IMG/VR virus record: IMGVR_UViG_3300049183_000008
Coordinates: 1 to 28,075 of that record
Origin: a virus
Lineage: Duplodnaviria; Caudoviricetes
Strand: one strand, 5' to 3'
Length of the DNA: 28,075 nt
Shown here: positions 1-28,075 of the stretch, one piece after another
Layout: every line of letters starts with the position of its first letter
How positions within the stretch are numbered: the first letter of the stretch is position 1
Made by a program: the position numbers and the translations under genes
Notes under the pieces: generated by a model
Seen by the model: only the letters and a program-made list of their open reading frames with translations
What the model was told of the DNA's origin: nothing
The model's database searches: none

Positions 1-95
1 GTCACCCCGTTGCCAACCCCACATCCGCACGCTCAGAACGGGGACTTGATCGCCGCGCGGCTGATCACCGGCGCGCACCGACGGGAGGCTCACCG

Positions 96-776
96 ATGGC
101 CGGTAGACCGCCTAAGCCCGTCGAACAGAAGGCACTGACCGGACGTTCTCCGGGCCGGGACTCGGGTGGTCGCCTGTTGCCGGAGACAGTGGTCGAGCTG
201 CCGTCTGCGAGCGGTGTGCCGGAGCCGCCGCCGGACTTGGTCACGTCGACGAGGGCACACCTGTGCTCGTTCCGAACGGTACCCGCCGATAGCGATGATG
301 GCGAGGGCTTGACCGGTCCGGACGCGGCGCGGTGGCGCCCTCCTCCGCCGGAGCGGTGCGCGATTTGCGAGGCGGACATCGCGGTTGCGGTGTGGCGGGA
401 GATGTGGACCCAGGGTGCCGGGTGGCTGTCGGTGCAGCGCGACCGCCGGATTTTGGAGCGGCTGTGCAAGGGCTACGTCGAGGAGGCCCACCTGCGGTCC
501 GCGCTCGACGAGGACGGCCCGTTCGTCAAGGGCCAGCGGGGCGGTCTGGTGGCGCACCCGGCGGTGTCGATGTTGCGGGTGCTGGAGCAGCAGTTGACGA
601 AGTGGGAGGGGCTCTGTGGTTTCAACCCCTCCGACGGCGGCCGGCTCGGCGTCAAGGTCGCCAAGCAGAAGGGGACCTCAACGCTCGAGGACCTCATCCG
701 TAAGCGGGCGGAGTCCCGACAGCGTCGTCCTGCCCAGCGTGCTACCCGAGCGGCGAGGACTCAGGGCAGCGCTTGA
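96..776 (+). CDS. terS: Phage terminase small subunit, P27 family
   Basis: N-term MAGRPPKP..K.L.G, C-term G..GGLVAHPAV...L...GFNPS...RL typical of P27 TerS; GGGAGG RBS at 83-88; directly upstream of TerL. Confidence 0.88.
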   Translation: MAGRPPKPVEQKALTGRSPGRDSGGRLLPETVVELPSASGVPEPPPDLVTSTRAHLCSFRTVPADSDDGEGLTGPDAARWRPPPPERCAICEADIAVAVWREMWTQGAGWLSVQRDRRILERLCKGYVEEAHLRSALDEDGPFVKGQRGGLVAHPAVSMLRVLEQQLTKWEGLCGFNPSDGGRLGVKVAKQKGTSTLEDLIRKRAESRQRRPAQRATRAARTQGSA

Positions 777-2346
777 CATCGGGGACGGCATCCGTCTCCC
801 GAAGGGGTCTCCGTCACGGTTCCCGAAGCAATTGCCGCGGGGGCCGGAGTTGTGGGTGCCGGAGCAGACGTTGTGGACCGAGGACAACACCGACGGGCTG
901 TTCACCTGCGACCTGATCCAGGCGTATCTGCGGTTGACAAAGGGCCCGCAGGCAGGACAGTTGGTGACCCTGCGGATGTGGCAGGGCGACCTGGTCTGCG
1001 ACATGCTCCGCTTGGACGCCGACGGCGAGCGGGCGTACTGGACCTACCTGGTTCTGCTGAGCCGGAAGAACTCGAAGTCGCTGATGGGCGGCGGCCTCGC
1101 GATCGACGGCTTGCTCGACGAACCCGGCGCCGAGGTCTACTCCTGCGCCGCCGACAAGGACCAAGCCAAAATCATCTTCGCCGAGGTCCGTAAGGCGGTC
1201 GAAGCGAGCCCGGATCTGGACGCGAAGCAGGGCGGCCTGTTCAAGGTCTACCGGGATGTCATCGAGTACCCGGCGACGAGCAGTATCTACAAGGCGCTGT
1301 CGGCGGAGGCGTTCACCAAGGAAGGATTGAACCCGTCACGGGTTCTGTTCGACGAGCTGCACGCCCAGCCGAACTGGGAACTGTGGAACGTCATGAACCA
1401 GGGCTCGGACACCCGGTCCAATCCGCTGATCGTGGGGATCTCCACGTTCGGGGTGATGACTGACTCGACCGGTGCGACGTCGGTGTGCAAGGCCCAGCAT
1501 GAGTACGTCGAGAAGCTCATCTCGGGGGAGATCCAAGATCCGCATTTCGGCGCGCGGGTGTACGCGACGAACCCTCGTCGGAGGGGTTTCGACTACCGCG
1601 ATCCGCGCGGTTGGGGGGACGCCAATCCCGCCCTCGGAGACTTCCTGTTCCTGGACAAGATGCAGGCGGCCTGCCGGAAAATGCCGGAGGCGGACTTCAA
1701 GACGAAGCGCCTGAACATCTGGGTGCAGTCGGCAACCCCGTGGCTACCTGACGGTGCGTGGGAGAACTGCAAGGACAAGTCCCGCACGATCGTCGACCAC
1801 TCGCGGGTGGTGTTGTCGTTCGACGGTTCACGGACCGGGGACTGCACCGGGATCACGGTCACGTCGATTGAGGATCGCCCGCAGATCAACGTAGTGGACC
1901 TGTGGGAGAAGCCGTTCGGCGAACTCGGATGGAGGGTGCCTCGGGCCGAGGTAAAGGACGCTCTGCGCGAAGCTTGCCGGCGGTGGGAAGTCGTCGAGAT
2001 CGCATGGGACGAGTACCTGTGGCTTGACGCCGCCGAGGAGCTCGAGGAAGAGGGGCTCCCGATCGTGGTATTCCCGCAGACGATCCAGCGCATGGGACCC
2101 GCCACGCAGCGGTTCTACGAGTTGGTCGTGGATCGGGGGATCTCACACGACGGTGACCCGCGGCTGGCCCGGCACATCGCGAATGCAGTGTTGAAGCGAG
2201 ACGCCCGTGGCGCGCGAATCACAAAGCCCAAGCCGGACAGCCCACTGAAGATCGACCTGGGGGTGTGCGCCGTGATGGGCGTGGATCGTGCGGCTTTCAA
2301 TCTCCGGCTAGCACCACCGGCCCAGTTCTTTGGCGCCTGGCGATAG
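739..2346 (+). CDS. terL: Phage terminase large subunit
   Basis: LRMWQ adenine-binding motif, Walker A variant SRKNSKS, Walker B VLFDELH, nuclease acidic motifs LSFDGSRTGD and KIDLGV; frame open from 616, start uncertain (GTG 739 chosen). Confidence 0.93.
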   Translation: MLPERRGLRAALDIGDGIRLPKGSPSRFPKQLPRGPELWVPEQTLWTEDNTDGLFTCDLIQAYLRLTKGPQAGQLVTLRMWQGDLVCDMLRLDADGERAYWTYLVLLSRKNSKSLMGGGLAIDGLLDEPGAEVYSCAADKDQAKIIFAEVRKAVEASPDLDAKQGGLFKVYRDVIEYPATSSIYKALSAEAFTKEGLNPSRVLFDELHAQPNWELWNVMNQGSDTRSNPLIVGISTFGVMTDSTGATSVCKAQHEYVEKLISGEIQDPHFGARVYATNPRRRGFDYRDPRGWGDANPALGDFLFLDKMQAACRKMPEADFKTKRLNIWVQSATPWLPDGAWENCKDKSRTIVDHSRVVLSFDGSRTGDCTGITVTSIEDRPQINVVDLWEKPFGELGWRVPRAEVKDALREACRRWEVVEIAWDEYLWLDAAEELEEEGLPIVVFPQTIQRMGPATQRFYELVVDRGISHDGDPRLARHIANAVLKRDARGARITKPKPDSPLKIDLGVCAVMGVDRAAFNLRLAPPAQFFGAWR

Positions 2347-2359
2347 GGAGTAGGTAGAC

Positions 2360-2599
2360 GTGGTCACCCTGAGAGTCAGCATCCGGAAGCCGTCGAGCAT
2401 GCTGCTAGCCAACCTGCTCGGCGTCGTGGCGCTACTGGGGTTGGCAACCGCCATCGGTGGGCTCACGCACAACGCGTGGTGGTCGGTGCTGGTCGGCTCG
2501 GTCGAGGGCCTGGTGCTGGCCGTTGCGTGGACGCTGCGGATTGACGTCGAGGAAGAGGTCGAGCGGACCGCAGGTACGGCTCTGACGAGGGCCGCGTAG
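2360..2599 (+). CDS. Small two-TM membrane protein between terL and portal
   Basis: GTG start after GGGAG; two hydrophobic segments; fills gap exactly. Confidence 0.7.
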   Translation: MVTLRVSIRKPSSMLLANLLGVVALLGLATAIGGLTHNAWWSVLVGSVEGLVLAVAWTLRIDVEEEVERTAGTALTRAA

Positions 2600-2603
2600 G
2601 TCG

Positions 2604-4142
2604 ATGCGCTCGTGGTTGGTGCCGCGACGGCGCAGCGACGTCAGCCGGACACGCTCGGCATCCACCAATGGCGATGAGTCGCGCTTCGGTATCGACCAGT
2701 GGATCACTGACTACCTGATTCCGAGCCACCAGCAGTACGGCTGGGGGCAACTCGGGCTCACGCAGACGTACGCGGATCAGCGAATCCAGGACATCGCCAC
2801 AACGCTGCCGGCGTACCTGGCCGCCATGAGGGCGTGCCCTCCTGCATTCGGGGCGCAGTTGGTGCGAGCGATGGTGCTGTCGCAGGCCCGGTTCACGCTG
2901 CGCAACCCGCCTTGGCACCCGAAAACTCCGCGGCGCACGTTCGGCACGACCGCACTCGGCCTCCTGGAGAAGCCTTGGCCAAACGCGACCACCGGAGAAC
3001 TGTTGTCGCGAATGGAGTGGCACGCCGGACTCGCCGGCAATGCTTATGTGGTCCGTCGGCCGAACAGACTGCGGGTGTTACGACCGGACTGGGTTGGGGT
3101 TATCTACGGGTCCGAACTGGAGCCCGATGACGCGGCCCACGCGCTCGACGGGGAGATCATCGGCTACGCTTACTGCAACGGCGGATTCTCGGCAAACCGC
3201 AATAAGATACACACACTTTTGCCGTCTGAAGTGGCGCACTGGTCACCGATTCCAGACCCTGAGTCGGCGGGCGTCGGGATGTCTTGGCTGACTCCAGCGA
3301 TTCGTGATATGCAGGCCGATAAGACGGCGACTGAACACAAGCTGAAGTTCTTCACCAACGGCGCAACCCCGAACATGGTCGTGAAGGGCATCCCGGCCGT
3401 TAGCAAAGAGCAGTTCGACGAATTCGTCGATATGATGGAGGAGCGGCACGCAGGAGTCCGCAATGCCTACCGCACCCTGTATTTGACGGCGGGGGCGGAC
3501 GCCACGGTGGTGGGCTCCGACCTGAAGCAGATCGATTTCAAGGCTACGCAGGGTGCCGGCGAGACTCGGCTTAGCGTACTGTCTCGCGTCCCCGCTTCAC
3601 TGCTGGGAATCTCCGAAGGCCTAGCCGGCTCATCGCTCAATGCGGGGAACTTTGGCTCTGCTCGCCGCACATTCTCCGACACGTGGGTGCATCCATCCCT
3701 CCAGGATGTCTCTGCCGCGCTCGCAACCCTGGTCAACGTCCCGAACGATGCCGAACTGTGGTTTGACACCAGTGACATCCCGATCCTCCGTGAGGACGCG
3801 AAGGATGCGGCGGAGATCGAGCAGACGAAGTCCGACACGATCACGCGATATGTGCGTGAGGGGTTCACGTGGGACTCCGCCGTAGCGGCGGTACAAGGAC
3901 AGAACATCGGGCTACTCAGACACTCCGGTCTGATCTCGGTGCAGCTGCAGAAGCCGGGCTCGAACGAACAGAGTGGGGCGGTCCGAAACCTCGTCGACAT
4001 CGTTCAGAAGGTCTATCAGGGCGTCGGCGTTGTTCTGTCGGCCGAGGAGGCCCGCGAACTTTTGAATCAGGCCGGCGCGAATCTGACCGGCCCCGCCCCG
4101 GAACTTCCCACCCCAACTCCGGCACCCGCCATTCAGGAGTGA
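2604..4142 (+). CDS. Phage portal protein (HK97-like)
   Basis: LLEKPWPN, LAGNAYV, LRPDWV, EVAH, GMSWL..A, KFFTNGATP motifs of HK97-family portals; position after terL. Confidence 0.93.
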   Translation: MRSWLVPRRRSDVSRTRSASTNGDESRFGIDQWITDYLIPSHQQYGWGQLGLTQTYADQRIQDIATTLPAYLAAMRACPPAFGAQLVRAMVLSQARFTLRNPPWHPKTPRRTFGTTALGLLEKPWPNATTGELLSRMEWHAGLAGNAYVVRRPNRLRVLRPDWVGVIYGSELEPDDAAHALDGEIIGYAYCNGGFSANRNKIHTLLPSEVAHWSPIPDPESAGVGMSWLTPAIRDMQADKTATEHKLKFFTNGATPNMVVKGIPAVSKEQFDEFVDMMEERHAGVRNAYRTLYLTAGADATVVGSDLKQIDFKATQGAGETRLSVLSRVPASLLGISEGLAGSSLNAGNFGSARRTFSDTWVHPSLQDVSAALATLVNVPNDAELWFDTSDIPILREDAKDAAEIEQTKSDTITRYVREGFTWDSAVAAVQGQNIGLLRHSGLISVQLQKPGSNEQSGAVRNLVDIVQKVYQGVGVVLSAEEARELLNQAGANLTGPAPELPTPTPAPAIQE

Positions 4143-4147
4143 GGACC

Positions 4148-4936
4148 ATGCAGACACCCGCGATCGATGTTGTGCGCGTCGCGCCGCCGATGGCTGAGCT
4201 CCGTGCCGCTGACGTGGACGGCGAAGACGAACCGGCTGGCATGCCGACAATGGTGGTGCGCTTCTCCACGTTCAACACGTGGTACGAGGTCGACTCGTGG
4301 TTCGAGGGAGCCTTCGTCGAGCGCACCGTCCCCGGTGCTTTCAAGCAGACGATCCGCGAGAACCTCAGCAGTATCAAAGTGCTGTACGACCACGGCTTCG
4401 ACTACCAGATCGGCAACAAGATCCTCGGACCGATCGAGTCGCTCCGCGAAGATGCCGATTCCCCGGTCGGCGAGGTCCCCCTCTTCGACACCGCGTACAA
4501 CCGGGAGTTGCTCCCCGGCTTGGAGGCCGGCGTCTACGGCAGTTCGTTCCGGTTCCGCATCACGAAAGAAGAGTGGGACGACGAGCCCAAGCCGTCGGAC
4601 TACAACCCGAAGGCCTTGCCTGAGCGCACGATCAAGCAGGTTCGACTGTTCGAGTTCGGCCCGGTGACGTTCCCCGCGAACCCGGACTCGACCGCTGGCT
4701 TGCGCAGTCTTACCGACAATTACTACGAGCGACTCCGGCAGCGCGACACGCGGGCGTATGAAGCCGCGGTTCGCGCGGCGGGCCGCATCCCCACAGACCT
4801 CACCGGGCGACCTGGCGCGTGGAGCGCGGGTGGCGGTGACACCGACCCGACGCCGCAAGGGACTGGGTCGACCTCATCCACCTTCGACGACCCGAGCATC
4901 CGTACCGGGGTGCTCCGCGCACTAGGAGTTATCTGA
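4148..4936 (+). CDS. HK97-family prohead protease
   Basis: VLYDHG (His), GSSFRF (Ser), LFEFGPVTFPANP; ATG 4148 with GGAGTGAGG RBS (track ORF 3869 is over-extended). Confidence 0.92.
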   Translation: MQTPAIDVVRVAPPMAELRAADVDGEDEPAGMPTMVVRFSTFNTWYEVDSWFEGAFVERTVPGAFKQTIRENLSSIKVLYDHGFDYQIGNKILGPIESLREDADSPVGEVPLFDTAYNRELLPGLEAGVYGSSFRFRITKEEWDDEPKPSDYNPKALPERTIKQVRLFEFGPVTFPANPDSTAGLRSLTDNYYERLRQRDTRAYEAAVRAAGRIPTDLTGRPGAWSAGGGDTDPTPQGTGSTSSTFDDPSIRTGVLRALGVI

Positions 4937-4937
4937 C

Positions 4938-6413
4938 ATGCCTGAGATCGACAGCGAGCGGCGGACCTACACCGCCGAGGATCTGAAGGGGCGCACGCCC
5001 GACGAGATCCGCGACATCATCGATGTCACCAAGGCCCACATCCGGGATCTGCACCAGGGCGAGAACGGTGAACTGCGGGAGCTGACCGACCCGGAGAAGA
5101 CCGCGCTCAAGGTGCTGATCGACGTGCACGAGCGCGCCGAGGCCATGTACGAGGAGCACCGCAAGATCAACGATGTGCTGCGCCGGAAGCCCACCGCGAT
5201 CGAGTACTCGCGCCTGGGTGCTGAGCCCGACGACCCGTTCGCCGACTTGCGCCGGCTCACCCCGAAGGAGATCCGGGACCGGGCGCTGCGCCGGCTCGAT
5301 TCCCGTGAGGACGCCTCGCATCTGTCGGACGACGCGAAGGCGTTGGTGGACAAGACGATCCGTCGCAACACGGACGTGGCGCGCCGCATCCTGGTCACCG
5401 AGACCGAGGAGTACCGCAACGCCTACATGAAACTGATGACCCAGCCGGACGCGGCGGCGTTCCTCACCAATGAGGAGCGTGACGCGGTCCGGACGTTCAT
5501 CGAGTACCGCGCGATGTCGGAGAACACCACCACTGCCGGCGGGTTCGGAATTCCGGTGTTCATCGACCCCAGCATCATCCTCACCGCGCAGGAGTCGGGG
5601 AACCCGTTCCTGGAGATCGCACGGCAGGTCGACGTGAACACCAACCAATGGAAGGGTGTGTCGTCCGCTGGTGTGACGTGGGCGTTCCAAACGGAGGCAG
5701 CCACAGCCACGGACAATTCGCCGACCCTGGCGCAGCCGACCGTGCTGACTCACATGGCCCGCGGCACGATCCCGTTCTCGATCGAGGTCGGGCAGGATTA
5801 CCCCCAGTTCGCAACCGAAATGTCCACGCTGCTCGCCGAGGGCTACGACGAACTGCTCGTGCAGAAGTTCACGATCGGCTCCGGCACTGGTGAGCCGAAG
5901 GGCATCCTGACCGCCCTGTCGGCGAATACCAACGTCCGGGTGCGGGTGCAGACCGCAGGTTCGAACTTCGGCCCGCTTGACCCGTACGCGGCATGGAAGG
6001 CCCTTCCGAAGAAGTTCCGTCGGGCCCGTGCGGCGTGGCTCATGTCGGTCGGCGTGAACAACGCCATCCGCCAGCTGGGCACCGCCAACGTGTACCACGC
6101 CACCACGATCAGCCTCCCGGAGGAGTGGCTGGACGAGATGTTCAACCGGCGCGTCTACGAGTCGCCGTACATGCCCGATGTCACCACGTCCACCACGAAC
6201 ACCGACGGGCTGGCGATTGTCGGGGACTTCCAGAACTTCGTGATCGCCCGCCGTGGTGGCATGTCGACGGAGTTCATCCCGAACCTGGTGCAGCAGGTGA
6301 CCGCCGGGTCCGGCCCGGCCCTCCCGACTGGGCAGCGCGCGTGGTTCGCCTACGCCCGCATTGGCAGCAACAGCGTGAACGACCTGGCCTTCAGGGTTCT
6401 CGTCAACACGTGA
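4938..6413 (+). CDS. Major capsid protein, HK97 fold with N-terminal delta/scaffold domain
   Basis: Charged helical N-term ~195 aa, then AMS..TTAGGFGIP, GSGTGEPKGIL, AWLMS, IVGDFQNFVIARRGG; AGGAG RBS. Confidence 0.95.
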   Translation: MPEIDSERRTYTAEDLKGRTPDEIRDIIDVTKAHIRDLHQGENGELRELTDPEKTALKVLIDVHERAEAMYEEHRKINDVLRRKPTAIEYSRLGAEPDDPFADLRRLTPKEIRDRALRRLDSREDASHLSDDAKALVDKTIRRNTDVARRILVTETEEYRNAYMKLMTQPDAAAFLTNEERDAVRTFIEYRAMSENTTTAGGFGIPVFIDPSIILTAQESGNPFLEIARQVDVNTNQWKGVSSAGVTWAFQTEAATATDNSPTLAQPTVLTHMARGTIPFSIEVGQDYPQFATEMSTLLAEGYDELLVQKFTIGSGTGEPKGILTALSANTNVRVRVQTAGSNFGPLDPYAAWKALPKKFRRARAAWLMSVGVNNAIRQLGTANVYHATTISLPEEWLDEMFNRRVYESPYMPDVTTSTTNTDGLAIVGDFQNFVIARRGGMSTEFIPNLVQQVTAGSGPALPTGQRAWFAYARIGSNSVNDLAFRVLVNT

Positions 6414-6419
6414 CCTATC

Positions 6420-6458
6420 CCGTGAGCCGTGCGGCAAATGGTGCCGCACGGCTCACGG
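6420..6458 (+). terminator. Perfect 17-bp hairpin after capsid gene (terminator/mRNA stabiliser)
   Basis: CCGTGAGCCGTGCGGCA-AATGG-TGCCGCACGGCTCACGG starting 7 nt after the MCP stop; no U-tract. Confidence 0.7.
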
Positions 6459-6514
6459 CGGAAATTGATCCAATGAAAACCTCTGACGTCCCATTCCTGC
6501 GACGAGGAGAAGCA

Positions 6515-6724
6515 ATGCCCGAACAGAAGCCCGCCGCGAAGGCCGCCGAGCCGAAGGCGGCACCTGCCCCGGCGAAGCCGGACCTGATCCCGGCTGGCTC
6601 GGCAACCGACCCAGCGGTGCATCAGTTGCTCGCGGAGTTGGAGACGGCTCGAGCCAACGGTGCCGACGACGACGTTCAGGATCTAATCGGCTATCTGGCT
6701 GACCTGGGTTACAGCGCTGGCTGA
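6515..6724 (+). CDS. Small head-associated hypothetical protein (69 aa, Ala/Pro/Lys-rich N-term)
   Basis: GAGGAG RBS, ATG 6515 (MPEQKPAAKAAEPK...), follows MCP. Confidence 0.75.
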   Translation: MPEQKPAAKAAEPKAAPAPAKPDLIPAGSATDPAVHQLLAELETARANGADDDVQDLIGYLADLGYSAG

Positions 6725-6747
6725 AGCTCGCAGACCACCCGACAACT

Positions 6748-6783
6748 CGAGGCCCCAGGGATCTGATTGCCCAGGGGGTTTCG
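6748..6783 (+). terminator. Imperfect GC hairpin, possible terminator/processing site
   Basis: CGAGGCCCC-A-GGG...CCC-AG-GGGGTTTCG intergenic stem with G-U pairs. Confidence 0.45.
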
Positions 6784-6804
6784 CCATGCAAGGAGTTCAT
6801 CGAC

Positions 6805-6975
6805 ATGGCTGTAACGGTTACTAGGGACGACGGCACCGTGGTTGAGTACGAAAACGGCAACAACTTCGAGATCGACCGTGAAAGCCATGGTCATCTGATT
6901 GTCTTGGGGGAAGTCGGTTCGCTGGCCATCTACGCCCCCGGACGCTGGTGCTGCGCCGAGGTTGAGACCTCATGA
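6805..6975 (+). CDS. Hypothetical 56-aa beta-rich protein (absent from ORF track)
   Basis: AAGGAG RBS at 6790-6795; MAVTVTRDDGTVVEYENGNNFEIDRESHGHLIVLGEVGSLAIYAPGRWCCAEVETS; ATGA overlap with next gene. Confidence 0.75.
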   Translation: MAVTVTRDDGTVVEYENGNNFEIDRESHGHLIVLGEVGSLAIYAPGRWCCAEVETS

Positions 6976-7232
6976 TTGAGCACGTCTTCGCAGCGGCTGA
7001 CTTTCCAGCCGAGACCCCTGCCGGTGCACGGGTGATGGTGCGGAAGGGCTCACACTGGCCGGCGGATGACCCGCTGGTGCGGAAGTACCCGGCGAACTTC
7101 TCAACGGACCCGCGGTTCGGGTTGCAGTACACCCGTGAACCGACCGGGTGGGACGAGCCCCCGGTGGAGCAGGCCACGGCTGCGCCCGGCGAGCGCCGAC
7201 AGGTTCGGCGCCGCGATCACGGCACGGACTGA
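6972..7232 (+). CDS. Small actinophage virion-associated protein with VEQATAAPGERR motif
   Basis: WPADDPLVRKYP..F and C-terminal VEQATAAPGE.R motif, recalled from small post-capsid genes of actinophages. Confidence 0.75.
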   Translation: MIEHVFAAADFPAETPAGARVMVRKGSHWPADDPLVRKYPANFSTDPRFGLQYTREPTGWDEPPVEQATAAPGERRQVRRRDHGTD

Positions 7233-7235
7233 TCT

Positions 7236-7320
7236 CCTGCGGCCGGCCGCATTGTCGGATGGTCGGCTGGCCGCAGGGCTTTCTCACCATCCGACGAACC
7301 ATCCGACATATCTTAAGGAG
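7236..7320 (+). promoter_or_regulatory. Structured RNA leader (hairpin plus loop-complementary tandem repeat) before glycosyltransferase RBS
   Basis: 14-bp stem 7236-7249/7264-7277; loop GTCGGATGGT complementary to ACCATCCGAC at 7286-7295 and 7298-7307; TAAGGAG RBS 7314-7320. Confidence 0.6.
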
Positions 7321-7325
7321 ATTCG

Positions 7326-8942
7326 TTGTCCGACAACGACGAAACGAAAGCGCGGACGCCCGTTGCTCTCGTAGCCAGCGGCATGAGTCCACAGGAAGCG
7401 GCCACCTTGATTACCGACGGCGACAAGGACGAGTGGGACCCCGTCGACGCGGTGACCGTGGCCTACGTCAACCACAACGAGGTTGCCTACTCGTGGCACC
7501 ACAGCATGGTCGAGCTGATCGGCTACGACCTCACCAGCAAGGGCCGCATCATGCAGGGCGGCTACATCGCCTACCGCTATGGAACGGACGGTCTCGTCGA
7601 CGCCAGAAACAAGGCGGTGGAGCAGTTCCTGCAGGAGCGGGACGCGCAGTGGCTGTTCTGGATCGACACCGACATGGGCTTCACCGCGGACACCGTGGAC
7701 CGTCTCGTCGCGGCGGCTGACCCAGTGAAGCGGCCGATCATCGGAGGCTTGTGCTTCACGCAGCGGGAAACCAACGAGGACGGTCTGGGTGGATGGAGGA
7801 CGGCCGCCGCACCCACGATCTTCGACTGGGTGAAGGAAGGCGATCAGCAAGGGTTCGCGATCCGCTGGGACTACCCGGCTGACACGGTGGTGCCATGTGC
7901 CGGCACCGGCTCGGCGTGCATCCTCATTCACCGTTCGGTGTTTGAGAGGATGTTCGAGAAGTATGGCCGGTCGTGGTATGACAAGGCGTTCAACGCCAGC
8001 ATGAAGCAGGAGACCTCTGAGGACCTCAGCTTCTGCATGCGCGCCATCGCGATCGGCATTCCGGTGCATGTCCACACCGGAGTGAAGACGTCACACCAGA
8101 AAACGGTGTGGCTGTCCGAGAATGAGTACCGCGCGCAGCGGCCCCCCGTGCCGGCCACCGAAGAGGTCGCCGTCATCGTCCCGGTGATGCGACGCCCGCA
8201 GAACGCGGCCCCGTTCATGCGCTCTCTGCGCGCCTCGACGGGTTTGGCCACTGCATTCGCCATCGCCGACGCCGACGACTCGGAGACGATCGCGGCTTGG
8301 AGACTCGCTGGCGCGACCGTGCTGACCATGGACCTGGACAGCCCCGGTACGTTCGCGCAGAAGATTAACTACGGCTACGAGTGCATGGCACACCCGACCA
8401 GGTTGCTGACACTCCCGGCAATACCTCAAGACCAGGCCGACGAGTTCGTCGAGAGATTCGGTGGTGCATCAGATGCCTACCGCACCATCTATCTCTCTAC
8501 AACAACTGCGGCACCTCCGCCATGGCTGCTCGTCGTCGGTGACGATGTCCGGTTCCACCCCGGCTGGCTGGACCAAGCACAGGCCGTCGCAGGTGATCGC
8601 CTGCATGTGATCGGCACCAACGACCTCTCGAACCCGCGGGTCACATCTGGACAACACGCCACCCACGTTCTGATTCGGCGGTCCTACGTGGACGACGTCG
8701 GGGCATCGTGGGACGGCCCCAAGGTGGTCGCGCACGAGGGCTACAGGCACTGGTATGTGGACGATGAGATCGTGACCGCCGCCAAGCAGCGCGGCGTGTG
8801 GGCAATGGCCATCAACTCTCACGTCGAGCACCTGCACCCCGCGTGGGGCAAGGGAGCCCACGACGAGGTGTACGAGCTGGGGATGTCATTCGCTGAGCAG
8901 GACAAGGCCACGTTCGAGGCTCGCCTCAAGGAGAACTCGTGA
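7326..8942 (+). CDS. Two-domain GT-A (GT2-like) glycosyltransferase
   Basis: Domain 1: WLFWIDTDMGF (DxD), GTGSACILIHRSVFE, SEDLSFC; domain 2: VAVIVPVMRRP, LVVGDDVRF, HWYVDDE, VEHLHP; TTG start with TAAGGAG. Confidence 0.9.
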   Translation: MSDNDETKARTPVALVASGMSPQEAATLITDGDKDEWDPVDAVTVAYVNHNEVAYSWHHSMVELIGYDLTSKGRIMQGGYIAYRYGTDGLVDARNKAVEQFLQERDAQWLFWIDTDMGFTADTVDRLVAAADPVKRPIIGGLCFTQRETNEDGLGGWRTAAAPTIFDWVKEGDQQGFAIRWDYPADTVVPCAGTGSACILIHRSVFERMFEKYGRSWYDKAFNASMKQETSEDLSFCMRAIAIGIPVHVHTGVKTSHQKTVWLSENEYRAQRPPVPATEEVAVIVPVMRRPQNAAPFMRSLRASTGLATAFAIADADDSETIAAWRLAGATVLTMDLDSPGTFAQKINYGYECMAHPTRLLTLPAIPQDQADEFVERFGGASDAYRTIYLSTTTAAPPPWLLVVGDDVRFHPGWLDQAQAVAGDRLHVIGTNDLSNPRVTSGQHATHVLIRRSYVDDVGASWDGPKVVAHEGYRHWYVDDEIVTAAKQRGVWAMAINSHVEHLHPAWGKGAHDEVYELGMSFAEQDKATFEARLKENS

Positions 8943-9754
8943 AGCGCGTCGCGATCACAGGCGGCGGCGGCTTCATCGGCCGGTCAGTGACTCGGGAACT
9001 GGAGCGACGCGGCTTCATCGCCGTTTCGCTGGACCTGCCGGACCACGACGTCCGCACCTTCGACCCGCTGACGTTCGGCAACATGGACCTGCATGCAGTG
9101 ATCCACATGGCCGGCGTTCTGGGCACACACGAGCTATTCGACACCATCGATCTCGCCATCGACTCGAACGTTCGCGGCGCCGCGCGAGTCCTGGAAGCGG
9201 CCAAGGTGTGGGGGGCGCCGTACGTCGGCATCACGTTGCCCGCCGTGTTCCCGTCGGTCTACACCGCAACGAAGCTGGCGGCCGTCGGCCTGGAGCGGGC
9301 GTTCCACCACACCTACGGTCTGCCGGTGTCGAGGGTGCGGGCGTTTAATGCCTACGGCCCTGGCCAGAAGCATGGACCCGGCCATCCGCAGAAGATCGTC
9401 CCCACGTTCGCGACCGAAGCATGGGCCAATCGCCCGATTCCGATCTGGGGCGACGGGGAGCAGACCGTGGACCTGGTCCACGCCGACGATCTGGGCCGGA
9501 TGCTGGTCGACGCGCTTAACTATGGCGACGACGCCACGTTCGACGGCGGCACCGGCAAGGCCCTGACCGTGAACGAGGTGGCCGACTTCGTCCTAGACGT
9601 CACCGGCTCCACGGCGGGCAAAAAGCATTTGCCAATGCGGCGCGGGGAGCTTCCCACCCAGATCGTGGCCACGGGCGAGGGTTGGGACCGGTTGTCCTGG
9701 CGGCCCGAACTCGACCTGGACCGACTTGCCGAGACGGTCAGGAGCTACCGGTGA
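8939..9754 (+). CDS. NAD-dependent nucleotide-sugar epimerase/dehydratase (extended SDR)
   Basis: ITGGGGFIG Rossmann motif, VIHMAG, YTATK catalytic YxxxK, RAFNAYGPGQ, IWGDGEQTVDLVH; GTGA overlap. Confidence 0.92.
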   Translation: MKRVAITGGGGFIGRSVTRELERRGFIAVSLDLPDHDVRTFDPLTFGNMDLHAVIHMAGVLGTHELFDTIDLAIDSNVRGAARVLEAAKVWGAPYVGITLPAVFPSVYTATKLAAVGLERAFHHTYGLPVSRVRAFNAYGPGQKHGPGHPQKIVPTFATEAWANRPIPIWGDGEQTVDLVHADDLGRMLVDALNYGDDATFDGGTGKALTVNEVADFVLDVTGSTAGKKHLPMRRGELPTQIVATGEGWDRLSWRPELDLDRLAETVRSYR

Positions 9755-10389
9755 TCGCCGTGGTGAGTAGCGTCTACGGCGGGTACGACGCTCCCGTTCC
9801 TCCAGTGCCTCAGGACGTCGAGTGTGACTGGATTCTCGTATCGGATCGGGATTACGACTGCCACCCGTGGAAGGTGATCATCGAACCTCGGCCGCAGTTG
9901 CATCCGCGACTGGCAGCGAAGGTGGCCAAGTGCCGACCGGATCTGTATGCGGATGCCGACGTCGTCGTCTGGGTCGACGCCAGCATCCACATCACTTCGC
10001 CGTCATTCGTGTCGTGGTGCGTAGCCGGGCTCGGCGATGGAGAAGTTGCGCAGTTGCCTCACCCGATTCGGCGCCGCCTCAGCGACGAGGCCGCCGAGTC
10101 GCATGGGATGGCGAAATATGACGGCCTGCCGGTCTTCGCGCAGGTCGATGCGTACCTGTCCGCTGGCCATCCTGATGACTGGGGGCTGTGGGCCACGGGC
10201 CTCATCGTCTACAGGGGCCGTTCGCGGTTCGGGGACGCGTGGCTGCGTGAGCAGATGCGCTGGACATACCAGGATCAGCTCAGCGAAGCCCCGGTCCTGT
10301 ATGGCTATGGCATCCGGCCGGTGGACTTGGCCGGTGGCCTGTTCAACCATCCGATGTTCACCGTCCGAGGTCACCGGGACCACCTATGA
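9751..10389 (+). CDS. DUF616/TOD1-MUCI70-like glycosyltransferase
   Basis: VVSSVYGGYD, AK..K..P, VWVDAS, HP.R, DQLS motifs; GTG 9751 in GTGA overlap with AGGAG RBS. Confidence 0.78.
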   Translation: MIAVVSSVYGGYDAPVPPVPQDVECDWILVSDRDYDCHPWKVIIEPRPQLHPRLAAKVAKCRPDLYADADVVVWVDASIHITSPSFVSWCVAGLGDGEVAQLPHPIRRRLSDEAAESHGMAKYDGLPVFAQVDAYLSAGHPDDWGLWATGLIVYRGRSRFGDAWLREQMRWTYQDQLSEAPVLYGYGIRPVDLAGGLFNHPMFTVRGHRDHL

Positions 10390-10964
10390 AGGTCGACTAC
10401 AGCAGGGAACTGTTCGCCGAATATCAGGGCCGCTGCGGCGTTTGGTCAGATATCGTCGATCACTTGCCGACCCTGCACGCGACGGTCATGCGCTACGCCG
10501 AACCAGCGGTGATCGAGCTCGGCGTGCGGTCAGGCAACTCGACGGCAGCATTCCTTGCCGCCGCGAGCCAAGTTGACGGTCATGTGTGGAGTGTGGACAT
10601 CCAATTGCCGCAGGCCCCTGGCTGGTGGTGGGAAACCAAACTGTGGACCCCGATCGTCGGCAATGACCTCGACCCTGCCGTACTGGCGCGATTGCCGGAG
10701 CAGTGCGACGTACTTTTCATCGACACAAGTCACGCCTATGACCACACCTTACGGGAGCTCCGCACCTATGCGCCGATGGTGAGGCCCGGTGGCGTGGTGT
10801 TGTGCCATGACACGGAGCTCGAAGCTCCGGAACTGGTTGGCCCACAGCCGCCATTCCCCGTCGCGAAGGCGATCAGCGAGTACTGCACTGAGGCCGGGTT
10901 GGAATGGGTTAACAACACCGGCTGCTATGGCCTAGGAGTCATCGCGATCCCGGGAGCTGCGTGA
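10386..10964 (+). CDS. Class I SAM-dependent methyltransferase (Methyltransf_24-like, probable sugar O-methyltransferase)
   Basis: VIELGVRSGNST, WSVD, DVLFIDTSHAY, RPGGVVLCHDT; ATGA overlap. Confidence 0.9.
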   Translation: MKVDYSRELFAEYQGRCGVWSDIVDHLPTLHATVMRYAEPAVIELGVRSGNSTAAFLAAASQVDGHVWSVDIQLPQAPGWWWETKLWTPIVGNDLDPAVLARLPEQCDVLFIDTSHAYDHTLRELRTYAPMVRPGGVVLCHDTELEAPELVGPQPPFPVAKAISEYCTEAGLEWVNNTGCYGLGVIAIPGAA

Positions 10965-11572
10965 TGGCGCTCGGCGAAGTTTATGTCGATGAGGCAGACC
11001 TTAAGGAGCGCCTGAAGATAGAAGATGACGCCGACGCTGTTCGGCTGAACGGAGCGGTTCTGGCGGCGAGTCGCGGAATCGAGAAGTTCTGCTTCCGGCA
11101 GTTCAACGACGCTGGCGCCGTGTCGGCTCGGGTGTACCGGCCGGACTCGCACTGCAAGGTTCGGGTTGATGACTTCAGCACGACGACGGGCCTTGTGGTC
11201 AAGACCGATGACGACAACGATGGCGTGTTCGAAACGACGTGGTCCACGTCGGACTACGAGTGCGAACCATTGAATGGCATTGTTGATGGAGAGCCCGGCT
11301 GGCCGTTCTGGAGGATCAAGGCGGTCGACAACCGGATATTTCCTTGTTACCGGCGAGCCACCATTCAGATCACAGCGCGATGGGGATGGTCAGCTGTTCC
11401 GACGCCGGTGTCCGAGGCCTGTCGGATCGTCGCAGAGGAGATCTTCAAGCTCCGTGACACCCCGTTCGGCATTGGCGGCTACGGCGACTTTGGTGTGATC
11501 AGAGTGCGGGACAACCCGTTTGCCGCGCGCATGCTCAAGGACTACAAGCGCGACGCGCTGCTGGGGGCGTGA
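10961..11572 (+). CDS. Head-to-tail adaptor (gp6/gp15-like)
   Basis: YV...DLKERL.I.D..D...L...ASR.IE.FC.R.F; C-term WGWSAVP..V.EAC; L..YKR end; start GTG 10961 or ATG 10964. Confidence 0.85.
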   Translation: MMALGEVYVDEADLKERLKIEDDADAVRLNGAVLAASRGIEKFCFRQFNDAGAVSARVYRPDSHCKVRVDDFSTTTGLVVKTDDDNDGVFETTWSTSDYECEPLNGIVDGEPGWPFWRIKAVDNRIFPCYRRATIQITARWGWSAVPTPVSEACRIVAEEIFKLRDTPFGIGGYGDFGVIRVRDNPFAARMLKDYKRDALLGA

Positions 11573-11573
11573 T

Positions 11574-11981
11574 ATGGCCACCATCGACCAGATACGCGCT
11601 GCCATCAGGACCCGACTGAAGACCATCTCGGACCTCCGTGTTCCCGACAGGGTTCCAGACACGATCGATCCGGACGCCGCAGTTGTCCGATACGCGGGAA
11701 CCACGTTCGACACGACCATGTCCCGTGGGTCCGATGACCAGACTTACATCATCCAGGTGTTCACGTCGAAGGCATCCGACCGCGGCCAGGACGCCCTCTA
11801 TGAGTATTGCGAAGGATCGGGCGACCGTTCGGTCAAGGTCGCGGTCGAGGCCGATCCGACACTGGGCGACCTGGTTATGCATGCCGACGTGACCGAAGTC
11901 AGAGAACCGGGGACAGCCGCACCGGGTAGCGTCGACATGTATTCAGTGGAGATCGTCGTCATGGTTTGTGTCCAGCCGTGA
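11574..11981 (+). CDS. Tail terminator / head-tail completion protein
   Basis: 135 aa, MATIDQIRAAI, SVK.AVEADPTLG motif; position between adaptor and tail tube; ATG 11574. Confidence 0.7.
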   Translation: MATIDQIRAAIRTRLKTISDLRVPDRVPDTIDPDAAVVRYAGTTFDTTMSRGSDDQTYIIQVFTSKASDRGQDALYEYCEGSGDRSVKVAVEADPTLGDLVMHADVTEVREPGTAAPGSVDMYSVEIVVMVCVQP

Positions 11982-13009
11982 GATTCCTGGCGGCGCACCC
12001 GGGCCCCTCGTTCAGCGTTCATGACGTATACGTAGGTTGGGTGGAAGCCCTCCGCGACCTTGGTCAGCAGGTGTTCGAGTTCAACCTGTCCGACCGGCTC
12101 ACCTTCTACGACAGCGTGATGGTCGAGATCGGCAACGGGGAACCGCGAAAGGCGTTGGCGCCAGCGCAAGCACATGAGCTCGCGGTCAATGGGCTGTATG
12201 CCGCGCTGTATAAGACTCGACCTGATGTTCTACTGGCGGTGTCCGGGTTCTTCTACCAAGCGGACCTGCTCGAGTTGGCCCGCTCGTATGGGACCCGAGT
12301 GGTGTTGCTCCACACCGAAAGTCCCTACGAGGACGACCGCCAGTTGGAGATCGCCGCGCACGCCGACCTGAACCTCATCAACGACCCCACGAACATCGAT
12401 ACGTTCCGAACGGTCGCCCCCACGGTGTACGTACCTCACAGCTATCGGCCATCCATCCACCATCCCGGCACGGCCGACCCGAAACTGTCGGCGGACCTGG
12501 CGTTCGTCGGCACCGGTTACGCCTCCCGAGTCGATTTTCTTGAGGCGATGGATCTCGGCGGCTTGGACGTGCTGCTAGCCGGTAACTGGCAGCAACTCGC
12601 AGACGATTCGCCGCTGCGGAAGTTCGTCGCGCACGAACCCGACGAGTGCCTCGACAACGAGCAGACCATCGAGGTGTACCGCTCCGCCAAGATCGGGATG
12701 AACCTCTACCGGCGAGAGGCACAGGCCGCCCACTTGGCAGCGGGCTGGGCTATGGGGCCACGCGAACTGGAGATGGCCGCATGTGGCCTGTTCTTCCTGC
12801 GCGACCCGCGGCCGGAGGGCGACGAGCTGCTGCCGATGCTCCCGACGTTCGCCGGTCCGGGAGATGCCTCGGAGCAACTCCGGTACTGGCTGGCTCACCC
12901 AGACAAACGCCACGAGTTGGCGCGTCGAGCCCGCGAAGCCGTTGCCGATCAGACATTCACCAACCGAGCGGCCGAACTCCTCGCCCTGCTCAACAACAAG
13001 GAGATCTGA
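11978..13009 (+). CDS. CgeB-like GT-B glycosyltransferase (Glyco_trans_1_2 C-terminal domain)
   Basis: TESPYED, DLAFVGTGYASR, YRSAKIGMNLYR, GPRELEMAACG, TF.NRA..LL; GTG 11978 in GTGA overlap. Confidence 0.88.
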   Translation: MRFLAAHPGPSFSVHDVYVGWVEALRDLGQQVFEFNLSDRLTFYDSVMVEIGNGEPRKALAPAQAHELAVNGLYAALYKTRPDVLLAVSGFFYQADLLELARSYGTRVVLLHTESPYEDDRQLEIAAHADLNLINDPTNIDTFRTVAPTVYVPHSYRPSIHHPGTADPKLSADLAFVGTGYASRVDFLEAMDLGGLDVLLAGNWQQLADDSPLRKFVAHEPDECLDNEQTIEVYRSAKIGMNLYRREAQAAHLAAGWAMGPRELEMAACGLFFLRDPRPEGDELLPMLPTFAGPGDASEQLRYWLAHPDKRHELARRAREAVADQTFTNRAAELLALLNNKEI

Positions 13010-13010
13010 G

Positions 13011-13412
13011 ATGGGACGCATTGCTGGTAGGCGGGGCCGGGTCTACATGGGTATCGCGAGCGATACCGCGCAGGCCGAGCCGCTGCCTTTCATGGCGTCG
13101 TGGAGTCTTTCCGCCGAGTCGGACAAGATCGAAGTAACGGCCATGGGTGACACCAACAAGGTGTACGTGGCGGGTTTGCCGGACGCCTCCGGTGAGTTCT
13201 CGGGCTTCTACGACGACTCCACGAACCAGACCTACCTGGCCGCGATCGACGGGCTCCCGCGCAAGTTCTACCTGTACCCGAACACCCTGCTCACCACCCA
13301 GTACTGGTTCGGGACGATCCTGCCCGACTTCAGCGCCAACTCCGAGGTGTCGGGTGCGATCGAGGTGTCGGCGTCGTGGTCGGCGGCAACCCCGATCCAG
13401 AAGGTCGGCTAG
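13011..13412 (+). CDS. Major tail (tube) protein
   Basis: 133 aa; WSLS...D.IEVTAMGD..K.YVAGL.D.SG.FSGFYD typical siphovirus TTP; AAGGAG RBS; ATG 13011. Confidence 0.88.
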   Translation: MGRIAGRRGRVYMGIASDTAQAEPLPFMASWSLSAESDKIEVTAMGDTNKVYVAGLPDASGEFSGFYDDSTNQTYLAAIDGLPRKFYLYPNTLLTTQYWFGTILPDFSANSEVSGAIEVSASWSAATPIQKVG

Positions 13413-13859
13413 TTGATCACCATCCGGGTCCGCAACACGAAGGACTTCACCGCGCTCGCGCGACGTCTTCAGAGTGCGAGCCGGGAGTTGCGATCCGAGC
13501 TCTACAAGGCGATCAACCGCGCGACGAGACCTCTGAAGGAGGACGTGCGGGGGGCTGCCTACTGGCGACTGCCGAAGAAGGGCGGCCTCAACAAGCGCAT
13601 CTCGACAAGCAAGATCGTCACGAAGCGGCGGATGTCCGGCAACAACGCCGGGGTGCGGATCGTCGGATCATCGGGCTACGACATCGGCTCGATCAACCGC
13701 GGTCGGGTGCGACACCTCACGTTCGGACATCTGCCGTGGAGTGATCAGGCGGTGAAGCCCGGCTTCTGGACGGAGCCGCTGATGAAGGGCGCACCCGCGG
13801 TTCGCAAGGAGATCGACGAGGCGATGAAACGCATCGCCCGCGACGTCGAGAAGGGGTAG
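13413..13859 (+). CDS. HK97 gp10-like tail completion protein
   Basis: Basic protein; G.VRH..FG..PW..Q..KPGFWTEP...AP.VR.EI motif; TTG start. Confidence 0.7.
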   Translation: MITIRVRNTKDFTALARRLQSASRELRSELYKAINRATRPLKEDVRGAAYWRLPKKGGLNKRISTSKIVTKRRMSGNNAGVRIVGSSGYDIGSINRGRVRHLTFGHLPWSDQAVKPGFWTEPLMKGAPAVRKEIDEAMKRIARDVEKG

Positions 13860-13866
13860 GCAGGGG

Positions 13867-14166
13867 ATGGCAGCGATTCGGTTCGCCGTGACCTACAAGG
13901 ACGACAGAAAGGTCGAAGTTCGGGTGTCACCGAAGGCCCAGGTGATGTTCGAGGAGAAGTTCGACGTGGGCATGGGCGCGTTGTCGTCCCAGTCGATGAT
14001 GAAACACCTGTATTACCTGGCGTGGGCGGGTCTGCACTGCGCAGGGATGGAACCGAACGACTTCGACACGTTCCTCGGTCAGATCGAGGACGTGGAAGGC
14101 GTGGAGAGCGGTGAGAACGAGGACCCTACCCGGAACGCTCCTGGAACCGATCCATCGTCCAGTTGA
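13867..14166 (+). CDS. Tail assembly chaperone (G-like)
   Basis: 99 aa, between tail tube and TMP; ends E-D-P-T... Confidence 0.8.
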   Translation: MAAIRFAVTYKDDRKVEVRVSPKAQVMFEEKFDVGMGALSSQSMMKHLYYLAWAGLHCAGMEPNDFDTFLGQIEDVEGVESGENEDPTRNAPGTDPSSS

Positions 14167-14294
14167 GCGTTGAAACCGGAATCCCGTTCGAGGGGCTCGT
14201 CAATCTCGATGAGCGGGTGTTGGTCACCTACTGGGATGTGCTGCAGGAGCGGGGCGAACAAATGCGCGCCGCTCAGCGGAAACGGCGACGGTGA
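14124..14294 (+). CDS. Tail assembly chaperone C-terminal (T-like) segment, -1 frame relative to G
   Basis: PYPERSWNRSIVQLSVETGIPFEGLVNLDERVLVTYWDVLQERGEQMRAAQRKRRR; overlaps G end, fills gap to TMP. Confidence 0.72.
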   Translation, partial: PYPERSWNRSIVQLSVETGIPFEGLVNLDERVLVTYWDVLQERGEQMRAAQRKRRR

Positions 14295-14306
14295 GGGGGT
14301 TACCCA

Positions 14307-16871
14307 GTGACCACCCTCAGTTTTGACATCTTCGCCCGCGACCATGGGTCGGACGTTTTCAAGCGGCTGTCGAAGAATATTGATGCCAGCAAGAAGGAAC
14401 TCAGTACCTTCGGCGACTCGGCAGCCCGGTCGTTTGCCAAGACCGCGAACTCGCTGTCCAACATCCCTACTGCCGCTGCCGGGCTTGCGGGGGTCGGACA
14501 GATTGTCAATGGCCTGTCGGGCACGCTGGGGCTGCTGCCCGCAGCGGCGGCGTCGGCGGGGGCAGCGTTTGCCACGCTGGCGGTCGGGGTGCAAGGGTTC
14601 GCCGAGGGGTTCAAGCAACTCGCCGACTCGACGAAGATCCAGAAGGGGACTGCTGGCGTCGCCGACGCGGCGGTGCAGTCGGCGCGGCGGATCGAGAGCG
14701 CGCAGCAGGCGGTGGCTCGCGCGAGCCGGGGCGTGAAGGACGCCGAGGAGGCGTTGACCCGGGCACAGCAGAACGCGAAGGACGCCCAAGAAGGGTTGAT
14801 CAGGGCGCGGGAGGACGCCGCTCGGCAATTGCACGATCTGAGCCGGTCGGTGGCCAACGCGGCACTGGACGAAGAGTCCGCCGTGTTGGCGGTGGAGCGG
14901 GCACAGCACAACCTGGCCGATGCCCGCCAGCAGGGCGCCTCGGCCTTGGATCTGCGTGAGGCCGAATTGGGAGTACGGCAGGCCGAGCAGGCGTTGTCCG
15001 ACACCCGGGACCGTTATGCCGAGCTGCAGGCCGAGGCGGCGAAGGCCAACAAGGTTGGGGTCGAGGGCAGTGACCAGGTTGTCCAGGCGCAGCGGGCGGT
15101 AGCCGACGCTGCTCTCGGAGTTCAGCATGCGCGCCAGGGTGTGGCCGACGCCGCAGGCGAGGTGGCGAACGCCGAGAAGGATCTTGCCCAAGCACACGAA
15201 GATGCCGCGCGGGCTGCAGGCAAGGCGGGCGCTGCGCTGAGCGCGAACACCGAGAAGTTCGATAAGCTCGGCAAGAACGCGCAGGATACGATCCGATCGA
15301 TCCTCGGTTTGAGCGGTGCGTGGACCGGCCTGCAGCACTCAGTGAGTGACGCGCTATTCGCCGGCGTGGGTGATGAGGTCAAGAAGCTCGGCGGCACTTA
15401 CATTCCGGTACTGAAGAGCGGCATGACCGATGTTGCCGGCGAGTTCAACCGCGGCGGACGGTCGCTGGCCGATTTCCTCGCCCAGGGTGAGCAGGTCAAG
15501 ACCGTCAACTCGATCTTCGGTGCTTCCAAGGCGGTCTCTGGGCAGTTCGCCGACTCGCTGAAGCCAATCACGTCGATCATGCTGGACATCACGGCAGTGG
15601 GTAGTGAGATGCTGCCCAGCCTGACCGGAGGGTTTAGCAGCGCCGCCCAAGGCGCCGCTGACTTCGTTCGCAACGCCCGCGAGACCGGAGCGTTGCGCGA
15701 ATGGATCGAGCGAGGGTTGGATACCCTCCACAAACTGGGCGAATTGTTCGGCAACATCGGCGGAATAATCTCCACGGTGTTCTCCGGGCTTAATTCCGGC
15801 GGGAAGAACTTCCTCGACACCATGATCTCGGTCACTGGGAAGGTCGAGGAGTTCCTGAAGTCGTTCGAGGGCCAGCAGGCACTGAAGGCTCTCGGGCAGG
15901 CCCTGAGCGCGGTCTCCAGCGTTGTTACGCGGGTAATGCTCGAGGCGTTCAAGCAATTGGCACCGATCGTCGTGAACTTGGCGCCAGGGTTCGCCGAGTT
16001 GGCACGGCAAGTCGGGGATGTGCTCGTGGCTGCCTTGCAGGTAGCTGGACCACTGCTGCAGGCGATCGCCAAGGGCTTGTCGGACAACATAGACTGGCTC
16101 GGCCCGCTCGCTATCGGCCTGTACGCGGGAGCCAAGGCGTTCGGCATCATCAACGCCGCGCTGGTGCTGCTGAAGATCGAAGCGCTAAGCAACCCCTGGC
16201 TGGCGATCATCGCTGCCACCATCGCGGTTGCCACGCTGATTATTACCAACTGGGACAGCATCGTGGCTTTCCTCGGAAAGGTCTGGGAGGGCATCAAGGC
16301 AGTCGCAGGTGCCACCTGGGAGGGAATCAAGAACGTCATCGTCGACCCAATAGTTGCGGCTGCTCGGTGGATCGGTGACGTAGTTGGAAACATAGTCGAC
16401 TTCTTCGCCAGCCTGCCGCGCCGGATCGGTGAAGGTCTCGGCCAACTCGGCAGGGTCATCGGGGACATCTTCAAGGGCGCCCTGAACATCGCGATCGAGA
16501 TCATCAACTGGTTCATCCGACGCGCCAACGACCTCATCTACGGCATAAACCTAATCAACCCATTCGACGATATCCCGCCGATCCCGGAGATCAAAAAGCT
16601 GCACGGTGGCGGCGTAGTCCCCGGGCATCCGGGTGAGGAGAAGCTGGCCATCCTCAAGGCCAACGAGCGAGTGTTCCCAGCCGACTACGATTGGGGGCCG
16701 CCAGCCATGTCAAGAACTGGCGCGGCGGGCTCGGCGGGGCGTTCTGGGCAGGATGTCCGCGTCACGCTCGAGATCGTTGGCAACGGCGGCCTAGCTGAAG
16801 CTGTCAATTATGGCGTGCGCGCACGGCAGATCCAACTGCACGTGAACGGCGTTCCAGTAACGGCGGCGTGA
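14307..16871 (+). CDS. Tape measure protein
   Basis: 854 aa Ala/Gly-rich helical; LSFDIFARD N-term, coiled coil, NPWLAIIAA..LIITNWDSI and W-spaced repeats, C-term LHGGGVVPG...NERV. Confidence 0.93.
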   Translation: MTTLSFDIFARDHGSDVFKRLSKNIDASKKELSTFGDSAARSFAKTANSLSNIPTAAAGLAGVGQIVNGLSGTLGLLPAAAASAGAAFATLAVGVQGFAEGFKQLADSTKIQKGTAGVADAAVQSARRIESAQQAVARASRGVKDAEEALTRAQQNAKDAQEGLIRAREDAARQLHDLSRSVANAALDEESAVLAVERAQHNLADARQQGASALDLREAELGVRQAEQALSDTRDRYAELQAEAAKANKVGVEGSDQVVQAQRAVADAALGVQHARQGVADAAGEVANAEKDLAQAHEDAARAAGKAGAALSANTEKFDKLGKNAQDTIRSILGLSGAWTGLQHSVSDALFAGVGDEVKKLGGTYIPVLKSGMTDVAGEFNRGGRSLADFLAQGEQVKTVNSIFGASKAVSGQFADSLKPITSIMLDITAVGSEMLPSLTGGFSSAAQGAADFVRNARETGALREWIERGLDTLHKLGELFGNIGGIISTVFSGLNSGGKNFLDTMISVTGKVEEFLKSFEGQQALKALGQALSAVSSVVTRVMLEAFKQLAPIVVNLAPGFAELARQVGDVLVAALQVAGPLLQAIAKGLSDNIDWLGPLAIGLYAGAKAFGIINAALVLLKIEALSNPWLAIIAATIAVATLIITNWDSIVAFLGKVWEGIKAVAGATWEGIKNVIVDPIVAAARWIGDVVGNIVDFFASLPRRIGEGLGQLGRVIGDIFKGALNIAIEIINWFIRRANDLIYGINLINPFDDIPPIPEIKKLHGGGVVPGHPGEEKLAILKANERVFPADYDWGPPAMSRTGAAGSAGRSGQDVRVTLEIVGNGGLAEAVNYGVRARQIQLHVNGVPVTAA

Positions 16872-16872
16872 C

Positions 16873-19593
16873 ATGGCGCTTGGGTTCCCTAGGGACGAGT
16901 TCCTTGAGATGTACTTCCCTGGTCTCGGCTGGGCGGACCTCACCACGCGGCTACGTCAGACCGATCCGGTCACAGTTACACGGGGACGCGGCGGTGAGCA
17001 GGGCGACGTAGCCCCGACCACGTTCTCAGCGACGTTGAAGAACCAGGACGGCAACATGTCGCCCGGGAACGTCGCCGGCCCCTACTACGGCCTACTGGGG
17101 CGCAACACCCCCGTTCAATGGGGCTTCGGGGTCGTGCGGGACACATTCACTCGGACTGTGGTGGACGGACTGGGTTCCGCCACGACGGGCGAGCCGTGGA
17201 CGCTGGACGGGACTGCGGCGAACTTCGACGTGAACGGCTCGGCCGCCACAATCCTGGTGCCGACCGCTAACGCCACCAGGCACGCATATCTGACCTACCT
17301 TGAGCCGTTCGCGGACTACGAAGTCACCGTGGACGTCACCATTCCATACCCGAACGGCGCCTCGAACAGTGGCGGGGTAATTTTTCGCGGCACCACTACC
17401 TCGAACTTCTGCCGACTCAGCCTTACGGTGAGCGACACCGGGCTCGTGACGCTGAACATGGCCAACAGCGGCGGGTCCACCGTCGACGACGTGATCACCG
17501 TGGACACCACCTCGGCCGGCACCTATCGAGTCCGCGCATTGGTCGAGGGGCAGACGGTTCGGGGTAAGGCATGGCGGGTCGCGGACCCGGTTCCGTTGGC
17601 GTGGCAGGTTGAAGGCAACTTCGGCAGCGGCATGCTCACCGCTGGGTGGGCCGGTATCCGCGCTCGCTCGGGTACCGGGTCGTCAAACGTCACCATCACG
17701 GTGGACAACTTCACGGTGCGCCTCATCCGGTTCTCGGGAGAGGTCACCAGCCTCGAACCGAAATGGAGCGAAGGGCACAAGGTTAAGTGGGCCGAACTGG
17801 TCGCCTCGGGCGTCACGCAACGTTTAGGCCAGGGGAAGACGACGCTCAAGTCGGCGCTGCGCCGCTACATCACAAAAGTGTGGCCATTCGAACCGCTAGC
17901 ATACTGGGCTTTGGACGATAAGCAGAACGCCGAGGCGGGGCGCCTTACTGCGGGGGCAGGACAGGACGCGCAGTACGCGAATGGATTCGAAAACCTGAGC
18001 CCAGCGCGAGTGTGTGGAAAAGGTGATCTTGGCGTATGGAACGGCTCAGCCGCCTCATTCCAAGCGCCGACCAGTGTGTTCCAGTTGTTTCCTCAACTGG
18101 TCGAAGGACCAGCCTCGTCCGGCTGGACGTCTCATTGCGCTGCTTCCTTCGACGGAGTGACCGTTGACGGAGCCAACAACTATGAAGACTTCGGCGTAAC
18201 GTCCGCGAGTGGCTTCTGGGCCGCCAAGCTCGACTCGTCCTCGGGAACTGTTGAACTTAGCCGTCCTAACGGTGGGACGGCCACCGCATCGGCGGGATCT
18301 ATGTTTGACGGACGGCCACATCTGCTTAGCCTGACTGTGGCTCAGAGCGGCGCCGACTGTATCGGATCATTCTATCTAGACGGCAACTTGGTCACCAGCA
18401 TCACGCAAACTTCGCTAACAAACACCTATCCATCGTCGATCTTCTTCAACGTTATCGGCGTGGAGGCGCGACGGCGATCACCAGGGCACGTGATTCTGTA
18501 TGCTGGCAGTGGCCCGGCGCACGCCGACCTGTATGCCGCACTCCTCGGCTGGCCTGGCGAGACAGCGGGCAATCGCATCCAACGACTGTGCGAAGAAGAG
18601 GGAGTGCCGTTCGATTACCTGGGAACCCTGAACTCGACCGCTCCCATGGGCCCGCAATACGCGGACGACACCTTCCTTGAGGTCATCCGCGAATGCGCGA
18701 AGACCGACCAGGGCTCGCTGTTCGAGCAGCGCAGCCTTGCCGGACTCGGATACCGGCCGCTTGAGAGCACCCAGAATCAAACCGCCATTGCCTCCCTGGA
18801 CTATGTCGCCAAGCAACTCGCTCCAGGCCTGCGACCTTCGACTGATGACCGGCCGACACGGAATCTCATCACTGCCAAGCGCCGAGACGGAGGTGAGTTC
18901 GTCGCTGAGCAGACTGCTGGGCCCATGAACACCGCCGACCCAGGCAGCATCGAAGGGGCGGTGGGCGTGATCGACGACGACCTTGACGTGAATCCGGAAA
19001 ACGATGCCGCCCTCCAGGACATCGCGTGGCGCGCTGTGTCGTTTGGCACTGTCCCGGACGATCGATACCGGCAGGTCACGGTGAACCTGCGTTCCGCCGG
19101 GGTGGCGAACTCCACCGCGCTCACCGCAGCGCTACTCACCCTGGACACTGACGACCGGTTCCAACTAACCAACATGCAGGCGATCGACGTGCACGACCCG
19201 GTGGACCAGATCGCCCGCGGCTACACCGAAAGCTGCCCCGACTCCCGGCAGCACACGATCACCTTCAACACCGCGCCGTACACCCCTTATCGGGTGTTCG
19301 TGCTCGATACCGATCGGCTCGACTCCGACACGGCATCTCTCGCGGCGAACGTGGCCGCTGGACAGGCGCTGCCCTACACGATCTCGGTTGCCGACAGCGC
19401 CGTGCTGTGGACGACCGCAGCGGGGGACTTCCCCCTGGACATCGTGATCGCCGGGCAGCGGTTGACGATCAGCGGCATCTCGGGCGCCAGCTCCCCGCAG
19501 ACCTTCACCGTCTCGGCACGGGCCAACGGGGTGGACAAGGCGCAGGTGGCTGGCGCAAAGGTGTCACTGGCGGACTCAACGGTATTAGGCTAG
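16873..19593 (+). CDS. Large minor tail/tail-tip protein with lectin-like (LamG-like) insert
   Basis: 906 aa after TMP; W.DLT..L...VTVTRGR, L.N.DG..SP, RFSGEV, PLAYWALDD, FDGRPH...YLDG, GETAG.RI.RLC.E. Confidence 0.82.
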   Translation: MALGFPRDEFLEMYFPGLGWADLTTRLRQTDPVTVTRGRGGEQGDVAPTTFSATLKNQDGNMSPGNVAGPYYGLLGRNTPVQWGFGVVRDTFTRTVVDGLGSATTGEPWTLDGTAANFDVNGSAATILVPTANATRHAYLTYLEPFADYEVTVDVTIPYPNGASNSGGVIFRGTTTSNFCRLSLTVSDTGLVTLNMANSGGSTVDDVITVDTTSAGTYRVRALVEGQTVRGKAWRVADPVPLAWQVEGNFGSGMLTAGWAGIRARSGTGSSNVTITVDNFTVRLIRFSGEVTSLEPKWSEGHKVKWAELVASGVTQRLGQGKTTLKSALRRYITKVWPFEPLAYWALDDKQNAEAGRLTAGAGQDAQYANGFENLSPARVCGKGDLGVWNGSAASFQAPTSVFQLFPQLVEGPASSGWTSHCAASFDGVTVDGANNYEDFGVTSASGFWAAKLDSSSGTVELSRPNGGTATASAGSMFDGRPHLLSLTVAQSGADCIGSFYLDGNLVTSITQTSLTNTYPSSIFFNVIGVEARRRSPGHVILYAGSGPAHADLYAALLGWPGETAGNRIQRLCEEEGVPFDYLGTLNSTAPMGPQYADDTFLEVIRECAKTDQGSLFEQRSLAGLGYRPLESTQNQTAIASLDYVAKQLAPGLRPSTDDRPTRNLITAKRRDGGEFVAEQTAGPMNTADPGSIEGAVGVIDDDLDVNPENDAALQDIAWRAVSFGTVPDDRYRQVTVNLRSAGVANSTALTAALLTLDTDDRFQLTNMQAIDVHDPVDQIARGYTESCPDSRQHTITFNTAPYTPYRVFVLDTDRLDSDTASLAANVAAGQALPYTISVADSAVLWTTAAGDFPLDIVIAGQRLTISGISGASSPQTFTVSARANGVDKAQVAGAKVSLADSTVLG

Positions 19594-19601
19594 GAGGTTC
19601 C

Positions 19602-20105
19602 GTGGCCTTTTCCTCGGGCAGCAAGCTGACCGCTTCTCAGCTCAACAACTTCTCCCCCTCGGGCAACGTGACTGCCGGAGGCAATGTTCAAGCGGCCACA
19701 CCGCTGACCGTCAGCGACATCCAGATGACAAATGGAACCACCGGATCTACGACGTTCACCGCAACCCTGACCGGGGGCACCGCATGCGGCGTCGTGTTCA
19801 CGGCACCAACGTCGGGCAAGGTAATGGTCCATAACAATTGCGGGCTGTTTAACACCACCGACTTCAGTATTTGCGGCTACGAGGTTCGCACCGGGAACGT
19901 GGTCGGCAGCGGGACGGTCGTGCAAGCGGTCGACGACGACCACGCCCTGATCACCAAGGCGACAAACCTCGACCAACGCGGCAACCAGTGGCCGCTGACG
20001 GGCCTAACTGCGGGCAATGAATATAACGTCCGGCAGCTGTACCGCGTGGTATCGGGCACCGGGAACTTCCAGCGTAAGAACCTCAGCGTGGTTCCTCAAA
20101 TGTGA
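19602..20105 (+). CDS. Minor tail / small fibre protein
   Basis: GTG 19602 with AGGAGG; N-term F.SG.KLTA.QLN attachment-type motif, beta-rich C-term with GLTAG..YN. Confidence 0.75.
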   Translation: MAFSSGSKLTASQLNNFSPSGNVTAGGNVQAATPLTVSDIQMTNGTTGSTTFTATLTGGTACGVVFTAPTSGKVMVHNNCGLFNTTDFSICGYEVRTGNVVGSGTVVQAVDDDHALITKATNLDQRGNQWPLTGLTAGNEYNVRQLYRVVSGTGNFQRKNLSVVPQM

Positions 20106-20117
20106 GGAGGGCCGATA

Positions 20118-20327
20118 GTGGACGACGTTCGGGTCACCGCCGAGTATTGGCAAGACGGGGACGGTTGGCATGCTCACGCCTATGGCGGGCCTGTTGAGGC
20201 ACCGGTTGACCTGACGGTGACAGGCAGCGATGAGGCAGGAATGCGGGAGGCGTTCATCGGACAATGGAACGAGGCGGCTGGTACCGCCTGGGATGCCGCG
20301 CAATTCCGATGGGTCACGACCGGCTGA
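20118..20327 (+). CDS. Hypothetical 69-aa protein (HicB-N-like pattern or fibre chaperone)
   Basis: GAGGAGG RBS, GTG start; VTAEYWQDGDGWHAH...TVTGSDEAGMREAF. Confidence 0.7.
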   Translation: MDDVRVTAEYWQDGDGWHAHAYGGPVEAPVDLTVTGSDEAGMREAFIGQWNEAAGTAWDAAQFRWVTTG

Positions 20328-20373
20328 TTAACAAGTAACCATCTTACGGATCTAGCAGACGGGGAAAGCTGCG

Positions 20374-20937
20374 ATGATCATAATCAAGTCTGGCCGGCAT
20401 CCACTCGCCGTCAGCCTACTAGGTTTCCTGGCGCTGTCCGGCCTCAGCGGTCTGATGACCTACAGCCGGAGTGCCAGCGGAACGATTCGCTCTCTGCCCG
20501 ACCCGCTCGGAGTTGTGTTCTATGTGGTGCTATTCGCGGGTTCAGCTATCGCAATCGTCGGCGTGTTCACCCGCGGCCTACTAGGGCCACTGCTGGAGCG
20601 GTCCGGGCTGTGCATGCTGTCGGGCCTTCTGCCTGGCTACGCCATTTTGGCCATCGCGCGCATCGGGTGGCCAGCGATGTTCGTCGCCTCCATCTTGCTG
20701 GGGCTGGCGGTGGGCTGCGTGTGGCGGATTGTCCAGATCGGCCGGGAGATGAAGTTGGTGCGCGTCGGCGCGGCCCGCGTCGGCGCGATGGATGAACTTG
20801 GAGGACGGCGTGAACGTTGGCGAGCTGCTGGCCATCGTCACAGGGGCGGGCGGTCTCCTGGGGACGATCGCGGCGCTGATCTACATCCGCCCGCAGCTTC
20901 GGAAACTGACCGCAGAGGGCAGCAAGACCCGAGCTGA
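20374..20937 (+). CDS. Four-TM membrane protein of lysis cassette
   Basis: GRHP N-term, four hydrophobic helices, LER.GL motif; C-terminal ~40 aa overlap next gene. Confidence 0.7.
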   Translation: MIIIKSGRHPLAVSLLGFLALSGLSGLMTYSRSASGTIRSLPDPLGVVFYVVLFAGSAIAIVGVFTRGLLGPLLERSGLCMLSGLLPGYAILAIARIGWPAMFVASILLGLAVGCVWRIVQIGREMKLVRVGAARVGAMDELGGRRERWRAAGHRHRGGRSPGDDRGADLHPPAASETDRRGQQDPS

Positions 20938-21205
20938 CGAGGCTGCCGTGCTAACGACCACGTCTCTGAGTCTGTTGCGGCCGGTCGAGGAGAAGGCAGC
21001 CAAGCTCGAGGCGCAGTTGGAGCGCGCCGAAGCGAAGATCGCCGAGCTCGGCCTCAGCTTGTACACGGCGAATGCTCGCGCCGATGGGCTCGCCAGCAAA
21101 TTGAGCGGCGCGGAACGCACCATCCAATCGCTAACTGATCGTTTGCAGCTCGCGCAACGGCTGCTCACCGAGCACGGGGTCCCGTTCCCGCCCGTGGAAG
21201 GTTAA
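20810..21205 (+). CDS. Single-TM coiled-coil lysis-associated membrane protein
   Basis: GTG 20810 after GGAGGA (alt ATG 20792); N-term TM, long coiled coil, L..HGVP end; directly before endolysin. Confidence 0.78.
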   Translation: MNVGELLAIVTGAGGLLGTIAALIYIRPQLRKLTAEGSKTRADEAAVLTTTSLSLLRPVEEKAAKLEAQLERAEAKIAELGLSLYTANARADGLASKLSGAERTIQSLTDRLQLAQRLLTEHGVPFPPVEG

Positions 21206-21235
21206 AGCAAGCAGGGGACCTGAAAGGGTGAGCAA

Positions 21236-22108
21236 ATGGCCGCATGGCTTGACTTCTCCGGCCGACCCCCCGGAGCCGCCGCTATCAAGGCACGCGGCTA
21301 TGCCGGAGTGCTGCGCTACATCGGACTCGGCAACGAGGGCAAGCAAATCCACCGCGCCGAATACGAGGACTACATCAGGAACGGCCTCGGCGTGCTGCTG
21401 GTCGCCGAACTCGGCACCGGCGATGCCTGGGATGCGCTGGACGACTACGCCACCGGCCGTGCCCGCGCCATGATCGCCCTCCAAGACGCGCGTCGGGAAG
21501 GCATCCCGGACTCGGTGGGCATCGCGTGCGCCGCCGATGCGCACGCCTCCAGCGCCACCCAGATCCGCGACGCCGTGCAGTACGCCGCAGGGTTCGCCTC
21601 GGTGCTCGGCTGGGAGCGCACCGGGTTCTACGGCTTCTCCGAGACCTCCCAGGCGGTGCACGCCGCGGGGGTCGTGGGCTGGCACTGGCGCTGCGGCTCC
21701 GAACCGTCCAGCGAGGACAAGAAATGGGTCAACTTCTGGCAGCGCAACCGCGCCCCCAGCACGGTTGTGATCAACGGAACCACCTGTGACATCAACGAAG
21801 CATTCGCACCACTGCATGGAGATGACATGCCACTCACTCAGGCCGACGTGAACTTCTTCTGGGACGGCACCATCCTGGACGGCAAGACGCCCCGGCAGCG
21901 ACTGGAGCAGGTCGAGGGATATGGCGAGCGGGTCACGCACACCGAGGCGATGGTCACCGAGCTCGCGAAGCAGGTGACCGAGGTGCGGGATGCCATCGCG
22001 AAGATCCAGGTCGGTGGCGTCGACGTCGCCGCCCTCGCTGAGGCCGTCGTTGACGAGCAGGACCGCCGTGCCCGCGACGGCGACCCCACCACCGGACCCA
22101 CCACCTAA
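21236..22108 (+). CDS. Endolysin, DUF1906 (Rv2525c/GH25-like) glycoside hydrolase
   Basis: LDFS..PP....IKA.GY.GV.RY, GFYG, W, CDIN motifs; helical C-terminal extension; next to holin. Confidence 0.88.
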   Translation: MAAWLDFSGRPPGAAAIKARGYAGVLRYIGLGNEGKQIHRAEYEDYIRNGLGVLLVAELGTGDAWDALDDYATGRARAMIALQDARREGIPDSVGIACAADAHASSATQIRDAVQYAAGFASVLGWERTGFYGFSETSQAVHAAGVVGWHWRCGSEPSSEDKKWVNFWQRNRAPSTVVINGTTCDINEAFAPLHGDDMPLTQADVNFFWDGTILDGKTPRQRLEQVEGYGERVTHTEAMVTELAKQVTEVRDAIAKIQVGGVDVAALAEAVVDEQDRRARDGDPTTGPTT

Positions 22109-22126
22109 CCAAGCAGGGAGATGTCA

Positions 22127-22348
22127 ATGTTCACTCGTGAGTACTGGAAGGACCTCGCCGAGCGCACGGTCAGCTCGTTCGCCGGCGGCGCGCTGGCGGC
22201 ACTGGGCGGTGACGCCGTGAACGCCTGGAACGTGGACTGGAAGCTGGCACTCGGGTTCGGCGCAGGCGCTGCAGTGCTGTCCGTCCTGAAGGGCCTGACC
22301 GCGCGGCTGCGCGGCAACCCCGAGTCCGCCTCGATGCTCGGGCGCTGA
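22127..22348 (+). CDS. Holin, r1t-like family
   Basis: MFT..YWKD.AER.V.SFA..AL...VDW..ALG....AAVLSVLK...GNPESAS; AGGGAG RBS fits ATG 22127 (alt 22121). Confidence 0.88.
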   Translation: MFTREYWKDLAERTVSSFAGGALAALGGDAVNAWNVDWKLALGFGAGAAVLSVLKGLTARLRGNPESASMLGR

Positions 22349-22351
22349 CCG

Positions 22352-22693
22352 GTGACCAACCTGGTCATCAAGCAGGGCACCGACCCGGTCATCACCGTCC
22401 CCAACGTCCGCGACGCGGCCGGGGTTCTGATCACCAACTGGGCGGGATTTTCGGTGCTGGCACAGATCCGCGAGCGGGTCGAGTCGTCCACTGTGCTGCA
22501 TGAGTGGACCAGCCAGGGCGGATCGGCTAACGCCACGTTCAGCGGTTCGGACGTGGTGTTGGCCCTGCCGAACGCCACGTCGAGCGCATGGACGTGGCAT
22601 GAGGCCCGATACGACGTCGAACTCACCGGCCCCGCCGGGAAGGCCCGGATCGCCGAGGGCCACGTGATCGTCTCACGAGAGGTAACCCGCTGA
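22352..22693 (+). CDS. BppU/LtfC-like fibre-attachment beta-sandwich protein
   Basis: I.QG.D, GFS..AQIR, YDVELT..G...RI.EG...VS.EVTR pattern. Confidence 0.68.
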   Translation: MTNLVIKQGTDPVITVPNVRDAAGVLITNWAGFSVLAQIRERVESSTVLHEWTSQGGSANATFSGSDVVLALPNATSSAWTWHEARYDVELTGPAGKARIAEGHVIVSREVTR

Positions 22694-23349
22694 TGCCCTT
22701 CAACGACACGGCCAAGAACGTCGCGCTGGACGCGCTGGACGAGTCCGCCACACAGATCACCCACGTGGGTATCCACACGCTCACCGATCCGGGCACAGGC
22801 ACCAATGCCAACTCGGGTGAGGCAACGGGCGGTTCCCCGGCCTACGCCCGCGTGGCGGCCACGTGGGGAGCCGCGGCGTCCGGGCAGAAGACGAACACGA
22901 ACACGTTCACCTTCGATGTTCCGGCTGGCACCTACGGGTTCTTCACCCTGTTCAACGCCAGTACGGGCAACACGAACAACTACCGGGGCTACATCCCGTT
23001 CGGCGGGGCTTCGGCGTTGAAGGGGTTCTTCAGTGTGGACACGACCCTGACCAACGACCAGTTGTTCTCGGTCGGCCACGGGATGTCGGACGGCGACCGG
23101 GTGATGCTGTTCAACGTGTTCTCCGAGACCCTCCCCACGGGAGTGTCCGAAGGCACCGTCTACTTCGTCGTCGCCTCGGCCACCAACACCTTCAAGGTGA
23201 GCCTCACCTCCGGCGGAGCTGCGGTGGACATCACTGCGGTCGGCGGCGGCGAGGGTTTCTGGCAGCGAATCGTGCCCGAGGTGTTCGCCGCCCAGGGTCA
23301 GATCACCGCTGCCGTCGGTGCATTGGTGCTCGACGCGACCGCAATGTGA
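22693..23349 (+). CDS. Phage fibre-associated structural protein (mycobacteriophage Gp80-like) with inserted beta domain
   Basis: KN..LDA, H..DPG, E.TGG..AYAR...WGAAASG, FDVPAG, F.AQG..T; insert HGMSDGDRV...LPTG...YFVV....NTFKVS.T.GG..VDIT. Confidence 0.72.
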   Translation: MPFNDTAKNVALDALDESATQITHVGIHTLTDPGTGTNANSGEATGGSPAYARVAATWGAAASGQKTNTNTFTFDVPAGTYGFFTLFNASTGNTNNYRGYIPFGGASALKGFFSVDTTLTNDQLFSVGHGMSDGDRVMLFNVFSETLPTGVSEGTVYFVVASATNTFKVSLTSGGAAVDITAVGGGEGFWQRIVPEVFAAQGQITAAVGALVLDATAM

Positions 23350-23380
23350 ACAGACCAAACTAAGTCACGAAAGGTGCAGC

Positions 23381-23632
23381 ATGACCGAGCCTCGCGTATG
23401 GAATGTCGACGACCTGAACAATCCGCCCGAGCCGTGGGTGTGGGGTGAGAATCCCCCGGACTCCACCGATCTGCGGATCACCACCGATCAGTCGGCAGTC
23501 CGGCGTTACACGCTGGAGCCCGACATCGCCCAGGAGGGCAACTGGACGCCCGTGGGTACGGCCAACTCCCACCCGTGGAGCTACTGGCTCGCCGCGAAGT
23601 GGGACCCGCTGACCGAGGTCCCCCCGGCGTAA
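23381..23632 (+). CDS. Hypothetical Trp-rich protein (83 aa)
   Basis: GAAAGG RBS, ATG 23381; RVW...PEP N-term and W...W.PLTEV C-term. Confidence 0.68.
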   Translation: MTEPRVWNVDDLNNPPEPWVWGENPPDSTDLRITTDQSAVRRYTLEPDIAQEGNWTPVGTANSHPWSYWLAAKWDPLTEVPPA

Positions 23633-23635
23633 CTG

Positions 23636-24334
23636 GTGGCGCTACCCGCGATCGGCGCGCTGGGCACCAACGTTGAGACCACGGGCACGACCATCAACAT
23701 CCCGCTCCCTGCCGGTGTGGTAGCAGACAAGGGCGTACTGGCGCTCCTCTTTCTCGACAGCACGGCGCAGACCCTGACGTGGCCGGGCGGCTGGGTGGAG
23801 GCTGAAAACAGCCCCGTCAACGTCAGCCCCACGAGCCACGGGCTGCACGTGGCCTGGCACAGGGCCGCCGGCAGCGAGTCCGGCAACGTCAGCCCCACCT
23901 GGGGCAGTTCGACGTTCGCCGCCGCTTTCACCGCCCGGGTTGACAGCATGGTGACCTCGGGGACTCCCTTCGATTCCCCAACTGGGTCGGCGCATTCCGC
24001 AGGCGCGAGCGTCACGGTTTCACCCACGGTGAGCACCACATCGCTGGGCGCGGACCGTCTGCTGATTCACGTTGCCACGAACTGGTCCGGCGGCACGTGG
24101 ACCGCCGATACGTCGCCGGCGTTCACCAAGCAGCAGCAGTCCCTCGAGAACGTCATGGTGCTGTGCACCCGGGACCAGGCCGGCGCCGGTGGCTCCGGGA
24201 ACGTCGAGGCGACCTGTACGGGTAGCGACAAGTCCACTGCCTGGCTCGGCGCCCTGATCGGCACGACCGGCGTCGCGGCTACGTCCCTGATCATTCCCCG
24301 CCGGCCACGGATCGGCGCCCTGCTCGACCTGTGA
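23636..24334 (+). CDS. Ser/Thr/Gly-rich beta-sandwich structural (fibre/spike) protein
   Basis: IPLPAGV...G..ALL, LTWPGGW, VAWHRA.GSE, GTPFD pattern of phage fibre-tip domains. Confidence 0.68.
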   Translation: MALPAIGALGTNVETTGTTINIPLPAGVVADKGVLALLFLDSTAQTLTWPGGWVEAENSPVNVSPTSHGLHVAWHRAAGSESGNVSPTWGSSTFAAAFTARVDSMVTSGTPFDSPTGSAHSAGASVTVSPTVSTTSLGADRLLIHVATNWSGGTWTADTSPAFTKQQQSLENVMVLCTRDQAGAGGSGNVEATCTGSDKSTAWLGALIGTTGVAATSLIIPRRPRIGALLDL

Positions 24335-24343
24335 GGAGAACCC

Positions 24344-24826
24344 ATGGCCGCCCAGCGCGGGGTCTATACCGTCGTCTTCGACCAGCAGACCATCGCCGCC
24401 GCATCCGGCGACTACGACCTGTTCGAGCTCGTGCCCGCCGACGACAAGCCGATCGAGATCGTCGCGATCTCCCTGGGCAACAAGTCCGAGGTCGGTGACG
24501 CGCAGGACGAGATGCTCGCCATCTCCATCGTCCGCGGCAACACCACGTCCAGCAACGGCACCGCCACCACGCCGCAGCCACTTGACCCATCCGATGGTGC
24601 GGCGTCCTTCACGGCGGAGACTGTCGGCTCAACGGTGGCCACCGCCGGTACCTCGGTGAACCTGATCGTCGACACTTTCAACGTGCGCGCGGGCTACCCG
24701 CTCGTGCTCCCGGAAGTGATGCGGCCGAAGGTGTCTCAGGCGAACACCGGCATGTACGTCCGGCTGACCGCCGCTGCCGCCGACGACCTGACCCTGTCCG
24801 GCACCCTCTGGGTTCGCGAGCTGTGA
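24344..24826 (+). CDS. Jelly-roll-like structural protein (fibre/decoration module)
   Basis: GAGGAG RBS; 160 aa beta-rich, ends LSGTLWVREL. Confidence 0.7.
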   Translation: MAAQRGVYTVVFDQQTIAAASGDYDLFELVPADDKPIEIVAISLGNKSEVGDAQDEMLAISIVRGNTTSSNGTATTPQPLDPSDGAASFTAETVGSTVATAGTSVNLIVDTFNVRAGYPLVLPEVMRPKVSQANTGMYVRLTAAAADDLTLSGTLWVREL

Positions 24827-24830
24827 TCTG

Positions 24831-25745
24831 ATGCCGCTGTTCGCCGGCGATCCGGTCTACAGCGCCCTTCCCCGCCGCCGCTCCGTCCCGTCCGTCACCT
24901 CAAGCGGGCAGGTCACGCCCGAAGGCGGCGTCTCGGCTTTGGGCCTGGCCGGATCGGGGACCGCCGTCAAGGTGGCGGTCGAACGCGGCACAGGTGCGGT
25001 CGGGCTCGCCGCTCAGGGGACGGCGAAGAAGGTTGCTATCGTTGCCGGCGTCTGCTCGCTCGGCCTGGCGGGAACGGGCGCCGCCCGCAAGGTGGCTCCG
25101 GCAGCGGGGGCTGCAGTTCTCGGCCTTTCGGCCGCGGGAACCGAAAAGAAGGTCGCATCCACCGCCGGGCTCAGCGCGATGGGCCTGACGTCTACGGCAA
25201 CACCACGCAAGACGGCGATCTCCAGGGGCGCCGCAACGCTAGGAATAGCCAGCTCGGGCATCGCCGGCAAGAAGACCGCCCAAGCCGGCGTGTCCGCACT
25301 CGGCCTGGGCGGGTCCTACTCCGCGTCGATCACGCGCGCCGTTGCTGGAATCTGCACGGTCGGGCTCACGGGAACAGGCTCCGGTCGGAAGGTCACACCG
25401 CAACTCGGATTAATCCCGCTCGGCTTGGCCGGCAGGGGCACAGCGAAGAAGCTGGTCCCGCAGGCGGGCCTCGTCGCCCTCGGCCTGATTGGCACCGGCC
25501 GAAACACCCGCAGGGCACTGGTCGGCGGGTATTGCGCCGTGCTGCTCGCCGCCGCGGCTGTCGAGCAGAAGTCGGCCCGACAGGGCGGGAACGTCGCGAT
25601 CCTGCTGACGAGCCAGGGCACATCCGCGCCCGCTCTTCCCTGGCCGCCGAGCGCCGACCCTCCAACAGTGCGCGCCGTTTACACCGCGGGCGCTCCGGTC
25701 GTAGCCGCCCGCTACACCGCCGATCCGCCGACGGTCACAGACTGA
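24831..25745 (+). CDS. Gly/Ala-rich 20-aa repeat fibre protein
   Basis: ~12 tandem repeats of xGxxxLGLxGxGxxxKxxxx. Confidence 0.72.
   Translation: MPLFAGDPVYSALPRRRSVPSVTSSGQVTPEGGVSALGLAGSGTAVKVAVERGTGAVGLAAQGTAKKVAIVAGVCSLGLAGTGAARKVAPAAGAAVLGLSAAGTEKKVASTAGLSAMGLTSTATPRKTAISRGAATLGIASSGIAGKKTAQAGVSALGLGGSYSASITRAVAGICTVGLTGTGSGRKVTPQLGLIPLGLAGRGTAKKLVPQAGLVALGLIGTGRNTRRALVGGYCAVLLAAAAVEQKSARQGGNVAILLTSQGTSAPALPWPPSADPPTVRAVYTAGAPVVAARYTADPPTVTD
24924..25628 (+). repeat. ~12 x 60-nt degenerate coding repeats
   Basis: GGVSALGLAGSGTAVKVAVE / RGTGAVGLAAQGTAKKVAIV / AGVCSLGLAGTGAARKVAPA ... strict 20-aa period. Confidence 0.8.
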
Positions 25746-25771
25746 CGGCTCATCGGATCACCCGGAAGGCG

Positions 25772-25803
25772 GGGATTCCTTCCACTCAACCGAAGGGAAT
25801 CCC
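25772..25803 (+). promoter_or_regulatory. Hairpin sequestering RBS of secreted-protein gene
   Basis: GGGATTCCTTC (25772-25782) pairs with GAAGGGAATCCC (25792-25803, one bulge) immediately before ATG 25804. Confidence 0.5.
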
Positions 25804-27036
25804 ATGTCCCGAGAACGTCTCGGCGCGCTTATCTCCATCGTCGTGGTCACCGTAGCGCTGGCCCTGGCCGCGATCGGCGCCTCATCGGCCACCGGCCCGG
25901 ACCCGGCTCCGAGGACCCAGGCGCTATCCCGTTCCTGCACCACCGACGCCTCCGGCTACTGCACGGTCACCCACACGCTGGGTGTGGTGCCGGAGGCTGC
26001 GGTGGTGACGCCGATCATCTCGGCGGGGTGGCTGGACTACCACCTGTCGGTGGTCGCTGGTTCTCTCACCGCCACATCGGTGCGGGTGCGGGCGATGCGC
26101 ACCGACACCTCCCCGCGGGCGAGTCTGCCGATTACGTTCAGCCTGGTGGTGTACGGCTCCGCGCCGGCACCGACGACCACGGTCCCGCCGACCACAACGA
26201 CGGCAGTCCCCACCACCACCCCGCCGGTCACCACGACGACGGTCACGCCTCCGCCGCCGAGCGGGTTCCCCACTCCCGCCTCCACGGGTGTCCCGGACGG
26301 CACGGTGTTCACCCGGTCGGTGGGTTACTACGAGGCCCGCACAGCCGGGGAGACGTTCGACCGGGTGCATTTCACCTCCGCGGTACTGGTCACGGCGCCC
26401 GGCGTGGTGATCACCAACAGCCAGGTGGACGACACCGTCGTTGTGGAGGGCTCCGGTTCGCTCACCATCACCGACTCGACCATCGGGCCGGAGTTGTGCG
26501 GAACCCCGAACTGGTACGCGGCGGCGCTCAACGGCGCTAACTACACGGCCACGCGCGTGGAAGTCCGCGGCCACGAGGATGACTTCAACGCCGGCGGACC
26601 GGACATCACCATCCGCGACTCCTACGCCAAGAACTGCGGTTCGGCCGACGCCCACGCCGACGGGGTTCAGGACTACCCGCGGGCGGAACGCCTAGTGGTG
26701 GACCACAACACGTTCGACCTCCGCGGCGTGGATGGGCAGAACGCGGCGGTGTTCGTGCACGCCAACCCTGTGTCCACGGACGTAATCATCACCCGTAACT
26801 TGGCGATGGGTGGAGCATTCACCTACTACCTGTGGCCCGGCGATGGCACCTGGACCGTCACCGGAAATCGAGCGGTAGACCGCACGACCGGAACATACGG
26901 CCCGTACGAAACTGAAAGCCGGTGCTCAGAGGTCGACTCCTGGTCAGACAATGACGTGGTGACGATCGACGGCAACTATCAGATCACCGCCACGGTCCGC
27001 GATGACGTGGCGTGCGACGCTGGTTCACGCTGGTAG
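25804..27036 (+). CDS. Secreted protein: signal peptide, lectin-like domain, Pro/Thr linker, right-handed beta-helix (pectate-lyase-like)
   Basis: MSRER+hydrophobic core+ASSA; THTLGVVP..TATSVRVR..ITFS; PTTTVPPTTTT linker; FPT..STGVP, TIRDSY, HADGVQ, HNTFD, ITRNL..GG. Confidence 0.78.
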   Translation: MSRERLGALISIVVVTVALALAAIGASSATGPDPAPRTQALSRSCTTDASGYCTVTHTLGVVPEAAVVTPIISAGWLDYHLSVVAGSLTATSVRVRAMRTDTSPRASLPITFSLVVYGSAPAPTTTVPPTTTTAVPTTTPPVTTTTVTPPPPSGFPTPASTGVPDGTVFTRSVGYYEARTAGETFDRVHFTSAVLVTAPGVVITNSQVDDTVVVEGSGSLTITDSTIGPELCGTPNWYAAALNGANYTATRVEVRGHEDDFNAGGPDITIRDSYAKNCGSADAHADGVQDYPRAERLVVDHNTFDLRGVDGQNAAVFVHANPVSTDVIITRNLAMGGAFTYYLWPGDGTWTVTGNRAVDRTTGTYGPYETESRCSEVDSWSDNDVVTIDGNYQITATVRDDVACDAGSRW

Positions 27037-27040
27037 TGCC

Positions 27041-27069
27041 CCCGCCGCTCACCCCCCCACTGCGGCGGG
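27041..27069. terminator. Putative bidirectional terminator between convergent genes
   Basis: CCCGCCGC / GCGGCGGG 8-bp stem between stops at 27036 (+) and 27071 (-). Confidence 0.5.
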
Positions 27070-27070
27070 T

Positions 27071-27319
27071 CTAGGCCTCCGACCTCCCCGGCTCCCCTGC
27101 TGCCGGGTCGAGGTCGGGGGCCTGCTTTGTCGTCTCTGGGATGAGTCGGCGCATGGGCTCGAGCACCAACCAGACGTAGCCCGCCGCGCCGCCGGTGACG
27201 GCGCACACGACGAGCCCGTAGAGGCCGCCGTAGAGCAGCGCGACACCGTCAACCAGCAGCAGGGCGACACCCACCCCGAACTGCTTCAGTCCTGGCCGTA
27301 GGCGCGGGCGAGATAGCAC
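27071..27319 (-). CDS. Small two-TM membrane protein
   Basis: GAGGGAG RBS, GTG start, two hydrophobic segments. Confidence 0.58.
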   Translation of the reverse strand: MLSRPRLRPGLKQFGVGVALLLVDGVALLYGGLYGLVVCAVTGGAAGYVWLVLEPMRRLIPETTKQAPDLDPAAGEPGRSEA

Positions 27320-27408
27320 GCGTCACACTCCCTCAACTGCCGAAGCATCGGTTCACGACAGGTGGGGCAGCGGCGGAAGAAGATCCAGCCCAGCAACTTC
27401 CCTAGCAT
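27286..27408 (-). CDS. 40-aa CxxC-x10-CxxC zinc-finger micro-protein
   Basis: MLGKLLGWIFFRRCPTCREPMLRQLRECDACYLARAYGQD; no clear RBS. Confidence 0.5.
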   Translation of the reverse strand: MLGKLLGWIFFRRCPTCREPMLRQLRECDACYLARAYGQD

Positions 27409-27455
27409 GGGTTGTTAGTCGCTGGATGCGGGTGGAATGTTGCAGGCCGCGATCA

Positions 27456-27578
27456 TCACTCGACCCGTGAGCTGATCATCTGATCACATTGGTTGCAATA
27501 CACCCCGACCGTCACGGTGCCGTCGGGGTTGCCTTCCGATGCTTCGTGGGTGCCGCCGTTGTGCTGGCAGTCGGCCAT
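27456..27578 (-). CDS. 40-aa CxH...CxxC zinc-ribbon micro-protein
   Basis: MADCQHNGGTHEASEGNPDGTVTVGVYCNQCDQMISSRVE; GAAGGGGA RBS; starts 1 nt after upstream stop. Confidence 0.65.
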   Translation of the reverse strand: MADCQHNGGTHEASEGNPDGTVTVGVYCNQCDQMISSRVE

Positions 27579-27579
27579 G

Positions 27580-27735
27580 TCAGTCCCCTTCGTTGCTGGT
27601 CAGCCATCCGGTCGGTTTGTTGTCGCACACCCGCTCATGCTCGCGTAGCGTGGCCATGTCGTTGGCTTGCCGCCTGCACCCCCACATGCACTGCCAGGGA
27701 TGGATCGGCGGCGGCGCGGGACGCGGATGGGCCAT
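27580..27735 (-). CDS. 51-aa C2HC zinc-finger micro-protein
   Basis: MAHPRPAPPPIHPWQCMWGCRRQANDMATLREHERVCDNKPTGWLTSNEGD (C-x3-C-x12-H-x3-C); GAGGT RBS. Confidence 0.62.
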   Translation of the reverse strand: MAHPRPAPPPIHPWQCMWGCRRQANDMATLREHERVCDNKPTGWLTSNEGD

Positions 27736-27739
27736 CGGG

Positions 27740-27976
27740 TTACCTCGGTCCGCCCAGGTCGAGGCGGGCTGGGGACGCAGCCGAGTCGCGTTCCGTTGCG
27801 TCCCCAGCCCTTGCCCCCTGCTCCAGGTCGTAGGACAACGTCGCCATGACCACCGACAGCCGGTGCCGGTCCTCGGCGCCGAGCTTGCCGGCCAGCAGGT
27901 CCGCCGCCACCACTCCCAGCGAGTCCTGCAAGGTCAGCAGGGCCGCGAACAGCCGGTCGTCTCCCTCGACCCTCAT
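27740..27976 (-). CDS. Hypothetical helical protein (78 aa)
   Basis: GC3-rich ORF, ATGA overlap with upstream frame, tightly packed with downstream micro-ORFs. Confidence 0.65.
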   Translation of the reverse strand: MRVEGDDRLFAALLTLQDSLGVVAADLLAGKLGAEDRHRLSVVMATLSYDLEQGARAGDATERDSAASPARLDLGGPR

Positions 27977-28074
27977 GACGTCGCCCCGGTGGACGTGGGC
28001 GAAGGGGACAGGTCCACGTCCACCGAGATGTGGAGCCCGGCGAGCACGGAGTCCGGGGGTTCCACTGTGCCCGC
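27973..28074 (-). CDS. Possible 3' end of a gene running off the window
   Basis: Open frame ...AGTVEPPDSVLAGLHISVDVDLSPSPTSTGATS* ending in ATGA overlap. Confidence 0.35.
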   Translation of the reverse strand, partial: AGTVEPPDSVLAGLHISVDVDLSPSPTSTGATS

Positions 28075-28075
28075 C

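What the first reader, a model, noticed from the sequence alone, without database searches (positions are those of the whole stretch)
8382..8520. Diverged copy of the phage's own portal segment inserted in-frame in the glycosyltransferase
Seen: GT domain 2 has ~40 extra residues between FAQKINYGY and PWLLVVGDD, motifs normally only a few residues apart in GT-A folds. The insert LPAIPQDQADEFV----ERFGGASDAYRTIYLS (8412-8498) aligns to portal IPAVSKEQFDEFVDMMEERHAGVRNAYRTLYLT (3390-3488) with 16/29 identities. DNA shares ATGCCTACCGCACC exactly (8473-8486 vs 3463-3476) and CGACGARTTCGTCGA. The insert uses A/T-ending codons unlike its flanks. By analogy to HK97-type portals this segment is the exposed clip helix-strand contacting terminase/adaptor. 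Inference: a captured portal piece acting as a docking or mimic tag that targets or times the GT on the prohead, or a tolerated illegitimate-recombination relic.
Basis: partly seen in the sequence, partly recalled or inferred. Interest (0 to 1): 0.85.

Follow-up and report, generated by a model that had tools for sequence, protein, structure and literature searches.

The report
Phage enzyme carrying captured portal piece
A soil phage's sugar-transferring enzyme carries a decaying copy of the docking tip of the phage's own DNA-entry (portal) protein, copied once and passed on among relatives; it is most likely a tolerated passenger, but it could act as a decoy for bacterial defences that recognise that tip.

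Summary
A tandem GT-A glycosyltransferase (7326-8942) of an uncultured soil phage, probably actinobacterial, has 49 residues where 100 of 120 homologues have 7. A 37-codon core (8388-8498) is a copy of the phage's own portal clip (3363-3488): 18/37 residues, 71/111 bases, best of 126 portal clips. It is not private: 7 of 120 homologue clusters carry it, all sharing Phe271-to-Ala and a shortened loop, so one capture followed by reshuffling and probably three losses. The inserts diverge fast (21-71% identity; rest of enzyme 70-93%), stay helix-friendly, and do not track their own phages' portals (0 of 4 non-discovery pairs in a fixed register). The window's copy has lost 4 of 9 invariant clip residues. 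New: the copied piece begins at portal Ala254|Thr255, the site where three related portals carry a homing-endonuclease intein, which suggests how it was captured. Best reading: a real captured clip kept as a tolerated helical passenger (0.55). Rivals: docking tag (0.15), decoy for clip-sensing defences (0.13), new acceptor-binding loop (0.12). No binding test was possible.

The parts
7326..8942 (+). Tandem two-domain GT-A glycosyltransferase that carries the insert (alternative start 7383)
   Evidence: ORF; weak Pfam GT2; PHROG glycosyltransferase families; AlphaFold pLDDT 92; Foldseek best hits are tandem GT-A enzymes such as COLGALT1 and K4CP
8379..8519 (+). In-frame insert, 47 codons, between the helix and the strand that precedes the GDD motif of domain 2
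   Evidence: low confidence in the model except one helix
8388..8498 (+). Portal-derived core of the insert, 37 codons, aligned to portal residues 254-295 with gaps of 1 and 4 codons
   Evidence: 71/111 bases, 18/37 residues, 13/18 identical codons; best of 126 distinct portal clips
8473..8486 (+). 14-base exact match to portal 3463-3476
   Evidence: blastn self-comparison
2604..4142 (+). HK97-type portal gene, the donor
   Evidence: Pfam PF04860 E 1.3e-28; closest solved portal Mycofy1 9LW9
3363..3488 (+). Portal clip strand-helix-strand (residues 254-295), the copied segment
3365..3366 (+). Empty intein insertion site Ala254|Thr255; the insert's likeness to the portal begins one codon before it
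   Evidence: three distinct Hint+LAGLIDADG inteins at this site in related portals
4938..6413 (+). Major capsid protein, a likely acceptor of the glycosylation module (inference)
   Evidence: Pfam PF05065; upstream of the GT in most loci
8939..9754 (+). NAD-dependent epimerase/dehydratase, sugar module
   Evidence: Pfam PF01370
9748..10389 (+). Second glycosyltransferase (start approximate)
   Evidence: phrog_26101 E 8.8e-7
10386..10964 (+). Methyltransferase, sugar module
   Evidence: Pfam PF13578
10961..11572 (+). Head-tail adaptor, natural partner of the portal clip
   Evidence: phrog_442 E 1e-14
11966..13009 (+). Third glycosyltransferase (Glyco_trans_1_2)
   Evidence: Pfam PF13524

Best explanation
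About 140 bases of the portal gene, the whole clip subdomain, were copied once, in frame, into an insertion-tolerant surface loop of the second GT-A domain of a virion glycosyltransferase. The donor was a portal of this phage's own lineage (shown by sequence). The piece starts at the portal's intein homing site, so a homing-endonuclease cut followed by misplaced repair is a likely trigger (inferred, about 0.35 on its own). The clip's two ends lie close together, so the enzyme tolerates it (inferred). It then spread and was reshuffled with its flank among related head modules and was lost from some (shown by trees, direction inferred). Today it is a passenger: selection keeps the frame and a helix-friendly loop, not the portal's binding surface (inferred from rates and lost residues).
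For: Copy: 13/18 identical codons vs 8.3 expected, p 0.008-0.017 by codon usage; 71 bases vs 58.7 +/- 5.0 in 125 other clips; follows the window's portal over its 84% sister 15:5, p 0.02. One origin: Phe271, invariant in 121/121 portals, is Ala in 7/7 inserts; all are shorter between helix and strand; a tree of the flanks groups the 7 with 3 insertless proteins at 93/85. Passenger: identity among inserts 21-71% vs 70-93% outside; dN 0.40 against the portal and 1.0 against the L001 insert vs 0.23 in flanks; hydrophobic pattern and lack of proline not beyond a neutral model (p 0.19-0.46 and 0.10-0.15 at matched identity); amphipathic moment not significant; other homologues carry unrelated 11-24 residue loops at this site (5 of 120). 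Intein site: 4 of 251 portal ORFs have a large insertion, all at 254|255, one in the window's own 8-member portal clade.
Against: Helix propensity of the 11-residue helix is better than neutral in all six model settings (p < 0.001). Length stays within 49-55 residues. Some pairs differ more in the insert than neutral drift seems to allow (P0004/P0006: 39% vs 93%), though no DNA was available to measure it and allele swapping explains it too. The window's copy stays much closer to the portal than the other six (18 vs 6-10 of 37), which needs unequal rates or later re-copying. The intein-site coincidence is partly explained by structure, since the clip begins there. Only two inserts were seen as DNA.
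Confidence: 0.55

Rival explanations
1. Docking tag: the insert imitates a clip and binds the adaptor's C-terminal hook, the terminase or a portal subunit, placing or timing the enzyme on the head.
For: It is the whole clip; clips bind the adaptor hook and neighbouring clips (PMC7296036, PMC11445458, passages); the adaptor gene lies 2.4 kb downstream inside the sugar module; all 5 paired carriers have portals from one 23-member clade; Phe274, found in at most 2 of 121 portals, is shared by the window's portal and insert.
Against: No tracking of own portal: P0003 8 vs 10, P0006 7 vs 10, P0012 5 vs 6, P0019 4 vs 8 identities to own vs window portal. Invariant Val259, Phe271, His282 and Asn287 are changed. 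The adaptor binds a groove between two clips of the ring, which one loop cannot form. 113 of 120 homologues work without it.
Confidence: 0.15
2. Immune decoy: a single, non-clustering clip displayed on an abundant late enzyme soaks up host sensors that recognise portal clips (SpbK-like, Avs4-like); the fast change of sequence reflects an arms race.
For: The clip helix is the docking site of SpbK, which needs the 12-fold ring to switch on, and the clip is part of what Avs4 binds (PMC12847820, passages). Streptomyces Avs4 proteins respond to portals (10.1101/2025.11.14.688446, passages). The helix is the part kept; inserts vary far more than their flanks and are swapped between alleles.
Against: No direct evidence; host and sensor unknown. 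Avs4 is activated by portal monomers, so a good mimic might trigger it. A decoy should resemble the phage's own clip, and four of five do not. No free-standing or second clip copy in 104 loci plus the window, and no hit among 1.84 billion proteins.
Confidence: 0.13
3. Co-opted loop: after capture the piece became a new part of the enzyme (acceptor binding, dimer contact or partner enzyme contact) unrelated to portal biology.
For: Seven of seven share Cys, Pro and the derived Ala, and the helix is more helix-friendly than the portal's own (0.37 vs 0.47).
Against: AlphaFold does not pack it on the enzyme (pLDDT 50-77 over the insert), although only 7 of 119 rows inform it; by GT-A topology (recalled) the loop faces away from the active site; lost in 3 of 10 close relatives.
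Confidence: 0.12
4. Chance or convergence: an unrelated helical loop happens to resemble the portal.
For: Blind-search E 0.5; total base identity is only modestly above what the residues predict (p 0.02-0.09); three of the seven inserts score weakly or not at all on the clip profile (P0010 p 0.14, P0012 p 0.14; P0004 p 0.02); the alignment was chosen on this pair.
Against: 0 of 5000 shuffles come near; best of 121 proteins and of 126 DNA clips; the five inserts of the other clade, aligned without the window's, fall on the same portal segment (E 0.05); ends fit a structural subdomain.
Confidence: 0.05

Closest known systems
Clip domain of HK97-type portals (RcGTA 6TE8, HK97 8CEZ, Mycofy1 9LW9, JBD30)
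   Same: Sequence origin, strand-helix-strand layout, boundaries at the end of the first stem helix.
   Different: Sits alone in an enzyme loop, no stem or ring, 4 of 9 invariant residues changed, 3-5 residues shorter.
Actinobacteriophage virion glycosylation modules (Che8, as cited in PMC11256854; the primary paper was not held)
   Same: Several glycosyltransferases in a phage, proposed to glycosylate capsid proteins.
   Different: This GT family has no close relative in cultured phages (2 weak matches in 50,697 records), lies among head genes, and its acceptor is untested. No portal-derived insert is mentioned in the passages seen.
Portal inteins with LAGLIDADG homing endonucleases (PMC5050341; 10.1101/2025.01.02.630785)
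   Same: Portals are known intein hosts, and homing cuts the empty site; three such inteins occur at 254|255 in this family.
   Different: The insert has no intein or nuclease; it is extein DNA that starts at the homing site and has landed in another gene.
Phage genome mosaicism by illegitimate recombination (own knowledge)
   Same: Short non-homologous joins that survive when the frame and fold are kept.
   Different: The donor is the same genome's portal, the piece is one subdomain, and it persists in at least 7 lineages.
Phage decoy or sponge anti-defence proteins (listing only) and the clip sensors SpbK and Avs4
   Same: The piece is the epitope that such sensors bind.
   Different: No decoy made of a portal fragment appeared in those searches, and none is shown here.

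Membership tests
Portal clip domain (HK97 type) | Sequence descent from the clip | tested here: met
Portal clip domain (HK97 type) | Helix flanked by strands | tested here: inconclusive
   Helix predicted, strands not, low confidence; helix propensity kept
Portal clip domain (HK97 type) | Invariant residues of the family's clip retained | tested here: not met
   5 of 9 kept; Val259, Phe271, His282, Asn287 changed
Portal clip domain (HK97 type) | Part of a 12-fold ring that binds terminase and adaptor | not tested
Co-evolving docking tag for the phage's own portal | Each insert resembles its own phage's portal best | tested here: not met
   0 of 4 non-discovery pairs in a fixed register; 1 of 4 with free alignment
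Intein or intein remnant | Hint domain, terminal His-Asn, homing endonuclease | tested here: not met
   No Pfam family on the insert; it matches C-extein sequence
Diversity-generating retroelement variable repeat | Differences confined to template adenines; reverse transcriptase nearby | tested here: not met
   Differences fall on all four bases in the codon alignment; no reverse transcriptase among 25 window proteins scanned; the record is about 49% complete
Anti-defence decoy | Binds a host sensor and lowers its activation | not testable with these tools
   Needs an experiment
GT-A (GT2-like) glycosyltransferase | GT-A fold, twice | tested here: met
Virion protein glycosyltransferase | Glycosylates capsid or tail proteins | not testable with these tools
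   Gene order only

The most novel reading that the evidence does not exclude
A homing-endonuclease cut in the portal gene launched the portal's clip, the epitope seen by portal-sensing defences, into an abundant late enzyme, where it was kept as a single, fast-changing decoy: a phage anti-defence device built from the phage's own immune trigger and carried as a loop of a glycosyltransferase.
Probability: 0.13. Interest if true: 0.88.

Novelty: new variant of a known kind. Interest (0 to 1): 0.58.

Why it matters
It is a clean, traceable case of a structural subdomain moving between two genes of one phage genome, with donor, breakpoint, descendants and losses all visible. If the breakpoint at the intein site is causal, homing endonucleases shuffle extein pieces into unrelated genes, which gives a testable source of new phage protein domains. 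The piece is the clip, which adaptor, terminase and two kinds of host sensor all bind, so seven natural variants offer a ready panel to ask whether a lone clip binds or blocks any of them. If it proves to be only a passenger, it is a good evolutionary anecdote and no new system.

Tried and rejected
Cognate tracking: with free local alignment P0003's insert ranked its paired portal joint first of 121 (score 48), but in the register fixed by the insert alignment it drops to 8 identities against 10 for the window's portal, so I rejected it. Pairing of P0003, P0006 and P0012 with portals rests only on equal source and contig length, supported by similar tree shapes; P0004 and P0010 could not be paired. 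Three independent captures: the whole-protein tree needs 3 changes and rejects one clade (AU p 5.5e-6; 45 of 120 proteins used), but flank and C-terminal trees (25 proteins) force only 1 change on starred branches, so mosaic N-terminal halves explain it. More carriers: pattern scans found only L001 in viral contigs and none in metagenome or genome contigs; locus searches gave 2 long inserts among 87 distinct second domains; a region search returned only the window's protein; the insert profile found 0 hits among 1.84 billion representatives; no portal family hit for any of 7 inserts in PHROGs. Neutral simulation is crude (hand-set tree, no indels). Complex prediction of the GT domain with the adaptor was not available, so binding is untested. 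No RNA holder listed. A read-length contig of another study matches 8493-8643 exactly but has only 27 bases in the insert, so it is not counted as bridging. Earlier scan notes: nothing. PMC13419713 held only 1,865 characters with no hits; PMC10527164 was not held.

Full report
Setting. The window is a whole IMG/VR virus record, linear, about 49% complete. It runs terminase small and large, HK97-type portal (2604-4142), protease, capsid, then a sugar module mixed with head-tail genes: the GT in question (7326-8942), an epimerase, a second GT, a methyltransferase, adaptor, tail terminator and a third GT. The closest cultured portals are about 43% identical and come mostly from Gordonia, Mycobacterium and Rhodococcus phages (67 of 70 records); the GT has only 2 weak matches in 50,697 phage records. 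The run that holds all sampled words is a soil metagenome and may be the source. An actinobacterial host is inferred. The GT folds as two GT-A domains (pLDDT 92; best structural matches COLGALT1, LH3, K4CP). It follows the capsid gene in most related loci, so virion glycosylation is the likely job, by analogy with Che8 as cited in PMC11256854 (passages; the primary paper was not held).

The observation. The insert is real: 49 residues where 100 of the 120 best homologues have 7. It aligns to the portal with score 78; 0 of 5000 shuffles exceed 53. In codons, 8388-8498 matches 3363-3488 at 71 of 111 bases and 18 of 37 residues; 13 of the 18 identical residues use the same codon against 8.3 expected (p 0.008-0.017), while total base identity is only modestly above expectation (p 0.02-0.09). 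Against 126 distinct portal clips the window's own is best (71 bases; others 58.7 +/- 5.0, next 68), and where it differs from its three nearest relatives with DNA the insert follows it 15:5, 17:5 and 17:7. The alignment was built on this pair, which favours it somewhat; only 4 of 13 rare states of the window's portal are shared. GC3 falls to 0.60 from 0.85. One Logan contig covers the stretch with no differences (possibly the same sample).

What was copied. In the portal model the first stem helix ends at 253, followed by strand 258-261, helix 268-281, strand 291-294 and the second stem helix from 312. A clip joins the two stem helices and has three strands and one helix (PMC12847820, passages). 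The copy therefore covers the clip from its first residue. The adaptor's C-terminal hook binds the clip helix in RcGTA (PMC7296036, passages) and wedges between two clips in JBD30 (PMC11445458, passages). In the GT the piece sits between a helix and the strand before the GDD motif; only its helix is predicted with fair confidence. Five other homologues have unrelated loops of 11-24 residues there, so the site tolerates insertions.

Relatives. Seven of 120 clusters carry a 49-55 residue insert at this site. They are 21-71% identical to each other against 70-93% for the rest of the enzyme. Five of them, aligned without the window's or P0003's, fall on the same portal segment (E 0.05); on a clip profile P0001, P0003, P0019, P0006 and P0004 beat shuffles (p <0.001, <0.001, 0.004, 0.016, 0.022) and P0010 and P0012 do not. 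All seven have Ala where 121 of 121 portals have Phe271, and all are shorter between helix and strand: one origin. The whole-protein tree rejects one clade, but the flank tree groups the seven with insertless P0002, P0014 and P0015 (93/85), and the 35 residues before the insert make the window, P0003 and P0002 mutual best matches. P0002 keeps both ends of the insert without its middle. One gain, exchange of N-terminal halves and about three losses is the simplest history; the trees cannot separate loss from never having had it.

Does it track the own portal? With free alignment one of four ranked its portal first; in a fixed register none did, and all four are closer to the window's portal than to their own. 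So the donor was of the window's lineage, and the copies have not co-evolved with their carriers' portals. The window's copy keeps 5 of 9 invariant clip residues.

Selection. dN is 0.40 against the portal and about 1.0 against the L001 insert, versus 0.23 in the flanks. A neutral codon simulation reproduces the hydrophobic pattern and the proline-free helix and the amphipathic moment, but not the helix propensity (p <0.001 in 6 of 6 settings). The simulation uses a hand-set tree and no indels. I read this as weak selection for a well-behaved helix and little for sequence.

A likely route of capture. Of 251 portal ORFs, 4 have a large insertion, three distinct inteins with Hint and LAGLIDADG domains, all between Ala254 and Thr255. 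They lie at three places on the portal tree, one inside the window's 8-member clade. The insert's likeness to the portal starts at the Ala254 codon, and P0003 compared with P0002 puts the join just before Thr255. Homing endonucleases cut the empty site and portals are known intein hosts (10.1101/2025.01.02.630785 and PMC5050341, passages). A cut at this site with misplaced repair would give exactly this piece. It is an inference: the clip also starts here, and only a piece with close ends would be tolerated. I give it about 0.35.

Mechanism and rivals. Shown: copy, donor lineage, boundaries, spread, fast change, kept helix. Inferred: tolerated passenger (0.55). A docking tag (0.15) is weakened by the lack of tracking and by the two-clip groove that the adaptor needs. 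A decoy (0.13) is the boldest reading: SpbK docks on the clip helix and needs the ring to activate, Avs4 binds stem, clip and wing of a monomer, and Streptomyces Avs4 responds to portals (10.1101/2025.11.14.688446, passages); but nothing here shows binding, and no second or free clip copy turned up. A co-opted enzyme loop (0.12) and chance (0.05) make up the rest.

Novelty. Four literature searches aimed at such an insert or decoy (listings and abstract starts only, open-licence PubMed Central and bioRxiv) showed no description of it; subscription journals and supplements were not seen, and phage annotation tables in supplements could mention it. I file it as a new variant of a known kind, intragenomic domain capture, with interest 0.58.

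Noticed in passing
P0145; L044:2190-4778 (near copy L087); L130:2450-5083: Portal inteins with LAGLIDADG endonuclease, all at Ala254|Thr255, beginning with Pro; class 3 by recalled motifs, not tested.
   Followed up: partly
L040:814-3303: Portal ORF continuing into a topoisomerase IB domain (Pfam E 3e-14).
   Followed up: no
L025:1-1932: Portal ORF continuing into an ADP-ribosyltransferase-like domain (Pfam PF03496, E 1e-4, below cut-off).
   Followed up: no
L113, L138, L143, L154 (around the GT match): The two-domain GT is followed by a second, single-domain copy of its N-terminal GT; L143's GT also has a roughly 240-residue insertion near its C-terminus.
   Followed up: no
window 616-2346 and loci: The terminase large subunit is swapped freely among phages that share this portal, capsid and GT; L001, with a 78% portal, shows no match to it.
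   Followed up: no
L001:183-764 and 6628-7290: Two ORFs that look like free-standing HNH or endonuclease VII nucleases (by recalled motifs) flank the head genes of the other insert-bearing phage.
   Followed up: no
P0008, P0009, P0011, P0016, P0017, P0018: A different, shared insertion of about 10 residues just before the helix that precedes the insert site.
   Followed up: no
window 8939-13009: Epimerase, two more glycosyltransferases and a methyltransferase are interleaved with adaptor and tail-terminator genes; the family has no cultured representative.
   Followed up: partly
window 16873-19593: A 47-codon stretch with GC3 down to 0.51 in the 906-residue tail protein, lower than the insert's minimum.
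   Followed up: no
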